Shown here: positions 1 to 64,000 of the stretch, piece by piece
How positions within the stretch are numbered: position 1 is the first letter of the stretch
How the letters are laid out: the number at the start of each line of letters is the position of its first letter
Source: Pocillopora damicornis
Lineage: Eukaryota
Assembly (NCBI RefSeq): GCF_003704095.1
Contig: NW_020846595.1
Location: forward strand, 372,001 to 436,000
Direction of reading: 5' to 3'
DNA: 64,000 nucleotides
Notes under the pieces: generated by a model
The model's input: the letters and a program-made list of their open reading frames with translations, nothing else
What the model was told of the DNA's origin: nothing
Database searches by the model: none
Program-made: the position numbers and the translations under genes

Positions 1-274
1 GATGTCGTGGGGTAAAGGTACTTCTGCAAGACTTCTTTAAGTAGACTCTGTGAATAGAGTTTATGTTCAGGCACTTTTGAGAAGCGTGAAACAATTTTCA
101 ATAGTTCAAGGTAGTGGGGGTTTGAGTTAACTGATTGTAAATGAGTGAAAAAATTGGGGTCAATGGAAATCAGCTCTTGTTTGAGTTAAAGGGGGGATTT
201 TAGTAAACTGTTTGAGTTAGTGGGGTTCTACTGTATTTAACTGATTGTGAGTGATGCTTGTTGAAATCTTTCAG

Positions 275-2523
275 ACATCAGCCGGTGGCAGCTCAGGACA
301 GCAACAGAATGACACATCAGTTGATGCAATGGTAGAAAGACGAAGAAGGCGTGCAGTGGAAAAGACAGAGTCAAGTTCCAAAGTCAAAAGAGAAACTGAC
401 CCTAAGAAGCCAGAGAAGCTTCAGTCTGACCTGGTAAATTCTACTATACATCTTTGCATAATGATTGCTTTGTGAAGGTCTCCTAAATAGTTTGGGGTGA
501 AACTTTCAGCATTTGTTTAAAAGTTAGCAAGTAAAGCAATAACATGAATGCAATATGGTGTAATCACTTTGACTTGGAACATTTTTTTTTTNNNNNNNNN
601 NNNNNNNNNNNNNNNNNNNNNNNNNNNNNNNNNNNNNNNNNNNNNNNNNNNNNNNNNNNNNNNNNNNNNNNNNNNNNNNNNNNNNNNNNNNNNNNNNNNN
701 NNNNNNNNNNNNNNNNNNNNNNNNNNNNNNNNNNNNNNNNNNNNNNNNNNNNNNNNNNNNNNNNNNNNNNNNNNNNNNNNNNNNNNNNNNNNNNNNNNNN
801 NNNNNNNNNNNNNNNNNNNNNNNNNNNCAGTGGAAGGGAAAGGGTTGAAAATGACACCTAGCTGATATTCTTTCTTGCCTGCTGATTTTTTATAACACCA
901 TCTTAGTGTTGCTTCAATTTTAGCTACTTTAACTGATTCAAATATCAAAATCAACTTTCCTTATTTAACCAATATAAGCATTTGATTTTCCGTTTTTATA
1001 GGACTGCAAGTTAGGATCTGCAAAGTGTACAAATATACATTGCACTATCAAATTTTTGGAAGCTGGTGATGATGTGACATTTACAGTTATATCTCGTCTT
1101 TGGAATGGTACCATGATAGAGGTAGGCTACAGACNNNNNNNNNNNNNNNNNNNNNNNNNNNNNNNNNNNNNNNNNNNNNNNNNNNNNNNNNNNNNNNNNN
1201 NNNNNNNNNNNNNNNNNNNNNNNNNNNNNNNNNNTAAGGACTTAACAGAATGAAAAAACTAGAGCTGGAAGTTTTGGTGTAACCTGAGGTGATTTTCTAT
1301 TTCATGGCTGCAACATTCAGAGTTCCCATCATTGCAACAAAAAATTCAGCCTTTGAACCTAAAAACTTGGATTAAGTTCACTGTTGAGGTTTTTTTGTTT
1401 GTAAGAGTTTTATGCATCATTTTCTGTTGACTGCACCAGGAATTGTGATTTTCAGTGGTCGATATCAACCTGTTTCATCATCATTCAATGACTGTCAGCT
1501 CATGGAATTCACATACTTGTTATGTTTCAACCATCCAGGTTGGTACTCAACTAAACCCAGATGCCAATGTTGCAGTTCCTTCAAAGGGTCTCCCCAAATG
1601 GGTTATACCAGTCTGTGTAGTTAGTGCTGTTCTTCTCTTGGTACTAATAGTCTTTTGTCTGTACAAGGTAAGTGAGCAGGGCATAACTGCTTTTCATATT
1701 TTAATGATATAGTAAACTTAGCATAAGAATATACGAAAGAGAAAATTAAAGTTTGTGACATACTGCACCTTGTATATTGCTGTCTCGGCAAGTTGATGTG
1801 ACCTTATTTTCTCTCAGTCTGTGATCATATGTACCTATTTAAACCAGTTTGAATTTGGGAATGTTCCAATGACAGAGACAAACACTTTCTCAAATTTCTC
1901 CATTTTAGATACAGAAAAGTACTGCTGAACTTTGCCACTTCCTTGATTCTAAAACCCTGTGTATATAAGATCAACACAGTGGCTGCAATTGCTAGAACTA
2001 GTCAACCCTTTACACCCTATCATCAGTATGCACATTCTCCACACTGTTATCTGTACAATTGATAAGATGCTGACAAGGAGAATGTGTTTAACAATCAAGA
2101 GCTTTTTTAGTTGGTGATCATTTCCTTGATTATTGCGACCTTAATGTTTGATTCAGGGGTGATATTTAAGGAGAAATTAGAAGCTGGTCACTCTTAGGGT
2201 TTAAAAGGCAAAAAAAAACCTACTACTTGGCAACTGGACGATTACAACAAATATGATTTCTAGGATAGCTAGACTTCATGTCATCTGATGGTCAGTTCTC
2301 ATATGAATGCTATCAGTGATTCAGTGATGTTGTGGTCCTTGCATGCTGGGTTAACCTTTTAAAGTGGTTTTATATTCTTTTAAATTGTATATCAATTACA
2401 TTTCATGCTTTTTTTTTTTTTTTTCAGCTTGGTTTTTTCAAGCGACAAAAGTTTGACAAGAATATTACTGACCCAGAAGAAGTTGACAGAATGTTGGATA
2501 ATGGCAAGGGATACCATGCTTAA
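275..2523 (+). CDS. Integrin alpha subunit, 3' exons (gene starts upstream of the window)
   Basis: Exons ~275-433 (contains RRRRR|AVE furin-type heavy/light chain site), 1002-1121 (DCKLGSAKCTNIHCTI...SRLWNGT, calf-2), 1539-1667 (TM: WVIPVCVVSAVLLLVLIVFCLYK) and 2428-2523 (LGFFKR...stop). Splicing gives the diagnostic KLGFFKR juxtamembrane motif. An exon may be hidden in gap 1135-1234. Confidence 0.93.
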
Positions 2524-4830
2524 ATTTGTTACAACAGACAGTAATCCTCCTAAAGTAGACTAGATTTGCAAACAATATGGACAGAGTTACAGAGGTGCAT
2601 GGGTACAACTTGTTTTGCATTATTACAGAATGAGTTGGTTAGACCTCCAGACCAGTGGTGTTCAGCAACAGAAAGCTGTATCACTAATTTGGCTGATGGT
2701 AGGGAACAAATTCTAAGAGGGCCTGAACATGTGATCCTCTTTGTGTGCATCAAGGGCTTGCCAAAATCAAGCTTTCACTCAGACTGTTTTCTAGACTTAG
2801 ATGATCATCTAATTTATTGTTATCTTGTTTGATAACGGTTGTCTATAAATCCCTATTTAAAGTTGGCAGGAGACAAATTCCTGTCATTTCAGTTACTAAC
2901 AAGAACCAACTTTGCTGTAAGCTTAAAAGCACACATCAGTTTGGACACTGCGTGGGAGAAAGATTTAGCTTTTAAGACCTTTGATGCGTAAAGGTGGTTT
3001 AAGCACATGCAAGTATTATGATATCATAGTGCAAGGTGTTCATTAAGAAATGCAGTATTAGAAAAAGTATTCTCCACATCTTGGTAGAAGGGCATAGAAT
3101 CTTTGCCAGAAAATTCCCTGATCCCTGATGGGTAGTAAATACTATGTAGTGAAAGCTACAAGAAGAGGCAGAAATTCCAAGAAGCACATAGGGCTGACTG
3201 AATATCAGTTGTGGTCATAATGGTATTATGACTCTTGGATCAGCCTCAAACACCTGTGAGATTCATTCTTGCAGTAGATACAATCAGACGTTGGTTGAGA
3301 AGTAGTTAATAAGATGTAAATTTTAACCTTAAATCACAAGTACTTTTTTTTATACAAAATTACACTTTTATTGGTATAATTCTTTGGACATTTGGCTTGT
3401 CTTAAACCTTTAACCCATCCCAACCCAACCTCAGCTTGACTACTAGCTGAGAAGTTGGGTGATAAAAGTAAAGACAGTCTAAAGGAAACCAATTTTTGTA
3501 TTTTTGTCTTGGCCATTTTCTTTTCCTGAATCATTTGATTTCTTTGGATCCTTGAGTATAATTATCTGTTGGGCTAACCTCTCAGACTTTTTTTTTAGTC
3601 TCTTAGTTTTAGAACCTTTCTGTGTGATTTTCCTTTGGATGCCATGTTTGCCCTCAGTGGTACAAGTAGTGTTATGAAGATATGTGCTGCAGTGATAACT
3701 AATCTGGGGCAAAATTATAAATTGTGAAAATGGGGGAAAGGCAATTCTTTTTTGAACAGCATTATAAATAGATCAGTAGGTGAACATAATCATTTTAAAT
3801 AAAGCAGATGAATATATATTCATTACTGCTTATAAAGAGAGAAGATTGTGACCAATTTGATTGGTTGCTATACTTTATTGCGGTAATGTTAATTTTTACT
3901 TGATGCTACTGTATTTTATTTTTGACATTTTTCTAAAGTTGTTTTTCATGGCATTTATTAAGGGTAGCTAGTTAATGGGTACATTTCTTTTGGCATGGCA
4001 TATATTTTTGTATGCTTATCATTACAAGGTGTCTAAAGGAGGATGTTTATACAAAGAGCTCATTTTCATTTTTTATGCCTTTTGTTTGTCAGAATAGACA
4101 GTATGAATGCTAATTAATTATTTGCCTTATTTTTACTTTAATTAAATAGCATTTTCCTCCAAAGAAGATGTATTTTTCACAAGATAACCAAACCACATAT
4201 TGTTTGTAACTGTTAACAGTGTATATACCAGTATCTTCTGTATGTCCTCTAAATTTTTTATAACATTTGTTTTAGAGATTTTTTTCAGTTTGAATGATGA
4301 ATCAAAGGAAGGGAAGTACATGAAGGGTTATAATCAATACCTAACTTTTTTCCAAAGTTAACATTAAAGAAGCCACACTGTTTCAACCCTGTAACCCGAT
4401 TCTTCTGCGATTCTTCTTTCTGGTGACCAGTTACAGTTCTTTGTAAAATAACTGCGCCAATTTGTTGTTATATTACCATATGATCCTCTAGAAAATGAAA
4501 TGGCATTTTCTCTTCACTTGTTTGGTGGATATGTATTGAAATTGAGATGAGAAGTTACATATTTTTCTCTTTCTGAGGTTTAAGGGCTTTGACAAAAACA
4601 AAATGAAAAATTGTGGGTTCACTGCACAAGAATGCACCATATGCCTCATTTGCATATTAGTGGTTGCTTAGATAAGACTTAAATGCTTTTTAATGAATAC
4701 TCTGACAAATAGCATTGTTAAATAGTTGCATTAGAAATTTGAAAATATTAAATACAATATTTCTAGAAAAAATGTTTGATGTGGAGTCGTTATAGGCAGA
4801 GGTCAGATCATTCTTCTCAATTAAGGTGTG

Positions 4831-5040
4831 TTAACCCTTTAACTCCCAAGATCTCATGAGTAATTCTCCTTACTGTCTGCAATATAGTTCTTTTGATATT
4901 AGTTTGGAGAATTTGGTATTGGATCAACTAATCCCAAATTAAGATTTTTTTCTTTATTCTCATCAGTTGTCTGCTTGCCATTGTATTTATATTGTAAGGA
5001 GAAATTCTGTCTTGGTCACTGATGGGAGTTAAAGGGTTAA
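4831..5040. mobile_element. ~210-bp TTAA-flanked MITE (piggyBac-type ends)
   Basis: TTAA|CCCTTTAACTCCCA ... TGGGAGTTAAAGGG|TTAA: perfect TIRs with a TTAA target site. Confidence 0.85.
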
Positions 5041-5204
5041 AACAACCTGGGTGTAGCAGTAAGTAACAAGAATATTCTCCACATTTGAATAGCTAGCAGC
5101 TCAGGTTATCAAAATTTAGCAGGAGAATTCTGGGCAGTAGCTGAAGAATCGTCAGATCTGTTCTGCCTAATGAAGTCAATGAACACCATACAGGCATTAC
5201 AGTC

Positions 5205-8200
5205 TCACTCTAAAGTCAGTATTTGAAAGTTTGAAGCACAGTCCATAAGCCATGTCGAGGGCATGCTACAAACTGACCGAGGCTTCTTTTCTGCCAGTGA
5301 ATCATAGATGATGAATTGAGTGCATCTGTAATGTTTAGTGTCTGGATCTGCATGGTAAGCAACAGGGGCTAAGGTGACAGAGGCCTTGTTAGATTCAGGA
5401 GTTCTAGGTAAGCAGAGAGATTCATCAATATCTGGTTTCGGTTCACGAGATAAGATTCTGCCTCCACCATATTTGACCAACTGTACTAGATCCTCTTTTG
5501 AAGGTTGAGGAGGGATAAATTCACCATTGAAGAAAAACTGGCATCCATCAAACAAACCAGGAAGCTGGAAAATATAATGAGAAATGAAAAGAGTTGTTTT
5601 GCATGTTATCCACAAAGTGCAAGTTGCAGTCTTAGTCACTCGGTATTTTCATTAAGCTTTTTTCACATTTTGGTTTTTGTCCTCATTTTTTTTTTACCCT
5701 CAATTTTGTTTGGTTTTTTTTTCTTAATTTAAGTACAGCTTTGGTAGAACTTTGGGTACACAAGTTCATCAACCACTTTGCTGCAACACCTTTCTTTTGT
5801 CACTTGGAAATTATAAAAAAATCAAAACATTGTTAATGGCTCTTTCAAGATGTTGAATGTAGTACGTAACCAACCTGCTTCAGAGAATTGATGCGAGCTC
5901 TTTTAGGTGCATCCATCATAGCATCATTGGTACCCTTAACCTCAAAAGGTGTTTCATCTACCCAGGTTTTTCTCTGCAAGCTTTTCAGTATCCCTACATA
6001 GAAGATGAGTGAGACAAATTGAGATTAAAAATTGAACAATAGGCAAGTTTTAGATCATTATTTTGCCAACAATAACTCCCTAAATGCTCTTCTTAATCAG
6101 CCAAGGAAGGCAATTTTCACGGAAAAACAGGAGGTTCTCTTTAGCAGGGACATAAGAATTGTAATATTTATTATGTACATTTGCAATCAAATGTAAGATC
6201 AAATCACCCACTCTGAAGTACTTTTTCTTAGGAGACATGCTTGATATAATCCAGAGATGTGACCTAGGGAAGGNNNNNNNNNNNNNNNNNNNNNNNNNNN
6301 NNNNNNNNNNNNNNNNNNNNNNNNNNNNNNNNNNNNNNNNNNNNNNNNNNNNNNNNNNNNNNNNNNNNNNNNNGGATCCTATAAAATAAGGTCATTGAAG
6401 AGAATTCTTAAACCGAAACCTAAGAGATAGTAAATTGAGTTTCCCACCTGACATTAAGAGCAGCTCCTCTGGAGATCAACAGACTCACTACTTCCACTCT
6501 CCCATTGGTGACTGCATCATGCAGAGGTGTATCATGATCAAACCCTCCAGGAGTGTTAATCATTGCACCATGTTCCAACAGAAGTTCAGTGATGGTAAGA
6601 TAGCCATGGTTACAGGCTTCATGCTGAAGAATAAAATAAAATGCAGGATTTCAAGGTCAGAGATACAACTTAAGGAATAATTGATATCAAGATGAAAATC
6701 ACTATTTGGACAGAGTGTTTCTGTTCTGTAAATATAGGTCACCTAAGATTGGAAGAACAATGAAACAGGTAAGATTTGCCATATTATAGTCAGGAATGTA
6801 ACTCACCAGAGGAGTCCAGCCAGCATGATCTTTGGTGTTAGGATTTGCTCCTCCTGCAAGTAACTTTCTCACGGTTTCCACACAGCCCTATGAAGGTGAT
6901 AATATTAGATAAGAAAAGTTACTAGACATGATCATCAGAGATATGTTATGCATGACAAAAGAAAAAGAAAACTGTATATGACAATAAGGGCTACATGTAA
7001 AGGAGCAAGGATGGTAAAGTGAAAGAATGTACTTGGTTTCCACCATTGTGGCAGAGATTCAATATCCCAAACCTAACATTACTTGTGGGTTTAGTTAACT
7101 GATGGTTCTCATTTTTGGTTTAAGATTTGTTCTCCGAGTTTCCTTCCTCCACAAAAACCAAATCTCCAATTTTTTTTTAATCAGAAATCTGTTTTATCAC
7201 AGTGTACCTTAATGGCAGCCACATGAAGAGGTGTTTCTCCACGTTTATTTCTCTTGACTTCAGGGGGACAGAGAATACAATTCTTTGGGCTGCTTAAAGT
7301 CTGCTCTGACATTTTTCTTTTCCTATTTCCTGCCAGAGATAAATTCATGAACAATGTAAAGTGAATAAGAGAAATAATTCATGACATTTTTATAGGAGCT
7401 ACAGCATATGCTTAAACATGGAGAAGTTTTCAAGGAATAACAGATTGGTAATATTTTTAAAAATGGTCAACTCCTTCATCAAGTGTAAACAATCATTAAA
7501 TTTTTACAGCAGCTGTATTAGCATATTTTAATCTAACCTTGGGACTTCAAAGGAGTTTCTTTGGTATCCTCTGTCTTTTTCTTTTTCATAAGCACCTGCT
7601 CATTGTGGATTCTTTCATTTGTAAGATTTTTTTGCAGCTCATTCTGAGGCAGGGTCCAAAGTGAAGAACTCTGTGGTGTTCCTCTCAAGTTCCTTTTTTG
7701 AGCCCTTGTCCTTGGAGTGCTTTCTACAGCTTTAGGACTCCCTTTATGTGAAGGTCCCTTATTTTGCATCATAACTGAGCCATCAGAAGTAAGTGGACCT
7801 TTTGATCTTAGCCTTGTAAAACATCCTGTGTCAGGGTTCTCTTTGTCTTTTTCTTTATCAGTATTGTTTCCCCCCTCATCTGTAACTTCAAACTGTTCAG
7901 TGACAATATTTTCTGTTAACACGTGATCAGTCTGTCCTTTATTTTCATGAACATCATTTTCTGTGACAACTGGACATGTTTTCTTTATTAATCTTGTTTT
8001 CTTTAAATGTTTTCCAAAACATTTTTTCTTTGCTTGTGTTCTTATCTCATCTTTTGAACTACCTGACAATGAAGTTTCAACAATTTCTTTGAATCCCTGT
8101 CCACTTGCGAGGATCTCATTTGCAGGACATGTTTCACTGTCCTGTTCATCAAGCTCCCTGCAGAGACCTTGTTTTGTAATTTCTTTCCCATTATTATCCC

Positions 8201-10458
8201 TTTTTGCTGCAGTGTTCGTCTGTGTTTTCCTGCTGAGATTCTTTGTCTGAGTGGGTTCCTTAGATTGTTTCTTGTTGTTACATGATATTTCCTGCAGGGC
8301 AACATCACATTTGTTTGTTACCTTAGCAGGGATGACAATTTCAGGTGTTGAGAATTGATAAGAATCAGCTTCTTGATCAAACACTGACTGTGTTTCCTCC
8401 CAAATTGTTTTAGTTTCTGGGAAAAGAAGTAATAAAAAAACAATACACTTATTTTATCATCATCATTATCATTATCATTACATTTATCCTCATCAGCATT
8501 GTCATTATCATTTAATTCTCATGCTGTTAAAAAAAGTAATGAAGGATTATTAATATGAGCTTGTTCATCCATTAAAAATAAAGTGTTGTAAAGAATTTGT
8601 CCCTTACAACAATTTAAACCTCAGATCCTTTGATTTTGGAGATGGATGCTGTATATTTGAGTTACAGAGCAATGTGTGAAGATGGTACATATAGCTAGAA
8701 TCAGCAGAATTTAATAAAAAGCATTGTGAGTGTAATAATAGAAATGATGAATTTTTTTTAATGCAATTGACAATAATATCGCAATCTGATTGGCCAAGTT
8801 GTCATTGTGGATAAGAGTACAAACAACCCTGCTTGCTTTAACATGTCAGGTAATGGTGACACACTGAAAGAATCATTTTATTTGACACCAATATTGTGCT
8901 AAATTAACAAATCCACAGTGGTTTAGCATGGACTCAGTGTACTCTTATCAACATCAATATTCATCATCACAATGGTCAAAATGTTTTTGACTCGTGAGGC
9001 ACAGCCAAGTGAGTCTGCAACAAATAATAATAGTACAAATAACAAATAAGAGTACAAACCACACAAAAGCACTGTCAATTTGTTAAAGTTTGGTTGTCAA
9101 AAGAAGAAAGATGTCCATCATTCAGCAGTAATTATCACCTGGTTTGTTATTCAAGTCTGAGATGCATTTGACATTGTTATCATCATCACCACTACTACTC
9201 TTATCATGATCATCTGATCCAACAAGCTTTCTTATCTTTGTACACATGCTGACAGTGTTGGCAAGTTGACGGTTGGTTTTCAAGTTCTTCACCCAAGCAA
9301 ATGCTCCACATTCTGGGCATTTTGAATCAGCCCCAACCAATTTTTCTACACAGTTACTGCAAAAAATGGATAAATCATTAGAACAATTTGGAGTCAGATA
9401 ACTGCGGCAGTTCCTGAGAAGGAGTTAAAGGGTTCAGACCTAGGGTTCATATACTTTTTCAGAAACAAATTTCAAGAACTTTTCCAGGACTCAGATTGAT
9501 TTTTCAAGGACTCCAAACTTCACCTTAAACCCTCTTGTTGCTAAGATTTCAAAATCAACTCTCCTTATGGTCTACATACATTTCTTACAATGTATATTCT
9601 GAAAACTTTATTGCTTGAGTTAAGCAGATTTCCAGGACTTTTCAGGACCTGTGGTCTTTTTCCAGGACTTTCCAGTCCTGGAAAATGTCAAAATAAATTT
9701 CCAGGACTTTCCAGGTTTTCCAGGACCTTTACAATCCCTGTAGACTGAAAACAGGCACTAGGTATGGAGGGCATTAATATCCCCTGTAGCAAACAACTTT
9801 CACCCAGGTTTAATTTTGTGGATTCATGGTTATTTGTTGTCCAATGTGACTAAAAATACTATTGTGAACCATTTTTTAAAGTTCCCCTTATAGCTACAGA
9901 ACAATGTCAAGGAAGGAAACTTCACATTTTTACTTGAGGCACAATCCCTCTAAAAAGTAAGTTCCATAAATATCGGTTTAGTTAATTGAGATGTTTAGTG
10001 GTACTGGTTTGAGCTCATCAAAACATTATCTCAAAAATCGTCATAGACGTTTTGAAACGCGTTTTCGTTGGAATTTTTGAGAATACTTACCTGAACCACA
10101 GGACACATTCATACTACACAAGCTACATTCATGCGTACATGATACAATTGATTCAGCTGTTTAGTGCATTTATGTCCAAGATAACCTTAACACAACTCTC
10201 CGCTCATATAATACAATCATTCACATACGTACCGACAGAAAATGTGATCACAAGCTTCAAGAGAACAAGGATCAGACACAAGATTGGTACTAATAGAAAG
10301 ATAAAAGTGAAATAAGCATAAAACATGTAACGAAGGCATTCCTGTTATGGAACTGCAGAAGACAATCGCGGTGTTCCGAGAAATACATACCAAACTTTGC
10401 ATGTTAACAATTCTTCCAGCTTTCCTAAGGCACTCCTCGTGTTTTCCCATCCGATCAT
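5205..10458 (-). CDS. BARD1: BRCA1-associated RING domain protein 1 (RING - ankyrin - tandem BRCT)
   Basis: Exons 10458-10391 (MIGWENTRSALGKLEELLTCKVC), 10289-10233 (PCSLEACDHIFC), 9356-9139 (CPEC..AWVKNLKTNRQLAN), 8416-7538 (disordered linker), 7329-7208 (KRNKRGETPLHVAAIK), 6887-6807 (GANPNTKDHAGWTPL), 5993-5875 (WILKSL..W.DE..FEV) and 5564-5205 (LPGLFDGCQFFF...GGGRILSREPKPD...WLMDC). The middle ankyrin and BRCT1 exons are not seen and probably lie in gap 6274-6373. Confidence 0.93.
9441..9740. mobile_element. Non-autonomous DNA element with short TIRs (AGGGTT...ATCCCTG) and internal TTCCAGGACT repeats
   Basis: Repeated TTTCCAGGAC(T) units near both ends; lies in BARD1 intron 2. Confidence 0.55.
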
Positions 10459-10691
10459 CTCTCAAATCTTTCTCAAAAACCCAGACAAAACCTTTATGAT
10501 AACCCGAAACAAGCGAAAACCTACCCTTCGCTGTTTTTCGTTATACGAACTTCCCGCGTTTTGCATCTTGCTTAGTGACCGGGTCTTCACTTGACTTCGT
10601 AACCAAGCCAATATGGCGGACGATCTGTACCTCCTCACATTTTCCAGATATTTTCCATCCATTTAGTACAAAAAATATAAACGTTTATGCC
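10459..10691. promoter_or_regulatory. Bidirectional promoter/5'UTRs between BARD1 and TTC19
   Basis: Divergent ATGs only ~230 bp apart in locally CpG-rich sequence; YY1-like CAATATGGCGG at 10609-10619. Confidence 0.6.
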
Positions 10692-13600
10692 ATGCCCCGA
10701 GTCAGTAGATATTTTATACTCGTAATCGACACCAGCAGGTGTATTTCGAATGCAAGACTTTTTACAACATGTAGTAAACGAGGAGGTACCTTCACATGTG
10801 GTCATATGATAAATTCTGGCAAATATTTTCCGCCAAAACGTCCATTTCCGGCAGCTTTACAGTGTTCAAAATTATCACAAGACAGCCGACTAACAAGAAT
10901 AAGAAAAACTCTACCTGATGAAATATGGTCAATTATCATTGTGGGTAAGACTATCGCGTTTAAAAGCAATAGGTGTTTGCAATATATGATATAGTTAAAA
11001 CTTTCAATTGGAAAAATAGCAGTATCTACTGCATACTACTTTCAACAAGGGCGTATTGCCAAGGGTAATCTTTTGTTTTCTATTGTTTTCTTAATCCAAA
11101 TACTACATGCATGATGAACTATGGGGATTATATCTGTATGTAATATCTTTTAATTTTAAAATGCGTCAACAAAGTTTAAGTACTGTCTTCCTTTGGGTTA
11201 TGACAATGCGTTCAAAGCTCAGAAAAGTAAAACTAAGAGTTACTGAGCCACAGCATGCCTAAATGTCATGAAAGTGCTTCTCTAAGTTTTTCAGATCTCT
11301 TTGGTGACCTAGGCAGAATATTAGCCTAAGATCTTCCCATGTTATTTACCAGATGGACTTCCCAGAGGTTTTATTACATGTTGATCATCAAATCATACAT
11401 TTGTTATTATCAACATTATAATTATCAACAGTATTTTTAATATCACCATCATCATCCTGCCTCACCATACCATTGTTATCCTCATTATTTGAATTTTCAT
11501 GCAAGGCAGTACATGCAAGACTTGTCACTGGTCTCATACTGAACAGATGTTTCTTACCAAGATTACAGTCTTCAAATGTGCTAGAACTTAAGTAGCATAG
11601 TTCTGATCTTATTTTTAAAATGCTATACAAATATTTTGAATTAGAATTACTTACTATGGGCTAAGAAGAGTTTCTGATTGAAAATTACTTCCAACTGCTT
11701 CAGTTTTTATTTTCCTCATCTAAGGGATCATGGTAATGTATAAAGAACAGAGGAATCTAGTTTGAAATTATTTCAAATTGAATTTCACTTTTAACTGAAA
11801 CATATATTAGGTGTTGTGGAAGCAAATTTTGAGATCAATGTTTGTTATTACAGCACTGGGTGGTGTTCTTGTATTTACATATACACAATATGAAAAAGTT
11901 CTGTATGGCAAAAGGAGCCCCCCAAGCTTGCAAAACAAGTTAAAGATGGCTAAGGTAAGAAAACATAGGACTCTGAATATGAATATTAACTCTTGAAAGA
12001 TGTTAGTTTGACTTCCTGCAATTTTGACCCTGGCTGCTGGGGTAAATTGGTAGGGTGCTGGAAAACTGATTAGGAGTTTGAAGGTGAAATTCCACACTGA
12101 ATTAAAATTTAATTCCTAATACTTGCAATCCATATATCTAAATGTCAATTCTCTTTTTTGTAATTTTAACCCTTTAACTCCCAACATCTTATTAGCAATT
12201 CTCCTTACTGTCTGCCATACAGTTCTTGTGATGTTAGTTTGGAGAATTTGTATTGTATCAACTAATAATCCTCTTATTGGTATTTTTTGTTTTTCTCATC
12301 ACTTTTCTGCCTTATATTGTCTTGGAATTGTAAGGAGAAATTCTGTTTTGGTCACTTATAGGATTTAAAGGGTTAAAAGATTTGGCATTGAGAATTTGGT
12401 TTTAACCTTTTCACTCCTAAGATCCTAACTGTCTGTCGAACAATTCTAATGATGTTAGTGTTGAGAATTTGGTATCAGATTAGCTGATAATCTCATAATT
12501 GATATTTTTTTATTCTCATCACTTGACTGCTCGATATGGTATTGATACTATAAGGGGAAATTCTCTCTTAGTCACTCATGAGTGTTGAAGGGTTAAATTA
12601 CAAAACATCCCCCTATTTGATACTCCTTTGTCCTCTCATCCCTCAACTGTGCGATATAGTAATGAAACTGTAAAGAGAAATTCCTTTTTCACTGTCTTGT
12701 TCTGTACCATTAGGCTGGCAGAAAGTTTTCTCACCGAACTAAAGACTAATATATTGATCAAGAAGAGCTAAATGACCCAAAATACTGGAATCTTTTCATC
12801 CTTTGTATACCCAACATACTTATAAACAATTTTTATTCTAATAGAAAAAAGCTTTAGATGGAGACAAAACACAGTCAATCATATTGCTGAAGGAGGCTCT
12901 TGATCTTATACATGATTATCTTAAAGAAATTAAACAAGATTCAGGTGAAGAACTTCATCTGGATGACAAGGATACAATAAAAGTGCAAAAGTACCTCACT
13001 TATGTACTGGAACAGGTAAGAACAAGAAGGTTTTTAAATCTGAATCAAACGTTGAAAGTATCCTATTTTTAAAAGGCAATAAATTTCTAAACAACCTCTG
13101 GTGCTGTGTCAGTGGGACATATTACAAGATAATTTGGTCCTATCAACGGAAAATTGGCCACTATAAAGAGATTCCAAAGTTGACATTTTGAATGTTACTG
13201 GTAACCACTCCATCTTTTGTTAACACTCAAAACATCAGCTTTAAAAACTCTTTACAGAGGCCAGTTTGCATTTTAAACTCAGTTGAGAAAACCAAATTGT
13301 CCTATTTTCTATTGAGCCAAGTTGCATGTATTTCGAACTCTATATAACTTTATTCATGTGTTTGTCTCTACTTGCAGCTGGCAAATCTCACATTTGAGCT
13401 TCAGAGATGGAATGAGGTAACATATGCCATTGCATTTATTGAGCATGTTGTTTTTGAAACCTGACAGAAACATAGTTTAACCCTTTAACTTCCAAGATCT
13501 GGTTGTTAATTCTCCCCTCTAGCTGCTACGCATTTCCTTGTAAACTAGTTAGGAGAATCTAAAGTTTGATTGAGTTAATATCTTGCACCTGATGAGTTTG

Positions 13601-16600
13601 AGTATTCTCACTACCTGTTTGCTGGACGATGTATGGATGAACAGATTTTGAGCTTGTAGCTATAAGAAGCATTCATAATGATGTTCTTTCAAACCATTGA
13701 TTTTCTTCAATCTTGATTCAGGCAGAGCATTATTTCCGCCTCTTACTAAGAGACTTGTTGTCACAGGAAACTCCTAAGGTGAGTGGCAATTAAATCTTTA
13801 GTGTTGCAAATCATTAAATGCGTAACAAATTATATCTCAATAATTATGGCAGGAACATCTGTAAAGGCCAACTAGGGGAAGTATTTATCGGCCATGGTAA
13901 AGATGTTTGTCATCGTTTTAACAGCTGTGAAATTAATTCTCTGGCAGAGTTGGTATCTGTCAAAGACAGAGACAATCTCAGGCAAAACTTTTAAGTAGAG
14001 ACATTTAATGCAAGATTAGTAGAATATTTCTGTTGCTTTTTTGGTAACCTCACACATATACAATGTTTAGGTGTGAAGAAGCATTAGGAGAACTGATAGT
14101 TTCACAAATACTGTTATTACTGGGCTTTAGCGGTGATGGTCAACAGTTTAATAAAAGGCATGTTAAAGAAAGATGGTTTGTAGTCAGGTCACAAATGTGG
14201 GACAGAGAAAACAAAGTCCTAGTCTCCTTCCAGTTCCTAATTTCTGAGTTTCAATTTCTTGTGGGGATTCAGAATTTTTTCTTTATCCCAAGCTCTTGAT
14301 CCGACAAAAAACATACTTTCTCATTCCATTACAAAGCTTCAAGTGTGCCATCTTTCCTATTCTAAAAAAAAGTGGTGCTGCAACATTATTGGGTGCTCTG
14401 TTTCTTTGTATCAAAGGATGATGATAGTGTCATTGAGGTGTCACTGAAGCTGGCTCTTGCATGTGCTCATCAAGACAAGTGAGTAAAGTCAGATAGAGAA
14501 AAGTAAATTACTTAAAATGTTGTTGTTATTTGGGGCAGGCTACCTGGTGAGCTGTTTACCAACTAAAACAGACGGATTGGTTTCAGTACCAGAGAGATTT
14601 GCCATCTCTGTCAAGCAAAATTGGCCCCCATTTTGTCTGAAACTAAAAACATTGGAGTAAAAAATTTCATTAACTGCCTACTTTGCAGTTTTTGCTGTGT
14701 ACTTCAAATTTATTGAAACCCAAGACGCTTTGTATTCATTGAGACTGTTTTGCAATACTTTTCAACAGACTCTTTCTTATTTTACAGGCATGCTCTAGCC
14801 ACACAAGGTTTCCAGTGGGCTACCAGTACAATACAAAAGAAAGTGGATGAGCTACCAGCTACAACAGACAATAGGTTGGTAATTATAATCATGTTGCAAT
14901 TGAAAAATGGTTTGCTCTACCAGTATCATTATTGTTATTATTTTCAGCTTCTTTACTTATTCCCATACCTTGAGCACAGGCAGACCACGCTATGTGTTCG
15001 TGGTTAATGATTGTTGACATGAGACAAACAAAATCTATGAGGGTTATAAATAAAGCTCTGAAAATTGCAGACCTAAATTACATCTTGGTCTGAATATCTT
15101 AATAACGTTAAATAGAATGTTAATCAACTCATTTGTGGTATTTTTTGCCTTCATGGGCCGTTTTAAGTGTCTTTGTATGAAATTACTTTTTGAGGAAGAG
15201 AAGGTCGCGGCTGGCGGCCACCAAGTTGCAAGCCTTGCCTCCCTTTCCAAAAGTAATTTCGTTAAAATATTTTGTTCGTCTCATGTCAACAATTATTAAC
15301 CACGTAGACAAAGCGTGGTGTGCCTGTGGCTTGAGTGCCTAGATAAGGTTACGAAACAAGAACTTTACAATTTATTCCGCTCTTATCTGGCTTATTTAGT
15401 GCGTGTCTTTTGTTTCAGTAAGGCACTGTTAGGTGTGTGTCTAGAAGGTTGGGGCACTTATCTACTGGCTCACGATAAGCCCGCACAAGCAGCCCAACTG
15501 TTATCAAAAGCCTTGAATATTTCCAAGGAGGTGTTGGGAGAAGACCATGAACAGGTAGGAACAGTACATTGGGGAACAGAACATTGTGTCTTTGGGAAAC
15601 CGTCTGACAATAGTCCTTAGAGCAAATAAATGACAATATTTCTCGGAGGGATTCAACATGGAGTGAAATATTTTTAGGTATGCCTCATTTGGAATTACCA
15701 CCCTCTTGTTGTTTTCAATTCCCTTAGGTTTAATCAATATTCCCTGTCCATACCAAGACAGACGCTATCTAGGTTTAGTCAGTATATAAAGCAGTGGACA
15801 GCGTTGAAGGCGCGCTCTGATTGGCTCCTCAAACACTTCAAATCCCCTGCTATTCGCCTCTGAGCAACTCGTGAGTTCCGCATTGCCGGAACAAATTAGT
15901 TTAACTCATCTTTTTGTGCTAATATATCTCACTGGTTTAGTATTAGTTAAACAACTTTTCTTCTCAGTGTTAGTGGCTGGTGGTGGATATCCACCTCGCC
16001 GCTTTGTGGCTCGGTAAATAACTGTCACCAGCCACCTTCACTTGGGTGAATAGTTGTTAGTTATACCTAGCATTATTTTTTCGGTCTTGGTAAATGTATG
16101 TGTATTTTTTATTTATTTATTATTATTTTTTTTAGCTTTTCAATTAATTATTTTTCATGTTGATGCAAACCCTACGATTGATTTTGATTTTTGTTCCATT
16201 AAGACGACAGTGATCCTTAACAACCTTGCAAAAGCCCACGCGGAAAGTGGCAACTATGAACACGCAGAAGAACTTGCTAGAGAAGCGATACGCATCGCCG
16301 AGAAGACACAAAGCACACATCTCTCTCGGTTTATGGCCAACCTGGGAACAATTCTTAATTTGGAAGGTATGATCTAAAAACTTGATAAATTAGAGTTGAT
16401 TCTTTCACGGGATAGCTAGCCTGCAGACACACTCTCCGTACTTGTGGTGAGGCGTGCACGAAGAACGAGTGACCCGCAAGAGGAAAAGTACGAAAAAAAA
16501 ATCCTCTCGCGCGTGATCTCCTTCGCACACAAGGTTGCTCAACTGAAGAAAAACGAAGGGGTGTACCTTTCTTTTAAAGACACCATGGCCCGCGCAATTT

Positions 16601-16792
16601 CTCTGGTGGACTCTTCCCTTTTCCTTACCCTTTCTGATGATTTTTGAAAATAATTTTCTCCCCTCAGGAAATGTAGTGAAAGCTAAGGAAGCTTTGAAGA
16701 GTGCGCTGAAACTAGCAAACGAAGCCAAGGACGAAGAAACTAAAGAAATGATTCATAACAGTTTGACTGAGATGGACAGTAGTCCCTCATAA
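10692..16792 (+). CDS. TTC19: Tetratricopeptide repeat protein 19, mitochondrial (complex III assembly factor)
   Basis: Exons 10692-~10944 (R/S-rich presequence MPRVSRY...), 11811-11954, 12845-13015, 13378-13416 (LANLTFE), 13722-13778, 14417-14478 (DDDSVIEVSLKLA, matching the TTC19 motif D.AIIEISLKLA), 14788-14874 (A.QGFQWA), 15419-15554 (VLGEDHEQ), 16204-16366 (TTVILNNLA) and 16668-16792. The exon 1/2 junction is uncertain. Confidence 0.88.
12166..12596. mobile_element. Two adjacent copies of the TTAA MITE (12166-12376 and 12402-12596)
   Basis: TTAACCCTTTAACTCCC...TAAAGGGTTAA and TTAACCTTTTCACTCC...GAAGGGTTAA, with the same internal sequence as 4831-5040. Confidence 0.8.
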
Positions 16793-17366
16793 TGAATCAA
16801 GAATTGTGTCGATTCTGTTAGAAAAGGAGAATTTTATAGAGGTCGAGATGTTACAGTAATGGGACGCTTTTTGACAAACTAGAGCGCTGCTCAAGCAATA
16901 GACCACACTTTCTATCCGTTTACCGGCGCGGAATGTCGAAAGAACACTGAAAAAAATTGTAAAAAAAGAGCTAAATGGGTTTTTTACGCCGGTGAACCGA
17001 TAGAAAGGGCAGTGTGTTTCTATGGTTTACTGGTGCAATAAACGATAGGATTTTGACCAATTAGGGCGCTCGTATTGTAGTCTCTCGTTTATTTAGTAAT
17101 TTCTAATGGTCAGAGGCAAAGAAAAGTAGGGACGGGAAGGAGTGAACATATCTGCTTTTTGTGCCCGTCTGCCTGTGTTTATTCCGTGACCTACATGAAC
17201 TAACTAAACATCTAATGGCGTTCGTGACAAGCACGAAACACAAACTGAATCGTTCAACAAATTTGGCTCTTCCAGCCTTAACGCAACATTATGAGAAAAT
17301 TCAGCAATCTCCCAGTCAAACAAATTGTACAATAATGTATTTTCCAAAGCGTGAGTTGAAGCCTTT

Positions 17367-20300
17367 TCATTTCCTGGTCTCGAAAGCAGTACCTGAAAAG
17401 TAAACAAACACTGAAATGTAAACATTTTCCCATATGTGATCCATACACTAAGATAAAGTACCACGAAAGACTTCAAACATCTGTTTCGAGCGAGGGACAG
17501 AAAGAAACATCTGCGTCAACCTTGCCGATTTGAAATCAAGTTCTTACGATTACGCGTTCCGGCTCGGATGTTGAAATAGCAAAAGAATTCTCCTGACAAT
17601 AGCCAATAATAGCCATGCGAGACGCGCCTTTCTCTGCCCTTAGAGAAATATGTGACGAGTCAGGGAGAGGCTTGCCGGGAATCTGGCTAATACTCAATGA
17701 CAGACCCTTTGCAGACTGCGAGTGTCTCGCCAGCTGGCGGACGAAGGAACATTTGAACCGAAGCGCTGATCATGAGGGCCTGCACGCAATGTAATGCTCT
17801 AATAACCGAACTACGTGAGTACTTATCATAACACAACGTAGCCGCGGTAACGTAACATTACATAACGTAACACAGCACGACAATATTTATTCAAGATTAA
17901 GAAACCACAGAAAACTTTTAGGCGTGGTATACCATATACGAGCTTCTCTACAGCTCGAGAAAACATTTTTTACTTTAGGAATGAATTGTTTGAATATTTC
18001 TGATTGTTCTAGAAATACCTGTCTTTGGAAAGCAGAAATCCCATTCGCGCTTATCAATTCCCTCTTTCTCGTTTAGATCACACGACTTGAGAAAGCCATA
18101 GAGACATGGCTCGAAATCAAGAACGTCAGAAAATACATCTTGAATTTCCGCTGTATCCAGAACGTTATTTTTGTCCCGGTCAATGTACTCAAATTCCCAC
18201 TGAAATAAAAGAAGGAATGAAAAAATTTCAATAAAGGATATGATGCGAGGCCCTTTTCGGATTGTCTTGAGTAACTTGTANNNNNNNNNNNNNNNNNNNN
18301 NNNNNNNNNNNNNNNNNNNNNNNNNNNNNNNNNNNNNNNNNNNNNNNNNNNNNNNNNNNNNNNNNNNNNNNNNNNNNNNNAGGATAGTGAGGAAAAATAA
18401 CAACACTTCCTCCCTTCCTACCATTCTTCTCACCCTACACCGGTTAGGATGTCACTGGCTTTAAGCTCTCATCAATCTCATGCAATCAACAGTAAACGTT
18501 TAAAAAAACTAACGGAAAAATACGAATCGAGAAAAACCAGAGGGTTAAAAAGACTTGTCGGTTTTCATGATTTCTCACTTTCTTCTATTAATTAAACTCG
18601 TATATCTTCGTCAACGACTTATCACAAGATAACTGGTAGATTAAGTAACATCTGCTTCACTTACTCTCTGTCGGGCACTTTCCTCGGTTCATTACTTTCA
18701 TTGTCAGGTCGTGTGCGCATGCGTACCTGTGCATTTCGCATTGGTTGTTGAACTCTCTATGATAAAAGCTACAAACCGGTTCAGGGTCTGCTGAACATTC
18801 TTTTGGACACTCGCAAGTAGTGTAGTTTTCACCGCTGTCCGTGGAGGACCAACACATTCGCCCCCTTGGACAGACCACACCCTTACAAGGATCTTCGTCC
18901 TGTCCGTGCACCTGATAGAGTAAAATACATGGGCTCGCATTGTGTTGGTACAGCATTCTTAATCCGTTTTAAACTATATATATCCTGCTTAGCTTGTTTA
19001 TGTGAATTTCTCGAGCCTCCATCTCCTTTTTCCAGGTACCTACAGCTCCACCGTTAAAAAAAAAAAAACTCTCAAAACGACCTCGCAGATCATAGAAACT
19101 AGGCGAAACAAAATAAAGTAGCAGACGGCCACGAAAAAAAATGTTTACGAGTTCCGGGGTAGCGAGGTATTTCCCTTTTGGACTCGCGCTGCGTCATAAT
19201 TGTGCCGCGATAGACTGACTGTTCAAAGTCTTTCATGAGCCATTCTTTTTAGACTCGCGCTACGGATTTATTGTGCCGAGATAGACTGACTGTTCAAAGT
19301 CTATCATGAGTCATTTGCATTTCTCGGTCCAGTGTCCGGAAGAAAGCTGCGGGGAGATGTGTTTTTCTCGAGTGGATCAGGTATCACGCCCATGTGCAAA
19401 GACCACCCTGATAGGTCCTAAAGCCGACCGCTTAAGCTTGATATTCGAGACGACTGAGAGCTATTTAGCGGATTTGTAACATGCTAAACAAATTTAGAAC
19501 AAGAGAAGGGAAGCAGAAGTCTTAAGTCAGAGATTCGAGGATCCTAAAACCTCGATCTACGTAATTTTTATTAGTTGCTGAAAAGTCAAGGGAAAATTCA
19601 CTTCGAGAACTTAAAAGTTTTGCGGCTTTAAGGTCGCTGATGGCGGTGTCTTTCAAATTTTACCGCATTACATTCAAGAAGTTTCGTGGCAAAAACATGT
19701 ATCCAGCCGGGTTAATCCTTAAAATTGCTAAAAATATTACTTATCATATTGTCATATCTTAGAAAACAACCAGGCAGAATTAACGAATTTATGACCTGGG
19801 TCACTGCAATCAACGAAACAGCTGGTCTTTTATCATTGCTGCAATCCTTATAGAAAAAACATTTTAAAAAAATCTATACCTCATTTCCGATAAATATAGG
19901 TTTATCTTCACTATAAGGGCATTTGGGTTTCCATGATGGCTGAATTTTAAGATCTTGTAGACAGGCCCACAACAAGGTACCCTTGGAGAAATTTAATCAC
20001 TGAATTTAAATCGCTATGTTATGATCTGTGAAAGCGACGAAAGCGGCAAAGGTATTTGTGTTGAAAGATTTCTACCCAAAAGAGTTTCTGGAGCTCATTC
20101 ATACCCTCTCATGCCAGTAAGTCATCTCAGTAGGCTAGTATGCTTTAAAAAAAATTCAATGAAAAAATCTAAAAAACGCTGCAAAACATTTGCAAATCAA
20201 AGCAGAAACAGCTCATCGAATACCAGAACCTCCGATGATTCAAAGGTATTCGGTATCAAAATATCAAGAGGATTTGAAGCATTTACTCAAGCATTCTATT

Positions 20301-21422
20301 TTACGCCCATTAAAAACTCAAGAGGTTTCAATAACTTTCAAGAGCTTTTTAGACAGAATCCAGCTCAGAGTCTGTTATGGATTCCTTTACAAGAAATCAG
20401 CTGGCTTACAGGTTATGGATAATGATTTCCTAAACGGTACGAAAAATGTACGTTCCAGTTAACTGTATAAATCGATATTAAATAAAAAAACTCGCTCTCA
20501 ACAGGAAAACCTGTACCAAAGGGAATTTCGTTTGTATCGAGAGGTGGAATTTTCCTCTAAATTTGACTTCTGAAACTAATGAGGTAGGCGAGATAGGTTC
20601 CAGATGAATTAGGAACTGACCTCCTTTGTCTTGATTGAGTGTCATAACAATCATCAATCACTGATATTTTTGTTAATTTTTCAAAATTCCCCAAGGTACT
20701 TAGAGGTGTTTACACTAGGCGAAAGGAAATTCTTCGGTATGTTTTCTTTGCAAAAGCTCGGCCATTTTGAGTTAAGAAACTGGTGAATACAAAAATGTGT
20801 TCTAGTCAATCGACAAGGGAAATCTGTTAACAAGGAACGTTATCGTTTCTGCTCTTATTGAGAAAAGTTATAAACATCAATCTCTAAATATCTGTAAGAA
20901 TAAATATTGATCGTGCAAACTCTCACACAGGAATTATCAATGCACTTGAAAATGCAGCTTCTCTCGAGGTGGAAAGTTCTGATTTAGTCCGTGAGTCAGA
21001 ATTACCATAAATAGGTCAGATATCAATGATTCTGCTTAGTACACATGGGGCGCCATAAGTGTGGCTTGGGACGAAAAAAACCCGTCCGTTTGTTGAGCAT
21101 TTTGTTTTACATCCCTCGAAGAAAGCAGCTTTTCCGATCGATTAATCCACTCTAGAAAAACAGTTATCCAGCATTATTTGAAGTAAGCCTCTTGCTAAAC
21201 AACCGCGCAATAGTGCTTCACTCAGTCGGTTTCCAACACCGAGAGTTCATTTTTTGTCACTTTGATTTTGTCATCAATGCTTATTCGTTCTTAACCCTCC
21301 TAATCGATAGTATCATAAAGACGGCAAGGAGTTCATTCTAAACAGGCATTCAACGTGCTCACCTGGCAGATGCAAAATAAACACAGAAGCACGGAGATGT
21401 AAAAAAGCCTCTCGGTCTCCAT
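17367..21422 (-). CDS. SPARC/BM-40 family secreted protein (signal peptide, follistatin-Kazal, EF-hand EC domain)
   Basis: Exon 21422-21363 is a signal peptide (METERLFYISVLLCLFCICQ). Exon 18911-18665 is FOLN+Kazal (DPCKGVVCPRGRMC...CECPKEC...PVCS...FNNQCEMHRYAC). Exon 18199-18019 is the EC domain (WEFEYIDRDKNNVLD...EPCLYGFLKSCDLNEKEGIDKREWDFCF). The last exon is 17392-17367 (GTAFETRK*). Exon(s) are probably hidden in gap 18281-18380. Confidence 0.87.
19181..19310. repeat. Tandem duplication of a ~71-bp unit
   Basis: GACTCGCGCT...TTGTGCCG.GATAGACTGACTGTTCAAAGTCT.TCATGAG occurs twice. Confidence 0.85.
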
Positions 21423-24400
21423 TTTCTTCCAAATCGTTGCGGATTCAAGCCGCCACCTAGAGTTCTGTTGATGTTCCAAGTTAAATGATCTTCTCGCAAC
21501 ACGCCAGGGCGTTGAAAATATCTCCGCTACTTCGCTTTTATCATAAAGAGGCGTTCACTTATTAGTCTGGTATGGCTATGTAACATGAGAAATGATCAGA
21601 GCGGAAGCTCTCTCAATTCAGTTATTTGATGTGGAGAGCATTTATCTGATCAACCACGGGCTGCCGAGAGAATTCCCACAGCTTCGCATAGCAATCGTAC
21701 TAACCTGCCTTGTTTTCCAGAGGAAGTTTTTTTTGATAACATCGAGATAAATTATTGCGGTTAGACTTTATCTCTGTTTTCTTTCGTCCTTGTCATTGTT
21801 GGCACAGACAGTCGAAGACCAAGTCTACAGTACCTGAACTACTGAAACAATTTCTTGACAACAAAGAATCATTGATGGTTTTTAATTGTTTGAGCAGATT
21901 GTGTTATCTTACTGCAGTGCCGATGTCCTAATGGCCAAAAAAAGGTTTAATTAGTTTCGCCAGTATATTTTTTCTACACTAATCACTTTAGTGTAAACTT
22001 CATCCTCAAGAGAAAACCACATACTAAACCTTTTTATTATGAGTATTTGAGACTGCAAAAGTGAAGACTTTTACTGACCGGAAAAGTGCACTACAACATC
22101 GCGCGGAAACTAACTCCGTTTTCTCCTTCCAGAAGGGAATTTTAAAAAATTACTCCTTCAGCATAACTGCCTGAAGGTATAACTTCAATTTGACCTCTTT
22201 GTTTATTTTGTAAATTGTCATCGTCTATTAACTGGAATCAAAATACTTTAAAACTTTTCTTGGTGTTTATTTTAGTAAATAGGGTGATCTTGACCCTATG
22301 CTAAGGCTAAATATTATATAGACCACACACTAGACAGTCATTAAAGTTCACAGAAGTTCGTCCAATTAAACTTATTGACAATATCAGATGCATTTTCAGA
22401 GATGCCAGGTGATTTCAATTTGAGAAGTGCAAATGGTTTACGGTCGTTTCGTTACCGAGAGAAATCGAAGTCGTTTGGCCTCAGATAATAAGTCGTTTCG
22501 CTCCAGGAGTAAACTTTTGAAAGCTTTTCCCAACAGTTTACCTCAATATGAACACTAAAAAAAGGGCTCCAACATTTTAGAAAAAGATGTGAATTTTCTC
22601 ATGACGAGCACGTGTTAAAGAGAAAAACCCAAAACCCAACAAAGATTTAAAGCTTGGACCCTCACGCTTCGATGCTCTACCACTGTCGATATTCAGGGTT
22701 ACCGGTCACTTCTCCGACATGATAACTGGCTGACGCCATTAATTTAAGAACTCACGGACACCAATGGTCCACTCGCCAACAGTAATGGGGAATTTAAGAA
22801 ACGACGACGACGACGGCGATGCCGTGGACAACGTCGGTTAAAACGCGAACCTTTATTTTACCTACGAATCTCGCGATATACTCAAAAGTCATTTAATTTG
22901 TTTTTCACGGTCAAAACTATCTCGAAACTGAAAATGGAACACAGCTTTAAATTAGAAATAGAAATTTAAAAAATTAGCCGTAGATGTTCACGTTCTCCAG
23001 ACAGCGCAAAGTTTGGTCATTACACGTTGTTGTTTTGCAGAGGACGCAGAGAAATCTACAAAAATTTTTAACGCACGTAAACAGTCATCATTCGTCAGTC
23101 AGTCATTACAACAGTAATCTCTTAGTTAATCATTTCCTAATTTTCGATTGTCATTAACAAAACTTTAATAAAGTAACAACACTGCAACAAAGCTTTGAGG
23201 TATATTATTAAATAGAAGACAAATACAAGGCCTAGATACCTTAATCCAGTAAAAGAAAAGTAGAGGTCTTGCACGGTTATTGTAGATCTTGTATGTATAT
23301 ATATACACTATTTCCTTTTTTTTTTGCATTATTTTGTTTTTATTAATGTTTATTTTAATTATTGTTTCTAGAATATATAAGCTAATTCTCTGTAATTCCA
23401 TATGAACTTGATACGTATATCTACTCTGGCTACTAAGTAGCTCATAAAAGCAAACAAATTTCATCTAATTCTATCATTACTTTAACAATAAATAACAGTA
23501 AATACATTTCATCTGCATGTCAAAAAATTCCTAATTATTTACCATTCGTTTGGCGCATAAGGGGTCGCAAAAAACTGTTCATCCTGCCAAAAAAATTAAA
23601 CAACATCTTATTTGAAGGTAACCAGTTAATATTATTTCATTGGTTACTCTGTCTATTACAAAATATATAACAATAATTGAGACTTAAGCACAGACTGGAT
23701 GCTTGTCCAAAGTGTTCTATAATTATACCAAGTATGAATGAATGTCTGTCTTAAGAAATTGCTCAATGACATGTAAATATGACCCTATCGCATCCAAATA
23801 ATTTGGTAAACAGGGTGTCATATTAATAGTTGTGCCATTGTCTTGAGAGTTAAGTTTGCTTAAATAACTTACATATATTACCACAAATAGTAAGTATTCC
23901 ACTTCTAATAATATATAAAGATTCCAGAGAACACTGAAACAAAAAGCGTTATATAAAACACCAGCAGTTTAACACAGGGAGCTGCAAATAGATGCATAAA
24001 TAATCATAAAGACAGATGCTTTTCAGGGACACAAACTCTGCCAATACAATGCCCTTTGAAATAAACAATAATCATTCCACAATAGAGAAAACAATCAGCT
24101 AGCTCATTAACATACTTATTAAGCAGTTATTAAGCAGATGCATCTACTGTTAGATGTATCTGCTTTGTCTGTCAAGACTAGTTTGCATCTGGTCTTAGAC
24201 TAGTTCTAAGTGGGCACATTTTGGTCCCCTTATCTTTGAGCTGCACTGCAGGTAGATTAAGTGTTGAAAATGATAATTTTGCACTGGTACTTTGATATTC
24301 TTTGCTCCTTTACATAGTTAACATGCCTTTCCTATGAGTTTTCCATTGGCTCCATGTGAAGTTGAAAATTGTTCTGAATCACTGTCAGTGGTAGGTCAGT

Positions 24401-24456
24401 TAGTTTTGGTTTTAGGATGTACTCATCACAAAAGTGTCTACCACCCAGCAACCACA

Positions 24457-24667
24457 AACCCTTTACAACCTTACATCAGTATTCATATTCTCCCTTCTGT
24501 TCTCTATACATTTCCTAAGGTGCTGACAAGGAGAATTTACCTAACATTCAAGAGTTTCTTGAGTTAGTGATAATTTCCTTTAATCTTTTTACCTTAATGT
24601 GTAATTCAGGGTTGAGCTTTTAAGGAGAAATTAGATGCTAGTCACTCTTGGCAGTTAAAGGGTTAAA
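24457..24667. mobile_element. TTAA MITE, second subfamily (related copies at ~2003-2205 and, inverted, ~44085-44292)
   Basis: AACCCTTTACA...CATCAGTAT.CA.ATTCTC...GCTGACAAGGAGAAT...GTCACTCTT...AAAGGGTTAA is shared among the copies. Confidence 0.72.
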
Positions 24668-24914
24668 TAAATGTTTCTGACATTTGAAAGCAGAGACAAA
24701 CAAAATTGCCAATCAGCACACAAGGAAAGTGGTCTTAGAATGCTGGGAGCCCTGTGAAATATCGCACTTACATCCTAACAATTCCACAAAGGAAAGGTCA
24801 ATTAACAGGTCTCCTGTTAATGAAAAGGCACAATAACAATTGAGTTTGGAAAGGATAAGAAGTTAAATTATTGCAGCCACCTGTTTACTATGAACATCAT
24901 GCTTAAGCATTTTA

Positions 24915-27900
24915 TCATGTTTCAATTTGCTTCTGAAGTAAACTCACTACCAGATCAAGAGCTTCTTTTCGTTTTAATGTTTGTGCTGTAACACATTCTG
25001 TCAGTGCCTCCTGGAGCAAATTGTTAAAATCCCCTTCTTCAGGAGGGGAGTGTAACAGTCCTTTTCCACTTCCTATATCTGATAACACACTGCGGCAAAC
25101 AGCATAATAATTTTGATCTCGTATGACTCCTCTGCAGAGCTCAGCTGGGTGTGAGGACAAGCAATTTGTCTCTTCCCAGTCACAAACATCCACAGTCTTT
25201 TCTCTTTCGGCTATAAAATAGAGTTAGCGCAAGTCATGGTAAGGTTCTATTTCTAGATGTTTCTAATTTATCAGCAACTCTCCTTTCTGTCTGATATCAA
25301 TACATTTCTTACTATGTTAGTTCCAAGAATTTAGTTTTAAATAGATGATATCCTCTACTTTATCTTTTATTTCTTTATTCATATCAGCCATAAGTTTGAT
25401 AGTGTATGGATATCGAAAGAAGATAGTACTCCTTAGTTACCCCAGGGATAGAGGGTCAAAATGCATTTCACCTTATAGCCCCTACATTCAATCTAGATTG
25501 TTCATTAACTGACCCTAAAAAATCTATTGTCTGTTATTGCTCTTCTCACCAGTTAGTTGGTATTTGAAAGAAAAATTAATAAAGGGGGCAAGTTTCTCAA
25601 GAAACTGTGGTGCTGCATCATAGGGAGAGTAGACAAGATAATTTTGGTTTAATACACTAGAGTGGATTAGTACTTTGTCAGTTGATAGAACCAAATTTTC
25701 TTAGTATGTAAAAGAATTCAAAAACAAAATTACACAGTATTGCTAACCTTACCTTTGATACCTGAACCTGATAGATCAGCCACTAAAATTCCATCTGCAT
25801 CTTCAAGTTTCACTGTTCCATTTGATACGGCAAAATTATCCAGTGCTATCTCTGTCATATACAATCCCCAATTTTCTGGATTATTTGACAGCTGCTTTGC
25901 AATCTTGATTACTGCAAGGGCCAGCTTTGCTCTCTCTATCCAGGGATATGACAAAAAATAATCAAGAGGAAGTCCTGCATCCTCAACTATAATCACTCTG
26001 CCACAAGCTCCATAGAATTTGGGGAAAGGCCAGCCCTTTTCAGAAGGAAAAACCTACAAAAAAAGATACAAAACAGAAGAAAATATCGTACTCAATTACA
26101 ATCGATTCACTAAAATTAAAACCATGAGGATTTTAAGAACAATGATTTCTTTTTCCACTATATTTCGTTAATTTCCCTTTCAAAGAATGATTTGGGCATT
26201 GTAGATCCTAGCATTAGACATAAATTGTATTTTGGCCCACAACTTTGAACAAGTTTTGTTAGAGAATGCAAAAACTTTGGACAGTTTTTTAAAGAACGGG
26301 AGAAAAAGGCTACAAACATTCATGGATAGCATTTGCTCACCTGAAAAATTATGGGTTCCTGGTTCACATAAAGTGTGGATGTAAGTTGCAAAGTTCTAAG
26401 ACTGGTTTGGCTCTTTTGTAATATCTCTCCTATATAAATATTTTTAACTTTGGAGATGAATCTCTCTGATGGACAGTACATGGTTTCCTTCATTACACTG
26501 TAAATTAAAACATAATTGTTTTAACCTTCAACAATCAGGAATCGTTAATATGTATTGGTAACCTCTCTTTACTAAAACAATACAAACTAACAGATGATGA
26601 GAAAAAAAAAATTGTCAGCATCAGGATTTTTATCTGAAGGGGTGCACTGAGAGACAAAGAGAAGTATCGAGTTTTCATGTTCCTTTGGTTAACATGTTCC
26701 TAGAGGTGTAAGGAAATAAGATGCATGAGCCAGAATTAATTAAGCATAGTCTACGCTGCATCTCATCACTATCTTTTCTAACCAAAGTTTTTGCTCAACT
26801 TCAAGAGAATAGTTCTCACCCTTCCTCAAGAGAAAAAGAAAACACTTGCAGTCTAGCGTGCAGAAGAAAGCCCACAGCCCATGATATGCTCCAAAATTAT
26901 CCTAATGGCTTTAAAAATTGTAAGGTATTATCTTGTGAACATAGGGAGAGGTAAATTTTGCATCAGAAGTCACTTAGCGCTTCATTCCAAGGACCCCTTC
27001 ATTTGACCAAATTCTCTTCATTATCAATTTATGTTAATTTAATTTTGAGGATTGAAAAAACAAAGTTATAAAGTTGTACTTGGAGAGTACTCTGAACATA
27101 CTATATAATTATGTGTTATTGATCAAGTGTGAGGTCAAGATAGCTTGAAATTTGCTGAGTTTTTTTTAAAAACTTTTTTTATGGACTGAGACTAAGTCAA
27201 GGTTCATAAAACAATGACGCTAATATCAAGCCATCTTTACCAAAAAAAAGCTTGGTCAATAAAGGATTTATTTCAGAGCAAAAAGATTTTGCATTCAATT
27301 TTTAAGTTCATTAAGCATCAAGAATGACTTGCTTATTTCGAGAGAAGGGAAAGACAGCCAACTGTTTTGTAGCTCAATAAACCCATGGGAGTCTTTTTCC
27401 TTTTCTTTATTTTGACTGTCTTCAACCACTTTTTGCAACTCTATCAGCAACACTGCCCCAAAATTAGGAACCTTTTTGTAAGTTTTCTCCAAGGAATATT
27501 CTATCTAGCATGGGACCAAAGCAAGCAATCAAGAGCAGACAAGATGGGCCCATCTTGTCCACTCAGGTAGCTAAACAGATCACAGGATTTGCTTCATATT
27601 GCCCATGGGTACTACCAGCGGTGTAATAATAGTGATAATATGTAATACTATTCTGTCAAATAAAGTGACTCACAGAGAGACACACAAGTGGGATTTTCTA
27701 GCCATTTTGTTTGATTCTTTGTAATCTCTATTATCACTGGAAGGAAACATAACGTGTATTAAGGCTGTGCCCTTCCATAATTAAAACAATAAAACTACTT
27801 AGCGAAACCAAATGATCAGTATTAAGGAAGGTTCTTTGGGTAATCCTGATCAGTAATTAGGGTAGAGCCTCTTAACACTCTCCTTAAGAGTATAATAGGT

Positions 27901-28624
27901 GTCACACTTAACCTCCGACATTACTCAATATTTGTTTACACTAAAAAAGGCACTAATCCTGCTAAGACCATCATTTTTTTTTTTTTTTGCCTGGATTAGC
28001 TCCATAATTTGTTTTGAAAAATATTTTTGTTTTGCATTGCGTGACGTACAATATATAGTATAGTAGCAATAGCACTTGTTTTGACACTTCGATCAATATT
28101 TAGTAACAAACCCCAATAAAAAGTGAAGTTTTCAAAATTTGATAAAACATCACTTACCTCTCTATTGATGAAAGATTAAGGAACGGTTTCCGAACTACAT
28201 CATTTTCGCATGGAGCATTTACCGTTCCCACCATGCTACACAATTCATTATCAAGCTTGTGGAACTCGCTGATATTTCCTAAATGCTTGATCGAAATTCT
28301 GTCTTTATTCAATATACCAAGAGCTTTTGGTTTCCACTTATCTCCCAATGAAGCCCTCTTTTTACGGCGTAACCGTACAGTATTGTGTATAACACCTTCA
28401 CAGATAGATTCATTGCGACCAAAACAGACAGGGCAATGGCCTACTCCGAGTGATTCTAGCGTTACAATCACGTCTTTTATTTCGTATTCACATCCGACAT
28501 CAATCGGCAAATTTGATTTGATCATCGGTTCAAGGAGAAGATAGGCAAACATCAACAGCACAACGGCAAAAACGGCAACGCGCCATCGCCTTGGTACAAA
28601 ATAACAAATATTTGAACCAGACAT
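24915..28624 (-). CDS. DIPK2A: Divergent protein kinase domain 2A-like (DIA1/C3orf58; Golgi/secretory kinase-like)
   Basis: Exons 28624-28158 (N-terminal TM, CPVCFG), 26497-26341 (CPSERF...VNQEPIIFQ), 26053-25753 (FPSEKGWPFPKFYGACGR...WIERAKLA...DNFAV) and 25210-24915 (DQNYYAVCR...GLLHSPP). These are typical DIPK2 family motifs. Confidence 0.88.
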
Positions 28625-29020
28625 TATCGGAGGTCATGTCGATCAGCTGAGTTGAATCATTGGCTGTGGACTCCAAAAGGCCAGCTTTGAAAAGTGTCAC
28701 CTTGTGTGATTTTTAACATTGCTCCCATTTCAGTCCTTCCCAAATATTCTGCTAGATTCTGTTAAAGTAATTAAATCTTCAGAAACAATAATTGACGTTT
28801 TGAAGTGGAAAATAATTTCGGCGGCAGAAAACGTGTTCTCAAGAAAGCCAACTGCCGACCATATTGCTAACAAGGAGCCAAAAAGAGCCTGGGCTCGAGA
28901 TTGAGGCCTCATCAAAATACACCTGTTTTGATCTGCTCCTGGTGTGAGTCACCGCTTATTTCTGCCCGTTTCAAACATAACCTATTTACACCGCTGTTTT
29001 TCATTATGTCGCCCTAGAAT
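28625..29020. promoter_or_regulatory. Bidirectional promoter/5'UTRs between DIPK2A and SH3BP5-like
   Basis: Divergent start codons ~400 bp apart. Confidence 0.55.
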
Positions 29021-32000
29021 ATGGCTTCAGGTGCCTCGCAGACCTATACAGAGAGTAAAGTGCAATTTCTTAGCGCTGATGGCGATGCTGAAGACGAGGA
29101 AGACAGTGAAGATGTCTTAGATCCCCGAGTGAAGGTAGACAGTTTCTAGACACGTACGGTCAGTTGTTTATCTTAAATGATTACAACACCCTAAAATTTA
29201 CCGTTGTACACATTAATATTTATCTTTTAGTTTTGACTGCCTGGAAAACTACCACAGTAACAGTGTTTCTTTATTACCTACACATGTTTTTCAATTCTAA
29301 TGTGTTCGAGTTTTTTTCGTGATATTTAAACAGGGGGAGTTAGAGCGATTGAACTCTTCGACCGCAGAAATCAATCGTCTGGAACACGATCTTGAGGTAA
29401 GAATATGTATATTAATATCATAACGTGCAGCTTAACGATTAAAATAGTTGTATAAATGCTTGCGTTTATCTTTGATGTACTAGATAGATGCAGACTTACA
29501 TTTATGCAGACGTTGATTCTGAAGGTCGATCGAGCCAAATGTTTCTTTAACGATATTGATTACAATAATTTCATATTGAAGATGTCCATTCTAAATGTCA
29601 CGAGCTTGAACTAGTGTGTATTGTAAAACGTATTCAGCATTGAAGTTAAGGGCTAGCCCTCCGGCCTTTAGCCCACTGGCATTTATTCCGATTCTTTTGC
29701 GAATTGGGCTACATACCAAGGATTTGACTGTATTTGTGGTAAAATATCGAACATCAGAAGTTTCCTAATTATTTGTTATATTGAAGTTGGTTTGGTTACT
29801 GTTAAGAACTCGGTTAAAATTCCGTTGATGAAATGATGATACATACATACATACATATACTTTATTTATACTCGAAATTCACAGTGTAGCTGTAGAGCTA
29901 ATATCTTCGAGAAAATAAGCTAAAATAAAATAAAATATGCTATATTACAATTCCAATATTATTTATAAACTATATAAAACATTATGGAAAACATTAGGAA
30001 AATATAACTTGTGGAAAAGCTTCATATCTGAGGATCTCCTGCTTGAATTCTTGAAAATTTAATGTTTTTCAAGTGTCTGGGAGAGAGTTCCATAATAATA
30101 AGCTGTGGTAACGCAGGCCATGTGTATAAGGGGCATACTTTATTTATTAGTTACCCTACAACTTCATGTTAATGGTCTTCTTTTTTTTTTCGGTATCAAA
30201 TATTATTCCTTTTTGGGTTGGAAAATGGGCTGTCACAATAGTGAGAGCACTTAGCCTCTCACCTGCACAGCAGTCAGGGTTCAATTCCTGCGCATGGCAT
30301 CAATCAAATGTGGTTGATTGTTGTTTTTTGTTAGATCTCATCCTTGCTCCAGGACTTTTTTTCCATATGTTCTTCTTTTCCTACCTCCATAAAGACTAAC
30401 ACTCAAAATTCCAAATTCAACCTGAAGAGCTGCTCCATGGAAGGGCCACTACTTATCAACAATTCCAATTGATTTGCATCATTTATTTTTGCCTTTTTTT
30501 TTTTTTTTTTTTTTTTAATATTCAGGAGCTTCAAGCAACTTTCAGACAGACACTGACAGAGTCAGCATATGTTTTGAAAAGCCAAGCCACCTTTCTTGGA
30601 TCAAAATGTATAGATCGAGCACGGCCGTATTATAATGCAGTACTGAAAGCAAAACAGGTTTGAACTTTTTGACTCTTAAGTACAATCATTAAACCTGAAT
30701 ATTTTATGTGATCTGTAGTAAATATATTGGAATAGGTAACAGCATGATTTCGAGTACTCAATTTTGAGTGCAACAAAATTGCATGCGCCTGTAGGGTAAG
30801 TGCAATTTGTAGTCTTTGAAAAATTACAAGTGCTTATTTACACCAAATTGCATGAGAAATCATGTCATTAACTGTTAATAATTTACATGAAAAACAGACA
30901 AAATTTCAGCAGCGTGTGCGCCGTTTGTAATTTTCACTCATGTTACAACTTTGCACTTGTGTCACACTAAAAGGACACTAATTTCCTGCCAGTCAGATGC
31001 GCATAATTTGTTCATGTATATTATTACAGTCAGTTAACATATGGCATGGACAAGGGTTTCTTCTCTTGTCTAGCTGCCCCACATCTCCATGTCAGTAAGA
31101 CAATAAGTTAAAATGTCCACTTAACCCTCAAACTTCCAAGATCTGATTGCCAATTCTCCCATCTAACTAACAAACATTTCTTCTTAATTGGTTATGAGAA
31201 TTTAGTGTTAGATCAAGATAACTTCTACCTGATATGTTTGAGTATTCTCTTTACCTGATTTTTGGATAATGTATGAATAATTATTACAAGGAGACGTTAC
31301 ATGCTAATCAGTTATAGGAGTTAAGGGTCTAATTACAATTCGAGAACTTGCTTGAGGAATTTTCCAGATTGAAACGTATATGGATTCATCAATGAAATTC
31401 ATGGGAAACAGATTTCAGGGAATATTCATGGCCCATTAATTTTGTTCTCCCAAAACAAATGAATTGTTAGCCCATGAAATGCTGTTTGATTGCAGTTCAT
31501 GGGCATGAAATTCATTCTGATGACTTTCTGGGGAAACTAATGGGTCATGAAAGTAGACTTTGAAGAAATTCATGGGTCATGAAAGTAGGCTTATGAAGAA
31601 ATTCATGGGTCATGAAATTAATTCTGGTGACTTTCATGGCAAATCAATGGGTCATGAAAATAGACTTTGAAGAAATTCATGGGTCATGAAAAATATTCCC
31701 CAAATTCATGGAAAATTCAGGGCTAAAAATAACCCCATGAAATTTCATTTTGCAGTATTCATGGGCAATGAAATTATCTTCATGGGTTTTTCACGTGAAA
31801 TTCATGGAATTTTCATAAAATTACTACAGTTCATAGTGAACCCGAGCGTAAAGTACCCAGGCCAAATGAAAAAACAATTTTTTCTAAGTATAATCTATGT
31901 ATTATTTAATGGTTTTGTATTCAGTGTAAGACAACTTCGTCTTTCTTTTATTAGTCACAGATTGAAACTCAGAAAGCTGCACTAAAATATGAGAGGGCCT

Positions 32001-35000
32001 GTAGCTCACATCAAGCAGCCAAGAAAATGCTGTCCATAGCAGAACAGAAACTTGTCTCCACATCTAAGGAGCATAAAGTTCTGGACCCAACATGGCAAGA
32101 AATGTTAAATCAAGCTGTTCTAAAGGTTGGGGGTCCTGTATAAAATTTGTCTTTTGTTTTACCTGTGAGTAAAAATTTTTTTTGGAAGATTACTCAGTCT
32201 AAAAAAGATCCAATTAAGTCCTGTATAAAATTTGTCTTTTGTTTTACCTGTGAGGAAAAATTTTTTTTTGGAAGATTACTCTAAAAAAGATCCAATTAAG
32301 TCCATTGAGACAAACTTTTTGCATACTACTTAGATAGGAAGTTGATATGTGATGCTTATGCACAAGGATAGTGTCTATGAAGATGGTGAATTTTTTTGCC
32401 TACATTTTAGGTGAAAGAAGTTGTGATTCAGTGACTGACATAACCATGCTTGAGAGAAAGAACTTTTAGAGTTCCCAACTGGTGCATACTCATATGACAC
32501 AGAGAATAACAGCTTTCCACATTGAACTCAAAATTTGTCAATTTCATGATACTACCAACCTTTTTGATCCGAGTAGTGTATTGGGTGCTTGTTACATATA
32601 AACCTGGTCATCGCCTTCACTGCAGTTCACCATCAATTATTTATTAGCTCACTGGTAGACCACTAGAATTTAAATCAGAAGGTCTGGGTTTCTAACCTTA
32701 CGTGATGGAGAGTTTCAATCATTTCTCTTCTATTAATGGTAGGTTATGGAGTCTGATAAAGAGCGAGCTTTGAGTGAAAAAGAACATCTTGAGACAGCAC
32801 AAGCTTTCAGTGAAGCTGGGAGAAAAGTGACAGAATTGAAATCAAAGCTGAATTCTGCTATCAACAAGTCAAGGTACACAATTATTATCATGGTCTTCAC
32901 AAACATGAACTTCTGTTAGATACTGTCAGTTTTAGCCCTTTAACTTCCATGAGTGACCAAGAAAGAATTTCTCCTTACAGTATCAATACAAAATCAACCA
33001 GCTAAGTGATGAGAATAAAGAAAAATATCAATTTTGGGATATTCAGTTGATCCAATACTAAATTCTCTGAACTTCTGGTAACATTATAAGAATTGTATGG
33101 TTGATAGTAAGGAGGATTACAAATTTTATCTGGGAGTTAAAGGATTAAACCCAGAAGAAACAGTTGATTTAGGTGATCATTGAGATGAGAGGAATTCTGT
33201 AAAGGATTATTTTTCAGTATTAGGGACTGATGTCTCGACAACTTGAGCTAAAGTCTACTGCCATTGTTAGAGACTATCAGTACCAATGATTGTAATGATG
33301 ACCTTCACATGAAGTTGTTGAAATGTCAGGCACTTTCACTGATATTAGTACCTTTTAGTACCTGATCTACCTATAGCAATTTCTCCTTAAAACCAGACTA
33401 ATTTTTTCCTCTCTTCACTTCTAGGCCATATTTTGATTTGAAGATGAAGTATGATCAAATATTAGAGGTACTCATTAACTGTAAACATTCCTTGCAAATA
33501 AAACCGGATTAGTAATGAATTTCACTCACATGTAACATGATAGTTCATAGCATTTTTGTCTCTTTGAGTAACATCACCTATCACCATCACCCTGAACTTT
33601 AATACATGTGTATCTGTCCAGAAACTGTCTGGAAACATTAATAATGTTTCCATTGTCCACTTGATGTAATGAGACACTAATGATAGCAGTGGTGTAACCT
33701 TTCAAAAATGTTGACTTGCTACTTTTGCTTTAAGTTATCTCTGAAGTAAGCTTACTAATCTGAGATTACAGCAACAATTTGTGCAGGGTATAACAAAATT
33801 AAAGGGGAAATTCAGAGCCACCCATAAATTATCAAATAGAAATAATTTACTATGTTTTTGTGCTGCAAATGATTTGTTCAGGAATGTTTTGGGAATTTCA
33901 CGTACATGTTATGTACATCCCAGCTATTATCAGCTTGCAACAAATCAAATAAATTGTCCACCCTCTTATGATTTAGCCAAATTTATTTGTATTAATAGTT
34001 GTTCTTCTCACTAGGCACACAAGCATCAAGTTGAAATCACACAAGCAAGTCTTCAGGAGGCAAAACAAAAATACTCAGTTGCCCTGAAGAACTTAGAAGG
34101 CATCAGTGAAGAAATCCATGAAATGAGACGCAGCAGAGAGAGCCTAGATGCCCTTTTACTTGAGCGAGAGGAGGGGGTTGGGGCAGAGTCCCCTGATGAC
34201 ACAGATTTAACGAACTTGGAAGGTGGGACTATGCTGCAAATAAAACCATCTTATGGGTTCAAGATAGCAATAGTTTCGTCCACAAAAGAGGCAGAACTTG
34301 AAAACAGTGGGTTGATTGTGGGCGAGCGAGATGGTGACCCAGAGGGTTGTAACTCTCTTGATGAACAGAAGGGGAGTAAAAAGCTTCAAGAATCATTTAC
34401 CAAGGACATCAGTGAATCTGAGGTGTCTGTTGTATGCCAAGGTGAAAATAGTCCAACAGGCTCTTCTGAGGATGTTGAAAAGGGAAGAAACATGGGACAA
34501 CATTTCTCTAATTGTGATTCCAAACCTTCAGTACCAGATGAAAAATGGACTGTTGTACAAGTTGATAGTTGTGCGAGTGCATCTCAGGACACAATGGAAG
34601 CAAGTGAGTTTTCTGATAACAAAGAAGTTGAATGTGGTTTAGAGGTACAGGTTGTGGCTGACCAAGGTAGCAGAAGGAGTGATGATGAAAAATGTTTTAA
34701 GGCATTGACAAATCAACTGTTTGATTTTGAGAATCAGAACTTGAATAAGGAGATGAATAAAGATGATCAGGAAAGCCAGGTACATGAAGAAGCTACACAA
34801 GAATCAGCTTCCACATTGCAAGACCTCAAGTTAAGGAAGGCTACAGAGAATACATATGATGTAGATAATTCTGTCAAATCTGCAGAAGGATGTGAAAGTA
34901 ACAGTACATCAGCAAGACAAGGAAATATTGAAAGCAAAACTTCATCAGAAGTGCAAGGTCTAGTCAGTGAGGAAGACTCTGTAGATGTTACTAAGAATGG

Positions 35001-35079
35001 GCAAACTGATTATGAAAGTGAAGTTGTTAATAAAGAGGTTACCAATGATAATAGCCACATGGATTTGGATGTGATGTAA
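29021..35079 (+). CDS. SH3BP5: SH3 domain-binding protein 5 family (SH3BP5/SH3BP5L/parcas, Rab11 GEF)
   Basis: Exons 29021-29134 (LDPRVK), 29334-29396 (ELERLNSSTAEINRLE), 30526-30657 (LGSKCIDRARPYY), 31955-32125 (AALKYERA...DPTWQEMLNQA), 32743-32873 (AINKSR), 33425-33467 (PYFDLK) and 34015-35079 (YSVALKNLEGISEEIHEMR plus an acidic tail). Confidence 0.92.
29840..30135 (-). mobile_element. Degenerate 3' end of a CR1/L2-type LINE with a (TGTA)n tail
   Basis: The minus strand shows a decayed THGL..Y..(W)NSLP...FQEFK ORF2 C-terminus, then AATAAA and a (TATG)n microsatellite tail. Confidence 0.55.
30225..30420 (+). mobile_element. Decayed tRNA-derived SINE-like fragment (related fragment at ~7005-7170)
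   Basis: A-box-like AGTGAGAGCACT..CCTCTCACC and B-box-like GGGTTCAATTCC, followed by a shared-type body. Confidence 0.45.
31385..31835. repeat. Array of ATTCATGGGTCATGAAA-like units in both orientations (foldback/minisatellite element)
   Basis: More than 10 CATGG/CATGAAA units, including near-exact 30-60 bp repeats at 31500-31690. Confidence 0.8.
32132..32302. repeat. Tandem duplication of a ~86-bp unit just after an SH3BP5 donor site
   Basis: GTCCTGTATAAAATTTGTCTTTTGTTTTACCTGTGAG...AAAAAAGATCCAATTAA occurs twice. Confidence 0.9.
32931..33148. mobile_element. TTAA MITE copy (opposite orientation)
   Basis: TTAGCCCTTTAACTTCCATGAGTGACCAAGA...GGGAGTTAAAGGATTAA. Confidence 0.75.
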
Positions 35080-35321
35080 GAACCAGATAATTGAGCTCAA
35101 TACAATTTGGTGAGAAAGATAAGTAAGACTGTTCAAAATTTGACAACTTACCAAATGCGATTAAAGCATGTTTAAAGCAAAGGGCTCTTTTAAAATGATT
35201 TTACATGTTATTTGGATGGCAAAGGCAATTTAGTTTGAGTTTCTTTGCTCTAAGTTAAGCTTAACACTTAAATTGATTTGTTCAGCTTGCTGCCAAGGCA
35301 TTTAATTTAGTAAATTCAGTA

Positions 35322-35535
35322 TTAACCCTGTAACTCCCACGATCTGATTGTCAATTCTTCTCTCCAGCTGTAACACATTTCCTTGTAAATAAGTAGCAAC
35401 AAGAATTTGGTGTTAGATCAAGACGACAACTTCTACATGATATGTTTGAGTATTCTCATTAGCTTTTTACTGGATCATGTATGGATGTTACAGGGAGAAA
35501 TTAGATGTTAATCACTTCTGCAAACTAAAGGTTTC
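35322..35535. mobile_element. TTAA MITE, third subfamily (related copies at ~31121-31330 and partial ~13477-13640)
   Basis: TTAACCCT..AACT.CC..GATCTG.TTG..AATTCT and GTTTGAGTATTCTC are shared among the copies. Confidence 0.68.
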
Positions 35536-36690
35536 AGGGTCATTCTAAATGCGTTTTGGTTTGCACAACAACACTCAGTCACCTGAAGACAGCTTGTATT
35601 ACATTTTAGTATTTTTAGAAATGCGGAAAGTTGACAACTACCTTTGCAGTGCAATACATAATTTTGATCATCTCTTTGTAACTCATTCATGAAAGGTCAA
35701 ATCCACATTAACTGTTTTTTCTCCTAATATTTATTCAAAGACCAGAAAGTCTTTCTTAAGTGGTATTTTAAAACTTTATAACTGGAGTCCCTTTTTTTGT
35801 AGATATTTATTAATATATATTTAACATGTAACTTAGTGTACTTGGGCATGCTATGGGTGAAGAACCATTTTAAGACTGATGTGGGTGATTTAATTACATA
35901 TAAAGCCAGGCACTAGCTTTACTGCATGCGAGAAGAAGACATATTTCACAAGGTCTGGGCAAATGCAATAGAAGGATGTAGAGTTCCCTCTGTAGACAGC
36001 AAGGGCATGTTTTTTTTTAACTGCAAAGATAATATATTTTAAACTTTTTTTTTTCCAACATGATTGGTTTCTGGAGACAACTGCATCGGCTTTAAGTTAA
36101 GCAAATATTTATATTTATTGTAAGTTGACAAAGGAAGTCACTAATTGCATCTAAAAGTTGAGATATCAGTTAGCAAATCAAAGTTGAAAATGTTGTACAA
36201 CATGAAAAGACTGTAAGTTAAAATAGTTAGTGGAAGTTAGAACAGTCTTAATTAATGAGAAGGTTCTTATTAGCAAAGCTTGGTATAAACTGCTTTTACT
36301 TAGTTAAACATCATAATAAACAGAAAGTGTTCTTCACACTGTCCAATATTTCTTTCACTTAACAGAAATACACCAGTTGGATTTTGGGGTTATATGCTAA
36401 TTTTTTGCACATATCATTCATCTCTGACTCCACTTTTACAGTTTTATTGAACGAAAGGCCCTTTGAGAGTACTCACAAACCTTTCCAATTTTTGGATATT
36501 GTCCATTCAAGGCAGACCACTAACAGTTTTCTGTGAATATGTTCAGAGACTCGCGCTTTTAAAACAACTTTATTTAACAGATCAGTGAAAACAATTTATA
36601 GTTAACAAACTGCAAAAACAACTTGAAGTTTTATTTCCTGATCTCTACCATTTTACAGTTTACATGTTCAGCAGATCAAAGGTGGTTGTT

Positions 36691-39600
36691 TCAATTCAAC
36701 TGCCCACAATCTGATATTGCTACTGGCTTTGCTGTTTTGCCAGATTGAGAACCTATCGCTTCCATTTTCCTGACGACATCCATACCCTCCACAACGCTTC
36801 CAAACACAACATGTTTGCCATCCAGCCATGTAGTTTTAGCGGTGCAAATAAAAAACTGTGATCCATTGGTGTTGGCGCCAGCATTGGCCATAGATAGGAT
36901 CCCTAAAATTAAGTATTAATTAACAAACAAAATAAACAAAAGAAAACAAGATACTTTAAAATATATTTTAAGTCTAAGAAAATTAAATCTCACCTTAAAC
37001 ATAAACAAAATCAGAGCAAACACTTACCAGCACCAGTATGCTTTAAGGAAAAGTTTTCATCAGCAAACTTTTCACCATAAATGGATTTGCCACCAGTTCC
37101 ATTGCCATTAGTAAAATCTCCACCCTAGTTAAATATAATGGTTAAAGAAAGTTACATGTGTACATAATGTGCTCAACAGTTGTTTATCCATTACATGATG
37201 GCTGTATCCTTTTAATTCCATTTTTTCATACTGAATGCATGGCTGTCCAAGGGCATTTACAACCTAGCACCATAAATATACTATATTTAAAGAAAATTTG
37301 GGAAGCAGATCCTTAAAATTAAAGAGAAGTGCCTAAGGAGGTTGAAAAGGCTGGCTGGATTTTGATTCCTATCTCAAGAAATTTGCAAATCTGACCAATT
37401 TTTGGCCAAGAAATTCCCAACATGAAAAGGCTGCATTTGCTCTTTATCTATAAATCAATATATAACAACTTGTACCCTATCAGAGACATACTATAACTCA
37501 CTCAATAAGCTACAGTCTGACAGAGACAGTCAAAATCTTAATGTTGAATAAGCTCTTGACATGCATAGAAAGAAGGACATTATGTCTAGAAAACTCATCA
37601 GTATCTGATTTTTTAATTAGCATTTGACTTCTTAATGTTGAAAACCCTTGAACTTCTCTACAACAACAACCTTAAAATAACCAGTGTAAAGAAGAGACTG
37701 TTATGGCAAGGAAGGGGTGTGTACGACAGAAACAATTTTGAACAAATTAAGGGTTACTGTGTGGGACACTTGCTGGGACAAATGAGGAGGTTACTGTGGA
37801 AAGGTGGCCATGAGGGGAAGATCAACTTAATGAGCATAAAAAATGATTTACAGTTTAGTGTTAATAAGAATTGGGTAAGATAATATTTATATTTGTAACT
37901 AAAGCAGTAACAGAAACTTACCTGACACATAAACCCGGGAATGATTCGATGGAATTTACTTCCTTTGTAGCCAAATCCCTTCTCACCAGTGCACAGTGCA
38001 CGGAAGTTCTCTAAAAAGGAATATCATTTAAAAAAAAACATACAATAGCTAAAACTGGGTGAGTCAAAGACAGACCTGTTCAACCCCCTGATCATAGCTT
38101 ATTGGTATCATGAACTTCACTGAACTTCCATACACTAAGCATCACCCAGTCAATAGTGCACCAATAAAAATGGGCACCCAAAGGGTACAAGGGTGTATGT
38201 TGCTCTTCGTTTTTACAATGGGTCTCAAATATCCTCTTATGAGGCTCAGCTCTCCAAGTGGACTTTCTCAAGTGCTGCTTTTAGTTAAAGGGGGCCCTTA
38301 AATACAAGGCAAACCCATACAGGGTTCATTTTGCTGAGCTAAAGGTGATGTGGCTGGAAGCAATCAAGGGTGATGTGACTCATGAAACCAGTAGTGCAGC
38401 CATGACATGTTACCAATTACTAGTAGACTGTTACTTCAGACCAGAAAAAAGCTACCAGCATTAGGCTTATCCCTGAGTAAATAGGTCATTGAATGCTGTA
38501 ATAAATGTAATGATTGTGCACCTAAAATCAAAATTACCACTTTCCTGATGAAATTGAGTTTGACTCTTATAAAAGCACCCAAAAGTAAATGATGCGAACA
38601 AACATAAAATTTTAAGTGGCTGTGGGCTACTGAACTCAGAAAAGGAATTATAAAGGGATGAAATATTAAGGCCACTGAATTAAAACTTTTGGTCCATTCA
38701 CTGACAGCACGTGGTTTGTCTCAAATCACATTTGCTCCCTTGGCACAGAAGGTTGTGCCTCTCCTCGCAAGTAAAGGGCCAGGATTCAACTCAAGACAGT
38801 AGCAAAATATTTTTTTCTCTTTCTTTTTCCTTTTGTTCCCCTGTTTTTAAATGTATTCTTCAAAAGCATGTTTTTTCTGTTTTCATCCAGAACGTCACCT
38901 TTTTCTGAGCAGAAATCAGCATTCAAGAAGCCAATTACCAAAGCAAATTGTTTGTCTTTCCTCTTCTGCTCTTGGAAAAAAGGTGTGGTTTTAAACATTT
39001 AAGAATATAGTTCATCAATATTTCGTTTTTTTGGCGATCAAGTGTTCAAATTCTGGATTGACAAGGTTTTAAAACAAGGCCTACAAATACTGAAATGTTA
39101 GACAACTTGTCACCCTTGAAAGTAATTTATCCAAGCACCTTGTATGCGCAGAATTTGTTTAAACCTTGTTTCAGACCTTATGCACTCAGTCTTAATTTTC
39201 ATCAATTTTCAGCCATTAGTAAAATTATCTGGTCTCAGATCTTAGCTGTTGGTTAAGTACACATTCTTCCTCAGCAGACTGCTATCAGCTGAGCCCCAAG
39301 CAGGAACTTAAAATGAACACGCAAAATCCCTATACACTAGCGGGTAAATAGTTGACAGGAGTGGAAAGGAGTGACTAAGTGATGGTTTCAAGGAGTGAAA
39401 TTTGCTTTCTGCCATTCTCCCAAATAAGTTACTGTAACAATGTCTGCATGTGTAAGGCCGCTAAAAATGATAGGAATGTTCACAGTCTGACTCCATGACA
39501 AGGAGTCTACATTGCCTTGAGCACCATTGACTCAGAAACTAAAAAAACCATTGGATTACTGTAGGCCTTGGCAAGAAAGACTAACCCTTACAAATTCTTC

Positions 39601-40547
39601 TCGCTTAAACATTGCTCAGACTCCAGCTTCAAAATCAAAGACGTCACAACAGCCAATCAGAGCGATGATAAAAGATCTTAAGGTGACAATCAGAATTCGC
39701 ACGAAAAGCGAGCAATCTGTACATGTGAGTGACCTAGCCAATTAGCTCTAGTTTTGCATCCACTTGGTTGAAAGATTAACACGAGTTTTCTCATCCGATC
39801 ATGCAGCATCGTAAAGCAAAGCTCGTTCCATCCTGCATTCGTTTAACCACTCCTTTGAAAAACTGCTCTAATTTCATCGATAGTTAAGAGGAGGGACTGA
39901 AATGTGTCTAAATTAATCCTCAAATTTGCTCAGTGAATTTTCCGGGAAGGAATTCTATTTCTCGACTTGGGAAGAGACTCTTGAATTGGTTTCTCAAAAT
40001 TAACAGTACCATCTGGGAAAATACAACAAGACCCAACAACACGTGCCGTGAAGTTTTCACCTGACTGGTGCAAATTTTTTTGAGCGAAACGACAAAATCC
40101 TGTTTCACTCAGGATGAGATGACTAATTTTGACGTTTGTAGTTAAGTTTGTTCAATTACGAGCTCTTCCAGGAAATTCAACGGCAGCAACACGTGAAATT
40201 TGACTGATCGGAGTTGTTTCGTGCAAACGATTAAACTTATTATCTATTACCTTACAGTCAACTAGGAAACAAAATAAAATTAAATTTTGCACAAACCTGC
40301 AGTCTTGGGAACTGCATCGTTTCTGAGCTGTTAAAAGAACGGTAAGAAAACGATTAATTGGAAAAAATAGGATGAAGAGAAGTACAGAGAGACCTTTTCG
40401 TTTTAAGATACCGAAGCTTTTGTCTGACAACGCTTTCTAGTACTGTCGAATATTGCAGAAGATTGTTCAGTCGTTTACCTCCATCACAACTCGTCCGGCT
40501 GAACTTCCGCCGATGGTGATATCGAAAAAAACTCTTGGCTTTGACAT
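36691..40547 (-). CDS. PPIA: Peptidyl-prolyl cis-trans isomerase (cyclophilin A)
   Basis: Exons 40547-40479 ([23 protein letters not shown]), 40327-40297 (VPKTA), 38010-37922 ([30 protein letters not shown]), 37124-37028 ([17 protein letters not shown]) and 36902-36691 ([27 protein letters not shown]). Confidence 0.96.
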
Positions 40548-41659
40548 TGCTGAGCTTACAAGACGACGAGACGAAGATAATAAATTCGCCAGAATAGGTC
40601 GAGTAAATCTTCAGAAAACGGAAGACGAAGTAGGGCGTAAGATAAGAGCGGGATCTTTCTATCACGTGGTGTTACATAGCGACCTCCCCTATCCCCAACA
40701 CAATTAGAATGCTGAAATTTTACTGGGACAGAATACAATGGTTGTCAGTTTTGGGAAAATGACAGGTAAGGTTATTTTTGTAGACAATAAGAAATAAGAC
40801 TATGCAATACTAAGCTCTCGTTCTCTTTAGTTTGTTTTTTTTTTTAATCCGTATCTGTTTCCCACCGAAGTTGTGCTGCAAAGCGAAAAAAAAAGAGAGA
40901 TCTAACGAAAGTTTCAAATTTCTGTGGGGTTTTCCATCTCTTGACCCTGTTTTCATTTTAAAATCTCGTTACGTTCATGTAATGAGCTCCTGTTACTGAT
41001 ATTCATTCAAGTAATAGTCACCAGAGGAGCCACGCAAAATGTTAAATATGCTCGGGATTATTGCTGCACACAATATTCATAGTTTATTAGTTATTCAAGA
41101 ATCCGATCAAAGATGCACTTTGGCCTGCAGATTTTTTTTCAAAGAAATGAACAGCAAAGCTGCGAGAGGCTTGGGACAGAAGATAGTTTTGAAAACTCGC
41201 AGCATCTTTGCCCATCCAACGCACACAAAACCGTGACGCGCACGCAAAACTGCCAGCTACGCACGCTAGGTAGAGTAAGTTCCCTTTAACCTATTTCTCC
41301 CCTTACTCTTCTCAAATCATGGTCAGATTGTTTAGTAAAACAATCATAGCGTGCATTCTGAAGCTCCGAGCGTCCAGCCCGTTGAAAAAACAATGTTGTG
41401 TATCTTCAGTTCTCCTCGTGCCGGTGATGACAGTCCTAGTTAGCGCGCGCCGTTACCAAAATAGAAAATAACTCCTCAAGGCGCATTTTCCTTCTACCCT
41501 TTTTTGTTTGTTTATTTATTTGTTTGTTTTTCACAAATAAGTAATGACAAATGATAAAGTAAGTTCGCTGAAGACGACATGTGTGGGTTGTATTTTGTAA
41601 TAAGGCATAGCACAGGACTTCATGTAACGAAATGAGTTCTGTGAAGGTTTATCTCCCGT

Positions 41660-42004
41660 CTACAATTTCCTTCATAGAGCAGGGGGCCCTACAGACTTTC
41701 ATCTTTAAAATTCATCAACATTGAGAAGGTTACAAGTGTTAATTGCCTACTAAAATTTAACATCACTGTGACCTTTTGAAACGCATGCGCATGAGGATGG
41801 TCCTAAATTTACCCGAATTGTAATAATTGCCATAAAATTTCAAATAGCGCAGTAACAACCACCACAGGTAGTTACGATACGAATTCTCCCAGGATCTCAG
41901 TTCGTTACCTCAATGCTGCACAAAATCAACAATCTCACTACCACATGTCTGTGAAATCCGAGATACAACGAAAATATTAATGGACTTGGTGGCTCCTCGT
42001 ATCC
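41660..42004 (+). promoter_or_regulatory. Putative type-3 Pol III (snRNA-type) upstream promoter of the 7SK gene
   Basis: TATTAA at -30..-25 (41975-41980). TCACTACCACATGTCTGTGAAA lies at the PSE position (~41935-41956). SPH/ZNF143-like TTCTCCCAGGATCTCAG at 41884-41900 and CTACAATTTCC at 41660-41670. NRF1-like ACGCATGCGCATG at 41781-41793. Confidence 0.55.
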
Positions 42005-42298
42005 GGAAGCGTAGGGTGCTATTACAGATATCTCCATCGCATCGCCCTCGTGGCTGATCTGGTGATATCCGTAACAGCTCTGGTTCGGTACCCTTTCTAG
42101 GAGTCCAATGCCAACCCAAAATTCCATATTCAGTCACTCCCGATGCTTCGCGCTCGGTGGAGAGACACCTTCACACACCTAACAGGAGTGTTTCGGTATA
42201 AACGTATCCTCGTTGCGCTCGCCTAAATTTGTAGGATACTGACTTAGTCAGTGATATCGCTTCCAGTGGCACTACAAGTGGTAGTATGCCATTGTTTT
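42005..42298 (+). ncRNA. RN7SK: 7SK small nuclear RNA (~294 nt)
   Basis: 5' GGAAGCG (42005-11) pairs with CGCTTCC (42258-64). AGGGTGC/GTACCCT form a stem (42013-19/42088-94). The 5' hairpin is CCATCGCATCGCC-CTCGT-GGCTGATCTGG (42034-62). CTCCCGATGCTTCGCGCTCGG lies at 42137-57. The 3' hairpin TGGCA-CTAC-AAGTG-GTAG-TA-TGCCA (42267-91) is followed by TTGTTTT. The blocks are collinear with human 7SK as I recall it. Confidence 0.92.
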
Positions 42299-42304
42299 GA
42301 TTTT
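42295..42304 (+). terminator. Pol III oligo-T terminator (TTTT, with a backup TTTT)
   Basis: TTTT at 42295-98 directly after the 3' hairpin, and a second TTTT at 42301-04. Confidence 0.75.
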
Positions 42305-42602
42305 ACTGTAGTAATATTAAGACCGAGAAGTTGGTATCCATAATTAGCTTTCGCAAGCCGATCGCTAGTACTCGTAATACACTTCTGGATCTTCCCCGTC
42401 CTACTTTGCCTTCTATCTTTCAAACTGGTCAGAAAATTTTCTTCGTGAAACAGCATACTTTTGTCTCTATTACCATTTTTTTGAATTTTTTCGTCAAAAT
42501 AGATACGAGTAATGTCGAGAACAGAACGATTAATCGACTGGCAAAACAACCTTACTTGACCCCACACGGGTACAAATATCCAGAGGTACTGGGTCCTATC
42601 AG

Positions 42603-42640
42603 ACGCATGCGTGATCTTGACTGATCCTCTTTCTCTATCC
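42603..42640 (+). promoter_or_regulatory. RPL23 core promoter: NRF1-like palindrome and TCT/5'TOP pyrimidine tract
   Basis: ACGCATGCGT at 42603-12 and CCTCTTTCTCT at 42626-36, just upstream of the ATG, as is typical for ribosomal protein genes. Confidence 0.7.
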
Positions 42641-42643
42641 AAC

Positions 42644-45472
<2,829 letters not shown>

Positions 45473-47694
45473 AATGTACAGAACATGTGTCAAAATTAAA
45501 CTCCTCTGACTACACACAGCTGTCATCTGATGTATTGAACCTTCTGATTTTCACATATTTTTGCCTGTGTCAGTCTCTCAGTCAGGGGAGATTGAAAAAA
45601 TAAGAGGCTGGCAACAATTGTCAGTTTTAGTTGTCAGAGGAACAGCTGACCCCTGCCAATATTTGCATATGTGCAATATTGGTCATTCATTTGGTGTGGT
45701 ACATAAGTTCACTTACCCTTTATTCCCCCTGAAATCAAAACTATGTTGTCTAAAGTAGACTCTCTAAAGTGTTTGTGAAGCCACGTTTAAAATTATTTAT
45801 TGATAGATTTACAAATCAACAGTTATTATCTTGACAGATATATTACTGGAGTGAATTGTTTCACACTACGCTTGCTGGTTTTTCTTCAGATGTTTGTAAC
45901 ATGCTTTCTTCCAAAGTAACCATGGAACTTGTTGACTCTCTTTGTGAGACTGTTAAAACACCAACATTTTGTTAAAATCTGGTGAAAATGGGGATTGTCT
46001 GGTGGCCTTAAGATGCACCATTTTTCTTGTGTGCCTACTATCCTTTCCTTCTTCAAGTCTTTCATTGTTTACTGTAGTCTATCAGCCCCTCTGGCTGAAA
46101 ATTACTCAGTTTCCCAAGTATAATGTTAGAAGGCTGGTTTCTCTCGAGAAAGAGCAAAAATTATCCTTGCGGTATGGGATAGAAACTTTTAGCAAGAAGA
46201 GATTGGGTCGAGATCTTTATGAGACTAAATATGTTTTGGGGTTATACACATGAGAGGAATTATTGGAACCAGACCGTTCTCGTCGTACAGGATCATGCGT
46301 ACGCTTTCCTTTTCCCGAGAATTGCATTGCCATGGTTTGCGTGAAATACGCTGATGTTTTAAGGCTCTGTTCCTGTTTCTAAAGCCAGGTAGTCAGACAC
46401 GTTCTTGGCCTGCACTTCGTTTGCGATCACATATACTTGGTTCTAGGCCTCGCCTACCCCAGTTGGCCGCCCTCTGTTCTCTCCAAGAACGCCACAATGT
46501 TTGTAGAGCTTTTAAGTTCTCTAAATGAGAAACGAAAGGAAAATAGTTTGCAGAATAGCCTCGAACTCAGTTTAAGGCTTCAATCACCATACTTCTGTTT
46601 GATCTTTGCAGTTTTCCTTTTTTCGTCAACTTTTTTTGTCTTAGCTCACGCAATGGATAGAACTCCCATTTTATTAAAAATTGTGACGAAATTATTGGAA
46701 ATTTTACTGACTTGCGCATCAATTATTCCCTATACATTTTTTCGGCGCCTATCTGCCACTTATGAATAGAAACAATTCATGATACATCAAGGAAAATTCT
46801 TTCAATTTAAGTTTCTATTGGTTTCGTATTTAATAAACAGCTTGATCGAGAGATATGTTGATACATCTTTTTCGTAGTTTCCTCAGTTAACAGAAATCTC
46901 ACGAGTGGTTTTCCCATAAGTTTTGATTAAAGAAGGCAAATGAAGGTTCCACTCTTTGTCAACTGAGAGGCAGTTACCGATGCATCAGAATCCATCAATA
47001 ATGGATGCACTCGTTTGTCTCGTTTTTTTAAACTTATTCTCGTTTCGATTCTGTGTCGTTCCTTAAGTTATGTAGTCTTCACTGTCCAACGAGAGGCGTC
47101 GTCTAATAACATTTTCCTACCAAAGCTAAAACATCTTTAAAAGATGTTTTTCAAACTCGCTTTAATTCTTACTTAATTCCGAAATTCAGAACTCCGAATT
47201 CTTAATACTTTTATGTATCCAATTACAGTACTATCATTCACGAGTTTCGCCGAGAACTGACTTTCGAACCACCCCTAGATCTGCCCCGGTAGATGTAATA
47301 TTTTTAACTATTGAGGAATCTGTTCTTCGAGAATTTGAAACAGTAGATACTTATTATGATGTAGCGTTCATGAACACCGAAGGGTCAAACTGTAAAAAAG
47401 AAGATAAAATTTCAACTTTATTTGGAATATGGAGTACATGATGTTGAACCAGACGTTAGAGGTGAGAAGGAAAGAGAAACAGAGTAACTCGGGCTAAAAA
47501 AAGAAGTTAAGTTATATGCAAACTATTTCTCCCCTAGCAGCACTTTTATTTGCGCTCTCCTTCTAACTCTCATTTTGTCAAAGGCATGTGACGAGAGAAT
47601 TACAACTATGCTTCACAAATCGCAGTAGCATTTTACAATCAAGTCGACTGTCAGATGTCAAATTAACTCCAAAATCGTCAACGGATGGTATAGT

Positions 47695-48894
47695 CTAAAG
47701 AGTTGGTGCTCGCCTTTCCATAGCACGAGTGTTCTCTGGCCGGATTTGCACACCTTGAAAGGGGCGCCTTCTTTTAATGAAATCCTTAACTGCCTTCTTA
47801 AATTCAGAACTCCGAAAGCTGTACAAAACAGGGTTAATGGCTGAGTTAAGATAACCCAACATAAGAAAGAAAGTAAGCAATTCATGATGCTTTGCGATAT
47901 CGATAGCACATTTCCAACATAGAATGGACGTGATGCTCAGAAATGAGTGAGGCAACCAACAGACCACGAACGAGAAAACGATCAGAAACGTTGTCCTGGC
48001 TGCACGAATGTTCCGTTGTTGTAATTTCCTGATGTGGATGGCTTCATGTCGCGATCGTATAGATTCGACAGGTTGTTGTTCTGAGGTAGGTGAATTGGAG
48101 CTCTCTTGGACTGAATTAAGCCTTGCTGCGTTTTCAATGCCTCCTGGTTCCGCTACTGAAACTTTCCCTCTCTTTGCTCTGAATCCAGTCATGTGTTTAG
48201 TTTTTCCAGTTCTGCGGCCAGTTTTTGGAGCATGCGTCCGCTTGACTGCAACGCAAAACATTTTGCAGTTCAGAAAGGAAGCGATTAAAACTGGTATCAC
48301 AAAATTTATGAACGAACTTAACACCGAATAAGTTAAAGAGATGTTGAAATGACAGTATTCACGATAAACACTTCTTGGATGCGGTTTCCAGCCAAAGACT
48401 GGGGCGAGTGAAAAGAGCACGGAGTATGCCCATAAACAGCAAACGACTATAGAGGCGCGCCTGCGAGTCATCAGTGGCGATGCCTTGTAGATGTCCAGAG
48501 GTTCTTGTAGGAGTCGGTATCGATAAACTGTCAAAGCCAACAAGCTTAGAATGGACGTGGGTACAGCAAATAAGTACGTTGTCGTCCATACATTGCACAT
48601 GATCTCACCATGTCTCCAGGGCTTGAATGAAATGATTATCTCTAAGTCAAATGGCATCACCAGACAAGTTGTTATCAGATCAGAAACTGCCAAGGAGAGT
48701 GTGAAGAACGTGTTGATGGATTGCCGCAGGGATCTGGTGATTAGTGTGACCACACAAACTGTGATATTTCCCATTAGCGAGGCGATGATAATGATGACGT
48801 AAAATATGGAACATGTGACCATAATTGGTGAGACATCAAGATTTTCAATGGCTGGCGAAGCAGTCGAGTTTATCGCATTTTCTGACTCATTCAT
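47695..48894 (-). CDS. Class A GPCR, biogenic-amine-receptor-like (copy 1)
   Basis: Intronless 7TM ORF starting MNESEN: GN in TM1, SLAVSD in TM2, C..W in TM3, YRY in place of DRY, CWLP in TM6, NSAINPVLY in TM7 and FKKA in helix 8. A splice acceptor lies ~30 nt upstream of the ATG. Confidence 0.92.
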   Translation of the reverse strand: MNESENAINSTASPAIENLDVSPIMVTCSIFYVIIIIASLMGNITVCVVTLITRSLRQSINTFFTLSLAVSDLITTCLVMPFDLEIIISFKPWRHGEIMCNVWTTTYLFAVPTSILSLLALTVYRYRLLQEPLDIYKASPLMTRRRASIVVCCLWAYSVLFSLAPVFGWKPHPRSVYREYCHFNISLTYSVLSSFINFVIPVLIASFLNCKMFCVAVKRTHAPKTGRRTGKTKHMTGFRAKRGKVSVAEPGGIENAARLNSVQESSNSPTSEQQPVESIRSRHEAIHIRKLQQRNIRAARTTFLIVFSFVVCWLPHSFLSITSILCWKCAIDIAKHHELLTFFLMLGYLNSAINPVLYSFRSSEFKKAVKDFIKRRRPFQGVQIRPENTRAMERRAPTL

Positions 48895-49194
48895 GGCGAA
48901 TAAGAACCCTTTTTTCCTCGCTAGGCCTGAAAAAATGGAAAACGTAAGAGACATTGCTGGCTGTGACAATTACAAATATACATATATGTACTGACATCTG
49001 ATTGGCTGAAACCAAAGTCAAAGGTTGCATGAATAAAACGAGATTTTCGCTGACAGTTTTAATCTTTTTAACAAGTTCGGTAAGTGACCAGGCCATCATT
49101 TTAAAATAAATTTAAAATGTATTGGTGAACTTATACTGTCAACTGGTAATCAAGAATGATCTCAGATAAAAGCTTAAAATAGACTATTGAGGTG

Positions 49195-49300
49195 ATGCAA
49201 ATTGTAAATGGAAGACGAGGCGGTCGAGTTAATCGCATTTTCTGACTCATTCATGGCAAACACTGCAGAACCTTTTTTCTTTGCTAAGCGTGCAAAAATG
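49195..49300 (-). pseudogene. 5' fragment of the same GPCR family (MNESENAINSTASSSIYN...)
   Basis: Strong match to the start of copies 1 and 4, including the upstream acceptor; homology stops after ~20 codons. Confidence 0.75.
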
Positions 49301-50410
49301 AAAATAGAAGGGTGTATAACTATATGTATCTCACTAGCATCCGATTGGCTTAAACCAAAATTCGATGGCTCGAAAAATTAATCAATGTTGCTTGAAACAG
49401 ATTGCGCAAGCACTGATGGTGTCTTAATCATATTTGGTAAGTGACCAAACCGTCCTTTGCAAATCAGTTTGAAATGCATTTGCAAACTGATAATGTCTTC
49501 GAGTAATTAAGAAAGAGCTCAGATGATTATTATTACTGACTGTCACTGGGATGAAACAACTGATTCGATGGGCCATAGTTTTTTTTTTATTATTTTAATT
49601 GACTCTGCTCAATAAGTGTAGTGCTTTTGACTGCGCTGACTTGTTTGCAGAATAATATTGAAAAAGAAAAATACCTGTGAAATGTGAAAACGACCCTGCC
49701 CGTAGAGTAACTGCTCTATCTCGTGTTAATTTGTGTTTCAGATTGCAGCAGTTGTTGCACTGCAAATGAAGGTGATTTGTAATTTCCGCCCTTTAAACAT
49801 TACAGCAAAACACTCTCAGATTATTTTCCATTTGAAAGAGGATTTACATATCAAATACCAAGAAGCCTAAAAGCTTATTTTTCATTTCTTTAGTTTTTCT
49901 CACAAGAACTCTTCAGAATTTATTCATTACTTTCCTTTATATCAACATTCTCTGAGAACTAAAAGAAAAGGTTATCAGAATAAAGATGTTTTTTGGTAAT
50001 AATCATACAGTGCTAAATTACATTGTTCTCATTTTCAATTCATGGTCATTTTATCAAATATATTTCAGAGTATTAGGAATGGCGAATATTCTGTTCAAAA
50101 AATAACTGTCCGGCAGATCCGTGTTTGACCAGTTCCTTTCGTCAATCTCGATTATTTTGTATATAACTGTTTTGAGGTCTAGAATGTTTTAGTGACTTAG
50201 TCCTGAGATCAGCTGTACTCTTCAAGTAGCCAGACATACATGCGACCGACACACTGAGCGGAAACAAACTGTTCGTTTTTGCTGAATGAGCAAGCAAGAA
50301 AACAGCAGGCCTTGATACCTTCGCTCTGACGAAGGGCTAATGCTCGAGACATCAGTGTCAGAATCTCTATAGAGGTCAATTCACATTATCAACTCATAAA
50401 ACCAAGTAGT
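49265..50410. repeat. Segmental duplicate A (GPCR upstream region); inverted copy at ~54112-55214
   Basis: For example, GTATTAGGAATGGCGAATATTCTG (~50070) is the reverse complement of CAGAATATTCGCCATTCCTAATAC (~54430). Collinear similarity extends over ~1.1 kb. Confidence 0.85.
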
Positions 50411-51849
50411 CTGTGGCTCGTTTGCTGGAATAAAACTATTCTAGAAATCTCGAAAAGGCTAACTCTACTCTTCACTCTCCGTCTTTACAAGTCAACTATC
50501 CTGAAAGCTGAAACGGTCACTGGATGATTAGGTCGCGAATGTTTTAAAGCTAAACTTGAAAAAGAAGAAATTTATATTTTATCGGTGAAAGTCAACTTCG
50601 AATTTGAAAGGTTATTATTGTCATCAGAACGCTGGCTTGCACTTTTGTAACATAATCACCATTTGTTGTTCCCTCTATTGCTAATTATAGTAACTCAAGT
50701 GTGTAACCCTCGAATTTCTAGAAATGCATTGGAAGACAAAGTTTTTGGATCATACCTGTCTTTGAGGAAGTTCTTAGGATCTCAAGAGAGAGTCTTGATC
50801 CAGGCTGTTTGACTTTCTCATGGCAAGTTTCAGATGACTCTAAATTTGATAGAGATGTTTACACGCCATCGCCCAGAGTAAATTTTCCATAACAATCGAT
50901 TGATCGCGTTATTCAAAATTCGGGCTGCCACTTATTGCAACTGATGTCCATTTTTTGACAGCAAACATTGATAATGACGTTAAAAATATAAAAGAAACCG
51001 GCTGCATAAATGAAAATTTTACTAACCTCAACTTAAGTTAAAGTTATTCTGCCAAAGCATGCAAGTACTGCCTTACATTCATGTCCACCGAAAGATGTAC
51101 TTCGAAACTATTGGTTTGGTAACGTAAATCAGACAGGAAAAGGAATCACACAGTAATGGCCTAATTACTGACTAAAAATAAGAGCTGAAATAAAGAACCG
51201 ATTTCTAATTTACGCATTTGGTGGTAATATTTCTTTGTCACCGGGAGAATTTGTTTTTCACTGGACAAAATTACGCAGCTGCTGAAGTCGGTATAACAAA
51301 GTCAGACAAAGCCTCCGCTACGTCTGATGGGGGAGGACAGATGACTGACTTGCACGCGATCACATCGGGAAAATGATTGATGGAGACTTCCGTTTAAAGC
51401 TTCCTGGATAAGTTGAAGTCCAATCTTCTCAAACGCGGAAATAAAACAAAAAAGGAGAGAAGTTTATGGACCAATTCGTAAAAATTCAATTCCTAAAACC
51501 AAGAGGAAATGAAGTCTCATTATCTTCTCTTGATAAATCATAAAATAACCTCGCCTTATGAACAATCGGTTAATACGACCACCTTCTCGTCACAACGTCC
51601 AGCGTTTTTTTGAGCTCGAACGAATCGAGAGTCCTGACAATTTTCACTTTAAAGCTTACGGCCAATTAATCTAACCATTTAACGGCCAAATTTACAAGGG
51701 AAATGTTTTTCATGGAACTGAGTTTCAGCTGAGGATGTCTAAGCTGAAGAGTTGAGTTGCAACAACGCGCGCTTAATTGTACTTGAGATGTAAACCCACA
51801 ATAGAGAACAGGAAAAAAAAAGAAACACCTCTTTCAATAATTTTCATCT

Positions 51850-52830
51850 TGATTTAGGACAATCTAGGTTTTATACTCTTTCAAATGAATTATCTTGTGC
51901 TCAATAATTTGTTTTTCGAATATTTTCACTCATTTGTAAAATAAACTTCCCAGGTCCGCTCAGTCAAACGACGTAATTATTCGCTGTTTTACGTTTAGTT
52001 TAACGATCACTTTCAAGTCGCCATGGATGTCTAGCAAGCCAACTGGGCTTAATTTTAATTTGCTTTCTCGAAATTCTCCTGCTACGTTTCCCTTTAGCGT
52101 TGAAAAACAAAAAAAAAAATTTACAACTCTCTCGTCTCCTTGGCCCCCTTTAATACTTCTTTTTCCTTCAAATGGGCTGTATTGAGTTAAACCGATATTC
52201 TGGGCTTTTCATTTTTTTAGTACGAGTCAATTTATACCAAACGCTATTTTCAGTTTTTTCTCGGAAGAAATGAACTGAAGAGGAGTTGTAAGACTTCTGA
52301 CGATGATGACTACTTTCAAACAATACCTTAGTTACCGATATCACAGGTGCAAACAAACTTTGCTGATTACGGAAACGGTCTTAAACCGTCTATTTTGAAC
52401 GCGAAAGCAAATTCAAGAAAAAAAATTCAAAATTAACAAGTTCGAGTGCAATATAATAATGAACTACTTGCCCACCTTGCTCGAACTGTGTTGGGAAATA
52501 TTGTCTCTCATGCAGTCATTGAATAAGTTCTTTCTACACATAAATGGTGGCTCCTTCCTGAGTTAGATAGCTCAATGCAGGACTGGATTTGAATTTAAAA
52601 CGAACAAAAATTGAGGACATGACGGGATGGCGAGTAGCGAAATAGACTTATTTAATGATATGGAACGAAGCTTGACAGCTGGTCTCAGAATCATCACGCA
52701 CGAGAAAGGACGTTGTTTTAAAATAGAGAAAGCGTGACGTTAAATGCAAATAGTACTGCTTACGGCGACTATTGAACGTTTAGCGGTCTTCTTTCAGCTG
52801 TTTACACCTGAGAATGAAAACGTTCATTTA
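51850..52830. repeat. Segmental duplicate B; direct copy at ~55315-56300
   Basis: Shared runs such as AATCTAGGTTTTATACTCTTTCAAATGAATTAT, AAGTCGCCATGGATGTCTAGCAAGCC and ACCGATATCACAGGTGCAAACAA. Confidence 0.85.
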
Positions 52831-53503
52831 AACGTTTTAAGGCAATGACAAAATAAAGAATGGACATTAAAGCCAAAGTGACATACAAGAGGACAACGCA
52901 CCATGCTATATTGTAGTCTAGGAAGGACTTGAAGTCATCAAATGCGCCATTCCATTGTGGCATGCAGTACTGCTTCGTTGGATACTCGACAAGGGTATAG
53001 ACGAGCAAGTTTGGGCACCAGACAGCCAAGGCAATGATCCAAGTGGCGAGGATATAGAACCTGCAGTGTTTTGAACTGATCAGTGGGGAACGGATGGGAA
53101 ATACCTCAGCTACGAATCGATCCACTGCTATCAAAACCAGGCTATGAATTGAAATAGTAGATGAGACGTCTATTGCGAAGTGAATCAGTTTACACAACAC
53201 TTGGTCAAGAGGACCGCCGATTAACCAAGGCTGAATATTGATGTGTAACCGTTCTAAATCCTGAGGAAACAGGAAAATCGGATACAGCAGATCGGACATG
53301 GCCATGTTTACAATGAAAAAGTTGGTGGGCTTTCTGAGGATTTTCGTCTTGTATACAATTAATCCAATGAGGGCATTTCCTACCAGTGAGACAACAAATT
53401 GCAGACAATAAGCGAAGGTTTCACTAATTCTTTGTGATGTGAAGTTGAAGCAGCTCAAAATGGACAACGTTATATTCATCGCTCCGGCCACGTTTGCCGA
53501 CAT
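52802..53503 (-). pseudogene. Truncated neuropeptide-receptor-like class A GPCR (TM1-TM5 only)
   Basis: GN in TM1, TNFFIVNMAMSD in TM2, IAVDRF, W in TM4, and TM5. The ORF then runs into the duplicated non-coding block (last ~10 codons) and stops; TM6 and TM7 are absent. Confidence 0.75.
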
Positions 53504-54111
53504 TCTAAGAACTGAATATCAATTTCTTTTGAAGTTAACAACTCTCTGGAGGCTGCCTATAAACTTTGTTTAGGGAAAACAAAGTCAATCATTTGCATAC
53601 GTTCCTAGAAAAGGATTTCCTGAAATTCGAGAATTCAGTTAAAATAATTGCTATCAGCTTGTATTACGAATAAAGTTATCGGTATGCTATTTCAGATTAG
53701 AATGCGCTCGGTAAAAAATAAAACTTTCAGAAGTTCCAACTTGTTAAAAGAATTGGAGACTGTCAACTTTACGAGTACCTTTGCTGTGTTTGTAGTGATA
53801 TTATACGTTCTTTTCTCCTTTAAAGATCAAGTCCTTTGCCACGTGTCGCGGTTTTTTGCGAAATCAGCTAGTCATGCTAGTGTTGAGATGTAAATTAAAT
53901 GATAACTTTTGGGAGAGTCCACACGGAAGTTCATCACACAACAGGGTCCGTTATAAAGGATCTTTGGCAAGGTTTACCGAGATATTCGTTGAGTAAATCA
54001 GTAAACATTGGNNNNNNNNNNNNNNNNNNNNNNNNNNNNNNNNNNNNNNNNNNNNNNNNNNNNNNNNNNNNNNNNNNNNNNNNNNNNNNNNNNNNNNNNN
54101 NNNNNNNNNNN

Positions 54112-55214
54112 TTCTAAACCGTTGGTTTTATGAGTTGATAATATGAATTGACCTCCATAGAGATTCTATCACTGATGTCTCGAACGTTAGCCATTCGCCA
54201 GAGCGAAGGTCTCAAGGCCTGCTGTTTTCTTGCTCGCTCATTCAGCAAAAACGAACAGTTCGTCTCCGCTCAGTGTGTCGGTCGTATGTCTGGCTTCTTG
54301 AAGATTACAGCTGATCTCAAGACTGAGTCACTAAAACATTCTAGACCTCAAAACAGTTATATAAGAAATAACCGAGACTGACGGAAGGAAATGGTCAAAC
54401 ACGGATTTGCCAGACAGTTATTTTTTAACAGAATATTCGCCATTCCTAATACCTCGAAAGATATTTGATAAAATGATCAAGAATTAATAATGAAAACAAT
54501 GTTATTGAGCACTGTATGATTATTATCAAAGAACATCTTTCTTTTAGTTCTCGGAGAATGTTAACATAAAGGAAATTAATGAATAAATTCTGAAGAGTTC
54601 TTTTGAGGAAAACTAAAGAAATGAGAAATAAGCTTTTAGGCTTCTTGGTATTTGATATGTAAATCCTTTTTCACTTGCTGATGGATTTATGAAAAATAAG
54701 CTCAGAATGTTTTGCTGTAATGGGTGAAGGGCGGAAATTACGAATCACCTTCATTTGGAGCTCAACAACAGCTGTTATCTGAAACACAAATTAGCAGGAG
54801 ATAAAGTAGTTACTGTAAAGGCGGGGTCGTTTTTCGCTCAGTTTTTTTTTCTTTTTTAAACATTATTCTGAAAACAAGTCAACGTAGTCAAAAGCACCCT
54901 GCATATTGAGCAGAGTGACAGTCAATTATAAGTTTTCATCTGAGCTTTTTCCAAATTACTCGGAGACATTATCGGTTTGCAAATGCATTTCAAACTGATT
55001 TGCGATGGACGGTTTGGTTACTTAGCAAATTTGATTAAGACACCATAAGTGCTCGCGCAATTATTAAAATAACAAAATATGTTTCGAGCAACATTAATTA
55101 ATTTTTCGAGCCAATTAATTTTGGTTTAAGCCAATCGGATGCTAGTGAGATACATAGAGCAATACCTCCTCCTTCTTTAATTTTTGCAGGCTTAACAAAG
55201 AAAAAAGGTTCTTG
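54112..55214. repeat. Inverted copy of duplicate A, ending at the GPCR acceptor (TTTTTGCAG|GCTTAACAAAG) just before a gap
   Basis: Reverse-complement similarity to 49265-50410, which suggests another GPCR copy or fragment starts in gap 55215-55314. Confidence 0.8.
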
Positions 55215-56883
55215 NNNNNNNNNNNNNNNNNNNNNNNNNNNNNNNNNNNNNNNNNNNNNNNNNNNNNNNNNNNNNNNNNNNNNNNNNNNNNNNNNNNNNN
55301 NNNNNNNNNNNNNNTGATTTAGGATAATCTAGGTTTTATACTCTTTCAAATGAATTATTTTGTGCTTAATAATTTGTTTTTAGAATATTTTCACTCATTT
55401 GTCAAATAAACTTCTCAGGTCCGCTCAGTCAAACGACATAATTATTGGCTGTTTTGCCTTTAGTTTACTATAATGATCACTTTTAAGTCGCCATGGATGT
55501 CTAGCAAGCCACCTGGGTTTATTTTTAATGTGGTTTCTCGAAATTCTGCTGCTACTTTTCCTCTTAGCGTTGAGAAACAAACCGAAAAAGTTATAACTAT
55601 CTCGTCTTCTTGGCCCCCTTTAATACTCCTTTTTACTTCAAATGGGCTGTATCGAGTTAAACGATATTCTGGGCTTTTCATTTTTTTTTTTAATACGAGT
55701 CAATTTATACTAAAACTTATTCAGTTTTTTCTCTGAAGAAATGAACGGAAGAGGAGTTGTAAGGCTTCTAACAATAATTATTACTTTCAAAAAATACATT
55801 AGTCACCGATATCACAGGTGCAAACAACATCAAACGGTCATAAACCGTGTATTTTGGTCGCGAAAGCCAATTTCAAAATAAAAATTCAAAATTAACAAGT
55901 TCGGTCCGAGTGCCATATAATGACCTATTCGCCCACCTTGCTTGAGCCGCACTGGAGAATATTGGCTCTCATGCTGTCACTGAAGAAGTTCCCTCTACAA
56001 ATGAATGCGGGTAACTCGTTCTTAAGTTAGATAGCTCAATGCAAGGCTGGATTTGAATTTAAAACAAACAAGAATTGAGGACGTGACGAGGTGGCGAGTA
56101 CGCAAATAGACTTATGTAATGATATTTAACGAAGTTTGACAGCATGTCTCAGAATCATCGCGTACGACAAAGGATGTTGTTTGAAAATGGAGAAAGCGTC
56201 ATGCCTGTAAACGGAAAATAGTACTGCCTACGGCGATCATTGAGTGTTTAGCGGTCCTCTGTCAGCTGTTTACGTCTGGAAACGAAAACGTTCACACTAA
56301 ATGCGAAAAAAACCGATGTTTGCCAACTGATTCAAAAATATTTTGAAGTTAGGAAATTTGTGATTGGTGGATTTAGCTGAGTGAACGTAATCAACCATCC
56401 GATTACAACTCCACGGAGTAATTAGTGAAAAATAACACAGCTAATGCACCAATTCACCCTTTGGGCTTTAGATTTCACGTGTAGTGTCAAGTGACTTTTA
56501 GTGTAAACAAACCCCGAAAGTTCGGACATTGCGTCGAGTTCGTAGCACATGAATTTGACAAATTTTCTTACATAACTTCCCACTTTCAAGAAGCGTTTCT
56601 TCGCTCAAAATTAACATTTTTCTTTTATCATTTATTTGATCGTTTATCAAGCAAGTAGTTATTTTGAAGAATGTCACAGGAAGAATTGCGGCATGGAATA
56701 ATCGAACTAGTTCTGCGTACAGTGATGTANNNNNNNNNNNNNNNNNNNNNNNNNNNNNNNNNNNNNNNNNNNNNNNNNNNNNNNNNNNNNNNNNNNNNNN
56801 NNNNNNNNNNNNNNNNNNNNNNNNNNNNNTCCTACGTTTTCTATTTTTGCAGGCCTAGCAAGGAAGAGAGGTTCTTTTTTGCC

Positions 56884-58116
56884 ATGGATGAGTCAGAAAA
56901 TGCGATTAACTCGACTGCCTCGCCAGGCATTCACAATCTTGATGTCTCACCAACTATGATGACATTTTCCATAATTTACGTCATCATTATCATCGCTTCG
57001 CTGTTGGGAAATATCACAGTTTGTGTGGTCATACTGACCACCAGATCCCTGCGGCAATCCATCAACTCGTGCTTCATCCTCTCCCTGGCAGTTTCTGATC
57101 TGATAACAACTTGTCTGGTGATGCCGTTTGACTTGGAGCAGATCATTTCATTCGGGCGCTGGAGACATGGTGAGATCATGTGCAATGTCTGGACGACAAC
57201 ATACTTAATTGCTGTACCCACGTCCATTCTAAGCTTGTTGGCTTTGACAGTTTATCGATACCGACTCCTTCAAGAACCTCTGGACATCTACAAGGCATCG
57301 CCACTGATGACTCGCAGGCGCGCCTCTATAGTCGTTTGCTGTTTATGGGCATACTCCATACTCTTTTCATTCGCCCCAGTCTTTGGCTGGAAATGGCGTC
57401 CGAGAAGTGTTTACTTTCAGTACTGTTATTTCAATCTCTCTTTGACTTATTCAGTCTTGAGTTCGATGATAAATTTTGTGACACCAGTTATAATAGCTTC
57501 TCTTCTTAACTGCAGAATGTTCTGCCTCGCAATCAAGTGGTCGCATACTCAGAAAGCTGGCCGCAGAAATGGCAAGACTCATCAAAACCCAACAAGACCT
57601 ACTAATCCAGTCCAAGACAGCGCCATTTCACCCCAAAAAGAACAACAGCTTGTCGAATCCATGCGATTACAACATGAAGCCATCCTCATCAGAAAACTAC
57701 AAGGAAGGAACATTCGCGCAGCCAAGACAACGTTTCTAATCGTTTTCTCGTTCGTGATCTGTTGGCTGCCTCACTCACTTCTTAGCATCATTATCATTTT
57801 GTGCAGGACGTGCGCTTTAAAGATCCCATACTATCTTCAGTGGATCTTTCTCATGATGGGTTATCTTAATTCAGCTATTAACCCCGTTTTGTACAGCTTT
57901 CGGAGTTCTGAATTTAAGAAGGCGTTTAAAGATTTCATCAGAAAAAAGCGCCTCTTTCGAGGTGCACAAATCCGGGCCAAGAACGCACGCGCTATATCTA
58001 TGAAAAGGTGTGCAGTACCTCTACATAATATACCTTCCACCGACGATTTCGGAGTTAATTTGACATTTTACAATCAATTTAATAGTACTAAGGAGATTTC
58101 TGAAGTAAATTTATAA
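56884..58116 (+). CDS. Class A GPCR, biogenic-amine-receptor-like (copy 3, complete)
   Basis: Starts MDESEN and has a complete 7TM with YRY, CWLP and NSAINPVLY. It is highly similar to 47695-48894 but has a shorter ICL3 and a longer C-tail. Confidence 0.92.
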   Translation: MDESENAINSTASPGIHNLDVSPTMMTFSIIYVIIIIASLLGNITVCVVILTTRSLRQSINSCFILSLAVSDLITTCLVMPFDLEQIISFGRWRHGEIMCNVWTTTYLIAVPTSILSLLALTVYRYRLLQEPLDIYKASPLMTRRRASIVVCCLWAYSILFSFAPVFGWKWRPRSVYFQYCYFNLSLTYSVLSSMINFVTPVIIASLLNCRMFCLAIKWSHTQKAGRRNGKTHQNPTRPTNPVQDSAISPQKEQQLVESMRLQHEAILIRKLQGRNIRAAKTTFLIVFSFVICWLPHSLLSIIIILCRTCALKIPYYLQWIFLMMGYLNSAINPVLYSFRSSEFKKAFKDFIRKKRLFRGAQIRAKNARAISMKRCAVPLHNIPSTDDFGVNLTFYNQFNSTKEISEVNL

Positions 58117-58456
58117 CTCTCTCGTCACATACCTTTGGAAAAGTGGGAGTTAGACGAATGAGACAAATTAAAGTATTTGAGCGCAAGTTACACACGTATG
58201 TGAAAATATTGGTAGCGAACACTATCATCAGTTTCGGAGAAATATTTCTGTAATTATAATAAAAAAAATGATAAAATAAACATCAAATATAAAACTCTCA
58301 GCGTGTTTCTGTTTGTCTCAGGCCTGCTGAAAAGGGAGAAATTATCAGCATACTACNNNNNNNNNNNNNNNNNNNNNNNNNNNNNNNNNNNNNNNNNNNN
58401 NNNNNNNNNNNNNNNNNNNNNNNNNNNNNNNNNNNNNNNNNNNNNNNNNNNNNNNN

Positions 58457-59533
58457 GCTGTACAAAACAGGGTTAATGGCTGAGTTAAGATAACCCAACA
58501 TAAGAAAGAAGGTAAGCAATTCAGGATGCTTTGCGATATCGATAGCACATTTCCGACACAGAATGTACGTGATGCTCAGAAATGAGTGAGGCAACCAACA
58601 GACCACGAACGAGAAAACGATCAGAAACGTTGTCCTGGCTGCACGAATGTTCCGTTGTTGTAATTTCCTGATGAGGATGGCTTCATGTCGCGATCGCATA
58701 GATTCGACAGGTTGTTGTTCTGAGGTAGGTGAATTGGAGCTCTCTTGGACTGTACCAAGCCTTGCTGGGTCTTCAATGCTTTCTGGTTTAGCTACTGAAA
58801 CATTCCCTCTCTTTTCTTTCAATCTAGTCATGTGTTTAGTTTTTCCAGCTCGGCGGCCAGTTTTTGGAGGATGCGCCCGCTTGATTGCGACGCAGAACAT
58901 TCTGCAGTTCAGGAAGGAAGCGATTATAACTGGTATCACAAAATTTATCATCGAACTTAAGACTGAATAAGTTAAAGAGAGGTTGAAATAACAGTATTCA
59001 TAATTAACACTTCTTGGAAGCCGTTTCCAGCCAAAGACTGGGGCGAGTGAAAAGAGCATGGAGTATACCCATAAACAGCAAACGACTATAGAGGCGCGCC
59101 TACGAGTCATCAGCGGCGATGCCTTGTAGATGTCCAGGGGTTCTTGCAGCAATCGGTATCGATAAACTGTCAAAGCCAACAAGCTTAGAATGGACGTGGG
59201 TACAGCCATTAAGTATGTTGTAGTCCATACGTTGCACATGATTTCACCATGTATCCAGCGCTGGAATGAAATGATCAGCTCCAAGTCAAACGGCATCACC
59301 AGACAAGCTGTTATCAGATCAGAAACTGCCAGGGAGAGTATGAAGCACGAGTTGATGGATTGCCGCAGGGATCTGGTGTTGAGTATGACTACACAGACTG
59401 TGATATTTCCCAAAAGGGAAGCGATGATGATGATGGCGTAAAATATGGAATATGTGACCATAACTGGTGAGACACCATGATTGTAAATGGTAGGTGAGGC
59501 GGTCGAGTTAGTCGCATTTTCTGACTCATTCAT
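58457..59533 (-). CDS. Class A GPCR, biogenic-amine-receptor-like (copy 4; 3' end in assembly gap)
   Basis: Open from MNESEN through NSAINPVLYS, then N-gap 58357-58456. Nearly identical to copy 1 over ICL3-TM7. Confidence 0.88.
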
Positions 59534-60750
59534 GGCGAACAACAACCTTTCTTCCTTGCTAGGCCTGCAAAAGTGAAAAGAGTAGGAGATATGCTGGCTG
59601 TACATGCGACAACTACAAATATGTATACATGTACTAACATCCAAAATTAAATGTTGCATACATAAAACGGGAATATTTTTTGTTTTTCAGTCGTGTTTTC
59701 GCTTACAATTTTCATCTCTTGAACATTTGATAAGTAACTAAGCCATCCTTTTAGAATCAGTTCAAAATGCATTTTCAACTGATGACAAGCAAGTTTTGGA
59801 TGAGGTTGAGTATGATTTCATGAATCATAAACAGATAACGCAGACACGAGGTTGCATAATTCATGATAGCATGCGAAAACCGAATTCAAGAATTGTTTTA
59901 TTATAGATTTTCAAACGGTCCGCGAGAGAAAACGCTTCCCTTAGAGTCTGAAAAAGTTTGAGAACACCACACGGTCGTAGGGCTTAAAAACTAGGCAGAC
60001 TTTGAGCTCGAACCTAATATATGTGGTGCGGATATTGGGTTATGATGTCAACTTCACACATATGCTCATTGTATACTCTCGACCAATTAGAGTTTTCGTA
60101 ATAAGTATAATAATTTCATTTGGTAATCAATAACGACCTCAGATGAAAGCTTAAAATAGGCTATCGAAGTGATGCAGATTTTCAAAAAGATGGGATATTC
60201 TGAAGTCTGAAATTTTGCAACTCAAAAACTGACTTTGTTTAATGCGAGCGGTGTATTTGACTGAGCTTGTTTATTTGCCGAATTTTCTTGAAAGTTATGA
60301 AACCCATAATTTAAAACAATCGCCTTAATCCTGTCTGATCGTTTCGGAAACAAAATTTGTTTGAAGTAGTATTTTATCGTGTGCAGCGTCAATCTGTCGC
60401 TACGAAATTGCTGCGAGAAAACAGATGACAGCTATTGGGGTACTTAACTAAGGTAATTTGTAATTTTTGCGCAATACTATGATAATGCAGAAAGGCATTC
60501 CCAGGCCTTTTTCCATGAGCTCACCAGCAGGTGAAAATGGAATAAAAGATCAATTTAGACCATAAAAAAGCTTTTTTTACATCCATTTAGTTTTCCTCAA
60601 AATAATTCGTCAGCATTAATTTTCCTCATACGAACATGCTTTGTATCTAAAGAGGTTTATCACTACAAGAGGAGAGATATCTTATCGGATGATACTTGCA
60701 TTTTGACGAATAATATTCTTGTTATTAACAGTTCTCGATCGTTTCATAAA

Positions 60751-60962
60751 TTAAACCTTTCACTCCCAAGATCTAATTAGTAATTCTCCTTACTATTTGC
60801 CATACAATTCTTATGATGTTAGTTCAGAGAATTTGGTATTGGATCAACAAATAATCCCATAATTGATATTCTTCTCTATTCTCATCACCTGCCTGCTTGA
60901 TATTGTATTGACATTGTTAGGAGAAATTCTGTCTTGGTCACTTGTGGGAGTGAAAGGGTTAA
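60751..60962. mobile_element. TTAA MITE copy
   Basis: TTAAACCTTTCACTCCCAAGATC...GGGAGTGAAAGGGTTAA, with high similarity to 4831-5040. Confidence 0.82.
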
Positions 60963-61954
60963 GTATACAAAGAAGATGTTTACAAGGCATTAGGAAAGGC
61001 AAATAGTCTGTTCGTTTAGAAATAAAGGTCTCGCAAATCGGTTTTTTTTTCACTATTTCTTCCCGACTGAGCCCCCAATACTTTTTGTAAACTGTTTTGA
61101 AATTTTGAATTTTGCTGACATACTCATGACATACTGTAGGGAAACGCACCTTTTTTTTTTGTTTTTTTTGTTTTTGTTGTTTTTTTTGCGAAGAAGCAGG
61201 TAAGAATGTGATAGGCACTAGGACTAAAAGCTCTTCTGAAGCGTTTTTTTTATCATGATTTCCAGGCGTCGTGACTTTTACTGTCTTCGAGGAGCTAGCG
61301 AAAGACGGTTCTAGGTTCCATTTCTCATATAAAACTATAGTCAATGATCTAAAATTGTTGCGGGTTCGTTGGCTCGTTCTCGACAAATCGCTGATGCTAG
61401 CAATGAACATTTCAGCCCCTAAAAGTCAGCCATCCTGAAACCTTTAATGGTCACTGGGCGTTTTAATAGGTTGTTATAATATTCAATACTCATGCAACAT
61501 GAAAAAAGACGAATTTGCCGTTTCTTGATGATAATATAACCAACTTCAGAAATGTTTATGATTGAAACTCGACCACTACCTTGTACCTCAATAACAAAAT
61601 CACCCTCTGAGATTACCTCTATGGCTGACTAGTAAGCCAACTGTGTCACGCTCGAATTCGGGAACTGTTTAATCTTCTTGACCATACCTGTCTTTAATGT
61701 TCTTGGGATCTCAGAGTGGCCTGGCTTACTAAATGATGAATTTTCACTCTCTCATCAGCCTTTTACGAGCGAGGCTAATTTCCCATAACAATCAATTTAC
61801 AATGTCACCCATGTATGCAAAATTTCAGCATGTGTATTAGTTAAGGACGCATCAATTAATCCCAAACAAAGCAGAAAGTTGAAATTGAGTGCGGAATTGA
61901 TCCACAGGGGAGTCACGAAAGCATAACCAAACAAAATAGCGGACAAATTAGGTG

Positions 61955-62100
61955 AAAACATGGAAAATGTGATTATAATTGGTGAAACACCAAAATTGTG
62001 AATGGCAGGTGAGGCAGTCGAGTTAGTCACATGTTCTGACTCATTCATGGTGAACAAGAACCTTTCTTCCTTGCAAGGCCCATGAAAATGGAAAACTTAG
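61955..62100 (-). pseudogene. 5' fragment of the GPCR family (MNESEHVTNSTASPAIHNFGVSPIIITFSMF)
   Basis: Homologous N-terminus and start of TM1, followed by unrelated sequence. Confidence 0.75.
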
Positions 62101-62579
62101 GGGAAATCGCTGGCTGTGACAATTACAAATATGCATACATGTACCAGCATTAAGTGACTAAGCCATTATTTTACAAAAAGTTTAAAATGCATTCGTCAAC
62201 TGNNNNNNNNNNNNNNNNNNNNNNNNNNNNNNNNNNNNNNNNNNNNNNNNNNNNNNNNNNNNNNNNNNNNNNNNNNNNNNNNNNNNNNNNNNNNNNNNNN
62301 NNGGAAGTAAGCCGCCATCATCACGATTTAAAGGAGCGTGGGCGGAGTTCATATGCTAGGCTTTCAAACAAAGGCGCCTGTGGTAACGTTGATAAGAGGT
62401 GATAATTTTAGAATTATCCCGGCCACCCAATTGTATGATTAGTCAGGCATGTGTGCTCCGACAGAGCTGAATTTTCTTTTTTGCAAAAGAAGACCGCTTT
62501 TTGATGCTCTCTCAAACGCGTACCAAACTGACGTTTGTTCTTTCCTATATACTCGTGATCACAGTCATTTCACGGAAAG

Positions 62580-63700
62580 AACTCAAAAGAACTCTTCAAA
62601 ATTTATTCATTATTTCCTTTAAATTAACATTCTCTGTGAACCAGGAGAAAGATGTTCCTTGATAATGGTCATACAGTGCAGAATTATATTGTTTTCATTA
62701 TCAAATCTTGATCATTTTATCAAATATCTTTCAAAGGATTAGGAATGGCGAATATTCTGTTCCAAAAATAACGTTCCGGCAGATTCATGTTTGACCAGTT
62801 CCTCCCGTCAATCTCGGTTATATCGTAATCTCTGTAACTATTTTGAGGTCTAGAATGTTTTAGTGACTTAGCCTCGAGGTCAGCTTTAATTTTTACTAAG
62901 CCAGACATCCATACGACCGACGCACTGAGCGGAAACGAACTGTTAGTTTTTACTGAATGAGCAAGCAAGAAAACAGTAGGCCCCGAGACCTTCGCCCTAA
63001 GAAGGGCTAACGCTCGTCACATCAGTTTAAGAGGGCAATTCACATTATCAACTCAGTTAATAGATAGAACCAAGTAGTCTCTGGCTAGTTTGCTGGAATA
63101 AAACTATTGTAGACATCTCGAGAAAGCTAACTCTGCTCTCCACCCTTCGTCCTTACAAGTCAACTATCCTGAAAGCTAAAATGGTCTCTGGATGATTAGG
63201 TCGTCATTTGTTTTAAGGCAAAATATGAAAAAGAAGAAGGTTGTAATTTCGAGGCGAAAATCAACTTCGAAATTAAGTAGTTTATCATTGTCATCAGAGC
63301 ACTGCCTTGCACCTCGGCCGGAAACAAAATCACCATTTGTTGCTAACTATAGTAACTCAAAGTGTGTCACCCTCGCATTTCTGGAAATGAATTGGAAGAC
63401 AAAGTTTTTGGATCATACCTGTCTTTTAGAAAGTTCTTAGGATCTCAATAGAGAGTCTTGATTACTGTTTGACTTTCTCATGGCATGTCTCTAACACGGG
63501 GGCAAGTTTCAGATGACTTTAAATTTAATCAAGATGTTTAGACGTCATCGCCCAGAGTAAATTTTCCATACTAATCGATTGATAAAGTCATTCGCAGTTC
63601 ACTCTACCACTTAATACAACTGATGTCCATTTTTTTGTCAGCAAACACTGATAACGATCTTGAAATATTCTCAAGAAAAGAAACCGGCTGAATAAATGGA
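62580..63700. repeat. Direct copy of ~49900-51010
   Basis: Shared runs such as TTTTGAGGTCTAGAATGTTTTAGTGACTTAG, TTGGAAGACAAAGTTTTTGGATCATACCTGTC and CATCGCCCAGAGTAAATTTTCCATA. Confidence 0.85.
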
Positions 63701-64000
63701 AATTTATTTTTATCAAAACTTGAAAAGGTAAAAAACGGGCAGCTCTAAAAACGTTTTTATCGGAAAAAGTTTCAATGAAAGCGGGTTTCATTTTTTCCAA
63801 TCAGTTGAACGCGTAATTTTCCCCAACTGGAACAATTTTGCACCCTGAAAAATGCCAGTTCGACATTTTTGCCTCATTGCAATGTGTGTGCGAGCGAAAT
63901 ATTCGCAATTTGGCAGTGTTCCTTCGCCCCTGGTCTTCCTGTTTTGTTTACACGAGGAAACAAAAACCACGATGAGACATCTCTTGCTTGGAGGCAATAA

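What the first reader, a model, noticed from the sequence alone, without database searches (positions are those of the whole stretch)
42005..42298. Unannotated, structurally complete 7SK snRNA gene in a probable cnidarian (coral) genome
Seen in sequence: (1) The 5' end GGAAGCG pairs with CGCTTCC at 42258-64, the closing M1 helix. (2) AGGGTGC pairs with GTACCCT. (3) A long 5' hairpin runs GCT/TTAC/GATATC/CCA/G(C)ATC/GCC-loop-GGC/T/GATC/TGG/GATATC/GTAA/AGC (42018-42078). (4) There is a GTATCCT/AGGATAC stem at 42204-39. (5) The 3' hairpin TGGCA-CTAC-AAGTG-GTAG-TA-TGCCA is followed by TTTT. Established knowledge (human 7SK recalled from memory): CCAUUGAUCGCC...GGCUGAUCUGG (HEXIM/P-TEFb stem), CUCCCGAAGCUGCGCGCUCGG (19/21 identical to 42137-57), UGCGCUC, AUUUGUAGGA and the LARP7 hairpin AGGCG-CUGC-AUGUG-GCAG-UC-UGCCU occur in the same order here, with compensatory stem changes. 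Inference: this is a functional 7SK gene. 7SK is well described in bilaterians and I know of no validated cnidarian example. It would imply that the 7SK/HEXIM/LARP7/MePCE control of P-TEFb predates the cnidarian-bilaterian split. The novelty and the taxon both need checking.
Basis: partly seen in the sequence, partly recalled or inferred. Interest (0 to 1): 0.95.

Follow-up and report, generated by a model that had tools for sequence, protein, structure and literature searches.

The report
Coral 7SK small nuclear RNA gene
[quoted passage not shown] It extends a system described so far in bilaterian animals to corals, where it was expected but, as far as I could check, not documented.

Summary
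Window 42005-42298 (+) is a 294-nt 7SK snRNA gene.

- **Family match:** Rfam 7SK scores it 34.0 bits, 1 bit under the cut-off (E 2.6e-7). It is the only such match in the 234-Mb genome.
- **Promoter:** It has a U6-type Pol III promoter, with a TATA-like box at -31, a PSE-like box at -66 and a CGCATGCG element at -223. It ends in a T-run.
- **Expression:** Contigs of 266-299 nt from three separate RNA studies cover the gene and not its flanks.
- **Relatives:** Full-length copies in two other coral lineages (85-90% identical) keep the gene body and the three promoter boxes, while the flanks diverge.
- **Second gene:** The same genome holds a diverged second 7SK gene on another contig, with the same promoter layout.
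- **Structure:** Ten sequences give 9 compensatory base pairs, against 2.3 in shuffles.
- **Protein partners:** HEXIM (with the KHRR-like and PYNT motifs), MePCE and LARP7 (with its xRRM helix) are all encoded in this genome.

The nearest named HEXIM relatives are sea anemones and the sequencing runs are labelled coral, so the cnidarian assignment holds.

No paper I could search reports a cnidarian 7SK. Key papers and the Rfam, RNAcentral and NCBI annotations could not be read, so novelty is probable but not proven. All copies score below Rfam's cut-offs, which would explain a missing annotation. Binding to P-TEFb is inferred, not shown.

The parts
41779..41791 (+). Distal promoter element AAACGCATGCGCA (core palindrome CGCATGCG at 41782-41789, position -223).
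   Evidence: The same 8-mer lies at -206 to -229 upstream of 10 of the 11 coral 7SK copies compared, whose flanks are otherwise unalignable; the eleventh, L023b, carries a one-base variant. It lies at -223 of the second 7SK gene, -210 of RNase P and -107 of U6 in this genome. The window holds 3 copies against 0.08 expected.
41938..41959 (+). PSE-like proximal element (CTACCACATGTCTGTGAAATCC, TACCAC at -66).
   Evidence: It is conserved as yTACCACAAg..AGrAAT in all coral 7SK copies while the surrounding sequence diverges. A TmCCAy block sits at -65 to -68 in U6, U6atac, RNase P and the second 7SK gene of the same genome.
41974..41981 (+). TATA-like box ATATTAAT (-31 to -24).
   Evidence: An equivalent ATATATAAA lies at -32 to -25 in the orthologues. 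AT-rich boxes sit at about -30 in U6, U6atac, RNase MRP and RNase P of this genome.
42005..42298 (+). 7SK snRNA gene (7SK-A), predicted RNA of about 291-294 nt.
   Evidence: RF00100 scores 34.0 bits, E 2.6e-7. My own covariance model R1 scores 329.7 bits end to end. Conservation against L015 starts exactly at 42005 and ends at the T-run. RNA-library contigs span 41983-42281, 42014-42282 and 42016-42281.
42005..42011 (+). 5' strand of the closing helix M1 (GGAAGCG). It pairs with 42258-42264.
   Evidence: There are 7 base pairs, invariant in 9 of 10 sequences. They align to the closing helix of RF01052 in the relatives.
42018..42078 (+). 5' hairpin (SL1 equivalent). Its apical part at 42034-42062 carries CCAUCG-C-AUCGCC opposite GGCUGAUCUGG, the putative HEXIM-binding site.
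   Evidence: Every fold predicts it. It has 4 compensatory pairs. The 3' strand GGCUGAUCUGG is invariant. The extra nucleotide inside the 5' GAUC is C in three lineages and U in the second gene, and the Rfam model treats it as an insertion.
42137..42157 (+). Conserved M3 block CUCCCGAUGCUUCGCGCUCGG, forming a small hairpin.
   Evidence: It aligns with high posterior probability to the RF00100 consensus. The helix is kept, with one compensatory pair in the enclosing stem.
42204..42239 (+). Internal hairpin GUAUCCU ... AGGAUAC.
   Evidence: The 7-bp stem is invariant in all 10 sequences. Its loop differs in sequence and length (26 nt against 30 nt) between the two paralogues.
42258..42264 (+). 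3' strand of the closing helix M1 (CGCUUCC).
42267..42291 (+). 3' hairpin (SL4 equivalent, putative LARP7 xRRM site) with a 2-nt bulge.
   Evidence: One pair changes A-U to G-C or G-U, and further changes preserve wobble pairs across lineages. It aligns to the 3' hairpin of both Rfam models.
42295..42298 (+). T-run, the Pol III terminator and U-rich 3' end.
   Evidence: A run of four or more T directly follows the hairpin in every copy, and conservation stops there.

Best explanation
Window 42005-42298 (+) is one of two 7SK snRNA genes of a scleractinian coral.

**Transcription (shown by sequence and comparison).** It is an independent snRNA-type (type 3) RNA polymerase III unit. It has a distal CGCATGCG element at about -223, a PSE-like box at about -66 and a TATA-like box at -31. 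Transcription starts at the G of GGAAGCG and terminates in the T-run after the 3' hairpin. This gives a non-coding RNA of about 290 nt that appears as a discrete unit in RNA libraries.

**Fold (shown by comparison).** The RNA adopts the closed 7SK architecture. The 5' end pairs with a segment just before the 3' hairpin. A long 5' hairpin presents a G(y)AUC/GAUC duplex flanked by bulged pyrimidines. The conserved M3 hairpin follows. A bulged 3' hairpin precedes the U-tail.

**Function (inferred from homology, not shown).** By analogy with the human and Drosophila 7SK snRNP:
- MePCE caps the 5' gamma-phosphate.
- LARP7 binds the U-tail and the 3' hairpin through its La module and xRRM.
- A HEXIM dimer binds the GAUC region of the 5' hairpin through its KHRR-like basic patch. 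This exposes its PYNT motif, which inhibits CDK9/cyclin T.

The RNA would therefore act as a reversible store of inactive P-TEFb that tunes release of paused RNA polymerase II.
For: **Family match.**
- RF00100 scores 34.0 bits, E 2.6e-7, and is the only genome-wide match.
- The relatives align end to end to RF01052 at 38-43 bits, E 1e-7 to 1e-9. The alignment includes the closing helix, the GAUC hairpin and the 3' hairpin.

**Promoter.**
- TATA-like, PSE-like and distal elements sit at the same distances as in U6, U6atac, RNase P and the second 7SK gene of the same genome.
- The three elements are conserved in 11 coral copies that lie in different flanks.

**Expression.**
- Ten RNA-labelled runs from at least five studies hold the sequence.
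- Contigs from three studies cover 42014-42282 or so, with zero depth in 200 nt of flank on either side.

**Conservation.**
- Against L015, identity jumps from about 50% to over 90% exactly at +1 and drops again after the T-run.
- Across three lineages, 13 of 180 paired columns vary against 36 of 110 unpaired columns (Fisher p 3.6e-8).

**Covariation.**
- Nine pairs changed on both sides, against 2.3 +/- 1.0 in shuffles (0 of 500 reached 9) and 1-4 when the partners were slid.
- 96.9% of cells form a standard pair.

**Protein partners in the same genome.**
- HEXIM scores 133.5 bits, carries KKHRRGSRR and PYNTTQYLM, and has a cyclin-T-binding domain matching human HEXIM1.
- A MePCE exon matches human MePCE at 1e-29.
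- The LARP7 La-motif exon has LARP7 as its best PDB match. Its C-terminal exon has significant PDB matches only to LARP7 xRRM structures.
Against: - The score is below the curated cut-off of both Rfam 7SK families (34.0 against 35; 38-43 against 44).
- For the window sequence, the RF00100 model skipped the 5' hairpin in its alignment.
- The 5' GAUC is interrupted by an extra nucleotide. Whether HEXIM tolerates this is untested.
- Expression rests on assembled contigs, which cannot show true ends, strand or abundance.
  - One contig starts 22 nt upstream of the proposed start.
  - All three stop about 15 nt before the T-run.
  - The one raw-read run gave no reads.
- Most compensatory changes come from a single paralogue, and the alignment was fitted to a structure derived from the same sequences.
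- All relatives found are probably scleractinians. No sea anemone, octocoral or hydrozoan copy was found.
- No binding, capping or P-TEFb inhibition was tested.
Confidence: 0.9

Rival explanations
1. The locus is a 7SK-derived paralogue that is transcribed but no longer works in P-TEFb control. The diverged second gene on contig C2698 would be the working 7SK, or the two would have split functions. The second 7SK-like RNA of Drosophila is a precedent.
For: - Two full-length 7SK genes exist in this genome.
- The second scores higher on RF01052 (43.3 bits).
- Truncated 7SK-derived copies exist in another coral lineage, so the family does spawn non-functional copies.
Against: - The window copy is the one seen in RNA libraries.
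- It has full-length orthologues at 85-90% identity with intact promoters in two other lineages.
- Its substitutions avoid paired positions.
- All functional motifs are intact.
- Expression of the second gene was not tested.
Confidence: 0.06
2. The locus encodes an unrelated structured Pol III small RNA that only resembles 7SK by convergence. A long 5' hairpin, a 3' hairpin and a U-tail are common features of Pol III RNAs.
For: - The score is below the Rfam cut-offs.
- The central part of the RNA aligns poorly to either model.
Against: - The matches are specific to the two 7SK families, and no other Rfam family matches.
- They include primary-sequence blocks that are 7SK signatures. These are GGCUGAUCUGG opposite AUCGCC, the M3 block, the closing helix GGAAG...CUUCC, and the 3' hairpin GGCACUGC...GCAGU.UGCC with its 2-nt bulge.
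- E-values are 1e-7 to 1e-9.
Confidence: 0.03
3. The sequence is contamination of the coral assembly by DNA of a bilaterian associate.
For: Coral samples are holobionts that carry many associated animals.
Against: - The gene sits 1.1 kb upstream of an RPL23 gene whose first coding exon is identical or near-identical in proteins called on public (including Tara coral metagenome) contigs.
- The same 7SK-RPL23 arrangement is found in another coral lineage.
- Its promoter boxes match those of U6, U6atac and RNase P elsewhere in the genome.
- Several coded organisms and coral-labelled runs hold it.
Confidence: 0.01

Closest known systems
7SK RNA of vertebrates and other deuterostomes and lophotrochozoans (Rfam RF00100)
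   Same: - It has the same order of elements: closing helix, 5' hairpin with GAUC motifs, M3 block (19 of 21 positions as in the consensus), and a 3' hairpin with a 2-nt bulge and U-tail.
- It has a Pol III type 3 promoter with TATA, PSE and a distal element near -220.
- Its length is about 290-330 nt.
- The partner proteins HEXIM, LARP7 and MePCE are present.
   Different: - It scores 1 bit under the family cut-off.
- One extra pyrimidine sits inside the 5' GAUC.
- The apical loop of the 5' hairpin is shorter (5-6 nt).
- The central domain is not alignable.
- The distal element is a CGCATGCG palindrome, not the octamer/Staf elements of vertebrate genes (the vertebrate elements are from my own knowledge).
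Arthropod 7SK RNA (Rfam RF01052)
   Same: The coral relatives and the second gene align end to end, over positions 1-351 of the model. The closing helix GGAAGnG...CnCUUCC, CAUUG.AUCGC...GAUCUG and GGCACUGC..GCAGU.UGCC-AUUcUUUU are matched almost letter for letter.
   Different: - The score is 38-43 bits against a cut-off of 44.
- The coral RNAs are about 60 nt shorter than the model.
- The interior is mostly gaps and insertions.
Second 7SK-like RNA of Drosophila (snRNA:7SK:94F, PMC8406779)
   Same: It is a precedent for two diverged 7SK-type genes in one genome.
   Different: The paper argues that the fly paralogue is not a Pol III gene, because it has internal T-runs. Both coral genes have complete Pol III type 3 promoters and a terminal T-run.
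U6 / U6atac / RNase P / RNase MRP genes of the same genome (Pol III type 3 class)
   Same: They share the promoter grammar: a TATA-like box near -30 in all, a TmCCAy box near -65 in U6, U6atac and RNase P, and CGCATGCG upstream of U6 and RNase P.
   Different: Their RNAs are unrelated. Each is matched above cut-off by its own Rfam family.

Membership tests
7SK snRNA (Rfam clan CL00013: RF00100, RF01052) | Covariance-model score at or above the curated gathering cut-off. | tested here: inconclusive
   - The window scores 34.0 against 35 bits (RF00100), E 2.6e-7.
- The relatives score 38.1-43.3 against 44 bits (RF01052), E 1e-7 to 1e-9.
- All are statistically significant but under the curators' line. 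No other family matches.
7SK snRNA | 5' hairpin presenting two GAUC motifs with flanking bulged U (the HEXIM/Tat binding site). | tested here: met
   - The 3' strand GGCUGAUCUGG is exact and invariant.
- The 5' strand CCAU(C/G)G-y-AUCGCC keeps the G...AUC pairing with one extra bulged pyrimidine.
- The 2-nt bulge and the single U bulge are kept.
- The variant is conserved in all lineages.
7SK snRNA | 3' terminal hairpin with a 2-nt bulge, followed by a U-run (the LARP7 site). | tested here: met
   The hairpin at 42267-42291 and TTTT at 42295-42298 are present. Pair changes are compensatory or keep wobble pairs. It aligns to both models.
7SK snRNA | Closing helix between the 5' end and the segment before the 3' hairpin (M1), plus the conserved M3 block. 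| tested here: met
   M1 has 7 bp, essentially invariant. M3 at 42137-42157 aligns with high posterior probability to RF00100.
7SK snRNA | Transcription by RNA polymerase III from an upstream type 3 (U6-like) promoter, with termination at a T-run. | tested here: met
   The sequence signature is present only: TATA-like at -31, PSE-like at -66, distal element at -223, and a T-run. All are shared with known Pol III genes of the genome and conserved across copies. Polymerase usage itself was not tested.
7SK snRNA | Discrete, abundant nuclear RNA of about 300 nt. | tested here: inconclusive
   Discrete 266-299-nt contigs appear in three RNA studies with silent flanks. Contigs cannot give ends, strand, abundance or localisation, and the raw-read run gave no reads.
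7SK snRNP | Presence of HEXIM with a basic RNA-binding patch and the PYNT motif. | tested here: met
   PF15313 scores 133.5 bits. The open reading frame carries KKHRRGSRR and PYNTTQYLM. The cyclin-T-binding region matches human HEXIM1 2GD7.
7SK snRNP | Presence of MePCE and LARP7. | tested here: met
   - The MePCE exon matches 5UNA/6DCB at 1e-29, against 3.7e-5 for BCDIN3D.
- The first LARP7 La-motif exon has LARP7 as its best PDB match; the second exon is ambiguous between La and LARP7.
- The LARP7 C-terminal exon has significant PDB matches only to LARP7 xRRM entries 5KNW, 6D12 and 7SLP.
7SK snRNP | RNA-dependent binding of HEXIM and inhibition of CDK9/cyclin T; gamma-monomethyl 5' cap. | not testable with these tools
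   These need biochemistry (RIP/CLIP, EMSA, kinase assay, cap analysis).

The most novel reading that the evidence does not exclude
These would be the first documented cnidarian 7SK RNAs: two paralogous genes in one coral and orthologues in at least two other coral lineages.

- They would show directly that the RNA scaffold of the 7SK/HEXIM/LARP7/MePCE brake on P-TEFb already existed in the cnidarian-bilaterian ancestor.
- They carry a conserved variant of the HEXIM site, G-y-AUC.
- They use a so far undescribed CGCATGCG distal element shared by the two 7SK genes, U6 and RNase P.
Probability: 0.5. Interest if true: 0.7.

Novelty: new member of a known kind. Interest (0 to 1): 0.58.

Why it matters
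**The gap it fills.** 7SK evolves so fast that it has been hard to find outside vertebrates. Papers I could read place it in bilaterians (PMC8406779) and list it as missing from Trichoplax (PMC2655684). HEXIM, LARP7 and MePCE are known to be older (bioRxiv 10.1101/2023.02.19.529146; PMC10848712).

**What the coral genes add.**
- A bona fide cnidarian 7SK dates the complete RNA-protein system to before the cnidarian-bilaterian split.
- The sequences give seeds for covariance models that can find 7SK in sea anemones, jellyfish and perhaps sponges.
- Current Rfam models miss every coral copy by 1-6 bits.
- The origin of regulated promoter-proximal pause release becomes testable in tractable cnidarians.

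**How surprising it is.** The result was expected by specialists, so it is a useful confirmation rather than a surprise.

Tried and rejected
- **Rfam at gathering threshold** on the whole window gave nothing. The match appears only at E-value threshold.
- **Synteny route.** RPL23 neighbourhoods of other corals and of the sea anemone Exaiptasia (L012-L014, L016-L022, L060-L067) hold no 7SK. I checked by nhmmer (all of these) and by my own covariance model (8 of them). The 7SK-RPL23 adjacency is kept only in the L015-type lineage.
- **First metagenome pattern.** The pattern GGCTGATCTGG, a 60-90 nt gap, then the M3 block found nothing. A second, M3-only pattern worked.
- **Translated pseudo-ORF search.** It gave a single hit, which led to L023. 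I judged it too insensitive for distant cnidarians and did not repeat it.
- **PF08777 (xRRM) search of the genome** found only a generic RRM protein. LARP7 had to be found through the La motif and PDB comparison.
- **U2 search** of the genome found nothing. Pol II snRNA promoters could therefore not be compared.
- **Raw-read run X20** gave no reads on the locus, so RNA ends and strand could not be read.
- **Papers not held.** Marz 2009, Gruber 2008 and Yazbeck 2018 are not in the library.
- **Bacterial promoter and terminator scan** is uninformative here.
- **Typed dot-bracket structure.** I did not type one. I used the structure stored with the model alignment instead.

Full report
**What is in the sequence.**
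- GGAAGCG (42005-42011) is complementary to CGCTTCC (42258-42264).
- A long imperfect hairpin spans 42018-42078.
- GTATCCT (42204-42210) pairs with AGGATAC (42233-42239).
- A bulged hairpin (42267-42291) is followed by TTTT (42295-42298).

The single-sequence fold has an energy of -93.1 kcal/mol, z = -2.9 against dinucleotide shuffles. It reproduces the closing helix, the 5' hairpin and the 3' hairpin. The folds prefer GGGU with ACCC at 42114-42117. Both partners are invariant, so comparison cannot decide between them.

**Family assignment.**
- At Rfam's gathering thresholds the window has no match.
- At E-value threshold the only meaningful match is RF00100 (7SK) at 42100-42295. It scores 34.0 bits against a cut-off of 35, E 2.6e-7.
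- That alignment places the M3 block and the 3' hairpin with high posterior probability but skips the 5' hairpin.
- Genome-wide (234.35 Mb, 4393 contigs) this is the only RF00100 match (E 2.1e-5).
- The relatives found later align end to end to RF01052 (arthropod 7SK) at 38.1-43.3 bits against a cut-off of 44, E 1e-7 to 1e-9.
- In those alignments the closing helix, the CAUUG.AUCGC / GAUCUG hairpin and the GGCACUGC..GCAGU.UGCC-AUUcUUUU end are matched nearly letter for letter.

Every coral copy falls just under both curated cut-offs. That is a sufficient reason for pipelines that use those cut-offs to leave the gene unannotated.

**Promoter.** I located U6, U6atac, RNase MRP and RNase P in the same genome with Rfam models and compared their upstream regions with the candidate's.
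- All five have an AT-rich TATA-like box near -30. In the candidate it is ATATTAAT at -31 to -24.
- Four have a TmCCAy block at -65 to -68. In the candidate it is TACCAC at -66.
- The 8-mer palindrome CGCATGCG lies at -223 (7SK), -210 (RNase P) and -107 (U6).
- This 8-mer occurs 3 times in the 64-kb window against 0.08 expected.

This is the layout of snRNA-type (type 3) Pol III genes, which have a TATA box, a proximal element and a distal element. That layout is established knowledge for vertebrate U6 and 7SK.

**Expression.**
- The 294-nt sequence is held by 19 listed public runs. Ten are recorded as RNA, from at least five studies, and several are labelled coral metagenome.
- I laid four RNA runs on 41805-42504. 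Three gave one contig each: 41983-42281 (299 nt), 42014-42282 (269 nt) and 42016-42281 (266 nt), all identical to the window.
- Depth was zero over the roughly 180-200 nt of flank on both sides. The silent flanks serve as the control against DNA carry-over.

There are several limits.
- Contigs cannot show ends, strand or level.
- One contig begins 22 nt upstream of the proposed start.
- All three end about 15 nt short of the T-run.
- The raw-read run gave no reads.

**Relatives.** I reached other corals by three routes.
- *RPL23 neighbour.* RPL23 lies 1.1 kb downstream (exon about 43440-43640). Looking up contigs that encode RPL23 homologues led to L015:8633-8925. It is 88.6% identical, in the same orientation, upstream of RPL23.
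- *Antisense pseudo-ORF.* A translated antisense open reading frame led to L023, which has two tandem copies 3.4 kb apart, about 85% identical to the window.
- *Metagenome pattern.* A pattern of the M3 block, degenerate so as to exclude the human sequence, found 29 metagenome contigs. Six hold full-length copies of the L015 type in at least three different flanks.

Against L015, identity is about 50% upstream, rises to over 90% exactly at 42005, and falls again after the T-run. The only upstream islands of conservation are the PSE-like and TATA-like boxes. Across all copies the flanks are unalignable. Even so, 10 of 11 keep CGCATGCG at -206 to -229 (the eleventh, L023b, has a one-base variant). 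All keep yTACCACAAg..AGrAAT near -66, ATATATAAA at -32 to -25 and a T-run after the hairpin.

**A second gene.**
- A DNA search of the genome found a 70%-identical match to the 3' half on contig C2698.
- It is a complete 288-289-nt 7SK gene. Its ends are G000:C2698:444205-444492 (-) by the covariance model, one base longer by Rfam (L059 1788 to 1500). It scores 43.3 bits on RF01052, E 1.2e-9.
- It has its own CGCATGCG at -223, TCCCAT at -65 and TATATAAA at -34.
- A covariance model built here (R1) finds exactly these two loci in the genome.

**Structure.**
- Among three lineages, 13 of 180 paired columns vary against 36 of 110 unpaired columns (Fisher p 3.6e-8).
- I used ten sequences aligned to R1. 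Of their cells, 96.9% form a standard pair.
- Nine pairs have changes on both sides, against 2.3 +/- 1.0 in shuffles (0 of 500 reach 9) and 1-4 when partners are slid by 1-3 columns.
- Four of the compensatory pairs are in the 5' hairpin, one is in the stem around M3 and one is in the 3' hairpin.
- The GUAUCCU/AGGAUAC stem is invariant, while its loop differs in sequence and length between the paralogues.

Two caveats apply. The structure was derived from these sequences, and most double changes come from the one diverged paralogue.

**The HEXIM site.** The 3' strand GGCUGAUCUGG is invariant and is exactly the motif that the Rfam consensus carries. The 5' strand reads CCAU(C/G)G-C-AUCGCC in three lineages and CCAUGG-U-AUCGCC in the second gene. 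The G...AUC pairing is kept, with one extra bulged pyrimidine. The Rfam model treats that nucleotide as an insertion. This agrees with the separate first-stage note s1-775541 and adds that the bulge is conserved.

**Partners and taxon.**
- *HEXIM.* PF15313 matches two loci (133.5 and 74.2 bits). The first open reading frame carries KKHRRGSRR and PYNTTQYLM, and the second carries PQNTTQFIM. [quoted passage not shown]
- *Taxon.* The nearest named HEXIM relatives are Nematostella, Actinia and Actinostola at 45-52% identity. Unnamed closer ones reach 98%. This places the genome in Hexacorallia.
- *MePCE.* A Bin3-domain exon matches human MePCE at 1e-29, against 3.7e-5 for BCDIN3D.
- *LARP7.* A La-motif gene on C3564 has LARP7 as the best PDB match for its first La exon. 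Its C-terminal exon (..YWEKINADR..REKKRGTEKV) has significant PDB matches only to LARP7 xRRM structures.

I did not verify that.

**Mechanism.** The shown steps are the gene anatomy, the promoter grammar, the conservation, the structural covariation, the presence in RNA libraries and the presence of the partner genes. The inferred steps come from the human and Drosophila 7SK snRNP: Pol III transcription, MePCE capping, LARP7 binding to the U-tail and 3' hairpin, HEXIM binding to the 5' hairpin, and sequestration of CDK9/cyclin T.

**Novelty.**
- Ten full-text searches found no report of a cnidarian 7SK RNA.
- PMC2655684 lists 7SK among the RNAs not found in Trichoplax.
- PMC10848712 says evidence for 7SK in Trichoplax exists, citing Marz 2009, which I could not read.
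- The preprint 10.1101/2023.02.19.529146 traces only the proteins.
- I could not consult Rfam full alignments, RNAcentral or genome annotations.

I therefore rate it a new member of a known kind. The gene was expected and is not surprising, but it is useful.

Noticed in passing
G000:C2698:444205-444492 (-); L059:1501-1788 (Rfam extends it by one base, to 1500): There is a second, diverged 7SK gene in the same genome, about 70% identical to the window gene in the 3' half. It has its own CGCATGCG (-223), PSE-like (-65) and TATA (-34) boxes and a T-run. It scores 43.3 bits on RF01052. Its expression was not tested.
   Followed up: partly
window 41782-41789; L006 (RNase P) at -210; L002 (U6) at -107; all coral 7SK loci at -206 to -229: The palindrome CGCATGCG (often ACTACGCATGCGYA) sits at a fixed distance upstream of the 7SK genes. 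It also sits upstream of RNase P and U6. It is a candidate distal promoter element of cnidarian snRNA-type genes. A third copy at window 42604-42611 lies upstream of RPL23.
   Followed up: partly
L023:2443-2737 (-) and 5830-6124 (-): Another coral lineage (ENA ERZ25071792 contig) carries a tandem duplication of 7SK, 3.4 kb apart and 98% identical. Each copy has its own promoter boxes. A tRNA gene lies at 6839-6911.
   Followed up: partly
L025-L052 (metagenome contigs): Many contigs carry 100%-identical fragments of the L015-type 7SK joined at variable breakpoints to unrelated sequence, some of it coding-looking. L030, L039 and L048 share the A69G change (L030 and L039 also A20G), and L030 and L039 have lost the 5' end. 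These are either assembly chimeras of an abundant RNA or DNA, or a family of truncated 7SK pseudogenes.
   Followed up: no
L007 (C2648:257325-257753) and L008 (C1129:629855-630208): The genome has two intron-less HEXIM genes. One has the canonical PYNT motif. The other reads PQNT and has a different basic patch.
   Followed up: no
L009 (C1986:700334-700591, -) and L010 (C1986:696157-696360, +): The MePCE methyltransferase exon has an inverted near-copy 4 kb away that carries an in-frame TAG. It is probably a pseudo-exon or a recent broken duplicate.
   Followed up: no
window 41983-42004: One RNA-library contig (run X1, depth 5) extends 22 nt upstream of the proposed 7SK start, right up to the TATA-like box. 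It may reflect a minor upstream start, read-through or trace DNA.
   Followed up: no
window 36691-36891 (-), 43392-43661 (+), 47695-48969 (-): The neighbouring genes are a cyclophilin A (PPIA-type) last exon, the first coding exon of RPL23, and an intron-less rhodopsin-type GPCR. The RPL23-GPCR adjacency is kept in at least three other coral contig sets (L016, L022, L060) that lack 7SK at this place.
   Followed up: partly
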